A stretch of 64,000 nt of DNA from Kofleriaceae bacterium (GCA_965215005.1 CBDCCZ010000049.1:160001-224000), one strand, 5' to 3'. Shown: positions 1 through 64,000, counted from the stretch's first letter. Program-made: numbers and translations. Notes: generated from the letters alone by a model not told the origin.

Positions 1-12
1 TAGTACGTCCCG

Positions 13-3225
<3,213 letters not shown>

Positions 3226-3229
3226 TCAG

Positions 3230-3727
3230 ATGGCAGACAAGTATCCCATGACGCCGGCAGGCGCGGAGTGGATGAAGGCGCGCCTCGACCATCTCAAGCG
3301 CGTCGAACGTTTTAGTAACGCCAAGGCAATCGAGGTGGCGCGCGGCCACGGCGACTTGTCTGAGAATGCCGACTACGACGCCGCCAAAGAAGAGCAAGGC
3401 ATGATCGAGGCTCGCATCCGCGAGTATGAGGCGAAGCTGGCGCTTTCCGAGGTCATCGACCCAACTAGCCTCAGCGGTGACAAGGTCATGTTCGGCGCCA
3501 CCGTCACCATTCAAGACGCGGAAAGCGGCGAAGAGAGCACCTACACCATCGTGGGCGAGCACGAGGCCGACATCAAGAAGGGCCGCATCTCCGTTGGTGC
3601 GCCCGTGGCCCGTGCGCTCATCGGCAAGCACGTGGGCGATGAAGCGGTGGTGCAGACGCCAAAGGGCAAGCGCGAGTTCGAGATCATTAACGTCGACTGG
3701 CTTGCCGTCGGACCTCCCGACGCCTAG
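3230..3727 (+). CDS. greA: Transcription elongation factor GreA
   Basis: ARGHGDLSENADYDAAKEEQG and ISVGAPVARALIGK motifs; ATG at 3230 just after the carB stop; carB-greA synteny. Confidence 0.97.
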   Translation: MADKYPMTPAGAEWMKARLDHLKRVERFSNAKAIEVARGHGDLSENADYDAAKEEQGMIEARIREYEAKLALSEVIDPTSLSGDKVMFGATVTIQDAESGEESTYTIVGEHEADIKKGRISVGAPVARALIGKHVGDEAVVQTPKGKREFEIINVDWLAVGPPDA

Positions 3728-3994
3728 GGGTCACGGCGTGCCCCGGAGCTCCTCGCCGCGGGTTTGGCAACGCGAAACACCGGCACCCCGATGCGGAGCA
3801 TGGGACGCGGTTCTCGCTGCTCGCGCTTTTCCTTCGGGTTCTCTCCGCTTCGCTTGCCGCGGTTCTATTCAGTGACCCACGGCTTCGGCCCTGAACCACA
3901 TGCGGCTGATGAGGAGACTCCGTCACTCTCACGACAGCTGCGCGAATGAGGCCGCAGCGGCCCGCAGACACTTCTCCTCGCCAGCGCGATAGAC

Positions 3995-4252
<258 letters not shown>

Positions 4253-4255
4253 CTA

Positions 4256-4271
4256 AGCAGACTTCGTGCCG
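4256..4271 (-). promoter_or_regulatory. Putative sigma54 (-24/-12) promoter
   Basis: Minus strand reads CGGCACGAAGTCTGCT, exact GG-N10-GC spacing, 24 nt upstream of the ATG at 4231. Confidence 0.6.
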
Positions 4272-4286
4272 AGCTCAGGACCAGGC

Positions 4287-5321
4287 TCATTCCTGCGATG
4301 CCGCGGCGGTCATCGCGCGGTCCCAAGCGATTCCCGCGTTGCCGTGAAAGTCTCGCTCGGCGTACGCGTCTAGCGACTCGGGAGACGCGTTACCGGGCTT
4401 CCCATTGGCAGATAGCGGCTGTTCACCGGCTTGCGGATCTACCGGCGCGCCCGTGTCCCAGAATTGCCCCTCGAGCGAGCGGTTGTACCAGCTCGACGTG
4501 CCGCCCGCGGCTGGGCTCTTTTGCAGCTGGAAGTGCAGATGAGGGCCGCATGCCCAGCCAGTTTGGCCGCTGTAGCCCAGCACCTCGCCGCGCTCCACCC
4601 GCTGCCCCGGCTGCACCGTGCGGTCGTCGGCGGCCATATAACCGAGGTGCAGATACAGCGACTCGACGCCGTCTCCGCGGTCGAGCACCACGTAGTTGGC
4701 ATCGCCGGCGGCCGAGCTGTCACACGCGCCGCGGCGGCTATCGAAGCGAGCGAGGCGCACTACCCCAGCGTGCGCTGCGAGCACGGGAGTACCGGCAGGG
4801 AGTGCTAGGTCCCACGCCCACGCGCCATTCCCGAGGTGACTCCCGCTGTGATGTCCTTGGCTGACCCGGTACCGCTCGCCCGCCTGCCATGGCAACAGCA
4901 ACCGATGGAGACTGTCGCAAGCTTCCAAATCCGCACCGACGGCCCAACCGTGCTGGCCGCCAAAGCTGACCTCGTACCACGGCTCCGCATCATTGGCGGG
5001 TCCCTCGAGCACGACGACCCGTGCACCTCGTGGCAAGTGCATCACCGCGGCGGTGTCGCTCCGCGGCGCGTCGCGCAGCGCCGCTTCGTCCTTCACGCAC
5101 CAATACACCGAGCCCTCGGTGTCCTGCGCCTCCGAGCCCGGCGCCGCAACCTCGACACCCTCATCCTCAACGGGTGTCGGCATCGCTACCCCGGCTCCTT
5201 CGTTGCCGTCGTCAGCCAGCGGCTCCGCAGAACAGGCGAACAGGTGAGTCGCCAGAGCCCCCACGACAGCCGCGCACGATGGCCTTTGCCACATGGTGCG
5301 ACCTTCCGATGCAACGGTCAT
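4287..5321 (-). CDS. M23 family peptidase with SH3-like domain, probable lipoprotein
   Basis: HLGNGAWAWD, YLHL, GQTGWACGPHLHF M23 motifs; LRDAP...WYEVSFGGQHGW SH3b-like segment; LFAC lipobox-like. Confidence 0.88.
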   Translation of the reverse strand: MTVASEGRTMWQRPSCAAVVGALATHLFACSAEPLADDGNEGAGVAMPTPVEDEGVEVAAPGSEAQDTEGSVYWCVKDEAALRDAPRSDTAAVMHLPRGARVVVLEGPANDAEPWYEVSFGGQHGWAVGADLEACDSLHRLLLPWQAGERYRVSQGHHSGSHLGNGAWAWDLALPAGTPVLAAHAGVVRLARFDSRRGACDSSAAGDANYVVLDRGDGVESLYLHLGYMAADDRTVQPGQRVERGEVLGYSGQTGWACGPHLHFQLQKSPAAGGTSSWYNRSLEGQFWDTGAPVDPQAGEQPLSANGKPGNASPESLDAYAERDFHGNAGIAWDRAMTAAASQE

Positions 5322-5636
5322 GCCGTGGACAAAGCACTTCTAACGTAGGGAGAATCTGCACGTTGAGCCCCAGCCGTCGTCGCAGGCGGGGACGACGCGT
5401 GCCCCGGCAGCTCATCTGGTCACCAGCGGCCGACCCCTGCGACCGCTGCTGAGCGACATCTCGAGCTGCGCCTCCTCCACCGCGTCGCGTCGAATTTACG
5501 CGGGAGTGAAAGCGCCCGAGCTGTGCTCGGACGCATGAGCAGCTCGCCCACGACGTCTCGAGGAGCGTGACGCCTTGCCAGTAATCAGGCCGGGCCGCCA
5601 ATAGTTCAGACGCAGCTTGCGGGAGCGTTGTCTAGC

Positions 5637-6332
5637 TTAACGGATTGGGGAATGCTTGAAGGTCCAGCCGAGAGCGCGCAGGTCACGCATGAGCATGTCC
5701 ACGATCACCTTGTTGACGTTGAGCCATTCCGTGTGCGTAGCACCCGAGGGCGTGACCACATCAACCATGGACGGCTCGACCACTTCTCCGAACAGCGTGG
5801 GGCCGAGTCCCAGCGTGAGCCTACTGCCGCGGTCGAGGTTCGTACCACAGACGATCTGACACCCAAGTCCACCATCGGTGACGAGCCACCACGTCTGAGT
5901 GCCGTCGAGGTCCGGCGCCGGCTCGAGATGGTAGCGGGGACTTATGACCCCGTCTTCATTCATGACGACCGGCTCATTGGTGCGCGCGCTCGGCGGCAGA
6001 ATGATGCGGACACCGGCTGTGCCGGATCCATCGCGGATGGAGGTGAACTCCCAAGTACCTTCCGCGTCCCCGACAGCTTGTTCTATCGCCGGTTTGAGCT
6101 GCGGTAGCAGCGGCGCTTTGGCGTCCACGTCGATGTTAAATGGGGTGCTACTCCCGGGGACTAGGCCCCATTCTTCGACACTCATCAGGTATCCGACAAA
6201 GTCAGAGGGACGCCACCAACTCCATGTCGCTGCGAGCGTTGCAGTTAAGAGGCTCGGGCTCCCATCGTCGTGAGCCGCCGTGAGCATGCGCGCAGGAGCG
6301 CGAATTCGGATGTCGTAGGCGTCGGGGGTCAT
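5637..6332 (-). CDS. Putative immunity protein of the orphan toxin module (paralog of 7817-8515)
   Basis: ATG overlaps the orphan toxin stop (ATGA at 6332-6329); clearly homologous to the 7817-8515 product; alternative start at 6350. Confidence 0.7.
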   Translation of the reverse strand: MTPDAYDIRIRAPARMLTAAHDDGSPSLLTATLAATWSWWRPSDFVGYLMSVEEWGLVPGSSTPFNIDVDAKAPLLPQLKPAIEQAVGDAEGTWEFTSIRDGSGTAGVRIILPPSARTNEPVVMNEDGVISPRYHLEPAPDLDGTQTWWLVTDGGLGCQIVCGTNLDRGSRLTLGLGPTLFGEVVEPSMVDVVTPSGATHTEWLNVNKVIVDMLMRDLRALGWTFKHSPIR

Positions 6333-7401
6333 GGGCTCACTACTCTCCATTCGTTGCTGGCGTCGCGTCGGAACGTCCGAGCAATGCCACCATCCATGCG
6401 GATGACGACTTCAGACACCCGTTGGGCGCCGGGTGGTTTGTTAAGGCGTGACATGTTTCGCAGATCGCGGAGGAGTTCGTTGAACCAGTCAACAGGTGCC
6501 CTCACGTCTCGCCAGCCGCCCCCGCCATCGGGACGCGCCGTGTGTTGGAGGCCGGCATCGTCCACTCGTCTACGGGTGTCGCCACCACCTGGAAGCCCCC
6601 CCTGCGCCGACCGCAGCTCCGCATCGAAGGTGCCATAAACCACCACCCGATAGTCGCCTTCGGGGCTGCTATCGAACTTCTGTAGACCCTCACTCATCTG
6701 CTTGGTGAGATCAGCGGCGCTGCTTACCGGAGCGCGGACGCTCTTTATCTCCGTCAGCTGGCCCGAGGCGGTCCGGAGGTCCGCGTTGAAATCTTTCGTA
6801 CCGGTCCGATGCTCGCCAAGGATTAGTGTGTCGTTGTGGGCTAGGGCGGCGAGCTGGTGGCGGGCTTCGATGAGCTCGTTGAGCAGGTCGGCGCGCTGGT
6901 GGGCGGCGTCTGGGGTGTCGGCTGTGATGCCGTTGATTTCGGCGAGGACGGCGTCGATGTCGCGGACGCGTGGATCGCTGGCGAGCTGGTGCAGTAGCGT
7001 CGGCAGCTCGGCGGCGTCGATGCCGCGGGTGGCGAGGATGGCGACGTCTTGTTGGGCGCGATCGAGGAGGCGGCCGGCGTCGCTGCCGCTTCCGCCGCGT
7101 TCGGCGTAGGCGGCGACGGCGTCCGCGCGGGTGGCGCGCGCGTCACTGCCGGCAGGCGCTTCTTCGAATCTGCCGTCGACGAAGCGGCGCGGCGGCAGCT
7201 CGGCGCCGTGCGCATCGAAGCGTCGCGCGCGTCCCACCGAAGGGACGCCGCTGTCGTCCAGGACCCAGCGATAGCCCTCGGGGATGGCGTTGGCGTCGGG
7301 GCCGTAGCGAAATTCGGCTTCGAGCGCAGCGGTCCAGCCGCTTGGCAGCGGCTCGAGGCGATGCGCTGCGTGGCCGCGCTGCGCGAGCAGCTGCTGATGG
7401 C
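6329..7401 (-). pseudogene. Orphan toxin C-terminal module (no N-terminus, no native start)
   Basis: Open frame matches the last ~356 aa of the 1735-aa protein; in-frame TAA at 7411-7409 just upstream; the ORF-track start at 7237 is an internal Val GTG. Confidence 0.85.
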
Positions 7402-7816
7402 AGCGGGTTTACGCTAGCGACAATGCCGCGGGCGAGACCGGCTCGGTCTTAGCGAAAGCGTCGTGATCGCGAGACGGTCGAGCGTAGCCGTGATTGCGGC
7501 TGTACCGTCTCTAGCGTCGAGCGCGCGCTACCACGTCGGCATGGGCATCGGCATCGGGCGCGCCGCGCGCCGAGCATGCACGGTTCATCGGGGCTCGTTT
7601 TTCGGCCAGGCGATGGCATGCACTCGCCGAGTCTCGCATCACACCGTCGAGCCGTGTAGGTGTCGCTTACGCGTTGAGACCTCGCGGAAATCAACGCGCG
7701 CGATCCACGTTCACGTGCAAGCGTAGCTCGCCCGCGGTGTGGAGAAGCGTGACGCGGTTTCTTGGAAGCAAGCGATGTCAACGATGAAGACACGGCTTGC
7801 GGGCGTGGCGGCCAGT

Positions 7817-8515
7817 TTAGCGGTATGGGGACTGTTTGAAGGTCCAGCCGAGCGCGCGCAGATCACTCATGAGCATGTCCACGATCACCTTGTTGGCATT
7901 TAGCCACTCGGTGTGCGTGGCAGTGGAGGGCGTGACCATGTCAATCACGGACGGCTCGACTACCTCTTCAAACAGCGTCGGGCCGAGTCCGAGGATAAGC
8001 TCGCTGCCGCCACGGTCGATATCGGTCCCACAGAAGACCTGGCACCCGAGTCCGCGGTCGGCGACTAGCCAACATGTCTTGGCGCCGGCGAGGTCCGGCG
8101 CCGGCTCGAGATGGTAATAGGAGCTGATGGTGCCGTCTTCATTCATGACGACCGGCTCATTGGTGCGCGCGCTCGGCGGCAGGATGATGCGAACGCCGGC
8201 AGTCCCGGATCCGTCACGGATGGAGGTGAACTCCCAGTTACCTTCCGCGTCTCGAATAGCTTGGTCTATCGCCAGCGTGAGCTGTGACGGCAATGGGGCT
8301 TTGGTATCTACGTCGACGTTGAATGGGGTGCTACTTCCGGCGACTGGGCCCCATTCTTCTACGCTCATCAGGTATCCGACATAGTCTGAAGGACGCCACC
8401 AACTCCATGTCGCTGCGAGCGTCGCGATCATGAGGCTCTGGCCCTCGTCGCCGTGAGCCGCCGTGAGCATGCGAGCGGGAGCGCGAATGCGAATATCGTA
8501 AGCGTCGGGGATCAT
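7817..8515 (-). CDS. Putative cognate immunity protein of the 1735-aa toxin
   Basis: Immediately downstream of the toxin with ATGA overlap (8515-8512); GGAG RBS inside the toxin 3' end; co-duplicated with the toxin tip. Confidence 0.72.
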   Translation of the reverse strand: MIPDAYDIRIRAPARMLTAAHGDEGQSLMIATLAATWSWWRPSDYVGYLMSVEEWGPVAGSSTPFNVDVDTKAPLPSQLTLAIDQAIRDAEGNWEFTSIRDGSGTAGVRIILPPSARTNEPVVMNEDGTISSYYHLEPAPDLAGAKTCWLVADRGLGCQVFCGTDIDRGGSELILGLGPTLFEEVVEPSVIDMVTPSTATHTEWLNANKVIVDMLMSDLRALGWTFKQSPYR

Positions 8516-9581
8516 GGATTCACTACTCTCCATTCGTGGGTGGCGTCGCGTCGGAATGTCCGAGAAATGCCACCATCCAAACGGACGACGACCTCGAACA
8601 CCCGTTGAGCACCGGGCGGTTTGTTGACGCGTGACATGTTTCGCAGATCGCGGAGGAGCTCATCGAACCAGTCGATGGGTGTCCCCACGTCTCGCCACCC
8701 GCCCGCGCCATCGGGACGCGCCGTGTGTTGAAGGCCAGCATCGTCCACTCGTCTGCGGGCGTCGCCGCTACCTGGTATCCCCTGCGCCGACCGCAGCTCC
8801 GCATCGAAGATGCCATACACCACTACCCGGTAGTCACCTTCGGGGCTGCTATCGAACTTCTGTAGACCCTCACTCAGCTGCGTGGTCAGCTTTGCCGAGC
8901 TTCTAACCGGCGCACGCACACTCTTCACCTCGGTCAGCTGACCGGATCCGGTCAGCGTGTCTGCCTTAGAATCCTCGGTACCGGTCCGATGCTCGCCAAG
9001 GATTAGTGTGTCGTTGTCGGCCAGGGCTGCGAGTTGGTGGCGGGCTTCGACGAGCTCGTTGAGCAGGTCGGCGCGCTGGTGGGCGGCGTCTGTGGTGTCG
9101 GCTGTGATGCCGTTGATTTCGGCGAGGACGGCGTCGATGTCGCGGACGCGTGGATCGCTGGCAAGCTGGTGCAGTAGCGTGGGCAGCTCGGCGGCGTCGA
9201 TGCCGCGGGTGGCGAGGATGGCGACGTCTTGTTGGGCGCGATCGAGGAGGCGGCCGGCGTCGCTGCCGCTTCCGCCGCGTTCGGCGTAGGCTGCGACGGC
9301 GTCGGCGCGGGTGGCGCGCGCTTCACTGCCGGCAGGCGCTTCTTCGAAGCTGCCATCGACGAAGCGGCGCGGCGGCAACTCGGCGCCGTGCGCATCGAAG
9401 CGTCGCGCGCGTCCCACCGAAGGGACGCCGCTGTCGTCCAGGACCCAGCGATAGCCCTCGGGGATGGCGTTGGCGTCGGGGCCGTAGCGAAACTCGGCTT
9501 CGAGCGCAGCGGTCCAGCCGTTTGGCAGCGGCTCGAGGCGATGCGCTGCGTGGCCGCGCTGCGCGAGCAGCTGCTGATGGC
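7817..9581. repeat. Copy 1 of the toxin-CT + immunity direct repeat
   Basis: Matches 5637-7401; identity ends abruptly after ...CAGCTGCTGATGGC (9581/7401). Confidence 0.95.
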
Positions 9582-12500
9582 GAGGCGAGGCGGCGCGCTC
9601 GGGTGCAATCGGTACGGGGGAGTCGACCGCGGGCGCCTCGCGGGGGTGCTCCCCGGGTCGCGAGCCCATCTGCGCCTGAGCGCCGTGCACGGTGCCGTCG
9701 TCGTCGGCGCGCGCGGCGACGAAGCCAAGGCCCGGCGCGAGGTCGTCGAGGTGCGAGGCGTGCTCGCGGATTTGCGCCTCGAGGCTGGCAATCTGCAGCT
9801 CGATCGATTCGCGCGTGGTGTCGTCCAGGCCGTGCTGGCTGAGGCGCTCGCGAAACTCCGCGACCATCTGCGGCAGCTTTTGCAGCTCGAAGTGGGCTTC
9901 GAACGCGCGGCTCCCAGGCGGGATACGGCCGCCGCCGCGCTTGTACGCCTGCACGCGCTCGAGCAGGTTGCGCAGCGAGCCGGTGAGGCCTTCGTAGCGA
10001 CGCATCGAGCGCAGCGTGGTCTCGTGCATCGCCACCCACTCGAGCGACGCGCTTCGGCCGACCTCGAGCCGCACGTTGGTGATGCCGCCGAGCGCGCCCA
10101 CGTCGTAGGCGATGCGCACGTCGCCGCCGTCGATCCGCACCACCTCCACGGCGAGCGCGCGGGCCACCATGTCGACGTCGGCGTCGGCCATGGCGCGCGC
10201 GCCGCGCTGCGACACGGCATCCTTGAATGCAGCCCGATTCTCAGCCTGGCGATGCGCGTGAATCTCGCCGATATGCCCCATCGCGCGCATGGAGCCGCGC
10301 ATCAGGCCCTGCTGCGCCAAGATGTTGCCGTAGGCGCTCGCCCACGCGTTGGCGGCCTCCTCTTGCACGCGCGAAAGCTCGGCCCGCAGACCCGGCAGTC
10401 GCGGGTCGGATTGGTTGTCGTGCTCGAGCACTTCGACCTGCGCCGCAAGCTCGGCCGCCTGCCGAACCGCGCCAAACCGCACCGTCTGGATCTCTTCCAT
10501 GGCCTGCTGATTGAGCAGCACCACGTCGCCGGCCAGCTCTAGCCCCTCCATCACGTAATACAGCCGTGTTCCCAGCTTTACGGTCCGCGTTGCCTGACCG
10601 ACGTAGGGAAGGATGTCGATGGCCAGCTGACCGATTCCCATCCACACCCGTTCGGTGGTGAGGGTGTCGCGCTCGTAATACGCCACCATCTGCGAGACGG
10701 TTTCGATGCCGTTGTAGGCAACCAGTGCCGGGACCACGACCGGCGCCGTGTAGGGCGCAAAAATCACCACCACCGCGCCGGCGATGTTGACCACCACTTG
10801 CACCGACGGGTCCCATACGGTGCTGCGAACAACCTCCCAGGTGCTGTTGCAGTCGAGGGTGAAGCCAAGAAATCGGCCCGTCGAAATTCCGGCCTCATCG
10901 AGGGTTTCGACGCGCACGCTCATCTGCCCCGATGGATACGATTTACTGAGCTCGACGAAGGTGGCTTCGAGAGCGTCGCGAAACGTTGGACGCACCTCCG
11001 AGTAGCGACTGTTGTCGTTGTCGAAGGCCTGCGTGGTGTCGTGGATGCTCACGCGCCACGCTTGTCCCTGCCGCTGCGCCGTCGCCACCAGCGATAGCTC
11101 TTGTGAGGTCGCGTTGCTGGCGCGCGCCAGGTACGCGCCCTGGATGTATAAAAGCTGCGCTCCCGCGTCCTGCTCTTGTCGGACGCGTTGCTCGGCCTCA
11201 TCCAGCGAGCGCAGATACTCGGCGGCCCACTGCAGCGCTCGCGGATCGGCGCGCCCCGAGTCGACGTATCGCTGAATGCGCTCGCGCTGACCGCGAAGGC
11301 GGTCGAGGTGCTGCGGCGGCGGCATGCCGGGCCCGCATTCGATGGGCAGCGCCCCTTCGACCACCGTGCCGGTCGAACGCGCCGTCGAGTCGGTCCAGCT
11401 GCTATCGGCAAATTCGTAGCTCGCGTCGGTGACCTGCGCCTGGCCGAACATGCCGCCATCAAAGACGCGGCTCTCGAGCTCAGTTAACCGCTCGGACTCG
11501 GTCTTGACCTCGACGTAGATCGAAAACGCGTTGGGGAGATAAAAATGATGTTCGACGAGCGCATTGATCTCGTAGATGCCCGGCCGCTCAAACGCGATCT
11601 CGTAGCGGTCAGGGGCTTCGCTTGCATAATCGCGGTGGCTGGTATGTCCGCGATCGACGATGGGCGCGCTTTGGTTAGGGCCCGAGGCCTCGGTCACCAC
11701 CCACGTCACGTCCACCCACGGAATCGCGAAGGCATCATCCTGGCTGCTCGTGCGAAAGCTGAACGCGGCCTTCTTGCCAGTGAACAGCAGATCGCCGTGA
11801 TTGACGATGGCTCCCTCGACCGGAAACGAGAACGGACGTGCTCGCGCTTGGCCCGCGGCCTCGATGCCCAAGCGCGCGTGCACCTCGCCGAGCTCGATGG
11901 CGTGCATGGCGTTTCGGAACCGCTGCGTCGTCGACATCGGCTGTGTCGGCTCGCCGCCGCTGGTGCGCAGCGCCTCGAGAATGCGCTGCTTGTTCGGGTG
12001 CGCGTCGATCTCGCGCCACACTGCCAGCAGCGACGGCCCCACGTACAGCGGCGTGCCTTCCGGCCGCGCGTCGCCGCCGAGCTCGCGGAGGAATCGCTCG
12101 GCGAAGGCTTTGTCGGCCTCGCTCAGCGATTCATCGACGGTGGCGCCCGCGGAGCCTCCCGATGCGCCGCCGCCCTCGGCCGCCCGAACCTCGAACTCGC
12201 GCCAGGCCTCGGCGCCAAATAATTGAGTGAGCGAGAGCCGGTCGTAATAGACGGCGGCGCCTTGCGCGTGCCGCTGCGCCGGCACGCCGAAGCGCCCCTC
12301 CGCCAGAAGCCGGTTTTTCAGCCCCACGTCCATCGCCAGCGCGGTCTGCCGTTCGAGCGCCGCGAACACCTCCGTGAGCAGCGTTGCCGACGCCTCGCGC
12401 GCGCCGCCATCGGGCATCAGCACCGAGCTTCGCAGGTACACCACGGCCATGCGATCGCTGCTCGCTCCCGCCAGCGCCCGCGGCACCAGCGGAAACTCCC

Positions 12501-21090: not shown

Positions 21091-21837
21091 ATGGCACCAG
21101 CGCGCATCCTCGTCGCCGACGACGACGGCTGGATTTCGAAGATGGTGGCCACCTTCCTCGAGAAACGCGGCTACCAGGTCGAAGCCGTCGCCGATGGCGA
21201 GCTTGCCCTTGAGCGTGCCATCGAAGAGCCGCCGGACCTGCTCATTACCGACGTGATGATGCCCGGCCTCGACGGCTGGACGCTCGTCAAGAACCTGCGC
21301 AGTCGCCCGGCGTTTGCGTTCTTGCCGGTGATCTTCCTGACCGCCCTCACCTCCGACGATGATCGAATTCGCGGCTTTCGCCTCGGCGCCGACGATTACG
21401 TGCCCAAGCCATTTCGTTTCGAAGAGCTCGAGCTGCGAGTCGTGAAGACGCTGCGCAACCGCACCATGCTGGAACGAACCACGCGCGAGCAGCTCGATGC
21501 GCCCGAACAGATGCTCACCGGCGACCTCGCGCATCTGGGCCTGCCATCTCTGCTCACGCTCCTGGAGATGGAACAGAAATCTGGCTTGCTCGAGCTCAAC
21601 ACTCCGCCGCAAGCCGGAAAGATTTGGCTGCGCAACGGTCGCATCGTGCGCGCCGAGCTCGATTCTCGGCCCGAGCCACGCAACGCCGAGTGCATTTACG
21701 AGCTGCTGCGCTGGTCGTCGGGCCGCTTCAGCTTTCGCATCGAGCCCATCGACTTCAGCCCCGAGATGGACGACTCCACCACCCACCTTCTCATCGAAGG
21801 CGCCCGTCGCCTCGACGAGTCGCAAAACATCCGTTGA
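21091..21837 (+). CDS. Response regulator with DUF4388 (PatA-N-like) domain
   Basis: ILVADDD...DLLITDVMMPGLDG...GADDYVPKPF receiver; LTGDLAHLGLPSLLTLLEMEQKSG DUF4388. Confidence 0.92.
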   Translation: MAPARILVADDDGWISKMVATFLEKRGYQVEAVADGELALERAIEEPPDLLITDVMMPGLDGWTLVKNLRSRPAFAFLPVIFLTALTSDDDRIRGFRLGADDYVPKPFRFEELELRVVKTLRNRTMLERTTREQLDAPEQMLTGDLAHLGLPSLLTLLEMEQKSGLLELNTPPQAGKIWLRNGRIVRAELDSRPEPRNAECIYELLRWSSGRFSFRIEPIDFSPEMDDSTTHLLIEGARRLDESQNIR

Positions 21838-21899
21838 CTCGCTCATCGCCGGAGCCTCCGGCTAGCCGGATGCGTCGCGTCGTGGTATCCGAATAGGCC

Positions 21900-22229
21900 T
21901 TGCGTCGTCTGCTGCCGTACATCGCCCTGATGCTCGTGTTCCAGCTCATGCCGGGAGCACGGGAGCTCGTGGAGAGCAGTCTGCATCTCGCGATCAACGG
22001 CCACGTAGCCCATGCTTTGGATGACGAAGAACACACGTCGCAAGACCAAGAGCACAACTGCTCTGGCCCGCTGCACGTCTGCTCTTGCCATCACGCCGCC
22101 AGTGCGCCCGTCGCGGTAGGTGTCGCAGTAACCCGCGTCGACATAGCCCTCGCGCCATCGCGTTGGGCTGGCGCTCGCGTCGTTGCCGCCGGGCACTACC
22201 CAGACGTGTTCCGGCCGCCGACCGCGTAG
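21900..22229 (+). CDS. Small secreted His/Cys-rich leader protein upstream of czcCBA, C-terminal FRPP
   Basis: Hydrophobic N-terminus; HVAH...EHNCSGPLHVCSCHH; ends FRPPTA*; TTG start. Confidence 0.72.
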   Translation: MRRLLPYIALMLVFQLMPGARELVESSLHLAINGHVAHALDDEEHTSQDQEHNCSGPLHVCSCHHAASAPVAVGVAVTRVDIALAPSRWAGARVVAAGHYPDVFRPPTA

Positions 22230-22319
22230 CTCTGCATTCACAGTCGTCGTGCGTCCTGCGCCTCAGCGCGGGGCGCGCCATCGGTGTTCTTTCGCCCGAT
22301 TCGCGGGTGGAGGCAGAGT
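22229..22319 (+). promoter_or_regulatory. Predicted RNA structure sequestering the czcC Shine-Dalgarno
   Basis: 22229-22241 GCTCTGCATTCAC pairs with 22307-22319 GTGGAGGCAGAGT (1 mismatch, 2 GU); inner hairpins 22251-22276 and 22280-22300. Confidence 0.6.
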
Positions 22320-23732
22320 ATGAAGCGAGCGATGTATTCGCGCGGCGCCGCCGTATTGGTGGCGGCGACGTGCGCCTCTGGGTTGACTCCGGCCAACGCT
22401 GGCGCCGGACCATTGCGTGCTGCAGGTGTGCCAGCCGACAAAGTGGCGGGTTCCGCGGTTCCTGCCGAGCACGGCGGCTCGAGCGCTGCTGACGCGGTTC
22501 CCAATCCTGCCATCAGCGAACCGATCTCGTTACAGGCGATCCTGGCATTCGCCGACCGCCACTCGCCGATTCTTCTGATAGCGCGAGCTCGAGCACAGCG
22601 CAGCGAGGCCGCCTTCGCGGCAGCCGCGCCGTGGTTGCCCACCAATCCATCGGTGACGGTGGGCGCCGGCTCGCGCGCGGCAACGGGTGCACGCGCGTTC
22701 GATTATCAGGTCAGCCTGTCGCAAACGATCGAGATTGCCGGTGAGCGCGGGCTCCGGCTCGCGGCAGCCGAGCGCTTCGCCGAGGTCACCGAGCTCGAAA
22801 TCGAAGAAGCGCGGTGGGTCGTCCACCACGACGTCCATGCCAGTTATCACGATGCGCTGCTGGCGCGCGAGAAGCTAGCGATCGCGGCGCGGGCTCTGCA
22901 GTTCGCCGAGCGTCTGCTCGACGTGGCGCAACGACGGCTCGCTGCCGGCGATATCGCGCCGCTGCAGGTGCGGATCGCCGAGGGCGAGCTCGCCCAAGCG
23001 GAGCAGGCAAGCTTGGCCGCCGAGCAGCAGTACGACACCGCCCGCCTCGTGCTCGCCGAGCTCAGCGGTTGGCCCGTAGACACACCACCCGTTCCCGCCG
23101 GCGCGCTCGACGTTCCCCGCCAAGCCCCCGATGCAGCCGCGCTGATCGTCCAGGCAACGGAGCATCATCCGCGCCTGCGTAGCGATGTCGCGGCCCTTGC
23201 CGAGGCGCGTGCGCGGCAAGACCTCGCGAATCGCGAGCGCTGGCCCGCGCTCACCATCGGTATCGGGTATGAGCGCGAAGCGGACCCACCAACGGGCATC
23301 GCCGAGTCCATCACTGGAATCGCGCTGACGATGCCGCTGCCGCTGTGGCAGCGAAACCAGGCGGAACGGGCGCAAGCGCGCGCTGACGTGGGGCTAGCCG
23401 ACGCCGAGCTCGCCGCGCTCCGACAGACCCTTGCCGCGCAAGTGGCGCGTGCGGTGGTGCGAGTCAACGCCGCCGCAGCACGCATCGAGGCATATGCGCG
23501 CCAGGTTCTCCCGGCGTTCGAGCAGAACCTCGCGCTCCTGGATCGCGCCTTTGAGCTCGGCGAGATCGACATGATCGAGCTGATGGTCGCGCGCGGTCGC
23601 TTCTTGGAAGTGCAAGCAACCGCGCTCGCGGCGTACGACGACTACTACAAAGCCATCGCCGATCTCGAGTCGACGGTCGGCGCAGAGCTGTGGCCAGAAG
23701 AACGCCACGAGCACAAAGGAGCTGGCCAATGA
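22320..23732 (+). CDS. czcC: TolC-family outer membrane efflux protein (CzcC-like)
   Basis: Two OEP repeats; GGAGG RBS before ATG 22320; precedes MFP and RND genes. Confidence 0.88.
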   Translation: MKRAMYSRGAAVLVAATCASGLTPANAGAGPLRAAGVPADKVAGSAVPAEHGGSSAADAVPNPAISEPISLQAILAFADRHSPILLIARARAQRSEAAFAAAAPWLPTNPSVTVGAGSRAATGARAFDYQVSLSQTIEIAGERGLRLAAAERFAEVTELEIEEARWVVHHDVHASYHDALLAREKLAIAARALQFAERLLDVAQRRLAAGDIAPLQVRIAEGELAQAEQASLAAEQQYDTARLVLAELSGWPVDTPPVPAGALDVPRQAPDAAALIVQATEHHPRLRSDVAALAEARARQDLANRERWPALTIGIGYEREADPPTGIAESITGIALTMPLPLWQRNQAERAQARADVGLADAELAALRQTLAAQVARAVVRVNAAAARIEAYARQVLPAFEQNLALLDRAFELGEIDMIELMVARGRFLEVQATALAAYDDYYKAIADLESTVGAELWPEERHEHKGAGQ

Positions 23733-24922
23733 GGTCTGCGCTGGGATTGAGCGTCATGTTGGTGCTGTCGGCAAGCTGTGGAAACAGCGCCGCCAGCGGA
23801 ACCGGTGGAGACGGCGAGCACGCAGACGGCGAGCACGCAGACGGCGAGCACGCAGACGGCGAGCACGCAGACGGCCAGGAGCGAGCCGTGGTGCGGCTCA
23901 GTGAAGCCGCGATAGCGCGACACGATGTCCGCATCGCCAACGTTGAGTCGCAAACGTTGGTGGGCGGCGTGGACGTTCCCGCCGAGGTGCAGCTCGATCC
24001 AGCGCGAGTCGCCCACGTGACCTCGCTGGCGGCGGGGCGACTTTCGAGTGTTGGGGCCAACGTGGGTGACCGCGTCGAGAAGGGCCAGGTGCTGGCAGCC
24101 CTCGAGAGCGCCGAGCTCGGCGAGACCCGCTCTTCTGTCGATCGCGCTCAAGCCACACTCGAGGCGGCTCGGTCGAGCTATGAACGGCAAAAACAGCTCC
24201 ACGAAGAAGGAATCGGCGCCGAGCGCGCGTTCGTCGAGGCGCGCTCCGAGCTAAGGCAGGCCGAAGCCGCGCTCGCCTCGGTACGTCGGCGCCTCGGCGT
24301 CTACGGCAAGGGCGGCTCCGGTGCTTCGAGCTTCATCCGCAGCCCCCTCGCCGGCGAAATCATCGAGCGTCACGCCAGCGTTGGCGAGGTCGTCGGCCCC
24401 GATGCACCGCTGTTCGTCGTCGCCGATTTGCGTCGCGTCTGGATCATCGGCCGGGTGTACCCGCAGCAAGTTGCTGCCGCGAGCAAAGGCAAGCCCATCA
24501 CCCTCTCCCTCGATGCCTATCCCGGCCGCACCTGGTCGGCGGCGCTCGACTATGTCGCGCCCACTCTCGACGAAGCAACGCGCACCCTGCAAGTGCGCGC
24601 CGAGCTCGACAACGCGGAGGGGCAGCTGCGACCGGGCCTCTTCGGAACGCTATCGCTTCCGCCGGCCGGCAGCGACGGCGACAAGGTTCCGACCATCGCG
24701 GCAGACGCGGTCCTCGACCTCGATGGCCAGCCGTCCGTGTTCATCCCAGACGACGAGTCCGGCACCTATCGAGCGGTGCCCGTCACCGTAGGCGCGCGCA
24801 GCCATGGGCGCGTGGCGATCACCAGCGGCCTGGAGCCGGGGCAAGCCTATGTGGCTAGCGGCAGCTTCGTTCTCAAGTCGCAACTCTTGTCCGCCGAGCT
24901 CGGCGAAGGCCACGCGCACTGA
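23729..24922 (+). CDS. czcB: RND membrane fusion protein (CzcB-like) with N-terminal His repeat
   Basis: Lipobox LSASC; GDRVEKGQVL, IRSPLAG, LRPGLF motifs; ends GEGHAH. Confidence 0.9.
   Translation: MRSALGLSVMLVLSASCGNSAASGTGGDGEHADGEHADGEHADGEHADGQERAVVRLSEAAIARHDVRIANVESQTLVGGVDVPAEVQLDPARVAHVTSLAAGRLSSVGANVGDRVEKGQVLAALESAELGETRSSVDRAQATLEAARSSYERQKQLHEEGIGAERAFVEARSELRQAEAALASVRRRLGVYGKGGSGASSFIRSPLAGEIIERHASVGEVVGPDAPLFVVADLRRVWIIGRVYPQQVAAASKGKPITLSLDAYPGRTWSAALDYVAPTLDEATRTLQVRAELDNAEGQLRPGLFGTLSLPPAGSDGDKVPTIAADAVLDLDGQPSVFIPDDESGTYRAVPVTVGARSHGRVAITSGLEPGQAYVASGSFVLKSQLLSAELGEGHAH
23809..23875 (+). repeat. 15-bp perfect tandem repeat (AGACGGCGAGCACGC x4 plus partial) encoding (DGEHA)n
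   Basis: Direct inspection. Confidence 0.95.
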
Positions 24923-24927
24923 GGCCA

Positions 24928-27900
24928 ATGACCATGATCGATCGAATCATCGAGTTCTCGCTACGCAACCGTTTCCTGGTCATTTTCGTGGTGCTGCTCG
25001 TGGCAGCCATCGGCGTGCGCGCCCTGCAGACGTTGCCCATCGACGCCGTTCCTGACGTCACCAACGTACAGGTGCAGGTACTAACGAATGCACCCTCGCT
25101 CGGGCCCCTGGAGGTCGAGCAATTCATCACCTTCCCAGTAGAGACGGTGATGAGCGGCCTGCCGCGCCTACAGGAGGTGCGCAGCATCTCGCGCTTTGGC
25201 TTATCAGCGGTGACCATCGTGTTTGACGAAGGCACCGACATCTACTTTGCGCGGCAGCTCGTGCAAGAGCGACTCTCCGAGGCGCGCGATGCCATTCCCG
25301 CTGGCTACGGCAGTCCCGAGATGGGTCCGATTTCCTCCGGGCTCGGCGAGATCTATCAGTTCGAGGTTCGCGGCGAGCCTATGTGCGCCGAGCAAGTCGA
25401 CACGGAGGACTGCTACACGCCCATGGAGCTGCGGACGATTCTCGACTGGTACATCGCGTATCAGCTGCGCTCCATCGATGGCGTGGTGGAGGTCAACAGC
25501 TTCGGTGGCGAGCTAAAGACCTACGAGGTGCGCGTGCAGCCAGAGCGGCTGATCGGGCTCGACCTCGGACTCGATGCCATCTACGAAGCGCTCGAGCGCA
25601 ACAACGCCAACGCCGGCGGCGGTTATCTAGTGCACGCCGGTGAACAACGGCTGATCCGCGCTGAGGGCTTGATTTCCAGCCTCGATGATATCCGCGACAT
25701 CGTCATCACCACCCGCAGCGACGGCACGCCGCTGCGCATCCGCGAGGTCGCAGACGTGGTGATCGCGCCGATGATTCGCCAAGGGGCTGTGACGCGCGAT
25801 GGCCGCGGCGAAGTGGTGACGGGCATCGTCATGATGCTCATGGGCGCTAACTCCGGAGCCGTTGCCGAGGAGGTCCACGAGCGAATTGCTGCGCTCCGCG
25901 ACACCCTGCCCGAGGGCGTCACCATCGATACCTACTACGACCGCGCCGAGCTCGTCGACCGCACGATTGCCACCGTCGCCAAGAATCTAATCGAAGGCGG
26001 CGTTTTGGTCGTCGTCGTGCTCCTGCTCTTGCTGGGCAATCTGCGCGGCGGCTTATTGGTGGCCAGCGCGATTCCGCTCAGCATGTTGGCCGCGTTCATC
26101 GCCATGAAGCAGTTCGAGGTATCGGGCAATCTGATGAGCCTCGGCGCGCTCGACTTCGGGCTCATCGTCGATGGTTCGGTAGTGATGGTCGAGCACATCG
26201 TCCTCGTCCTTGCGCAGCGGCGGGAGCCGCTCGACGTGCGGCACGGCGTACTGAGCGCCGCAAAGGACGTCGCGCGTCCGGTGACGTTCGCGGTTGGCAT
26301 CATCATGCTCGTCTACGTGCCGATCCTTTCGCTGCAGGGAATCGAAGGCAAGATGTTCCGGCCGATGGCCTTGACGGTGCTGTTTGCCTTGGCGGCGTCG
26401 TTGGTGCTGGCGCTCACCTTCATGCCGGCGATGGCCACGCTCCTTTTTCGTCGCGGCGTCTCCGAAAAGAAAACCTGGCTCATCCGCACCCTCGAGCCTC
26501 GCTACCAGCGCGCGCTGCGATGGCTCTTGAGCCGGCGCGCCATTCCCCTCTTCGTGACCGTGTTGCTCATGGCCGGCGCGGCCAGCATCGTGCCGTTTCT
26601 GGGAGCGGAGTTCATTCCGCGGCTCGACGAAGGCGCCATCGCCATGCAGGCGATCCGGCTCCCCTCGGTTTCACTCGAGGAGTCGGTCAAAGCCACGACC
26701 CGCATCGAAACGGCGCTGCGCGAACACTTTCCCGACGAGGTCGACACCATCGTCTCGCGCACCGGCCGCCCCGAAATTGCCACCGATCCCATGGGCGTCG
26801 AGATGTCCGACATCTACGTGATGCTGGAGCCGCCCAAGCAGTGGACGCGGGCCAGCAGCAAACAGGAGCTCGTCGATGCGATGAGCGAGGTCCTCTCTGG
26901 CGAGCTGCCCGGGCAGAACTTCATGTTCTCGCAACCGATCGAGCTGCGCACCAACGAGCTCATCAGTGGCTCGCGCGCCGACGTCGCCATCAAGCTCTAC
27001 GGCGACGACCTTGAAGTCCTAGGGCGGGTAGCCGATGACATCGCCCGCGTGGTTTCCGGTGTGCCGGGAGCCGGTGACGTGAGCACCGAGCAGATCGCTG
27101 GATTGCCGGCCCTACGGGTCCGCATCGACCGCGGCGCGATCGCGCGCTACGGCATCGATGCGGCGCAGGTTCTCGACGCCGTATCCGCCCTCGCGGGGCA
27201 TCCGGTGGGTGAGGTCTTCGAAGGCCAGCGCCGCTTCAGCCTTCAGGTGCGCCTGCCCCCAAGCCGCCGCAGCGATCTGCAGAGCATTCGCAACCTGCCG
27301 ATCTCGGCGCCCAATGGCAAGAGCATTGCTCTCGGAGAGCTTGCGAGCCTCGAGTACGATGAGGGGCCGGCGCAAATCAGCCGCGAGAACGTGCAACGAC
27401 GCACCACCATCTCGGTGAACGTACGCGGCGACGATCTCGCTGGCGTCGTCGCCGAAGCACAGCGCCGAGTCGCGGCGCAGGTGGAGATGCCACCCGGCTA
27501 CTTTCTCGAGTGGGGTGGGCAGTTCAAGAACTTGGCGGAGGCCAGCGGGCGGCTCGCGCTGGCGGTTCCGGCGGCCTTGGTGCTGATCTTCTTGCTGTTG
27601 TTCATGACCTACGGGTCGGCTCGGCCGGCCGCGGTGATCTACTTGAACGTGCCGTTCGCGGCCATCGGCGGCATCTTGGCGCTCGCAGTCCGTGGGATGC
27701 CGTTTTCCATCTCCGCCGGGGTCGGCTTCATCGCACTATTCGGGATCGCTGTCCTCAACGGCGTCGTCATGGTCTCTTCAATTCGGGGGCTCCAACAGCG
27801 CGGCCGTCCGCCCTTCGAAGCCACCTTGCAAGGAGCTGTCACGCGCCTGCGCCCGGTCCTCATGACCGCGCTCGTCGCCTCGCTCGGGTTCGTGCCCATG

Positions 27901-28083
27901 GCAGTTGCCACCAGCGCGGGCGCCGAGGTGCAACGGCCGCTCGCCACGGTGGTCATCGGCGGGCTGATCTCGGCCACGCTGCTAACCCTGTTCGTGCTGC
28001 CAACCATCTATGCCTGGCTCGGCGGCAGCCCCGCTCACACCGCAGACGAGGCCTTAGCGCCTACCACGGAGGAGAGGCCATGA
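24928..28083 (+). CDS. czcA: Heavy-metal RND efflux permease, CzcA type
   Basis: LPIDAVPDVTNVQVQV, GNLMSLGALDFGLIVDG, RLRPVLMTALVASLGFVPMA, GAEVQRPLATVVIGG. Confidence 0.95.
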   Translation: MTMIDRIIEFSLRNRFLVIFVVLLVAAIGVRALQTLPIDAVPDVTNVQVQVLTNAPSLGPLEVEQFITFPVETVMSGLPRLQEVRSISRFGLSAVTIVFDEGTDIYFARQLVQERLSEARDAIPAGYGSPEMGPISSGLGEIYQFEVRGEPMCAEQVDTEDCYTPMELRTILDWYIAYQLRSIDGVVEVNSFGGELKTYEVRVQPERLIGLDLGLDAIYEALERNNANAGGGYLVHAGEQRLIRAEGLISSLDDIRDIVITTRSDGTPLRIREVADVVIAPMIRQGAVTRDGRGEVVTGIVMMLMGANSGAVAEEVHERIAALRDTLPEGVTIDTYYDRAELVDRTIATVAKNLIEGGVLVVVVLLLLLGNLRGGLLVASAIPLSMLAAFIAMKQFEVSGNLMSLGALDFGLIVDGSVVMVEHIVLVLAQRREPLDVRHGVLSAAKDVARPVTFAVGIIMLVYVPILSLQGIEGKMFRPMALTVLFALAASLVLALTFMPAMATLLFRRGVSEKKTWLIRTLEPRYQRALRWLLSRRAIPLFVTVLLMAGAASIVPFLGAEFIPRLDEGAIAMQAIRLPSVSLEESVKATTRIETALREHFPDEVDTIVSRTGRPEIATDPMGVEMSDIYVMLEPPKQWTRASSKQELVDAMSEVLSGELPGQNFMFSQPIELRTNELISGSRADVAIKLYGDDLEVLGRVADDIARVVSGVPGAGDVSTEQIAGLPALRVRIDRGAIARYGIDAAQVLDAVSALAGHPVGEVFEGQRRFSLQVRLPPSRRSDLQSIRNLPISAPNGKSIALGELASLEYDEGPAQISRENVQRRTTISVNVRGDDLAGVVAEAQRRVAAQVEMPPGYFLEWGGQFKNLAEASGRLALAVPAALVLIFLLLFMTYGSARPAAVIYLNVPFAAIGGILALAVRGMPFSISAGVGFIALFGIAVLNGVVMVSSIRGLQQRGRPPFEATLQGAVTRLRPVLMTALVASLGFVPMAVATSAGAEVQRPLATVVIGGLISATLLTLFVLPTIYAWLGGSPAHTADEALAPTTEERP

Positions 28084-28111
28084 ACCCGAGCGCCAACCTG
28101 AGGTGGGTGTC

Positions 28112-28909
28112 GTGAGCGGCGGACTCATTACCGTGCTGCTGCTGGCGCTGCTGCCAGGCCTTGGCAACGTTGCCGGGGGACTGCTCGCAGAGTTCACGAA
28201 AGCCTCGCCACGAGTACTCAACTGGGCGCTGCACGCCGCTTCGGGCATCGTCTTGGCGATCGTCTCGGTGGAGCTCCTGCCACGCGCGCTCGATGCACTC
28301 GCGGGCTGGTGGATCGCCGCAGCGTTTACCGCGGGTGGACTTGCCTACCTCGTCCTCGAGCTGGGCATCGACCGCATGCAAAGCGAACGCGGCAACGGAG
28401 AATCCTCTGCGGGCGGTAGCCGCATGTGGATGATCTACGCGGCGGTGGCTACCGACCTGGTGAGTGATGGCTTGATGATCGGAGCCGGTTCCGCGGTATC
28501 CGTGCAGCTCGCGCTGCTGCTCGCCGCCGGCCAAGTTCTTGCCGACGTTCCGGAAGGCTACGCCTCCATCGCCAACTTCCGCGACAAAGAGGTGCCGCGC
28601 CTTCGGCGCCTGCTCCTGTCGATGACCTTCGTGCTGTTTGCTGTCGGCGCCGCGTTGCTCTCATATCTGCTGCTCCGCCCGGCGCCGGAACCTATTAAGT
28701 TGGCCGCGCTGGTCTTCGTGGCTGGCCTTCTCACCGTGGCGGCCGTGGAAGACATGCTCGAAGAAGCCCATGAGGCGTGCGGCGATAACCGCGGCTCGGT
28801 GCTCGCCTTCGTGCTCGGGTTCGCGCTCTTCATCGTGGTGTCGACGGGCTTGGAAGCGCTCATCGGCGGCGAATCCAACCCCTCGCAAACCTCGGAGCAG
28901 GGGTCATAA
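28112..28909 (+). CDS. ZIP family metal transporter
   Basis: Multi-TM protein; TDLVSDGLMIGAG, LADVPEG, EDMLEEAHE motifs; GTG start at 28112 or 28103. Confidence 0.85.
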   Translation: MSGGLITVLLLALLPGLGNVAGGLLAEFTKASPRVLNWALHAASGIVLAIVSVELLPRALDALAGWWIAAAFTAGGLAYLVLELGIDRMQSERGNGESSAGGSRMWMIYAAVATDLVSDGLMIGAGSAVSVQLALLLAAGQVLADVPEGYASIANFRDKEVPRLRRLLLSMTFVLFAVGAALLSYLLLRPAPEPIKLAALVFVAGLLTVAAVEDMLEEAHEACGDNRGSVLAFVLGFALFIVVSTGLEALIGGESNPSQTSEQGS

Positions 28910-28921
28910 CGGCTCGATTGG

Positions 28922-29545
28922 CTATCCAGCGCGCGCGCTGGCAAGCTCGGCGCGCGCGTCTCGGCAGATGCCGATGGCGTCTTTGAGAAACAGCGCGGCG
29001 ATGAGCCCGCCGACGAGAACGTCGGGCCATGTCGAGCCCAGAATGGCGACAGCGCCGGCGGCGGCCAAAACGCCGGTGTTGGCGATGATGTCGTTGCGCG
29101 AGCACAGCCAGGTGGAGCGCATGTTGAGGTCATCGGAGCGGTGGCGATAGAGCAGCGCGACGCAGGTGAGGTTGGCAGCGAGCGCTAGCGCACCGATGAG
29201 ACCCATAGCGTCGGCGGCAGGGACGGTGCTGGTCGCCAGCGCCACGGCGGCCTGCACCGCGACGCCAACGCCAAGAGCTGCCATGACAAGCCCCTTGGCG
29301 AGCGCCGCCCGAGCTCGCCACACGGCGCCGCGATGGATGACATAAAGCGTGAGCGCGTAGACGGCGGCGTCGCCGAACATGTCCGCCGAGTCAGCCAACA
29401 GCGCGGTGGATCGCGCGAACACCCCTGCCGACGCCTCTATGAAGAACATCGCGGTGTTGATGGCAAGCAGCCACTTGAGCACCGTGGCTTGGCGCGACCG
29501 CAGAATCGCCAGAGTATCTGTTTTCGAGTCGCAACAGCCGCTCAC
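28922..29545 (-). CDS. Cation diffusion facilitator (CzcD-like, lacking the cytosolic CTD)
   Basis: STALLADSADMFGD, NMRSTWLCSRND, WPDVLVG; N-terminal GCC; GTG start inferred. Confidence 0.9.
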   Translation of the reverse strand: MSGCCDSKTDTLAILRSRQATVLKWLLAINTAMFFIEASAGVFARSTALLADSADMFGDAAVYALTLYVIHRGAVWRARAALAKGLVMAALGVGVAVQAAVALATSTVPAADAMGLIGALALAANLTCVALLYRHRSDDLNMRSTWLCSRNDIIANTGVLAAAGAVAILGSTWPDVLVGGLIAALFLKDAIGICRDARAELASARAG

Positions 29546-29790
29546 GAGCCACCCTCGGCAAGACGCGCCCCTGCGTTGCAGCGGCGACAGCCAACGCATC
29601 GATCGCGTCGTAGGTTAGCCAAGCAGAGGCGAACGTTCATGCAACGAGTTTCGCAGATGATCCCGATCCATCCAACCAAGGTCGTTGTGTCCAAGCCCGT
29701 CGTTGCCCCACCGTTGCCTGCAGCGGGCATTACCGCGCAACGGCACCTCATTGAGCTCGGCGGCAGCGCGGCCAGCAAAATCAGGAGGAA

Positions 29791-30588
29791 ATGATGCAGT
29801 CGATCCCAAAACTGGGCATGGTAGTCGGTGGCCTTGCGGCCCTGCTGTGGCTCGAGCGGCGGCGACCGCTTCGGCGCCAGCACCACCCCGCAGGGCGGCG
29901 CCTCACCCGCAACCTCGCTGTGGCCGCCATCGGTGGCGCCACCGTGCAACTCCTGGAAGAGCCAGTGGTAGCACCGCTCGCGCGCCGGGTTGCAACGCAA
30001 CGTCTCGGGCTGCTGCCACCGCTGGGGCTACCCAAAGCCGTGGAGCGCGCCGCCGGCGTATTGCTCATGGACTACACGTTGTTCGTTTGGCACTACCTCA
30101 CCCACCGCGTGCCGCTGCTCTGGCGCTTGCATCTGCCACACCATACCGACCGCGACATGGACGCCTCCACTGCCGTTCGATTCCACGCGCTGGAGCTCTT
30201 GTTCTCGGTTCCTTGGCGCGCCATGCAGGTTCGAATCATCGGCGTTGTCCCTCAAACCCTGCGGCTTTGGCAGCGGCTCACCTTCACCTCGATTCTTTTC
30301 CACCATTCCAACGTCCGCTTGCCCGATTCGCTCGAGCGCGTTCTCAACCTCGTCATCGTCACGCCGCGCATGCATGGCCTTCATCATGCCGCCGATGCCG
30401 CCGAGCGGAGCTGCAACTGGTCGAGCGGCATCTGCGTGTGGGACCGCCTGCACGGCACCTATCGCTCCGGTCTCGCCGAGCCGCAGCCGACGATCGGCAT
30501 CGCCGGCTGCGATGAGGACGATGCCGTCACGCTCATAAAAACCTTGGCATTGCCGCTGCAACGGCAATCACGCGCTCGGCTCCCCTGA
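29791..30588 (+). CDS. Sterol desaturase / fatty acid hydroxylase family protein
   Basis: His boxes HYLTH, HLPHH, FHHSN, HGLHH and WDRLHGT; AGGAGG RBS. Confidence 0.92.
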   Translation: MMQSIPKLGMVVGGLAALLWLERRRPLRRQHHPAGRRLTRNLAVAAIGGATVQLLEEPVVAPLARRVATQRLGLLPPLGLPKAVERAAGVLLMDYTLFVWHYLTHRVPLLWRLHLPHHTDRDMDASTAVRFHALELLFSVPWRAMQVRIIGVVPQTLRLWQRLTFTSILFHHSNVRLPDSLERVLNLVIVTPRMHGLHHAADAAERSCNWSSGICVWDRLHGTYRSGLAEPQPTIGIAGCDEDDAVTLIKTLALPLQRQSRARLP

Positions 30589-33500
30589 CCGCTCCTGCCG
30601 ACGGACCTTGCGCCGGAGCACAGCGTATTTCCAGATGGCAAATATCGCCGGATAGACAGTGAGCTCCAGCAGAAACGACGTCGCCAGGCCGCCCACCATC
30701 GGAGCCGCGATGCGCTTCATCACGTCGGCTCCGGTCCCAGTGCTCCACAGCACCGGGATCAAGCCGATCGAGGTGGTAGCGACGGTCATGAGCTTGGGAC
30801 GAATGCGTTTAGCGGCTCCCTCGACGATGGCTTCCTCGAGCTCGGCGAACGAGCGCAGTCTGCCGGCGCGCTCGAAGCGGTCATGCGACAACGTCAGGTA
30901 GAGCAACATGACCACGCCAGTTTCGGCATCGAGCCCGGCGAGTGCGATGAGCCCCACCCACACCGCAATGCTCATGTTGTAGTCCAGAAGATATAGAAGC
31001 CATATGGCACCGATTAGCGAGAACGGCACCGCGAGCATTACAATGGCGGTCTCGATGACCGAGCGGGTATTCCAGTAAAGCAACAAGATCACCAGCGCCA
31101 ACGTGAGTGGAACCACGATAGAGAGCTTCTCCTGAGCGCGCTGGAGATACTTGAATTGGCCGGCCCAGCCGAGACGAATTCCGCTGGGCAGCTCCACCTG
31201 GTCGGCGACCACCCGCTTGGCGTCTTCCACATAGTCGGCGATAGGCCTGTCGGTGTCGACGAAGACGAAGCCAACCAGTTGCCCGTCTTCACTGCGGACC
31301 ATTGGCGGTCCCGTCTCGAACTCGATGGTTGCGACTTGCCCGATGGGAATCTGTGCGCCCGACGGCGTAGCGATCAAGATCTTGTCGAGCAGGCTCGGGT
31401 CATCGCGGAATTCGCGCGCGTATCGCACGTTGATCGGATAGCGTTCGCGCCCTTCGACGGTTTCCGAGATGTTCATACCGCCAATGGCACTCATAACGAC
31501 TTCGTTGACATCGTCGATGCGCAAGCCGTAGCGGGCCGCCTCGGCGCGATTAACCTCAAAGTCGACGTAAAAGCCGCCGGTGGAACGCTCGGCAAACGCG
31601 CTGCGGGTTCCGGGAATGGTCGAAACGGCTGTTTCGATGGCGACAGCGGTGCGCTCGATGGTCGCGAGATCATCACCAAAGACCTGAATACCCAGTGGAC
31701 TGCGAATCCCGGTGGCGAGCATCTCCGTGCGGGTTTGGATGGGCATCCACCAGATGTTTGGCATGCCGGGAAACTGCAGCGCCTCATCCATCTCAGCAAT
31801 CAAGTCGTTCCAGGTGAGCCCTTCACGCCACTGATCGCGCGGCTTTAGCACGATGGTCGTCTCTGCCATGCCGAGCGGCGCCGGATCGGTCGCGGTGCGC
31901 GCCCTGCCCATCTTGCCGAATACCGACTCGACCTCGGGGAACTCCATGAGCTTGGCATCCATGGCCTGCAGCACCTTGGAAGCCTCCGCGACGCTCATTC
32001 CCGGCGGTGCCGTGGGCATGTACAGAATGGCGCCCTCATTGAGGGGGGGCATGAACTCGCTGCCGAGCCGCAGGTAGGCGGGAACCGTGAAGATCATCGC
32101 AATGACAGCGACGAGCACCACCAACCAGCGATGCTCGACGACGAAGCGCACCACCGGCGTATAGACCCAGATGAGAAACCGATTGAGCGGATTCTTCTCT
32201 TCTTTGAGGATCTTTCCGCGAATGAAGATGGCTGCGAGAGCTGGAGTGAGCGTAACTGCCAACACCGCCGAAAAGCCCATCGAGTAGGTCTTCGTGAACG
32301 CCAGCGGCTTGAACAGCCGACCTTCTGTGGCTTCTAGCGTGAAGACAGGCAAGAACGAGACAGTGATGACGAGCAGCGAAAAGAAGATCGAAGGCCCCAC
32401 CTCCTGCATCGCAGCGATGACCGTACTCAGCCGCTCACCCGGCCGCCCCTCTTCATCCCACTCTTCAAGCTTCTTGTGTATGTTCTCGATGAGGATGATC
32501 GATGCATCCACCATGGCGCCGATGGCTACAGCGATGCCCCCAAGCGACATAATATTGGCGGTGAGCCCTTGATAGAGCATCGGAATGAAGGCCAGCAGCA
32601 CCGCCAGTGGCAGCGTGAGAATGGGCACGAGCGCGCTGCGCACGTGCAGCAAGAATAGAAAGATGACCACACTCACCACCAGCATTTCCTCGGTGAGGGT
32701 GTGCCGAAGGGTGGCAATTGCGTCTTTGATCAAACCGGAACGGTCATAGGTAACCTCAAGCTCCACACCCTCAGGAAGGCCTGCTTTCACCTGTTCCAGC
32801 CGCTCCTTGACCGCGTCGATGACGCTGAGGGCATTCTCTCCGTATCGCATGATGACGATGCCCCCCACCGCTTCGCCCTCCCCGTTGAGCTCGGCCACTC
32901 CGCGTCGCAAGTCGGGCCCCAAGCTCACGACCGCGACGTCGCCAACCGTCACCGCAGTGCCCTCGCCTCCTAGCTTCAGCGGAATCTCCTCGAGATCCGC
33001 TTTGCTGCGCACGTACCCGCGGCCGCGGATCATCTGCTCGTGCCCAGCAATTTCGATGACGCGTCCCCCGACGTCTTCATTGGACGCGCGAACCGCACCG
33101 ATGACATCGCCAATGCTCAGGCCATAGGCCAAGAGTCGATTAGGGTCGAGCTGAATCTGGTATTGCTTAACGAAACCACCAATCGATGCCACCTCAGCGA
33201 CGCCGGGCAACGCTTCAAGTGCGAAGCGAATGTTGTAATCCTGAAGTGATCGCAGCTCGGCCAGATCGTGGCGGCCGGTGCGATCCACTAGCGCGTACTG
33301 AAATACCCAACCAACGCCGGTGGCATCTGGCCCGAGCGTTGGCGTGACTCCCGCGGGCAGCTCCGCCTGCGCACTCGAGAGATATTCGAGCACCCGGCTG
33401 CGAGCCCAATAAATATCCGTTCCATCTTCGAAGATGACGTATACGAACGACAGTCCAAAGAAGGACTGCCCGCGGACAAACTTCACCTCCGGCGCAGCGA

Positions 33501-33750
33501 GAAGTGAGGTGGAGATGGGATAGGTGATCTGATCTTCGACCAAGTCAGGACTGCGGCCGGGCCACTCGGTAAACACGATGACCTGCGTCTCCGAGAGATC
33601 GGGAATGGCATCTACCGGCGTCTGCCGCAGCGCAAAATAGCCCCAACCCGCGAGCCCAGCGACCAGCAGAATGGTCATGAGCGGGCGCCGCGCCGAGGCG
33701 CCGATCAGTTGGGCGATCAACCCATGCTGCGCGCCCTCAGTTGGCTTCAT
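30568..33750 (-). CDS. cusA: Cu/Ag RND efflux permease, CusA type
   Basis: PVDAIPDLSETQVIV, LGPDATGVGWV, AIGAMVDA; Met sites FMPPLNEG, PLGMAET, WMPIQTR. Confidence 0.96.
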   Translation of the reverse strand: MKPTEGAQHGLIAQLIGASARRPLMTILLVAGLAGWGYFALRQTPVDAIPDLSETQVIVFTEWPGRSPDLVEDQITYPISTSLLAAPEVKFVRGQSFFGLSFVYVIFEDGTDIYWARSRVLEYLSSAQAELPAGVTPTLGPDATGVGWVFQYALVDRTGRHDLAELRSLQDYNIRFALEALPGVAEVASIGGFVKQYQIQLDPNRLLAYGLSIGDVIGAVRASNEDVGGRVIEIAGHEQMIRGRGYVRSKADLEEIPLKLGGEGTAVTVGDVAVVSLGPDLRRGVAELNGEGEAVGGIVIMRYGENALSVIDAVKERLEQVKAGLPEGVELEVTYDRSGLIKDAIATLRHTLTEEMLVVSVVIFLFLLHVRSALVPILTLPLAVLLAFIPMLYQGLTANIMSLGGIAVAIGAMVDASIILIENIHKKLEEWDEEGRPGERLSTVIAAMQEVGPSIFFSLLVITVSFLPVFTLEATEGRLFKPLAFTKTYSMGFSAVLAVTLTPALAAIFIRGKILKEEKNPLNRFLIWVYTPVVRFVVEHRWLVVLVAVIAMIFTVPAYLRLGSEFMPPLNEGAILYMPTAPPGMSVAEASKVLQAMDAKLMEFPEVESVFGKMGRARTATDPAPLGMAETTIVLKPRDQWREGLTWNDLIAEMDEALQFPGMPNIWWMPIQTRTEMLATGIRSPLGIQVFGDDLATIERTAVAIETAVSTIPGTRSAFAERSTGGFYVDFEVNRAEAARYGLRIDDVNEVVMSAIGGMNISETVEGRERYPINVRYAREFRDDPSLLDKILIATPSGAQIPIGQVATIEFETGPPMVRSEDGQLVGFVFVDTDRPIADYVEDAKRVVADQVELPSGIRLGWAGQFKYLQRAQEKLSIVVPLTLALVILLLYWNTRSVIETAIVMLAVPFSLIGAIWLLYLLDYNMSIAVWVGLIALAGLDAETGVVMLLYLTLSHDRFERAGRLRSFAELEEAIVEGAAKRIRPKLMTVATTSIGLIPVLWSTGTGADVMKRIAAPMVGGLATSFLLELTVYPAIFAIWKYAVLRRKVRRQERSGEPSA

Positions 33751-35590
33751 CGCCGCCTCCTGCATGGTCCCAAATCCCAGAGGCGGACTTGAGACGGCTC
33801 TCGGAAGCCAAGAGGAAGTTGCCCGACGTTACGACCTGCTCCCCCGCCTCCAAGCCCTCTAGCACCTCATACGAGTCGCCGATTCGCGCTCCAAGCTCCA
33901 CCACCCGCGGCTCCAGGCGCCCTTCACCGAGCTCGACGAACACCACTCGCCTCGGTCCCGTATAAATAACCGCCGCCTCCGGGACGACCAATCGTTCCCC
34001 GCGCTCGGCCTCGAGCACCACGTTGGCGTACATCTCGGGCCGCAGCTCGAGCTCAGGATTTGCCAGCTCTACGCGCACCACACCGGTCCGCGTGCGCTCC
34101 TGCAAAGCCGGATAGATGTAGTCGACCTTGCCGGCATAGACGCGACCCGGCACGTAGGGCAGCGTCACCTTTGCCGGCTGGCCTTGCCGAACGTAAGGCA
34201 GGTCCGATTCATACACTTGTGCCTCAATCCAAACCCGGTCGAGAGCCGCGATGCGATACACCTGCGCACCCGCTTGCACCTGCGCACCTTCCACGATGTT
34301 CTTTTCGATGATGTAGCCGGTTGCCGGCGCCAGCACCGGCACGTTCTCCCAAGCCTCGCCGCGGCGCGCCAGCGCCTCGAGCTGCGAGGGCGGCATACCG
34401 AGCAAACGCAGTCGCGACCGTGACGACTGCACGAGGGACTCCGTGGTTGCGCGCAGCGTGGTGCTGGTCTCTGGCGCATTGCGAGCGGAGCGCAGCGCGT
34501 TGAGGTACTCGAGCTGTGCCGCGTAGAGCTCAGGACTATACAGCGTGAACAGAACTTGTCCCTTGCGCACGCGTTGCCCGGTCTCGTCAGCGTGAAGCTG
34601 CTCGACCCAACCACTCATTCGCAAGCTCACATCGTGAAGCGTCGATTCATCGTACTTCACCTCCCCCACCGCGCGAATCGGCAGCACCATGCTCTCGCGC
34701 TGCACTGGAGCCAGCTTGACGCCAATCCGCTGACGGCGTTCTTCATCGATTAGCAGGGTCCCCGTCTCGAGCTCCTGCTCGGTGACGGGTACGAGGTCCA
34801 TACCGCAAATGGGGCACGTTCCCGGGGTTTCTTGCTTGACCGATGGATGCATGCTGCACGTGTAATAGGCAACTTCATCACCGCCGCCGTGTTCGACGAC
34901 CGCGCCTGGCTGCTCGACCTCCCACTCGCTGCGCGAGCCGCACGTGAGCATCTGCGCCCCCATGTAAGGATTGGCAAGCTCTGCCGTGGGCTGAATCCAT
35001 TTGTTGAAGTTCTCCACCATAGGACACTCAAAGATGAAGCGGCCTTCGGCGAGCCGCGGGTCGGCCTCGGCGAGCGCAATCAAGAACTTGCTCAGCGATC
35101 CAAAGATCTGCCGAAGCGTTGCCAGATCTTCTTCATTGGCCAAGCCTTCTGCGGCCTCGGCCGCGCTCGTGAGGACGTCGGCGCCGGCCCCGTCGGTCAG
35201 CTCTGCCGCATCTCGCAGGGTCGCCGCCATGGCCCGCGCGTGCGGGTCGAGACCGTCGACGCGATCTGCCGCGAGAAGCGCGCGTGCTTGCTCATAGGCA
35301 GCCAACGCCAGCTGCACCTTGGCAAGGACTGGTGCCGGCAGCTGTTGCACCTCGAGAGCTGGAACCGGCGGTCCTCGCAGCGGCTCGGTCTCGGCGGCAG
35401 CGCTTGCCGCTGACGATGATGGCGTCGACTCATGCGAGGCATGCGGCGAGGTTGCCGTGGTGTTCTTCGCGCCGAAGAACCAGGCTACTAGCGGGTTCCA
35501 AAACACCACCACGGCCAAGAGCGCCGCGAGGGCCAGAATGGCCGGCACAAGCCACCTCTTGTGCCGTTGCAAACCTTGTGGTGTCTTCAT
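33737..35590 (-). CDS. cusB: CusB-like membrane fusion protein with DUF3347-like and heavy-metal-binding domains
   Basis: FECPM...WIQ...NPYMG...CG; YTCSMHP...CPICGMDL; LYSPEL, LRPEMYA; ATG at 35590 overlaps the upstream stop. Confidence 0.9.
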   Translation of the reverse strand: MKTPQGLQRHKRWLVPAILALAALLAVVVFWNPLVAWFFGAKNTTATSPHASHESTPSSSAASAAAETEPLRGPPVPALEVQQLPAPVLAKVQLALAAYEQARALLAADRVDGLDPHARAMAATLRDAAELTDGAGADVLTSAAEAAEGLANEEDLATLRQIFGSLSKFLIALAEADPRLAEGRFIFECPMVENFNKWIQPTAELANPYMGAQMLTCGSRSEWEVEQPGAVVEHGGGDEVAYYTCSMHPSVKQETPGTCPICGMDLVPVTEQELETGTLLIDEERRQRIGVKLAPVQRESMVLPIRAVGEVKYDESTLHDVSLRMSGWVEQLHADETGQRVRKGQVLFTLYSPELYAAQLEYLNALRSARNAPETSTTLRATTESLVQSSRSRLRLLGMPPSQLEALARRGEAWENVPVLAPATGYIIEKNIVEGAQVQAGAQVYRIAALDRVWIEAQVYESDLPYVRQGQPAKVTLPYVPGRVYAGKVDYIYPALQERTRTGVVRVELANPELELRPEMYANVVLEAERGERLVVPEAAVIYTGPRRVVFVELGEGRLEPRVVELGARIGDSYEVLEGLEAGEQVVTSGNFLLASESRLKSASGIWDHAGGGDEAN

Positions 35591-36960
35591 GGCGTTCCCT
35601 CGTCTGCGGCCAGGCCTGGGATATCGCCCACCGAGCGGGAAAGCTCGGCGCGGCGTTGCCCAAACATCGCCAAGGAATCTTCGTAAGCCAACTCCAGCGA
35701 GCGCAGCGAGCGCTCCGCGTCGACCAGCGACTGAAAGCTCCCGCGCCCCGTCGCATAGGCGATGCGCGATGCTTCGATTTGTGCGCGCGCGGTGGGCAGG
35801 AGTCGCTCGCGGTAGAGCCGCAGCACCTCTTGCGCCTCGATGAGCGCCTGCCGGGCGCGCTCGACCTCCGCGCGAATCTGGGCTTCCGCCGCCTGTCGCT
35901 CTGCGCGTGACTGCGCTACGCGCGCCGTTGCCCCTTCGATTGCCGCGCGGGTCGCCCCCAGCTGGATCGGAACATTGAGCGAGGCGCCGACCATCCACTG
36001 ATGCTCGGGCATCCGCCACATCGAGTTGTATGAGCCCATCACCGCCACATCTGGGTAGTACTGCCGCTCCGCCAGCTCGACCGCCGAGCTTTGGCCGCGC
36101 AGCCGCGCCTCGCTTGCCTCGAGCTCAGGGCGCTGCTCGAGCGCGCGCGCTTGCAACACGCCGCTGTCGGGCAAATCGACAAGTTCCGGCTCGAGCGCTT
36201 GCGGCGGCGGTGGCAGCGACCGCTGGGGAGGGCGATGAAGCAGCTCGTTCATCTGCGCGCGAAGGACGTCGCGACGAGCCGTTAGCGCGACGCGTTGCCG
36301 CACGATATGGCCGAGCTCGAGCTCCGCTTGCAGCGGCTCCTGCTGCGATACGGTGCCGGCCAAATATTGCGCCTCGGCGGCCGCTTTGAGATCGACGAGC
36401 AGAACCTCGTGCTCATCGCTCAGCACCAGTGCCCTGCCCACAGCATAGTACTGGTCGAACAGCAGCGAGGCCATCAGCGCCAGGCGCAGCCGCGTAGCGC
36501 GATAGCTAGCTTGCGCGGCCTCGGCTTCGGCGAGCGCTACCTGCCCTTGCAACTCGAGCTTGCCCGGCCATGGAAAGCGTTGGCTAACCGTCACGCTGTG
36601 GCCAAAATCGACGTCGTCGGAGGCAATCGAGAGGGGCGCAAAGGTGTACTCCACCATCGGATCGGCCAGCGCCGTGGCCTGCGGAACTTGCGCGAGCGCT
36701 GCGCGCCATCCGTGACGTGCTGCCTCTATAGTTGGGTTGCGCTGCAGCACGGCTGCGACGAAGGCGGCCCTATCGAGATGCTCGAGCCGCTCGAGCTCCG
36801 CGAGGGCCGTCCCATCGTCTACGGCCGGCGGGCTCGCTGCGCCGAGCTGCGAGCGCATTTGCTCGTAGCGCGGCGTCGAGCCCGCACAACCAACACCAAG
36901 GAACACGATCCATAGCAACTGCGTTGGCACTCTCGTACCGACGCGACGTTCGACTCTCAT
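35587..36960 (-). CDS. TolC-family outer membrane efflux lipoprotein (CusC-like)
   Basis: LGVGC lipobox; SQRFPWPGKL, YYPD OEP motifs; first structural gene of the cus operon. Confidence 0.88.
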   Translation of the reverse strand: MRVERRVGTRVPTQLLWIVFLGVGCAGSTPRYEQMRSQLGAASPPAVDDGTALAELERLEHLDRAAFVAAVLQRNPTIEAARHGWRAALAQVPQATALADPMVEYTFAPLSIASDDVDFGHSVTVSQRFPWPGKLELQGQVALAEAEAAQASYRATRLRLALMASLLFDQYYAVGRALVLSDEHEVLLVDLKAAAEAQYLAGTVSQQEPLQAELELGHIVRQRVALTARRDVLRAQMNELLHRPPQRSLPPPPQALEPELVDLPDSGVLQARALEQRPELEASEARLRGQSSAVELAERQYYPDVAVMGSYNSMWRMPEHQWMVGASLNVPIQLGATRAAIEGATARVAQSRAERQAAEAQIRAEVERARQALIEAQEVLRLYRERLLPTARAQIEASRIAYATGRGSFQSLVDAERSLRSLELAYEDSLAMFGQRRAELSRSVGDIPGLAADEGTP

Positions 36961-37082
36961 TGATCTCTTCGCTCCTACGCGCGAGCCATCACAGAGCTGC
37001 GCGCGCAAGCGCAGCCCACTCCCAAGTCGCGGAAACTAATTTGTCCGCTCCTTGGCCTACGGCTGTGCAGAGCTCAGATCAG
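36961..37082 (-). promoter_or_regulatory. Predicted RNA structure sequestering the cusC-like Shine-Dalgarno
   Basis: Minus strand: TGATCT-GA-GCTCTGC across the leader stop can pair with GTAGGAGC-GAAG-AGATCA directly before the ATG; inner hairpins GCGGA/TCCGC and GCTGCGC/GCGCAGC. Confidence 0.5.
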
Positions 37083-37461
37083 AAAGGTGCAGTGCTTGAC
37101 GAACAACGGCAGCGCCGCAACCAAGGGCGGACCGCGCGCTCGGCGCGGCTGCGTCGCGTCGGCCATCACCAGCGGCTTCACCGTCGATGGCGTCGCCCAC
37201 CACGTCATCCAAATCGGAGCGCTCTGGCGATGCACCTCGGCCAGTAGCGCCGGCGCGTGCTCGACGTTGCCCACGCGAAGTTCGCAGCAGCGCGGGGCCC
37301 GCTCGACGGAAGCCGCATCTGTTGGCGAGGAGTTATCCACGCAGCAGCACGAGCCGTGCACCTGGCCGTCCATGCGGCACGCGTAGCTCACGCTTGTCGC
37401 GACCGTGGAGGTCACGAGGATGACGAGCGCCATCACGGCGGGGAGCAAACGCACGGACATG
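37074..37461 (-). CDS. Small secreted Cys-rich leader protein upstream of cusCBA with RARGPP motif
   Basis: Signal-like N-terminus; YACRM, CCC, CCE; RARGPP...HCTFLI C-terminus; start uncertain (37461-37484). Confidence 0.75.
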
Positions 37462-37626
37462 AGCCTAGTGACATGTACCATCAAAGCCTGCCCTCAGCCA
37501 GCCGCGGCTGCTGGTGGTGCACGGCGGCGCTTTCCTGCCACCCTTGCCACGGCGCGGGCAGCGCTGCGACTCCATGGGCGTCCTTGCCGGTGCCGCAGAC
37601 GGCGTGGTTAACTGCGCGCTTCCGCC

Positions 37627-38403
37627 GTGATCGGTGCACGTTTCATCCAGTCGCTTGGCAGCGCCGCCCTCGCGACGACGCGTGACACCGGCGGCATCGC
37701 AGTGCTTCTCGGGCAGGTCCTGCGGTCGCTGATTCCGCCGCGTATGGATCGCCGTGAGCTGGCTCGCAACCTTCACCGAATGGCGAATCGCTCGGTGCCG
37801 ATCATCGCCCTCACCGCGTTTTTCGTCGGTGGCTTGATGGTCATCCAGGCCGGCATCTTCGTGAAGCGCTTCAACGCGGCCGCACTGGTCGGCTGGGCGG
37901 CGGGCTTCGCGGTGTTTCGCGAGGTCGGCCCAATTTTGATTGCGCTCATGTTCTCGGGTCGGGTCGGCGCCAACAACACCGCTGAGCTTGCGACCATGAC
38001 CGTTACCGAGCAGCTCGATGGCCTGCGCGCGTTGGCGATCGAGCCCATTCAGTTTCTGATCGTTCCGCGGGTGGTCGCGATGGTGGTGGCGCTGTTTGCG
38101 CTCACCGTGTTCGGCGACCTAGTGGCGCTCGGTGGCGGATTGCTATTCTCCAAGCTGATCCTCGATGTCGAGCTGTCGACGTTCTACTTCAGCTTGGTGC
38201 AGAACCTAACGCCGTGGGACCTCCTGCACGGTCTCATCAAGTCAGCGGTGTTCGGCCTGTCGATCGCACTAACCAGCTGCTACTACGGCATCACGGTTCG
38301 GGGCGGCGCCGTCGGTGTGGGACGCGCGGTCAATGCGGCCGTGGTCGCCGCCGCAGTATCGATCATGCTCCTGGATTTCTTTCTCACCTATCTTCTCGGA
38401 TGA
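37627..38403 (+). CDS. mlaE: MlaE/YrbE family ABC permease
   Basis: [18 protein letters not shown]...[17 protein letters not shown]. Confidence 0.93.
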
Positions 38404-39194
38404 GCGCGCGCGCCCATATCGAGCGCCTCGGCGGCGGTGCGATCGACAAGGCGACGGCCGGCTGGGAGCTATGGCAGGTGCTATCGACGGCAGCGACGGG
38501 CGTGCTCCGCGGCGGTAGGCCCGCCGGCGAGGTCGCTCGCCAGATGCATGTCATCGGCAACAAATCGCTGCTGTTCATCGCGGTGACGCTCGGCGCCATC
38601 GGCATGGTCATGATGTATCAGACCTGCCTGCAGATAAACCGCATCACCGGAGACCTCACCCAAGTCGGGCCCGAGTTCTTCAAGCTCGTGGTGCATCAGT
38701 TCGCCCCCAGTCTCACGGCGCTAATGCTCGCCACCCGCGTTGGAGCCGGCATTGCTGCCGAAATCGGCTCCATGAAGGTGACTGAGCAGATCGATGCGCT
38801 GCGCATGTCGGGGGTGCGACCGATCGATTACCTGATCGTTCCGCGGCTGATCGCCAGCGTCGTGATGACGGTGACACTCACCATCGTGGGAGCCGCCATC
38901 ACCTTCGCAGGTGCGGGAATCACCGCGTACTACTCGTACAACGTCAACCCGTCGCTGTTCTTCGTGGTCGACAAGGTCGGCTGGGCACACCTGGCGCTGG
39001 GGCTCACCAAGGCCACCTGCTACGGCGTCGCGATTCCGATCATCAGCGGCTTCTGCGGGCTGCGCGCGCGCGGCAGCTCCGAAGGTGTTGGTTTGGCCAC
39101 CACGTCGGCGGTCATTGGCTCTTCGTTCGCCATCATCTTCATCGATTTCTGTTTGTCGGCCGCCGCGCTTTTGCTGTTAGGGGATCGCCTTTGA
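38400..39194 (+). CDS. Second MlaE/YrbE family ABC permease
   Basis: [29 protein letters not shown] overlap with the upstream gene. Confidence 0.92.
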
Positions 39195-39946
39195 GCATCG
39201 AGTTTCGCGGCGTTCGCAAGGCGTTCGGTCCCAAAGAGGTGCTTCGCGGCATCGATTTGCGCATCGAAGACGGCGAGGTGATGTTCATCATCGGCACCTC
39301 AGGCGTCGGCAAGTCGGTAACCATCAAGCACCTCATCGGTTTGCTTCGCATCGATGCTGGTGAGCTTTGGCATGACGGTGTGCGCATCGATCAACTGCGC
39401 GAACGGCAGCTTTACGCGGTTCGAAGACGCATCGGAATGGTCTTCCAGAGCTCGACATTGTTCGACTCGATGACGCTGCGAGAGAACGTCGCGCTGCCGC
39501 TGCGCAAACACCAACGCATGCGCTATGACGCCGCGCTTGCAGAAGCGTCGAATCGATTGGCGCAAGTGAACATGGAAGCCTTCGCCGATCGCTACCCCGC
39601 CGAGCTCTCTGACGGAATGCGCAAGCGCGCTGCGATCGCCCGAACCCTCACGCTAGAGCCCGAAGTGGTGCTATTTGACGAGCCGACCACGGGGCTCGAT
39701 CCGGTGAATGCACGCCGGATCGACCGCTTGATCCGCGAGCTCGCCGAGTCCCTTGGTGTCACCTGCATCGTGGTCTCCCACGACCTCGAGAGCATCTTCT
39801 CGATCGCCGATCGCATCGCCTTCATTTACCAGGGGCGGGTGCACGCGTGCGGCCGCCGCGACGAGCTCGCCGAGTCTACCGACCCGGTGGTGCAACAGTT
39901 CATCCGGGGGCGGTCAGACGGTCCCATGGAGACCCCGGGATTTTAG
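39191..39946 (+). CDS. mlaF: MlaF/Mkl family ABC ATPase
   Basis: Walker A GTSGVGKS, ELSDGMRKR, Walker B VVLFDEPTTGLDP. Confidence 0.93.
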   Translation: MSIEFRGVRKAFGPKEVLRGIDLRIEDGEVMFIIGTSGVGKSVTIKHLIGLLRIDAGELWHDGVRIDQLRERQLYAVRRRIGMVFQSSTLFDSMTLRENVALPLRKHQRMRYDAALAEASNRLAQVNMEAFADRYPAELSDGMRKRAAIARTLTLEPEVVLFDEPTTGLDPVNARRIDRLIRELAESLGVTCIVVSHDLESIFSIADRIAFIYQGRVHACGRRDELAESTDPVVQQFIRGRSDGPMETPGF

Positions 39947-39962
39947 CGACAAGGAGTTGCGA

Positions 39963-40979
39963 ATGCGTGACCGTGGACTCGAGCTCAAAGTCGGCCTCCT
40001 CATTCTCACCGCGGCCGGAATTCTGGCCGCGCTGATCTTCGCGCTCGGCAATTTCTCGCTCGGGGACGGCTTCCACCTGTACGTGGACTACGACTTCTCC
40101 GGCAACATCCAACCCGGCGCACCGGTAAAGGTTTCCGGGATCAAAGTCGGCAAAGTCGAAGAGGTGCGCTTCCTCGGCGGCCAGCTCGACGAGAAGACCG
40201 GCGAGCGGGTGCAGGTTCGGCTCGAAGTATGGGTGGAGGAGCGGGTGCGGGGCAGCCTGCGAAGCGATGCCGAGTTTTTCATCAACACCGCAGGCGTACT
40301 CGGCGAGCAGTACCTCGAGATCGTGCCGGGCAGCTATGATGCGCCCCCGCTCGAGCCCGGTGCCGTGGTTCGCGGCGTCGATCCGCCGCGCACCGACCTC
40401 ATCGTTTCGCGGCTCTACGACGTGCTCGACTCACTCTCACTGGTGCTCAAGGAAGATCGCGAGCTCATCCGCAACCTCATCGCCAACAGCGCCGGTGCCG
40501 TTGCCGAGCTCAACACCTTGCTCGTGGACAATCGGAAGCAGCTGGGCGAGCTCATCGCCGGGACCGGCAGCTTGGCCAAGGAAGCCAGCGTCACCCTCGG
40601 CAACGTCAACCGCGGAATCGGCGATCCGCGCGTCATCGCCAAGACCATGCGCGATGCCGACGAGCTGCTGGTGACCGCCAATCGCTCGATTAGTGAGCTC
40701 ACGCCGGAGGTGAAAGAGCTCGTCGGCGACGCCACGCGCGTCACTTCGATGCTCACGGAGGAGCGGGTCGACCGCGCACTCACCGTCGCGGATCGAGCGG
40801 CCGACGCGGCGGGTAAGGCCGGTGGACTGATCGACAACGTCGACGGCATGGTCACCGAGCTACGCGCCGGCAAAGGCACCGCTGGCGCCCTGCTGGTGAG
40901 CGATGAGGTCTACGCCGACCTGCGCGAGATGATTCGCGACCTCAAGCGCAACCCTTGGAAGTTCTTCTGGAAGGAATGA
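39963..40979 (+). CDS. MlaD/MCE family protein with helical extension
   Basis: ELKVG TM start; GAPVKVSGIKVGKV; GVLGEQYLEI; DLKRNPWKF end. Confidence 0.92.
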   Translation: MRDRGLELKVGLLILTAAGILAALIFALGNFSLGDGFHLYVDYDFSGNIQPGAPVKVSGIKVGKVEEVRFLGGQLDEKTGERVQVRLEVWVEERVRGSLRSDAEFFINTAGVLGEQYLEIVPGSYDAPPLEPGAVVRGVDPPRTDLIVSRLYDVLDSLSLVLKEDRELIRNLIANSAGAVAELNTLLVDNRKQLGELIAGTGSLAKEASVTLGNVNRGIGDPRVIAKTMRDADELLVTANRSISELTPEVKELVGDATRVTSMLTEERVDRALTVADRAADAAGKAGGLIDNVDGMVTELRAGKGTAGALLVSDEVYADLREMIRDLKRNPWKFFWKE

Positions 40980-40986
40980 GGGGTCG

Positions 40987-42036
40987 ATGAGCTTAGCGGT
41001 GTGGGATGAGCGGCTTGGTCAACGCGTTGGAGCCGCGTTGCTCGTCGCGATTGGCCTCGCTGGCGGCGCCGTGGTCGTGACCGATGGCTGTCGGCTGCGG
41101 CCCTCGTATCGCGCAACGGTGTTTTTTGAGCACACCCCGCTCGTGGAAGACAGCGAGGTGCAGGTGGCCGGGCGAGTGGTCGGCTGGGTAGAAGGGATTC
41201 GACTGATCTCGCCACGGACGGCCACAGGCGACCATCCGTTAGCACCCACTGGCGGCGTCGCCGTCGACCTGCGCATCGAGCGCCGATATCGCGCCATGCT
41301 CGCTGCCAATGGCGACTATTTCATCAACGCCAAAGGGCTGCTCGGCAAGCCCTACCTCGAGGCAGGCCCGCCACCCGACGACGCCGCCTGGGCAGGATTA
41401 TTGGCTCCCGACTCTCACCTGCGCGGCATCGATCCGCCCACCGTCGATCGCGTGCTCAACCGCAGCTACGAGAATTTGGTCAATGCCGCGGTGTTTTTGA
41501 CAGTGGTGCGGCCACCCGCGCGAGCGCTGCGCGACGAGGTGCTGCAGCTGGCGGATACGCTAGAGAGCCTCGAGCCCGGGTCCGGCGTGTTTGCCGAAAC
41601 AGCCGCGTCGTTTCGCGCCCCGGTCGCCGAAGCGAGCGCGCTGCGCGGCGTGCTCGATGCCGCCGACGTGGACAGCGCGCGCCTCCGCGACCTAGTTGGT
41701 CGGGCGCGGCAGCTTGCGAGCCGCGGTAATCAGGCGCTGGCGGAGCTTCGCGCTAGGGTCGCGGAGCTGCAGCAGAACTTGACGACCATCGAGTCAAAGC
41801 TACCGGCGGCGGCCCTGACGCGAGCGCGGCAGTCCCTTGCGGGGCTCGATGAGCAGCTCACGCGGCTGCAGCGCATCGCGGCCACTGCCAAAGAGCTCGC
41901 GGCCATGGTCGAGGCCGGAGAAGGAACGGTCGGTGCCCTGCTTCACGACCCGGAGTTCTCCGACGACACCAAAGCGCTGGGTAAATACATCAAGCGCCAT
42001 CCGTGGACGCTGCTCGGGCTCCGTCGCAACGATTGA
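40987..42036 (+). CDS. Second MlaD/MCE family protein
   Basis: SEVQVAGRVVGWV, GLLGKPYLE, GEGTVGALL...IKRHPW. Confidence 0.85.
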   Translation: MSLAVWDERLGQRVGAALLVAIGLAGGAVVVTDGCRLRPSYRATVFFEHTPLVEDSEVQVAGRVVGWVEGIRLISPRTATGDHPLAPTGGVAVDLRIERRYRAMLAANGDYFINAKGLLGKPYLEAGPPPDDAAWAGLLAPDSHLRGIDPPTVDRVLNRSYENLVNAAVFLTVVRPPARALRDEVLQLADTLESLEPGSGVFAETAASFRAPVAEASALRGVLDAADVDSARLRDLVGRARQLASRGNQALAELRARVAELQQNLTTIESKLPAAALTRARQSLAGLDEQLTRLQRIAATAKELAAMVEAGEGTVGALLHDPEFSDDTKALGKYIKRHPWTLLGLRRND

Positions 42037-42098
42037 GCTGTCGTCGTCGCCGGCGCCGGTGCGCCAAGCACAAGGGACAGCGCGCGCTCGCGAGTGGC

Positions 42099-42479
42099 TC
42101 ACAAGGAGCCGAGCGGCATCGGTTCGGGCGCGGCATCCGGCATCGGCGCGGCATCCGGCATTGGCGCAGCATCCGGCATCGGCGCGGCATCCGGCATCGG
42201 CGCGGCATCCGGCATTGGCGCAGCATCCGGCGTGGGCGCGGGCGCGGCATCGGGCGCTCGGCTCGCCGCGTCGACGTCGAGTCCCGCAGCGTCCACGATG
42301 GCTGCGCCGCCGGACTGGCTGCCGGAACAAACCGCTGGCGACTGGCCAACATCGCAAGTGAGACCGGCCGCGCATTCGGAGGTGCCGTAGCACTCTTGCC
42401 CCGCCGCTTTCAAAGCATCGCCTGCGCATGCAGCCGATGCCAACAACACAGCCGCAGCGACCCAATGCACACCCGTCAT
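42099..42479 (-). CDS. Small Cys-rich lipoprotein with PDAAPM repeat tail
   Basis: LLASAAC lipobox; CYGTSECAAGLTC...C; repeated PDAAPM. Confidence 0.75.
   Translation of the reverse strand: MTGVHWVAAAVLLASAACAGDALKAAGQECYGTSECAAGLTCDVGQSPAVCSGSQSGGAAIVDAAGLDVDAASRAPDAAPAPTPDAAPMPDAAPMPDAAPMPDAAPMPDAAPMPDAAPEPMPLGSL
42116..42255 (-). repeat. 18-bp tandem repeat encoding (PDAAPM)n, about 6 units
   Basis: GGCATCGGCGCGGCATCC and GGCATTGGCGCAGCATCC variants on the + strand. Confidence 0.9.
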
Positions 42480-42720
42480 CGCATTCACTGTAGCGCAGCG
42501 AACCTCGCTACCCAACGCCGCTTTTGCCGGCGCACCGTCACGACATCCGCTCCGCCGCACGCACCTTCGCCCTCATGCCTTACCGTGATCTGGAGCTCGG
42601 AAGCGCCCGAATGGCGAGACGCGCATTCGGGCGCCTAGTGACGCTGCGCAGCCGATGCGCAACATCGCCAGCCGGAGGGCAAAGGGCGTTAACAACGGGC
42701 CATCGAGTGCGCGCAGCGCG

Positions 42721-44505
42721 CTAACGGAACACGAACGGATAGGTAAACGAGCGGCCTTGTTGAGTCTTGGGAAAGCTCGCCCGCTTCACCGCAGAGGCCA
42801 CGCAGCCACCGAGCGACGGACTCGGGCTCGACTGCACGTCGACATTGTCGACGCGACCGTTGCCGCCTACCTTGATCGACAGCTTCACCTGCCCTTTGCC
42901 ATCGTGCTTGTCGCCGCACGAGCCGACTGCTCCGCGGACCTTGTTCATGCCGTTGGTGATGTCGTTGCGGCTCAGGGTTTCGGGCAAGTCTGCATTGCCG
43001 CTGCTCTTGGAGCCGCCGCTCGACTTGCTACCGCCACCGCTCGAGCTCGCGCCTTTGTACTTCGAGCAGCACGCGGGCGGATTGTCGGCGAGCAGGCAAC
43101 CAACCTCATCGAGGCACTTGCCACTTCCGCCAGAGGCTTGCGCTGGCTTGCTCTCTTCGGGTTTCTCATCGCGCGCGCTCTTGCTGGGCTCCGGGCTGCG
43201 ATCTCGCGACCGATCGCGCTTGGAGTCGCGCTTGCTCTCGCGACGCGAATCCTCGTTGCGGTCCGGTTCGGCAGCCGCGACCGCGGCCTCCTCGGGCGGC
43301 TCAGCCGGTTCAGGTTCCTCGTCCTCAAGCTCCGCCGCCTCGGCCGGCACCACGGCGGCGGCACCGGCCGCAGGCTCGACCTCCACAGGCGCGGCCGGAT
43401 CGGCAGCAGCAACCACGGGGGCGTTGTCGTTGTCGCCGCCTTTGACCACAACCACCACCAGCAGCGCAGCGGCGATCACCAACACCCCAATCACCCCGAG
43501 CAGTGCGTACAGGGTTTTGTTCGCCCCGCTGGTCGCGCTGGTCGGCAGTAACACCGCCGCTGGCTGCTCGAACGACGAGCCGCCAAACACGGGCAAATCA
43601 TCGCCACCACCGACCTCCGCCGCCGTGCCGACGCCTTTTTTGTCGTCGAGATAGGCGTTGGCCATGGAGCGGATGTCGATGAGACCGGAGCCTTCGGTGG
43701 CCGCAGGTCCGGACGCTTGCGGCCCTGCCCCCATCGACGCTGACGGCGTGGGCATTGCTGCCGAGGAGGCCGACGCCGCCTTGGGCGACTCGCTAGCGAG
43801 CGCCGCGAGGTTGTTGAGCGAGAACAAGACCGAGTTCTCGTTGCGCTGTCCGCGCAAGCGGTGCTCCGCTTCGATGCTCAGCGAATCCCCGGCGCCGCCG
43901 GCCGCATGCATCGGATCGGACACGGCGCCGCCCGCCCCCAGACCGCCGCCACCGAAGAGCTCGTTGCCGGCATCGTCCGCGGGCTCGGCGGCCGCCGCAA
44001 ATAGGTCCGCCGGGTCGCTTTGGGCGGTGGCATCGTCGACCGCCGGTCCGCCGAACATGCCCGCCACCGCATCATCTTGAGCCGCCGGAGCTCCAGCGCC
44101 GGACCCCAAGTCGCGAAACGGCTCGATGCTGCTCAGTGCCGCCCAATCGGCGAACCCTTCGCGCCAAATGTAGGTATCGGCGTCGATCTCGCCGCGCGCG
44201 AACCGGGCGCGAACTTCGGCATCGGTCATCGGGCCAACCTGCTCCTGATCGATGACCAGGTGCCACGCCGGCTCGTCCCCGCTCACCGGTGGCTGCTCGC
44301 CCTCGTAACCGCCGTAGTCGAAGACGCGGGTTTCTTTGCCCTCGACTTGCGGCGCCGGCTCTTGCGCATGAGGTTCGTCGCTCGCGTTGCCGCGAACCAC
44401 GATGATGTTGCTGCATTTCTTACAGCGGATCTTGAAGACCTTGCCGCGGACCTTCTCGTCGGCAATCGAGTACTTCGCGCCACAGGCGTCGCAGACGATT
44501 TTCAT
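42721..44505 (-). CDS. Zinc-ribbon + GYF_2 + TM + TonB-like C-terminal protein (GltJ/AgmX-like)
   Basis: CDACGAKY...KIRCKKC; WHLVIDQEQVGP...YIWREGFADW; single TM; C-terminal CVASAVKRASFP...YPFVF. Confidence 0.85.
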   Translation of the reverse strand: MKIVCDACGAKYSIADEKVRGKVFKIRCKKCSNIIVVRGNASDEPHAQEPAPQVEGKETRVFDYGGYEGEQPPVSGDEPAWHLVIDQEQVGPMTDAEVRARFARGEIDADTYIWREGFADWAALSSIEPFRDLGSGAGAPAAQDDAVAGMFGGPAVDDATAQSDPADLFAAAAEPADDAGNELFGGGGLGAGGAVSDPMHAAGGAGDSLSIEAEHRLRGQRNENSVLFSLNNLAALASESPKAASASSAAMPTPSASMGAGPQASGPAATEGSGLIDIRSMANAYLDDKKGVGTAAEVGGGDDLPVFGGSSFEQPAAVLLPTSATSGANKTLYALLGVIGVLVIAAALLVVVVVKGGDNDNAPVVAAADPAAPVEVEPAAGAAAVVPAEAAELEDEEPEPAEPPEEAAVAAAEPDRNEDSRRESKRDSKRDRSRDRSPEPSKSARDEKPEESKPAQASGGSGKCLDEVGCLLADNPPACCSKYKGASSSGGGSKSSGGSKSSGNADLPETLSRNDITNGMNKVRGAVGSCGDKHDGKGQVKLSIKVGGNGRVDNVDVQSSPSPSLGGCVASAVKRASFPKTQQGRSFTYPFVFR

Positions 44506-44685
44506 TGGCGTTCCTTGATTCCCCCTGGTCGGGGCGCTCGCGCCCCAACCGACGCGAGTATAAAAACGATAGTCATTCTGTTCAACTAGCCCTTAGAACC
44601 CAGAAGCGACTCCAGGCTTGGCTTTTTTTTGCTCCCGAATGCTCCACCGACCCAAACGCCCCGCATGTGGTCTAAAATCCGACCC

Positions 44686-45045
44686 ATGACCGAGCCGAAA
44701 ACCCACCGCGGCAGCTGCCACTGCGGCCGCATGACGTTCGAGACCAGCGCCGACCTGAGCACCGGGCTGATCTCCTGCAACTGTTCCATTTGCGCCCGCA
44801 CGGGCGCCATCATGGCGTTCTTGCCCACCGACCAGATCACCCTCGGCGCCGAAGACGAAATCACCGATTACCAGTTCGGCAAGAAGGCGATCCACCACTT
44901 GTTTTGCTCGGTATGTGGCGTGCGCGCGTACGGCCGCGGCACCGCTCCCGACGGTACCACGATGTACATGATCAACCTGCGCTGCATCGATGAGCTCGAT
45001 CACCAAGCACTGGAAGTCACCCGCTACGACGGCCGCTCGCTCTAG
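44686..45045 (+). CDS. GFA / CENP-V family protein
   Basis: GSCHCG, CNCSIC, HLFCSVCG. Confidence 0.93.
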   Translation: MTEPKTHRGSCHCGRMTFETSADLSTGLISCNCSICARTGAIMAFLPTDQITLGAEDEITDYQFGKKAIHHLFCSVCGVRAYGRGTAPDGTTMYMINLRCIDELDHQALEVTRYDGRSL

Positions 45046-45107
45046 CGCCAGAAATCCGGCTCGGGTGCTAGGGCCAGAATCCTGGCTTCGGCACCCGGGC
45101 GCGCGGC

Positions 45108-46409
45108 TCAGTCGCGGAAGGGGTCACGCAAGCGGATGGTCTGGTTGCGATCGGGACCGACGGAGATGAGATAAAACGGCACCCCAGTATGCTGGGTAAT
45201 CGCGTCGACGTAGGCGCGGGCATTGCTCGGCAGATCGGCGAGCTCGCGGGCGCCGCTGAGGTCTTCGCTCCACCCCGGCCAGGTCGCGTAGATTGGCTCG
45301 ACGCGGGCGATGTCGTCGGGGTCGTAGGGCATCTCGTCGAGCTCCTTGCCATCGAGGCGATAGCCGACACAGGCGGAGACTTCACCGCGACCGCCGAGGA
45401 CGTCGAGCTTGGTGAGCGCTAGGCCGTGCATGCCGTTGACTCGGATCGCCAGCCGCAACGCCGGAAGATCCAGCCAGCCGCAGCGGCGCGGGCGACCGGT
45501 GGTGGCGCCAAACTCAGCACCAGCTTCACGCAAGCTCGCGCCTTCGGCGCCGCCGAGCTCCGTGGGAAACGGTCCGGCACCAACGCGGGTGGCGTAGGCC
45601 TTGGTGATGCCGATGACTCGATCGAGGTGCGAGGGGCCGATGCCCGTGCCCTGAGCAGCGCCCGCGGCCACCGTCGACGAGGAGGTCACGAACGGATACG
45701 TGCCGTGGTCGATGTCCAACAGGGCGCCCTGCGCGCCTTCAAACAAGACCTTCTCACCCGCGGCGAGAGACTCGGCGAGATAGACGCCTACCTGGCCGAA
45801 GTAGCGCGACAATGCGGCGCCGGCCCGCGCTGCATCGTCGACCACACGCGCTTCGTCGTCACTATCCGGCACCCGCCCACCGTAATGCGCGATCAGCGGC
45901 CGCAGCTCGGCAAGGTTTTGCGCCACCAGCGACGCCAGCCGGTCACGGCGCAGCAAGTCGCGCATGCGCACGCCCCGCCGCCCCGCCTTGGCCTCATACG
46001 CGGGGCCAATACCGCGACGCGTGGTTCCCAGCGCCGCGTCGGACGCAGCCTCTTCGCGCAGCGTCTCGATCCACTTGTGGTAGGGCAGAATGACGTGGGC
46101 GTTCTCGCTCACCAGCAACTCGTCGCTGGCCAGTAGACCGCGCGCTTTACAGGCTGCAATTTCCTCGAGCAGCGTCTGCGGATCGATCACCACGCCCGCG
46201 CCAAGAACGCAGCGCTTGCCGGGATGCAGCACGCCCGAAGGAATCAGGTGCGTGACCAGCTTCTGGCCGTCAATCACCAAGGTGTGGCCCGCGTTGGCGC
46301 CGCCACCGTAGCGGACCACGGCATCGGCGGCCTCGGTGTAGAGGTCGACGACTTTGCCCTTGCCTTCGTCGCCCCATTGGGCGCCTACGACCACGACTGC
46401 GCTCATCAT
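45108..46409 (-). CDS. purA: Adenylosuccinate synthetase
   Basis: GAQWGDEGKGK, GGANAGHT, EFGATTGRPRRCGWLD. Confidence 0.99.
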   Translation of the reverse strand: MMSAVVVVGAQWGDEGKGKVVDLYTEAADAVVRYGGGANAGHTLVIDGQKLVTHLIPSGVLHPGKRCVLGAGVVIDPQTLLEEIAACKARGLLASDELLVSENAHVILPYHKWIETLREEAASDAALGTTRRGIGPAYEAKAGRRGVRMRDLLRRDRLASLVAQNLAELRPLIAHYGGRVPDSDDEARVVDDAARAGAALSRYFGQVGVYLAESLAAGEKVLFEGAQGALLDIDHGTYPFVTSSSTVAAGAAQGTGIGPSHLDRVIGITKAYATRVGAGPFPTELGGAEGASLREAGAEFGATTGRPRRCGWLDLPALRLAIRVNGMHGLALTKLDVLGGRGEVSACVGYRLDGKELDEMPYDPDDIARVEPIYATWPGWSEDLSGARELADLPSNARAYVDAITQHTGVPFYLISVGPDRNQTIRLRDPFRD

Positions 46410-47755
46410 GCTCTCCTTGCCCGGCGCGCCGGCGCAAATCCCAGCGCGCGCAAAAGTTCGTCGGCTCGGCCCGCTCTGGCCTGAGCCAGCGCTCGCGCCG
46501 GTACCGCGGAGCCGTGGCCGATGCTCGCCTCGGTCTCGTCGATCGATTCGATCTGAGACGCGTCGTCGGTGAGCACCAGCAAACGGGTGAATCCAACGCC
46601 GGCAGCATAGTCGCGCAGCGCCGCACGTGACTGCCGCGGCGCCAGGTCCATCGCGGCCCGCACCCCGCGGGCGCGCAGGGTCGCGGCCAAGCGCGCGGCT
46701 TCACTGCGACGCGCTGCGCTCGCCACCACCAACACCGCATCATCCCACGCCGGTGCTGCCACACCAGCGCTGGCTTGCGCTTGCGCAATGGCTTCGACGT
46801 CGACGGCAAAGCCGGTGGCGCGGGCGTCGCGACCGTACCGGCCGACCAGCTCATCGTAGCGCCCGCCGCGCAGCACCGCTTCGCCCACGCCGGCCGCATA
46901 ACCGGCAAAGCGAAGCCCGGTGTAGTAATCGAAGCCGCGGATTTCGCCGAGGTCCATGGTGATGCCGGCGTGAGACTCGCCGAGCCCCAGCTCGCGACTC
47001 GCTTGCAGCACCTTCTCGACGCTGCGCAGGACCTTGCCGACCTCCGCGGGCACCGGCAGCGCCAGCGCCGCCGCCAGGACCTCGTCGGGCTCGCCAAACA
47101 AGGTGGGCAACGCTTCGAGGACGCGGCACAACCGGGGCTCGAGGCCGCGCGCCGCGCGCACCACGCCGGCACGGTCTTTCTTGCCAAGCGATTCTTCGAG
47201 ATGCTCGCGCTGCTCGCCCGCCGGCACCGCGTCGAGCACCCAACGCGCCAAGGCGACATGACCAACATCGAGCCGCACCTCGTGCACGCCGATGGTGGCG
47301 AGCGCCGCGGCCGCTAGCGACAGGACCTCGGCATCGCCAGCGGGGCTCGGAGCGTCGATGAGCTCGACCCCGGCCTGGAGGATCTCACGTTGGCCGCGGG
47401 CGCCGGCCATGCGAGTCACGGCACCTTCGTAACAGAGCCGCAGCGGACCACCGGTATCGTGCATGCGGGTGGCCGCGACCCGCGCGATCTGCGGCGTGAT
47501 GTCGGGCCGCAGCGCGACGATGTCGCCAGTGCCGGGCTCGACGAAGCGGATCGCCGCGGCGCGCGCGTCGGCGCCAAGTCCGCGCTCGAGGACATCCGCG
47601 CATTCAAAGACTGGGGTGATGATGCGCGCATACCCCCACGCTTCGAACTCTTCGATGAGCCGCCCGGCGATGGCACGACGACGCGCGGCAGCGCGCGGGA
47701 GAAAATCGCGCACGCCAGAGGGCAGACGAATCGCAGGCGTCGGGGGCAAGGACAT
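46406..47755 (-). CDS. hisZ: ATP phosphoribosyltransferase regulatory subunit
   Basis: PSGVRDFLP, ALRPDITPQIAR, QAGVELI, YYTG, GGRYDEL; hisZ-purA synteny. Confidence 0.92.
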   Translation of the reverse strand: MSLPPTPAIRLPSGVRDFLPRAAARRRAIAGRLIEEFEAWGYARIITPVFECADVLERGLGADARAAAIRFVEPGTGDIVALRPDITPQIARVAATRMHDTGGPLRLCYEGAVTRMAGARGQREILQAGVELIDAPSPAGDAEVLSLAAAALATIGVHEVRLDVGHVALARWVLDAVPAGEQREHLEESLGKKDRAGVVRAARGLEPRLCRVLEALPTLFGEPDEVLAAALALPVPAEVGKVLRSVEKVLQASRELGLGESHAGITMDLGEIRGFDYYTGLRFAGYAAGVGEAVLRGGRYDELVGRYGRDARATGFAVDVEAIAQAQASAGVAAPAWDDAVLVVASAARRSEAARLAATLRARGVRAAMDLAPRQSRAALRDYAAGVGFTRLLVLTDDASQIESIDETEASIGHGSAVPARALAQARAGRADELLRALGFAPARRARRA

Positions 47756-47826
47756 CGGGGGCACTCTAGCGTAGGTACCGACGAGAAGGGTCGCAGGCGG
47801 GCCCGCGGCGGACCGAGCCGGCGGAT

Positions 47827-48603
47827 TCACAGCGGCGATGGAACATCGACATAGCGAACATCCAGACCGCGGAAGTGCCGCTGGAGCTCCGTTGCGAGCC
47901 GCTTTGGTCCGAAAACCTCGGTGTTGTAGTGACCCGCGGCCACCAACGAGATACCGAGCTCACGCGCGAGCTCACCGGCGCGTTCCGCGAGCTCACCGGT
48001 GACGAACAAATCGCAGCCCGCGCGAGCCGCGTCTTCCAGGAGATCGGCAGCCGCACCGGTACAGACCCCAACCTTGCGCACCTCGGCCGGACCGTAGGGA
48101 AAGACGAAGGCCGGCGCGCTGCCATTGCAGACGCCCAAGCCGACGCGTTCTATCGCCTCGGCGCGACGTATCGGCTGCGACCAGCTGCCCGCCCAGCCAA
48201 GCTCGATCCCTTTGACATTGCCAAAGGTATGCCGCGCAGGACCAAGGCCGAGCGCATCGCACAGGCCGACGTTGTTGCCGAGTCGCGGGTGCGCATCGAG
48301 CGGCAAGTGGTACGCGGCCAGCGACATGCCGTGGCTCATGAGCGCCGCAATGCGTCGCGCGCTCACCCCGGTGATCGAGGTCAGACCAGAGCCCCAAATC
48401 AGCCCGTGATGGACCACCAGGAGGTCCGCCGACTGCGCGATGGCGCGCTCGATGAGCGCACCGCTCACGGACACCGCGGTGATCACTCGCTCGACCGGCG
48501 CTCGACCCTCTACCTGGAGCCCATTGGTGCCGTAATCGCGAAACGAAGCGATTGCAAGCGTATCGTCCAGATGCGCGAGGACCTCCGCGAGAGCGACGGT
48601 CAC
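47827..48603 (-). CDS. Nif3-like dinuclear metal center protein (YbgI family)
   Basis: NGLQVEG, VHHG, YHLPLDAH...GNN, AAGHYNTE. Confidence 0.95.
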   Translation of the reverse strand: MTVALAEVLAHLDDTLAIASFRDYGTNGLQVEGRAPVERVITAVSVSGALIERAIAQSADLLVVHHGLIWGSGLTSITGVSARRIAALMSHGMSLAAYHLPLDAHPRLGNNVGLCDALGLGPARHTFGNVKGIELGWAGSWSQPIRRAEAIERVGLGVCNGSAPAFVFPYGPAEVRKVGVCTGAAADLLEDAARAGCDLFVTGELAERAGELARELGISLVAAGHYNTEVFGPKRLATELQRHFRGLDVRYVDVPSPL

Positions 48604-48703
48604 GCTGGCGACCTTACGGGCATATCGGCCGGTTTTCGCAAGATCGCTCTAGCCTGTCAAGACGATGGTTGGCCCGCGACAGACGCTGCGCAAAGGGCCA
48701 TTT

Positions 48704-49663
48704 TCACGGCTGCTCGGTCGCCTCGGGACTTCCGACGGCGGCGCTGCCGTCGTTTGCGGGAGCCAAGCGATCGCGAAACGCTATCAGCCCGCGCGCCATC
48801 ACCGCCAAGAATCCCTGCGCCATGTCGACGTTGTCCTCCAGCACGTCGACGAGAGTCTCCTGATCGAGCTCGATGGCAACCACGTCGGTCTCGCAGCGGG
48901 CGGTGTACCAGCGCTGCTCTCCAGCGAGCGAATCGAGGCCGCCAACGCCACTGCCGGGCCCAAAGCGTATCTCCTGCGCTTCGTTCCGGCCGAGAATGAC
49001 GCCGCTCACGATGCTCAGAAACCTCTCTGAGCGCTCCCCCTGCTGCCACAGCAGCGTTCCCGCCGGCGCGCGCCGCACCGTCGCCGCGCTGGCGAGCTCA
49101 GCGATGGCTTCGATGCGGGCGCCCGCGAAGTTGAAGCTCTGCCGCAGGTGCTCGAGCCGCTCGACTAGGGTGAGCTCACCGAGCACCGGCGTGCGCTCTG
49201 GGATGGTGGGGTCAAAGCCCGCGTGCGGCCCGGCGTTCTTGCGCACCGTGATGAGCTGCCGCGCCACCGCGCGCAGAACTCCCAGCAGCATGTCGAAGTT
49301 GTCTTCGTAGACCTCGGCGAGGTCGCCGCTCGAGGCGCGCAGCCCGTGAACATCCTCGAGCGCGACCGCCTGCTGCCCGTCGCTGATTCGCGCCATGCTC
49401 GCCAAGCCGCCAATCACAGAGCGCCCTGCCAGCGTCGCCACCACCCGCCCCTGGCGCCGCAGCTCCACCACCCCTTGCAAGACGTAGTGAACCGTCGTGA
49501 CCTGCTCGCCTTCGGCATAGATCTCGGTACCGGCCGGATAAAACACATCCACGGTGTGCTCAGCAAGCGAGGCGATGGTCTCGGGCGCGGTGCCCTCGAG
49601 CGCTTCGAAGCCCTTGAGAAGCGCTATCTTCTCGAGCAAGTGGCGCGCCGGCTCAGGTGGCAT
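48704..49663 (-). CDS. Tandem cyclic-nucleotide-binding domain protein
   Basis: Two cNMP-like domains (IYAEGE...YVLQGVV; LWQQGE...IVSGVI); start uncertain. Confidence 0.85.
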   Translation of the reverse strand: MPPEPARHLLEKIALLKGFEALEGTAPETIASLAEHTVDVFYPAGTEIYAEGEQVTTVHYVLQGVVELRRQGRVVATLAGRSVIGGLASMARISDGQQAVALEDVHGLRASSGDLAEVYEDNFDMLLGVLRAVARQLITVRKNAGPHAGFDPTIPERTPVLGELTLVERLEHLRQSFNFAGARIEAIAELASAATVRRAPAGTLLWQQGERSERFLSIVSGVILGRNEAQEIRFGPGSGVGGLDSLAGEQRWYTARCETDVVAIELDQETLVDVLEDNVDMAQGFLAVMARGLIAFRDRLAPANDGSAAVGSPEATEQP

Positions 49664-52394
49664 GCGCGAGCTCCGCGGTGCCGGCAAGACGCCGCAGCGC
49701 GCTGCTCACCGCTTCCGCGATCAGCCCACTGCGCTCGGGCTCGAGCGCTTCGAGGTCCGCCTGCAGCTCGCGCAGATCGAGCTCGGCAATGTGATGGGCA
49801 GCCAGACTTGGCAACGTCTCACCACCTTCGCGCAACATGGCGCGCAGCTGCCCGGCGTAGGTTTCGCTTGGCGGCGCAAAGAACGGCCGCGACGCCCGTA
49901 TCCGCTCCGCATCCGGCGCCGAGGAAACCAGCGCCAACAGTGGCTCACGCAGCGGCGCTGCCACCAAGTATTCGATGAGCTCCAGGCTCGAGGCCCGCGA
50001 CTTGCTGTCGGCGTGGACGAACAAGCCGACGTGGATCTGGCGGAAATTTTCGCTGGGATGCAGCAGCCCGAGCATGCGGAATACCCGCTCGAGGCAACTC
50101 TGCTCTTGTTCGCGAAGCAGGTTGGCGATCAGCGCCGCGGTGGACGTAGCGCGGGCGCTGGCCGCCGCGAGCTCCACCTCGATCGCGAGGCGCCACGATA
50201 GCAGCCGAATCGCGCGCCGCAGGGTGGCGGCGGCGACCTCGGCGATGAGCGCCCGATCGATGGGAACCTCGGGATTATCGGCCACCATACGGCCGAGACC
50301 GCGGAGGATTTTGTACACGATGCGGCCATCGAGCTCATCGCGCAGACGCGACTGGAGAATGTGAACCGCGCGCGGCTGGAGAAACTTGCTGATGGTTCGC
50401 GGCAAGTGGCGCCTGAGCGGCGCCGGCAGCGTGGGATCGGCCAGCGCGTCTTCGAGAACGTCGAGTGCCGGATAGCCGATCGCGAGGAGCGCGCGACGAG
50501 CATCGTGCCGCGTGTGGCGATGCGCCAGCATCGGCAACAGCCGCGGCACCAGCGTTGGGCTGGGATGGCGCGCGATGGCACGCGCGACCTCGGCTTGCAC
50601 CTCGAGCTCGGGCGCCACCGACAAGCGCCTGAGCGCGGCGACGAAGCGGCCATCCCCGGCGCTGCCGATGGCGCGCGCCAGCGCCAATCGGGTGCGACCG
50701 CAGTCACCTGCCGAGATACGGTCGACGAGCGCGTCGACCTCCGAGGCCGGTGCATACCCCCGTCGCGCCAGCGCCACCAACGCCGTACACCGTACCAGCG
50801 GCTGCGGGTCGTCGAGGGCCGCGCGTAGCAGCGACTCGTCGGGATCGCCCTCGGCGATTGCTTTGAGCGCCGCGGCGCGTATGTCTGGGTCGAGCGAGCC
50901 CAGCAGGGTGTTGGCGATAGGCCAGAAATCCGTCCTTCCAGCGCCGCTGAGGATGTCGAGGGCGCGAACCACCACCGCGCGCGAGGGATGGTAGAGGATC
51001 AGCGCTGGAATGACGGCAACGCGACCAGCGACCTCGAGAAGCTCGAGGGCGTTGCAGACCAAAGCTTCTTCGCTGCTGTTGAGCGCCGCGAGCAGCGCTT
51101 CGAGCGAGCGCAAGTCCAGCGGCGGCATCGCCTGGCGGGTTTCGATGACGCCTTCGCGAAGCTGCGCGCGAAACAGCTCGAGGTAGTGACGCTCTAGCGC
51201 CGCGGCAATCGCCAGCCACACCAGCGCGAGCAGCACCACCGCGATGGCCAAGTGCACCGGCTCGGCGCCCCATGCGCCGGCGGCGAGCACCGCAAGGGCA
51301 GCAAACGCCTGGCCTACGCGAGCCCCGGCGCCGTCGACTAGCGTCTTAGCGGCAACGCGTTGCTCGCTGTGCAACGGCAGATACAAGAGCTCCGAGCTCG
51401 TCCGATGCAGAGAGTGGCGCAAGCCGCCATCGAAGGCCTTCATCGCCAGCACCGGCAGCAGCATTGCCGTGACGGCGAAGGCGCCAGCGCTCATCGCGAG
51501 CAACGCCGGCAAGACGAGCAGCGTGCGACTCACCCCGAGCGAGCGCAACAGTCGCGAGGCCAGTAGCAGCTGCACCAAGAGCGCCGCGCCGTTGGTAAAC
51601 GCGTAAAAGGTGGCGAATAGCTCTCCCAGCTCGGCGGGCGCGACGGTCTCGGCGACGACGGTCTTGAACACCAAGTCGGCAGCGGTGACGGTGACCGCAG
51701 TGATGAGCACCAGCGCGAGCAATCGGCCGATGTACGGATCGCGCAGCACGACGGCAGCGCGCCGGCTCTTCGGTGCGGGGCGGCGGTTGAGAGGCTGCTC
51801 GCTGCCCGCGCTGAGCGCCAACGGTAGCAACGCGACCAACGCCAACAGAATCGCGCCAATGAGCACCAAGGCGGTTGGCGCGACGAGTTGCAGCGCTACG
51901 CCAGCGCCCGCTGCGCCGAGCATGGCACCCGCGACGCCGCCAGCGCCAATGATAGAGAACGCGCGCTTGGCGCGGGCAACGTCGAAGCGCGCGCCAAGGA
52001 GGATCCAGAACTGGCTGACCACGATGGTCGCCACCAGCCCGGTCCACACGTAAAAGACGTAGAGCATCGCGTGGCTGGCTTCGGGCGCCAACGCCGTGAG
52101 GCTGAGCCAAATCGCGGCGGTCACCGCGGCGGCACCGAGCAGGGTGAGGGTCAAGGTTCGCCGCGCCAGCGATCGCGCCAGCGAGGCATCAGCGGCGCGC
52201 ACCACGAGCAGCGTGAGCACCGCGATCGCCAGGTACACCCACGGCAGCTGCGAAGCCGGCAGTCGCGAGAGAAACAACGTGTCGCGCGCGGTCTCGAGCA
52301 TCGAGTGCGCAGCCAACGTACCGGTGAGGGTGGCGACCGCCACCGCCACGTCGCGCCGCTCCCCGCTGGCGATGACCTCACGCGCCCGCGACAT
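49653..52394 (-). CDS. NTT/TLC-like (ATP/ADP carrier family) MFS transporter fused to HEAT repeats
   Basis: ARDTLFL, SQFW, AKRAF, RHSLHRTSSELLYLPL...KTLVD motifs; C-terminal HEAT repeats. Confidence 0.85.
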   Translation of the reverse strand: MSRAREVIASGERRDVAVAVATLTGTLAAHSMLETARDTLFLSRLPASQLPWVYLAIAVLTLLVVRAADASLARSLARRTLTLTLLGAAAVTAAIWLSLTALAPEASHAMLYVFYVWTGLVATIVVSQFWILLGARFDVARAKRAFSIIGAGGVAGAMLGAAGAGVALQLVAPTALVLIGAILLALVALLPLALSAGSEQPLNRRPAPKSRRAAVVLRDPYIGRLLALVLITAVTVTAADLVFKTVVAETVAPAELGELFATFYAFTNGAALLVQLLLASRLLRSLGVSRTLLVLPALLAMSAGAFAVTAMLLPVLAMKAFDGGLRHSLHRTSSELLYLPLHSEQRVAAKTLVDGAGARVGQAFAALAVLAAGAWGAEPVHLAIAVVLLALVWLAIAAALERHYLELFRAQLREGVIETRQAMPPLDLRSLEALLAALNSSEEALVCNALELLEVAGRVAVIPALILYHPSRAVVVRALDILSGAGRTDFWPIANTLLGSLDPDIRAAALKAIAEGDPDESLLRAALDDPQPLVRCTALVALARRGYAPASEVDALVDRISAGDCGRTRLALARAIGSAGDGRFVAALRRLSVAPELEVQAEVARAIARHPSPTLVPRLLPMLAHRHTRHDARRALLAIGYPALDVLEDALADPTLPAPLRRHLPRTISKFLQPRAVHILQSRLRDELDGRIVYKILRGLGRMVADNPEVPIDRALIAEVAAATLRRAIRLLSWRLAIEVELAAASARATSTAALIANLLREQEQSCLERVFRMLGLLHPSENFRQIHVGLFVHADSKSRASSLELIEYLVAAPLREPLLALVSSAPDAERIRASRPFFAPPSETYAGQLRAMLREGGETLPSLAAHHIAELDLRELQADLEALEPERSGLIAEAVSSALRRLAGTAELAHAT

Positions 52395-52487
52395 GCTGCG
52401 ATTTGTAGCACGCGGTGCGCAGCGCAGGACCTAGCCTATGGAGCAGGCGATGGCGGTCGCTGCGCCGCGGTGGCAACGACGAAGCGG

Positions 52488-53315
52488 CTACGGGCCGGCG
52501 TCAGCCATGTCCCCGGCCGGGTCGCAACCGGGCACGGAGCTGTCGAGAGCAGCGGTTTGGGTGCCGAGGCTTTCGCTCGAGTTCCCGCCCGCGACGGTGA
52601 AGAGAACTGTGGACGCGTAGCACGCCAGCCCCTCGGTGAACGCGGTCAAACGCAGCTGGTAAGGACCGGAGGGCACGCCAGTGACGGTGATGGTTTGGGT
52701 GGAATCGATGCAGCGAAAGCGGGTTTGGCAGTCGACGGTATAGGTGTCGGCGCCATCGACGGCGAAGTCAGCGGGCACGCAGTCGTCGTTGGCGTTGCGC
52801 AGCTCGAACAACACCTCGTCTACGCCCGCGCCACCGGCATCGGCCGCCGCGCAGGTGGGCCTCTCGTCGCTCACGTCAAACGAGAACTCGAAGCTGCCGC
52901 GCGCCGCGACCTCGAACATCACTTGGCCGAGCGACTTGCTGGTGCCGCGCACAATCTCGACCTGCCGCTGCACCACCGGGGCGCCGAGGGTGCGATTGCC
53001 GGAGGCGCGCAGCTCGAGTGTCACGTCGTAGAGGCCCGCAGCGAAACCACGCGTGGTTGCGCCGGCGCTCGTGCACGGCAGCGAGTCGATGGTTGCAAAG
53101 CCGCCCACCACGGGCAACGCGCTCACGCGCACCACCGTGGCACCAACCTCGGCGCATGACACGACGCGGTCGCCGTCGCGAATCTCCCACGACAGCTCGA
53201 GCGTTCCTTCGGCAGTCGGCGCATCGACGCCGGCGTCGCCACCACCGCCGCCGTCTCCGCACGAAAGCAGTGTAGCGAACGCAATGACTACGACGGATGG
53301 AAAGACTCGACTCAT
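52488..53315 (-). CDS. Lipoprotein with two Cys-containing beta-sandwich-like repeats
   Basis: LLSC lipobox; similar style to the 17224 product. Confidence 0.75.
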   Translation of the reverse strand: MSRVFPSVVVIAFATLLSCGDGGGGGDAGVDAPTAEGTLELSWEIRDGDRVVSCAEVGATVVRVSALPVVGGFATIDSLPCTSAGATTRGFAAGLYDVTLELRASGNRTLGAPVVQRQVEIVRGTSKSLGQVMFEVAARGSFEFSFDVSDERPTCAAADAGGAGVDEVLFELRNANDDCVPADFAVDGADTYTVDCQTRFRCIDSTQTITVTGVPSGPYQLRLTAFTEGLACYASTVLFTVAGGNSSESLGTQTAALDSSVPGCDPAGDMADAGP

Positions 53316-53452
53316 GATCGCCTCGGGCATAGTGACCTGCCCATGGTAACGCATCGGCCAAGCAGCGCGCGTAGCGATCGATCGCGACGCGATGGTAGGC
53401 TTGGCAAGAGACGCGCGCGCCATCGCGTGCTGCGCTCAAGCTTGGGGGTTGA

Positions 53453-53962
53453 ATGTCCGACGCTGCGCTCACCCAAACTCCGCGCCTCAGCACCACGGTG
53501 CGCCTCGCCGTGGCCGCTGATTGCGCCGCCATCGCGACGCTGATCAATCGCGCTTACGAGGTCGAGAAGTTCTTCGCGCCGGGGCTGCGCACCAACATAG
53601 CGGAGGTAACCGAGCTCCTCGAGCGCGGCGCGTTCCTCGTGCTCGACCGCCTCGACCGCTCCCTCGCCGCGGTGATTTACGTAGAACCGCACGCGCCGCT
53701 CGGCTACTTCGGCATGCTCTCGGTATCGCCCGAGCATCAGGGCGCAGGCCTCGGCCGCCGGCTCGTCGCCGTGGCCGAAGCGCTGTGCATGGCGCGCGGA
53801 TGTCGCGACATGGAGCTTCTGGTCGTGAACCTGCGCACCGAGCTGCCGCCTTGGTATCGCAGCTTGGGCTATACCGAGACCGGCACCAAGCCGTGGTCCA
53901 AGGATGAGCTCAGCAGCCAGCCTTGCCATTTCATCCGCATGAGCAAGAGCCTGGCTGCGTAG
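53453..53962 (+). CDS. GNAT family N-acetyltransferase
   Basis: MLSVSPEHQGAGLGRRL motif A; WYRSLGY. Confidence 0.93.
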   Translation: MSDAALTQTPRLSTTVRLAVAADCAAIATLINRAYEVEKFFAPGLRTNIAEVTELLERGAFLVLDRLDRSLAAVIYVEPHAPLGYFGMLSVSPEHQGAGLGRRLVAVAEALCMARGCRDMELLVVNLRTELPPWYRSLGYTETGTKPWSKDELSSQPCHFIRMSKSLAA

Positions 53963-53967
53963 CGCGG

Positions 53968-55071
53968 TTACGGGCAGCCGGCCGTCGAGCGCGCGCGCAC
54001 CGTCGCGCCGTCGCCAACGTCGGCGCCGAAGAAGCGCTGCATCGCGGTATTGCCGCGCAGGTGCGTCTCGAGGAACGCCACGGTCACGCGCCTGGTGATG
54101 CGCCGCGTTGCTGCGTCGTCGACGGTGCCCATTGAACAGAGCCCACACGCGTCGCACGTTGCACGATCATCGACCCAATCCATGTGGTCGGCATCGGCGA
54201 TGGTGACCTCCACAGCCGAAGGCGCCGCGCACGCGGTCTGGAAGTACTGCTGGTAGTTCTCGGCGAGCGGCGCGCATGGCATGAATCCGCCGCGGCCGTC
54301 CAAGGTCTCGCCGAGCACCGCGAGCGGCACCGTGAGCCCCTCCATGAGCTCCGGCGACACCGATGGTGAGCCATTGTTTAGTGGAGGCTTGGCGTCCACG
54401 GGATCCCAGCCGACCACGGCGCCGATTCGCGAGTCGAGAATCGCAGCCAAAATACTGACCTTGCCACCCAAAGAATGGCCCGCCGTGGCGATCGCTGCAG
54501 CATCGATGCGCGCCGCCAAACCACTGTCACTGCCGAGCGCCCAATCGATGAGCGCCAACGTGCGTTCGGCGAGCACGCGGTGGTTCACGGGACTGAAGAT
54601 GTTGCCGGGCAAGGTTTGGACGATCGCCACGTAGCCCCAGCTCGCGAGATGCTCGCACATGCTGCGGTACTGGCTGCGCTCGATCATGAAGCCGGGCGAT
54701 GCCACCACCATGGGCCATGGACCGGGGGCCGCGGTGGCGCCCCCGTCTGACGAGGGCGAGCACACCGTCACCGTCGCCTGATCAGTGCCGAGGGCAACGG
54801 TGCGGTCTTCGGTTTGCGACGCATAGCGGCCGGGTTCCGCCGGATCGATGGCCTCCCCCGGATTTGGCGGCTGCTGCCCGGCGTCGCCCGACCCGGTGCC
54901 GCCGTCGACGGTGGCCGCGCCACCGTCCGCCAACGCCCCGCCGTCAGCCGTAACGTCACCGCTATCGGTGCTCGCTCCACTGTCAGCCTCAGTCCCTCCG
55001 GAGTCGCTAGTGCACCCCGCCAAGGTCAATGCGCCAAACATGGCCGCCAATACGAAGGTGTTCTTGTTCAT
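53968..55071 (-). CDS. Alpha/beta hydrolase lipoprotein (chlorophyllase/cutinase-like)
   Basis: LAGC lipobox; HLASWGY, GHSLGG, WDPVD, ADHMDW. Confidence 0.87.
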   Translation of the reverse strand: MNKNTFVLAAMFGALTLAGCTSDSGGTEADSGASTDSGDVTADGGALADGGAATVDGGTGSGDAGQQPPNPGEAIDPAEPGRYASQTEDRTVALGTDQATVTVCSPSSDGGATAAPGPWPMVVASPGFMIERSQYRSMCEHLASWGYVAIVQTLPGNIFSPVNHRVLAERTLALIDWALGSDSGLAARIDAAAIATAGHSLGGKVSILAAILDSRIGAVVGWDPVDAKPPLNNGSPSVSPELMEGLTVPLAVLGETLDGRGGFMPCAPLAENYQQYFQTACAAPSAVEVTIADADHMDWVDDRATCDACGLCSMGTVDDAATRRITRRVTVAFLETHLRGNTAMQRFFGADVGDGATVRARSTAGCP

Positions 55072-55094
55072 TATCTCTCCCGATCGCAGCCGAG

Positions 55095-55118
55095 CGCTTG
55101 CAACCGAGGTTGCGAGCG
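55095..55118. terminator. Stem-loop upstream of the hydrolase gene
   Basis: CGCTTGCAAC...GTTGCGAGCG inverted repeat; no U-tract. Confidence 0.35.
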
Positions 55119-55119
55119 A

Positions 55120-55398
55120 GGGCATGGCTGAGCCGCTTTGGCTCGCTGGTTAGCTGGAGATGTCGCCGCTCGCCAAGCGAGGTGGCCTGGCGGGCGATGT
55201 CTTCGAGGCTCATGGGCGGCAGACTGGCCCCCTCGAGCACGCGACGACGAAACAGCTCGATCTCCACACGGACCAGAGTGCGTACAGCAGCCACATACGG
55301 CTCAAGGATCGGCATCGGAAATAGCTCGCCCATGCCGTTGCTCAAACTTGCGAGATGACCTCGAGCACCTCGAGCTCGGCGCCGCGATAGACATGTTC
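55120..55398 (-). pseudogene. Degenerate duplicate of the merR 3' end plus 30 bp downstream (direct repeat of 58529-58900)
   Basis: Near-identical to 58529-58900 except a 92-bp deletion at a GCC microhomology, a 1-bp deletion and substitutions. Confidence 0.92.
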
Positions 55399-55543
55399 CT
55401 CTATCTAAGCGTCCCGTTTGCAGCGGCGGGGCGGCAGCGAGAAGTAGCCTCCCGCCGGAGCAGCCAGCCGGTAGAGCAGCGAGTACACACGCTCGCGCCA
55501 GACCATCATGCTCGTATCGCTGGATAGGCGGAGGGTCTCGTGA

Positions 55544-55759
55544 GCCGATGACGAACGTCGCCTCGTCCACCCTCTCGGCAAACTCCTCGTGGTTGCGCAG
55601 CGCCCCACCACGTCGAAGCGCCCGATCATCGTCCGCGTCGACGAGGAGGCGGGCCACGGTGTCGGCTCCACGCGCGACCAGCGCGCGAACCTGTACGCCG
55701 ATAGCTGGGCGTTCTTGCCGTCGCAGATTGGGTCCCCGAGCATCGATTCACAGCAGTAG
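55544..55759 (+). pseudogene. Prolyl oligopeptidase (S9) C-terminal fragment
   Basis: Start-less frame reads KRPIIVRVDEEAGHGVGSTRDQRANLYADSWAFL, like the S9A catalytic-His region. Confidence 0.7.
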
Positions 55760-56169
55760 CGTCCACGGGGAACGGCGCCTTACGGGACTCTGGGACAGAT
55801 GGCGTCTCTGTGGCGATGCTCCGCTGCCGCCAGGACTGTCGATTGCCCCGTGGGAGTTGGTCCTATAAACCGGCCGTATACAGCGCTCGTACGGCCTCAT
55901 TGGCGGCAGCGGCTTGGCGAGGCTGTCGCCGTTTCGGGGACGCATCGCGCTGGCAGCGCTGGCCGTGCTGGCGACGTGGGAAGTCGCCATGCTGGCTCAT
56001 GCGAAGTTCTCGGCACCTGGCAATGACGACTGGCGTAGCGCCGCGGCGCGAACGTGACGAGCTCGCGCCCGGCGACCTCGTCACGTTCGCCCGCGCGGGG
56101 TCCGCCCTAAGGACCGCATGTGGTTCGGCGACATGCTGTTCATCTCGGAGGAAACCAATCCGAAACCGA

Positions 56170-56425
56170 CCGAGGTGCAGCTCGAGCACCCACGCTTGCC
56201 GCATGCTAGGACGCCGCAACGCTTGGGGTGGGCGTCAGCGGTGACAAGGCAGGGAAGCCGCAGCTCAGGTTGATGCTCACGGAAGTCGAGGAGAAGCCGC
56301 GGCTCGAAGCGCTTCCCGACGAGCCTGTCGCGGAGGTTCGAGAGGTCAACTTGTGCGGGAAACAGTGCGTTGACGGCCGCGACAGGAAGCAAGTTGAGCG
56401 CCTGGCCCGCTACATCCCGTATGCA
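56170..56425 (+). mobile_element. IS91-family transposase remnant
   Basis: EHPTLAAC*DAATLGVGVSGDKAGKPQLRL...DGRDRKQVERLARYI with internal stop; resembles the IS91 DR..LERL.RY motif. Confidence 0.6.
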
Positions 56426-56448
56426 TCGACACAGCGACGGCGGAGCGT

Positions 56449-58020
56449 TCAAGGCCCGGTGGCGCACGAGAACGTCAGCCAACGATCCACGCCGATCGCG
56501 CTGGCGTCGTCGCCGCAGCCGTTGGTGACGACGAGGTCGAGTCGGCCGTCGCCGTCGAGATCCACCGTCGTCCACTCGTAGTCCGCGGTCGTCGAGCCGC
56601 CTCCGCAGAAGTCGCGGCCTCCGATCCTTTCGAAGCGCGGGAAGCCGGTGGACGGAAGCGCCCACATCGTCGGGCCCGGCGCGAAGCCTCCGGTGGTGCC
56701 CGCGTACACCAGCCAGTGGTCCCTGCCCGCCGGGTCGTCGTCGCCGCAGCCGTTGGTGACGACGAGGTCGAGTCGGCCGTCGCCGTCGAGATCCACCGTC
56801 GTCCACTCGTAGTCCGCGGTCGTCGAGCCGCCTCCGCAGAAGTCGCGGCCTCCGATCCTTTCGAAGCGCGGGAAGCCGGTGGACGGAAGCGCCCACCTCG
56901 TCGGGATCGGCGCGAAGCCTCCGGTGGTGCCCGCGTACACCAGCCAGTGGTCCCTGCCCTCCGGGTCGTCGTCGCCGCAGCCGTTGGTGACGACGAGGTC
57001 GAGTCGACCGTCGCCGTCGAGATCCACCGTCGTCCACTCGTAGTCCGCGGTCGTCGAGCCGCCTCCGCAGAAGTCGCGACCCCCAATCGTGTCGAAGCGC
57101 GGGAAGCCAGTGGACGGAAGCGCCCACATCGTCGGCCTCGACGCGAAGCCTCCGGTGGTGCCCGCGTATACCAGCCAGTGGTCCCTGCCCGCCGGGGCGT
57201 CGTTGCCGCAGCCGTTGGTGACGACGAGGTCGAGTCGACCGTCGCCGTCGAGATCCACCGTCGTCCACTCGTAGTCCGCGGTCGTCGAGCCGCCCCCGCA
57301 GAAGTCGCGGCCCCCAATCGTGTCGAAGCGCGGGAAGCCGGTGGACGGAAGCGCCCACATCGTCGGCCTCGACGCGAAGCCTCCGGTGGTGCCCGCGTAC
57401 ACCAGCCAGTGGTCCCTGCCCGCCGGGTCGTCGTCGCAGCAGCCGTTGGTGACGACGAGGTCGAGTTGACCGTCGCCGTCGAGATCCACCGTCGTCCACT
57501 CGTAGTCCGCGGTCGTCGAGCCGCCCCCGCAGAAGTCGCGGCCCCCAATCGTGTCGAAGCGCGGGAAGCCGGTGGACGGAAGCGCCCACATCATCGGGCG
57601 CGGCGCGAAGCCTCCGGTGGTGCCCGCGTACCGCAGCCAGTGGTCCCTGCCCGCCGGGTCGTCGTCGCCGCAGCCGTTGGTGACGACGAGGTCGAGTTGA
57701 CCGTCGCCGTCGAGATCCACCGTCGTCCACTCGTAGTCCGCGGTCGTCGAGCCGCCTCCGCAGAAGTCGCGGCCTCCGATCCTTTCGAAGCGAGGGAAGC
57801 CGGACGGAAGCGCCCAGGGCCGCTGCGCTCCGTCAAAGCGGTCGCAGCGGGACACAGGCACGCCGCCGTCACGTGCGTCATCGCGCCCACCGTCGCTGGA
57901 CGGGACGGTCGGGTCGGGGTCCCCGAGACGCTCCTCCACATCACATCCGGCCGCGCTCGCAGCCACGAAAACCGCGGTCGCGTATATCGTTTTGGACCGT
58001 CTCGACGAATGAACCGACAT
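56449..58020 (-). CDS. Lipoprotein with six 77-aa FG-GAP/VCBS-like repeats (probable beta-propeller)
   Basis: AGGAGGAG RBS before ATG 58020; AAGC lipobox; six DLDGDG(Q/R)LDLVV motifs. Confidence 0.88.
   Translation of the reverse strand: MSVHSSRRSKTIYATAVFVAASAAGCDVEERLGDPDPTVPSSDGGRDDARDGGVPVSRCDRFDGAQRPWALPSGFPRFERIGGRDFCGGGSTTADYEWTTVDLDGDGQLDLVVTNGCGDDDPAGRDHWLRYAGTTGGFAPRPMMWALPSTGFPRFDTIGGRDFCGGGSTTADYEWTTVDLDGDGQLDLVVTNGCCDDDPAGRDHWLVYAGTTGGFASRPTMWALPSTGFPRFDTIGGRDFCGGGSTTADYEWTTVDLDGDGRLDLVVTNGCGNDAPAGRDHWLVYAGTTGGFASRPTMWALPSTGFPRFDTIGGRDFCGGGSTTADYEWTTVDLDGDGRLDLVVTNGCGDDDPEGRDHWLVYAGTTGGFAPIPTRWALPSTGFPRFERIGGRDFCGGGSTTADYEWTTVDLDGDGRLDLVVTNGCGDDDPAGRDHWLVYAGTTGGFAPGPTMWALPSTGFPRFERIGGRDFCGGGSTTADYEWTTVDLDGDGRLDLVVTNGCGDDASAIGVDRWLTFSCATGP
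56475..57817 (-). repeat. 231-bp tandem repeat, about 6 copies, very high nucleotide identity
   Basis: GTCCGCGGTCGTCGAGCCGCC recurs at 56581, 56812 and onward with a 231-bp period. Confidence 0.97.
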
Positions 58021-58136
58021 TACTCCTCCTGACATGTAGGACACGCCGAGGCTACGCCGAAGTATCCGTTCACGTCCCTACTTTTTCCGTCGCGAAAGGG
58101 ATCGACGGGCGGATCCGATAATCATCTAACGTCGAG

Positions 58137-58527
58137 GTGACGGTTGGCGACGAGCTTGATCATCAGCGGGATCGCGAAGCGCTGATATCATCGCTCGAGA
58201 CGGCGCTGGCTGAGCGCGATACTCACCTGGCTGAGCGCGAGGCCCAGATCGCGGCGCTGGCCGAGCAGGTCGCGAAGCTCACCAAGCTTGTCCACAACTC
58301 GAAGAACTCATCCCTGCCGTCGAGCGACGAGCCGGGCGCGGGCGGCGCGGCGAGCGGCCGGCGGTCGAAGCCGGGGCGCAAGCGCGGCGGTCAGAATGGG
58401 TATCGCGGCAAGGCATCGCGAGATACTGCCGCCCGAGCGAGTCGACACGTTCGCCGACCTGTTCCCTCGGGTGTGCCTAGGTTGCTCGTCCAAGCTCACG
58501 CAGTGCCGGGTAGACGAGTTCAATTGA
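58137..58527 (+). mobile_element. IS66-family transposase N-terminal remnant (frameshifted, truncated)
   Basis: Coiled coil then NSKNSSLPSSD...RKRGGQNGYRG; continues in another frame as HREILPPERVD...CLGC. Confidence 0.8.
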
Positions 58528-58558
58528 TGGGCATAGCTGAGCCGCTTTGGCTCGCTGG

Positions 58559-59407
58559 TTAGCTGGAGGTGTCGCCAGCGTCTTCGGGGAGATCGCGCTC
58601 GTCGCGGGGCGCTGCGGCCGCGTGCAGCTCGGGAATCAATAGTTTCTCGCGCATCGCGACCACGAGCCGCTCGCCAAGCGAGGTGGCCTGGCGGGCGATG
58701 TCTTCGAGGCTCATGGGCGGCAAGCTAGCCCCCTCGAGCACGCGACGACGAAACAGCTCGATCTCCACACGGACCAGCGTGCGTACAGCAGCCACATACG
58801 GCTCAAGGATCGGCATCGGAAACAGCTCGCCCATGCCGTTTTCTCGAACTTGCGAGATGACCTCGAGCACCTCGAGCTCGGCGCCGCGATAGACGTGCTC
58901 GTCGGTGGCGGCAACCTCGATGAGCCCGAGAGCCTCGAGCGCCGCGACGTCATCCGCTGACACGGCGAGCTTGGCGAGCACCTCGCCGCGGGTGCGGCTG
59001 GGCTCGGCGCTGTCGTCGCCGCGGCGGCGGCGGGCTTCGTTGCTACCGGCGCGAATGGCCGGCTCGAGCGAGCCGAGCTGCGCGCGCTCGATGGCATCGA
59101 GGTCGCCGCGAATCTCCGAGCTGGGCGGCGGCTCGAGGAGGTCGCTGATGATCTTGAGCGGCAAGAATCGCGTCTGCTGCAGCTCTTTGATGACCTTCAC
59201 GCGCTCGGCGAGCCGGGCGTCGTAGTAGGCCATGTTGCGACTGGTGCGTCGCTCGGGCCCGGGCAGCAGCCCCTCGCGCATGTAGTGCTTGATGGTGGGT
59301 GTGGGCACCCCCGACAGCCGCGCAAGGTCCGATATCTTTACCAGCTCGGACGAGGTGTCGCGGCGAGAGCGCCGGCCGTTTCCAGGAGCAGTTCGCGAGG
59401 GGGGCAC
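58559..59407 (-). CDS. MerR family transcriptional regulator
   Basis: KISDLARLSGVPTPTIKHYMREGLL HTH; start uncertain. Confidence 0.92.
   Translation of the reverse strand: MPPSRTAPGNGRRSRRDTSSELVKISDLARLSGVPTPTIKHYMREGLLPGPERRTSRNMAYYDARLAERVKVIKELQQTRFLPLKIISDLLEPPPSSEIRGDLDAIERAQLGSLEPAIRAGSNEARRRRGDDSAEPSRTRGEVLAKLAVSADDVAALEALGLIEVAATDEHVYRGAELEVLEVISQVRENGMGELFPMPILEPYVAAVRTLVRVEIELFRRRVLEGASLPPMSLEDIARQATSLGERLVVAMREKLLIPELHAAAAPRDERDLPEDAGDTSS

Positions 59408-64000: not shown

Follow-up and report, generated by a model that had tools for sequence, protein, structure and literature searches.

A conserved leader peptide gene ahead of czcCBA in a Kofleriaceae bacterium: a candidate nascent-chain sensor of divalent metals

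Leaders of the CutF-like kind have been collected by a rule (PMC9973294) whereby a gene of fewer than 150 aa must carry a PP in its last 15 residues, a Sec signal peptide and a same-strand neighbour within at most 1000 nt. According to the same source, the commonest neighbours are OEP genes (CusC/CzcC/SilC) of RND systems, CutF and CruR are copper-responsive with non-copper CutF-like members predicted, and copL (Xanthomonas/Stenotrophomonas copLAB) acts in cis. For CruR, the distance between the metal motif and Pro-Pro is given as 45 residues (PMC9426467). In RAP/P arrest peptides the change of Ala to Pro at the middle position is described as partly tolerated (PMC12992588), and in E. coli diprolyl stalls are reported to fall after the last Pro, with RPP alone reported not to stall (PMC4176338). 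The expression of czcICBA in Cupriavidus is described as independent of CzcRS (PMC10127602), and czcI has a 5′ leader of 53 nt (PMC9045368). Our literature searches returned no published account of the leader family presented here or of a non-copper stalling leader, and none of the regulation of Myxococcus czc1/czc2. Also, six myxobacterial names or motifs had no match in three small supplements of PMC9973294.

The features around the start of czcC in our window, i.e. the whole stretch of 64,000 nucleotides that was analysed, are listed in Table 1. The ORF with a terminal RPP that was originally predicted before czcC is present and is conserved across a family. It agrees with the CutF-like rule in its size of 109 aa, in the position of P106-P107 within the last 15 residues and in having a same-strand gene 90 nt away (leader stop to the czcC ATG at 22320). 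No clear AxA cleavage site was seen in the leader, the N-terminus of which is a hydrophobic helix (residues 5-16). It may be noted that the coding score of the leader is neutral (-0.02, as against 0.24 and 0.51 for the neighbouring genes), and therefore its standing as a gene rests on conservation. Overlapping alternative frames, with coding scores of -0.001 and -0.49 and without conservation, were dropped, and the family alignment rules out Met11 or Met17 as the start. The structure model of the leader has two helices (pLDDT 71.6, pTM 0.39) and no secondary structure past residue 33. Searching the leader against Pfam gave no match, a single-sequence protein search gave 0 matches among 23 candidates, and Rfam gave nothing for 21800-22500 at E up to 1.

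Table 1. Features of the leader and czcCBA region, with positions counted from the first letter of the window.
Feature	Position	Strand	Basis or remark
Weak sigma-70-like promoter candidate, TAGCCG-17-TATCCG, TG before -10	21863..21891	+	8 nt before leader start
Leader ORF, 109 aa, family without a name	21900..22229	+	TTG start, TAG stop (22227-22229)
Signal-like hydrophobic helix, residues 5-16, then conserved Pro18	21912..21947	+	Hydropathy and helix prediction
Predicted helix, residues 20-33, E22xxE25xxxH29, possible second metal site	21957..21998	+	Conservation and structure model
His/Cys cluster E51-H52-x-C54...H59-x-C61-x-C63-H64-H65, putative metal site	22050..22094	+	Conservation
Linker, residues 66-103, length conserved, sequence free	22095..22208	+	41-row alignment
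R105-P106-P107, putative conditional pause site two codons ahead of the stop	22212..22220	+	Conservation
5′ arm complementary to the czcC start region	22229..22241	+	Outer helix of the predicted minimum: 22229-22235
Inner hairpin 1, 13 bp	22249..22278	+	Folding
Inner hairpin 2, holds most of the SD core even with the 5′ arm masked	22290..22312	+	Folding
czcC SD (GGAGG 22309-22313), spacer, ATG	22307..22322	+	SD pairing -9.3 kcal/mol
CzcC-type outer-membrane factor	22320..23732	+	PF02321 (OEP)
CzcB-type adaptor	23732..24922	+	PF16576 (HlyD_D23); TIGR00999 best NCBIfam match, under cut-off
CzcA-type heavy-metal RND pump, DFGLIVD in TM4	24928..28083	+	ACR_tran; TIGR00914 over cut-off
ZIP/ZupT-like transporter gene	28103..28909	+	PF02535 and NF003243, both under cut-off

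Two comparisons drawn in the original prediction did not hold. The leader was set beside leaders of the DUF2946 type, whereas it has no match to PF11162 (cut-off 23.7 bits), only one of seven seed members reaching E 0.17, and it carries CxC and RPP, not CxxC and RAPP. DUF2946 clusters (22% of members) and DUF6660 clusters are among its Atlas neighbours. The end was likened to RAPP-type arrest peptides, whereas it reads RPP and not RxPP, which is the wrong register, and RPP alone is the form reported in PMC4176338 not to stall. The rule given in PMC12992588 asks for R-[AG]-P in the tunnel and Pro or Gly in the A site; the leader has neither residue in the A site, and the R-x-P-P register was found in 0 of 69 loci. 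Against the CopL family (NF033807) the leader scored 20.8 bits and so failed the cut-off of 40. Weak CopL matches were obtained for 18 of 41 members of the leader family (E up to 0.1, best 4.5e-7), with 30.6 bits as the best member score among the matches listed.

A profile of 7 sequences found the leader family in 63 of the 401 genomes of the class, a tally that takes in the source genome, the seed genomes and one unpublished genome that no other result depends on, and a profile of 41 sequences found it in 42 of 401 phylum genomes. The host likely belongs to Myxococcota, to judge by the Atlas neighbour cluster and one source name. A profile search of a large protein set gave 6 leader-family proteins. 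Leader genes thus seem to be under-called, with 6 database proteins set against 63 genomes, the word-based search being the less sensitive. Family leaders are 100-117 aa long and contain 8 His in the median. Among 69 loci (the window's own locus, the seeds and two identical pairs included), 66 have the tail RPP, 2 have KPP and 1 has HPP, and in 59 of the 69 exactly two residues follow PP. Where CxC is in range (55 loci), it stands 41-42 residues ahead of the Arg in 48 cases. As the profiles include the tail, these tail and spacing counts are partly selected. Of the 32 held-out loci, 15 have RPP and 2 HPP, 14 have a different xPP (PPP in 10 cases) and 1 has no PP; R/K/H-PP is thus absent in 15 of 32 and the Arg is not universal. 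In the 41-row alignment PP is invariant (41 of 41), and P18, E22, E25, H29, C54 and R105 are each conserved in at least 90% of rows (P18 38, E22 39, E25 38, H29 38 and C54 40 of 41), with H59 in 36, C61 in 34 and C63 in 33. The least conserved segment is the linker (majority-residue frequency 0.23 over residues 65-103), and the spacing from CxC to R has an SD of 0.67 as against 2.13 for H29 to CxC (n = 30 of 41). The residue before R is variable (F/Y/L/D/H/T/E/I/Q/P), and that after PP, in the A site, is I, R, T or A. In one locus (L128, G323:C3) a long His-rich insertion lies between the N-terminal helix and the Cys cluster, giving a frame of 194 aa with the 42-residue spacing kept.

The czcCBA labels were upheld by matches to OEP, HlyD_D23, ACR_tran and, over its cut-off, TIGR00914. 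ZneA (4K0E) is the best solved relative of the pump, with E 1.5e-207 as against 9.4e-173 for CusA, and the pump carries the DFGxxxD in TM4 which we take to be a mark of divalent-cation RND pumps. By family, by this motif and by being closer to ZneA than to CusA, the operon is classed from its sequence as a CzcA-type (divalent) heavy-metal RND operon, and the ZIP/ZupT-like gene, 19 nt from czcA, probably belongs to it. A CDF gene on the minus strand is convergent with the ZIP-like gene (window 28103-29599), clustering divalent-metal uptake and efflux. The gene following the leader was determined in 58 of 68 homologous loci (the other 10 were near-duplicates, in a wrong frame or at a contig end) and is OEP in 45, HlyD-type in 12 and truncated without match in 1. 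It is OEP in 15 of the 15 held-out genes scanned. An RND gene is present in 39 of 40 long loci, and all 39 score higher to the CzcA than to the CusA of the window; 28 of the 39 have DFGxxxD, the 11 without it including some truncated pumps or pumps of other subtype.

The original prediction also held that no czcRS pair is adjacent. We found no CzcR/CzcS-family gene over the curated cut-off in the whole genome, which is 92.8% complete, and none of the 118 upstream candidate ORFs of 40 loci encodes a DNA-binding response regulator. Among these ORFs are 2 ArsR, 1 MerR, 1 TetR and a few PAS kinases; the neighbours vary, and no regulator is conserved upstream in the 40 loci. Upstream of the leader lies a gene for a receiver + DUF4388 protein in which no DNA-binding domain was detected. 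Both rho and efp are present in the genome. The 12 best CzcC orthologs in relatives (E < 1e-70) are preceded by a homologous leader in 4 cases, an M56-like gene in 7 and another gene in 1; two more leaders came via weaker CzcC matches, and a CzcB-based contig scan of the genomes was set aside as it gave mostly distant or spurious loci. The M56-like genes, located upstream of close CzcC orthologs without a leader, resemble BlaR1 peptidase genes, 6 of the 7 matching PF05569 weakly and under the cut-off, and are possibly an alternative regulation of the same pump. Small Cys-rich leaders with the tails HVPK and FRPPR were also seen ahead of more distant OEP genes (L060:2774-3121 on the minus strand, and L054).

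We then considered the RNA of the gap between the leader and czcC. The segment 22225-22325 folds with -51.6 kcal/mol (z -4.7; 0 of 200 shuffles as stable). The predicted 13-nt duplex between the end of the leader and the czcC SD region can form at 12 of 13 positions with two G-U pairs, but it is not the predicted minimum, in which the duplex is limited to 22229-22235 with 22313-22319. The stem does cover the czcC start region, but the SD core itself is held by the local inner hairpin 2, within which most of it (22309-22312) is paired in the predicted minimum. On masking the 5′ arm, 22314-22322 is freed while GGAGG is still about 95% paired. Opening the RBS costs 12.3 kcal/mol without a ribosome. 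A ribosome paused at RPP was further expected to cover the start of the arm, and the effect on the RBS depends on the register: with Pro106 in the P site (footprint of +13 nt) the cost falls by only 0.5 kcal/mol, but with Pro107 there it falls by 4.4, to 7.9 kcal/mol. A terminating ribosome lowers it by 5.6, to 6.7 kcal/mol. Relative to the drops in control gene pairs, these two rank at the 93rd (Pro107) and 97th (termination) percentile.

To compare the pairing across the family, we took 46 representatives of < 50% identity, of which 42 were usable, and set the energy of the duplex between a leader end and its own RBS against the energies obtained with RBSs of other loci matched in GC. The region from -12 to +8 around the stop pairs 2.4 kcal/mol better with its own RBS than with non-cognate ones (p 1e-4), this being the best of eight windows tried; this and the other p values are too strong because related loci are not independent. 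Distant windows had no advantage except +20..+40 (p 0.03), and no cognate advantage was found for a control target in the coding region. When this region was fixed beforehand, the advantage in the held-out set was 3.0 kcal/mol (p 0.02); 17 of the 32 loci were usable, and 10 of their 11 representatives entered the comparison. Cognate pairing is in the top 10% for 13 of 42 loci, which is far from universal, and our own locus ranks 0.30 in the best pairing region of the family and 0.08 in 0..+20. In most loci the arm coincides with the final codons and the stop; in that of the window it lies slightly further downstream. The terminal Ala codon is GCC in 20 of 28 cases with 10.9 expected. The gap from leader to next gene is 41-191 nt in the family (median 105). 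A GTGCGTC-like intergenic motif was noticed by eye, but the pattern used for it matched only 11 of 46 representatives, at times far from the stop, and it was dropped.

Masking by ribosome footprints gave median drops in RBS opening cost of 3.4 kcal/mol with the second Pro in the P site and 5.1 kcal/mol at termination, from the 31 of 46 representatives with GC of at least 58%. Control gene pairs (60 of the 252 in the genome, slightly less GC-rich at 0.63 vs 0.67) gave a drop of 0.0 kcal/mol. The free RBS is more closed in the family than in controls (12.9 vs 9.5) and comes to the ordinary level once masked. It may be noted that downstream starts were picked by SD strength with three corrected by hand, and that in 21 of 66 loci the Pro107 footprint gives a drop of < 2 kcal/mol. 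Folding does not separate a Pro-Pro pause from termination, and as termination is at least as effective in opening it, the stem needs no stalling. In four held-out loci without a strong SD, the bases of terminal GCC and of TGA are paired to a site of the AGG(C) type about 10-20 nt before the next ATG, and the stem draws stop and start together, as in termination-reinitiation coupling.

The candidate promoter in front of the leader would give a near-leaderless mRNA. SD pairing ahead of the TTG is only -2.8 kcal/mol. In the alignment the promoter boxes fall at the place where relatives have clear TTG../TA.... boxes. As the boxes in the window are weak, fail the strict family test and are missed by a consensus scan, the leader may instead be transcribed by read-through from the upstream receiver gene. 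For the family as a whole, 23 of 44 representatives have a TTG-type -35 together with a TA -10 box that lies 11-16 nt upstream of the leader start. The pattern is absent from all 44 downstream starts (0 of 44) and is seen at 0.5% of shifted positions, and an SD precedes only 3 of the 44 leaders; held-out loci had the pattern in 8 of 31 cases. Genome-wide it occurs at 189 of 3987 crude gene calls vs 60 for control codons, an enrichment that is overstated because most genes called are not first in their operon. Many members of the family thus look leaderless, for which czcI2 of Cupriavidus metallidurans is a precedent (PMC10127602). The receiver + DUF4388 gene (window 21053-21837, plus strand) looks leaderless too, as the end of a sigma-70 promoter (10/12) lies 8 nt ahead of its ATG.

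The original idea of a CutF-like leader that acts in cis and is tied to the initiation of czcC is supported by sequence comparison: the family is conserved, PP is invariant, the distance stays at 41-42 residues, leader ends are complementary to their own RBS, and the pumps that follow are of the CzcA type. The stem, and its opening under a ribosome footprint, are computed. On this basis we consider it rather probable that the conserved cis leader works as a nascent-chain metal sensor, in which metal on the His/Cys cluster prolongs a Pro-Pro pause, the stem opens and czcC is translated. The leader would be translated steadily from a constitutive, often leaderless transcript, and its N-terminal helix would engage the translocon. 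With the ribosome at PP, the His/Cys cluster would be just out of the tunnel, where a bound divalent metal (likely Zn/Co/Cd/Ni) could hinder release and so prolong a weak pause, located either at Pro107 (as the P-site residue) or two codons later at the stop. The paused ribosome would then hold the czcC start region open for translation of the pump. As the pump is an exporter, metal is expected to induce rather than repress. Arg105 would take the place of the essential Arg of the RAP/P peptides if Pro107 is the P-site residue. Given that the A site holds no Pro and that a bare RPP reportedly does not stall, the pause should be intrinsically weak, which fits a conditional switch and equally counts against stalling. 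We infer metal binding, membrane targeting, pause position, metal induction and the constitutive transcript, and metal-dependent stalling and Zn/Co/Cd specificity are likewise put forward as proposals, since ordinary termination is at least as good at opening the stem in the folding model.

That the largest opening comes from the termination footprint speaks for another explanation, whereby constitutive translational coupling is combined with an exported CzcI-like protein acting as a periplasmic metal buffer or pump quencher. Here the stem would be opened by each ribosome terminating at the leader stop, so that pump synthesis follows the leader, and the His/Cys protein would act later, in the periplasm. 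CzcI is described as a quencher of CzcCBA for Zn and Co (PMC10127602) and, according to PMC9973294, is without a C-terminal proline motif. The conserved ExxExxxH helix and the His cluster could form a metal site of the mature protein, and RPP is a poor staller according to PMC4176338. However, a mature protein leaves unexplained why PP is invariant two codons before the stop and why the linker is of fixed length and free in sequence, and the leader model lacks secondary structure past residue 33. We regard this explanation as unlikely, while giving it more weight than the others that follow.

The partly closed SD that is left here after masking would suit a control at the RNA level as in CruR, which works through Rho (PMC9426467). 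Here the paused ribosome would shield the transcript from Rho or RNases, the structure in the gap would serve as a pause or processing site, and metal would act on read-through or mRNA stability more than on initiation. Rho is encoded in the genome, the gaps are of the lengths given above, and the last 60 nt of the leader with the next 20 nt are mildly C-rich (0.18). The gaps themselves, however, have no C-over-G excess (0.05 vs 0.00 in the 252 controls) and no rut-like C-rich stretch, they are highly structured, a terminator-like site was looked for in vain, and the leader end pairs specifically with the RBS, making this reading improbable in our judgement. The signal-like N-terminus and the tunnel-length linker could also belong to a leader that monitors export capacity or the envelope state like SecM, with Cys/His serving folding or a disulfide-driven pulling; for CutF a disulfide-driven release has been proposed (bioRxiv 2025.02.05.636593). 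Yet the leader is found only before heavy-metal RND operons and the family has its median of 8 His, and we give this reading hardly any credence. As for the extent of the metal-sensing reading, it is conceivable, though we would lean against it, that the family constitutes phylum-wide, mostly uncalled leaderless sensors of divalent metals (Zn/Co/Cd/Ni) and not copper, with ExxExxxH and HxCxCH one tunnel length from a deliberately weak non-RAPP pause, replacing CzcRS.

A second leader is present in the window on the minus strand (37074-37460). It has 128 aa, is Cys-rich (CCC, CC), carries a true RGPP 16 residues from its end and stands 113 nt before the CusC-type gene (ATG 36960) of a CusA-type operon. 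Its gap folds (z -3.25) with the stop region paired to bases before the ATG, and relatives occur in 12 of 41 genomes (its own included), two of them with RAPP or RGPP. The two metal RND operons of the window are thus headed by two different leaders.

Whether Zn/Co/Cd can be sensed through nascent-chain stalling could be tested directly on the leader family, which has sharp testable residues and a tunnel-length ruler. If the phylum-wide reading above is true, the family would be the first tested stalling sensor of the zinc type and the main switch of czcCBA in place of CzcRS. The family also bears on the metal response of Cupriavidus czcICBA without CzcRS. What it adds to an already known principle is a divalent-metal target, the ruler, a pairing test run across the family and a leaderless layout.

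Among the known systems, CutF of the cutFOG operon of Rhodobacter capsulatus is similar in being small, in its signal-like N-terminus and in a Cys/His motif about 40 residues before PP (PMC9973294, PMC8456105), and also in a stem that covers the next RBS within a short gap (bioRxiv 10.1101/2025.02.05.636593). The CutF mechanism involves metal-induced stalling that is sensitive to EF-P, and action in cis only. Its spacing from C73 to P114 (bioRxiv 2025.02.05.636593, PMC8456105) is close to the CxC-to-RPP distance of our leader. The motif differs (CxxxxHxCxCH with ExxExxxH here, CxxHC in CutF), as do the tail (RPP[I]A here, PPPRL in CutF) and the target, which is a CzcA-type pump here and a copper oxidase for CutF. 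The weak CopL match starts at residue 37 and stops at PP, after which the profile has two more positions, just as two residues follow in the leader family. CopL differs in heading copper oxidase operons. CruR (Bp2923, Bordetella pertussis, DUF2946) likewise opens a metal operon, and the distance between its metal motif and Pro-Pro is constrained (PMC9426467). It differs by a true RAPP arrest that is relieved by Cu, the arrest being shown in PMC12992588, and by acting via Rho to repress an importer, with a TSS 45 bp upstream (PMC9426467). ApdA, ApdP and SecM (RAPP/RGPP) have Arg two places before the P-site Pro (PMC12992588), as the leader would have if Pro107 is in the P site. CzcI/CzcI2 of Cupriavidus metallidurans, compared by description (PMC10127602, PMC9045368), are similar as small exported-protein genes directly before czcCBA, and differ in being described as periplasmic quenchers (PMC10127602) and, according to PMC9973294, in the missing proline motif. 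By this comparison ours is a real and conserved regulatory leader of the CutF/CopL/CzcI-like kind, a design that is already catalogued.
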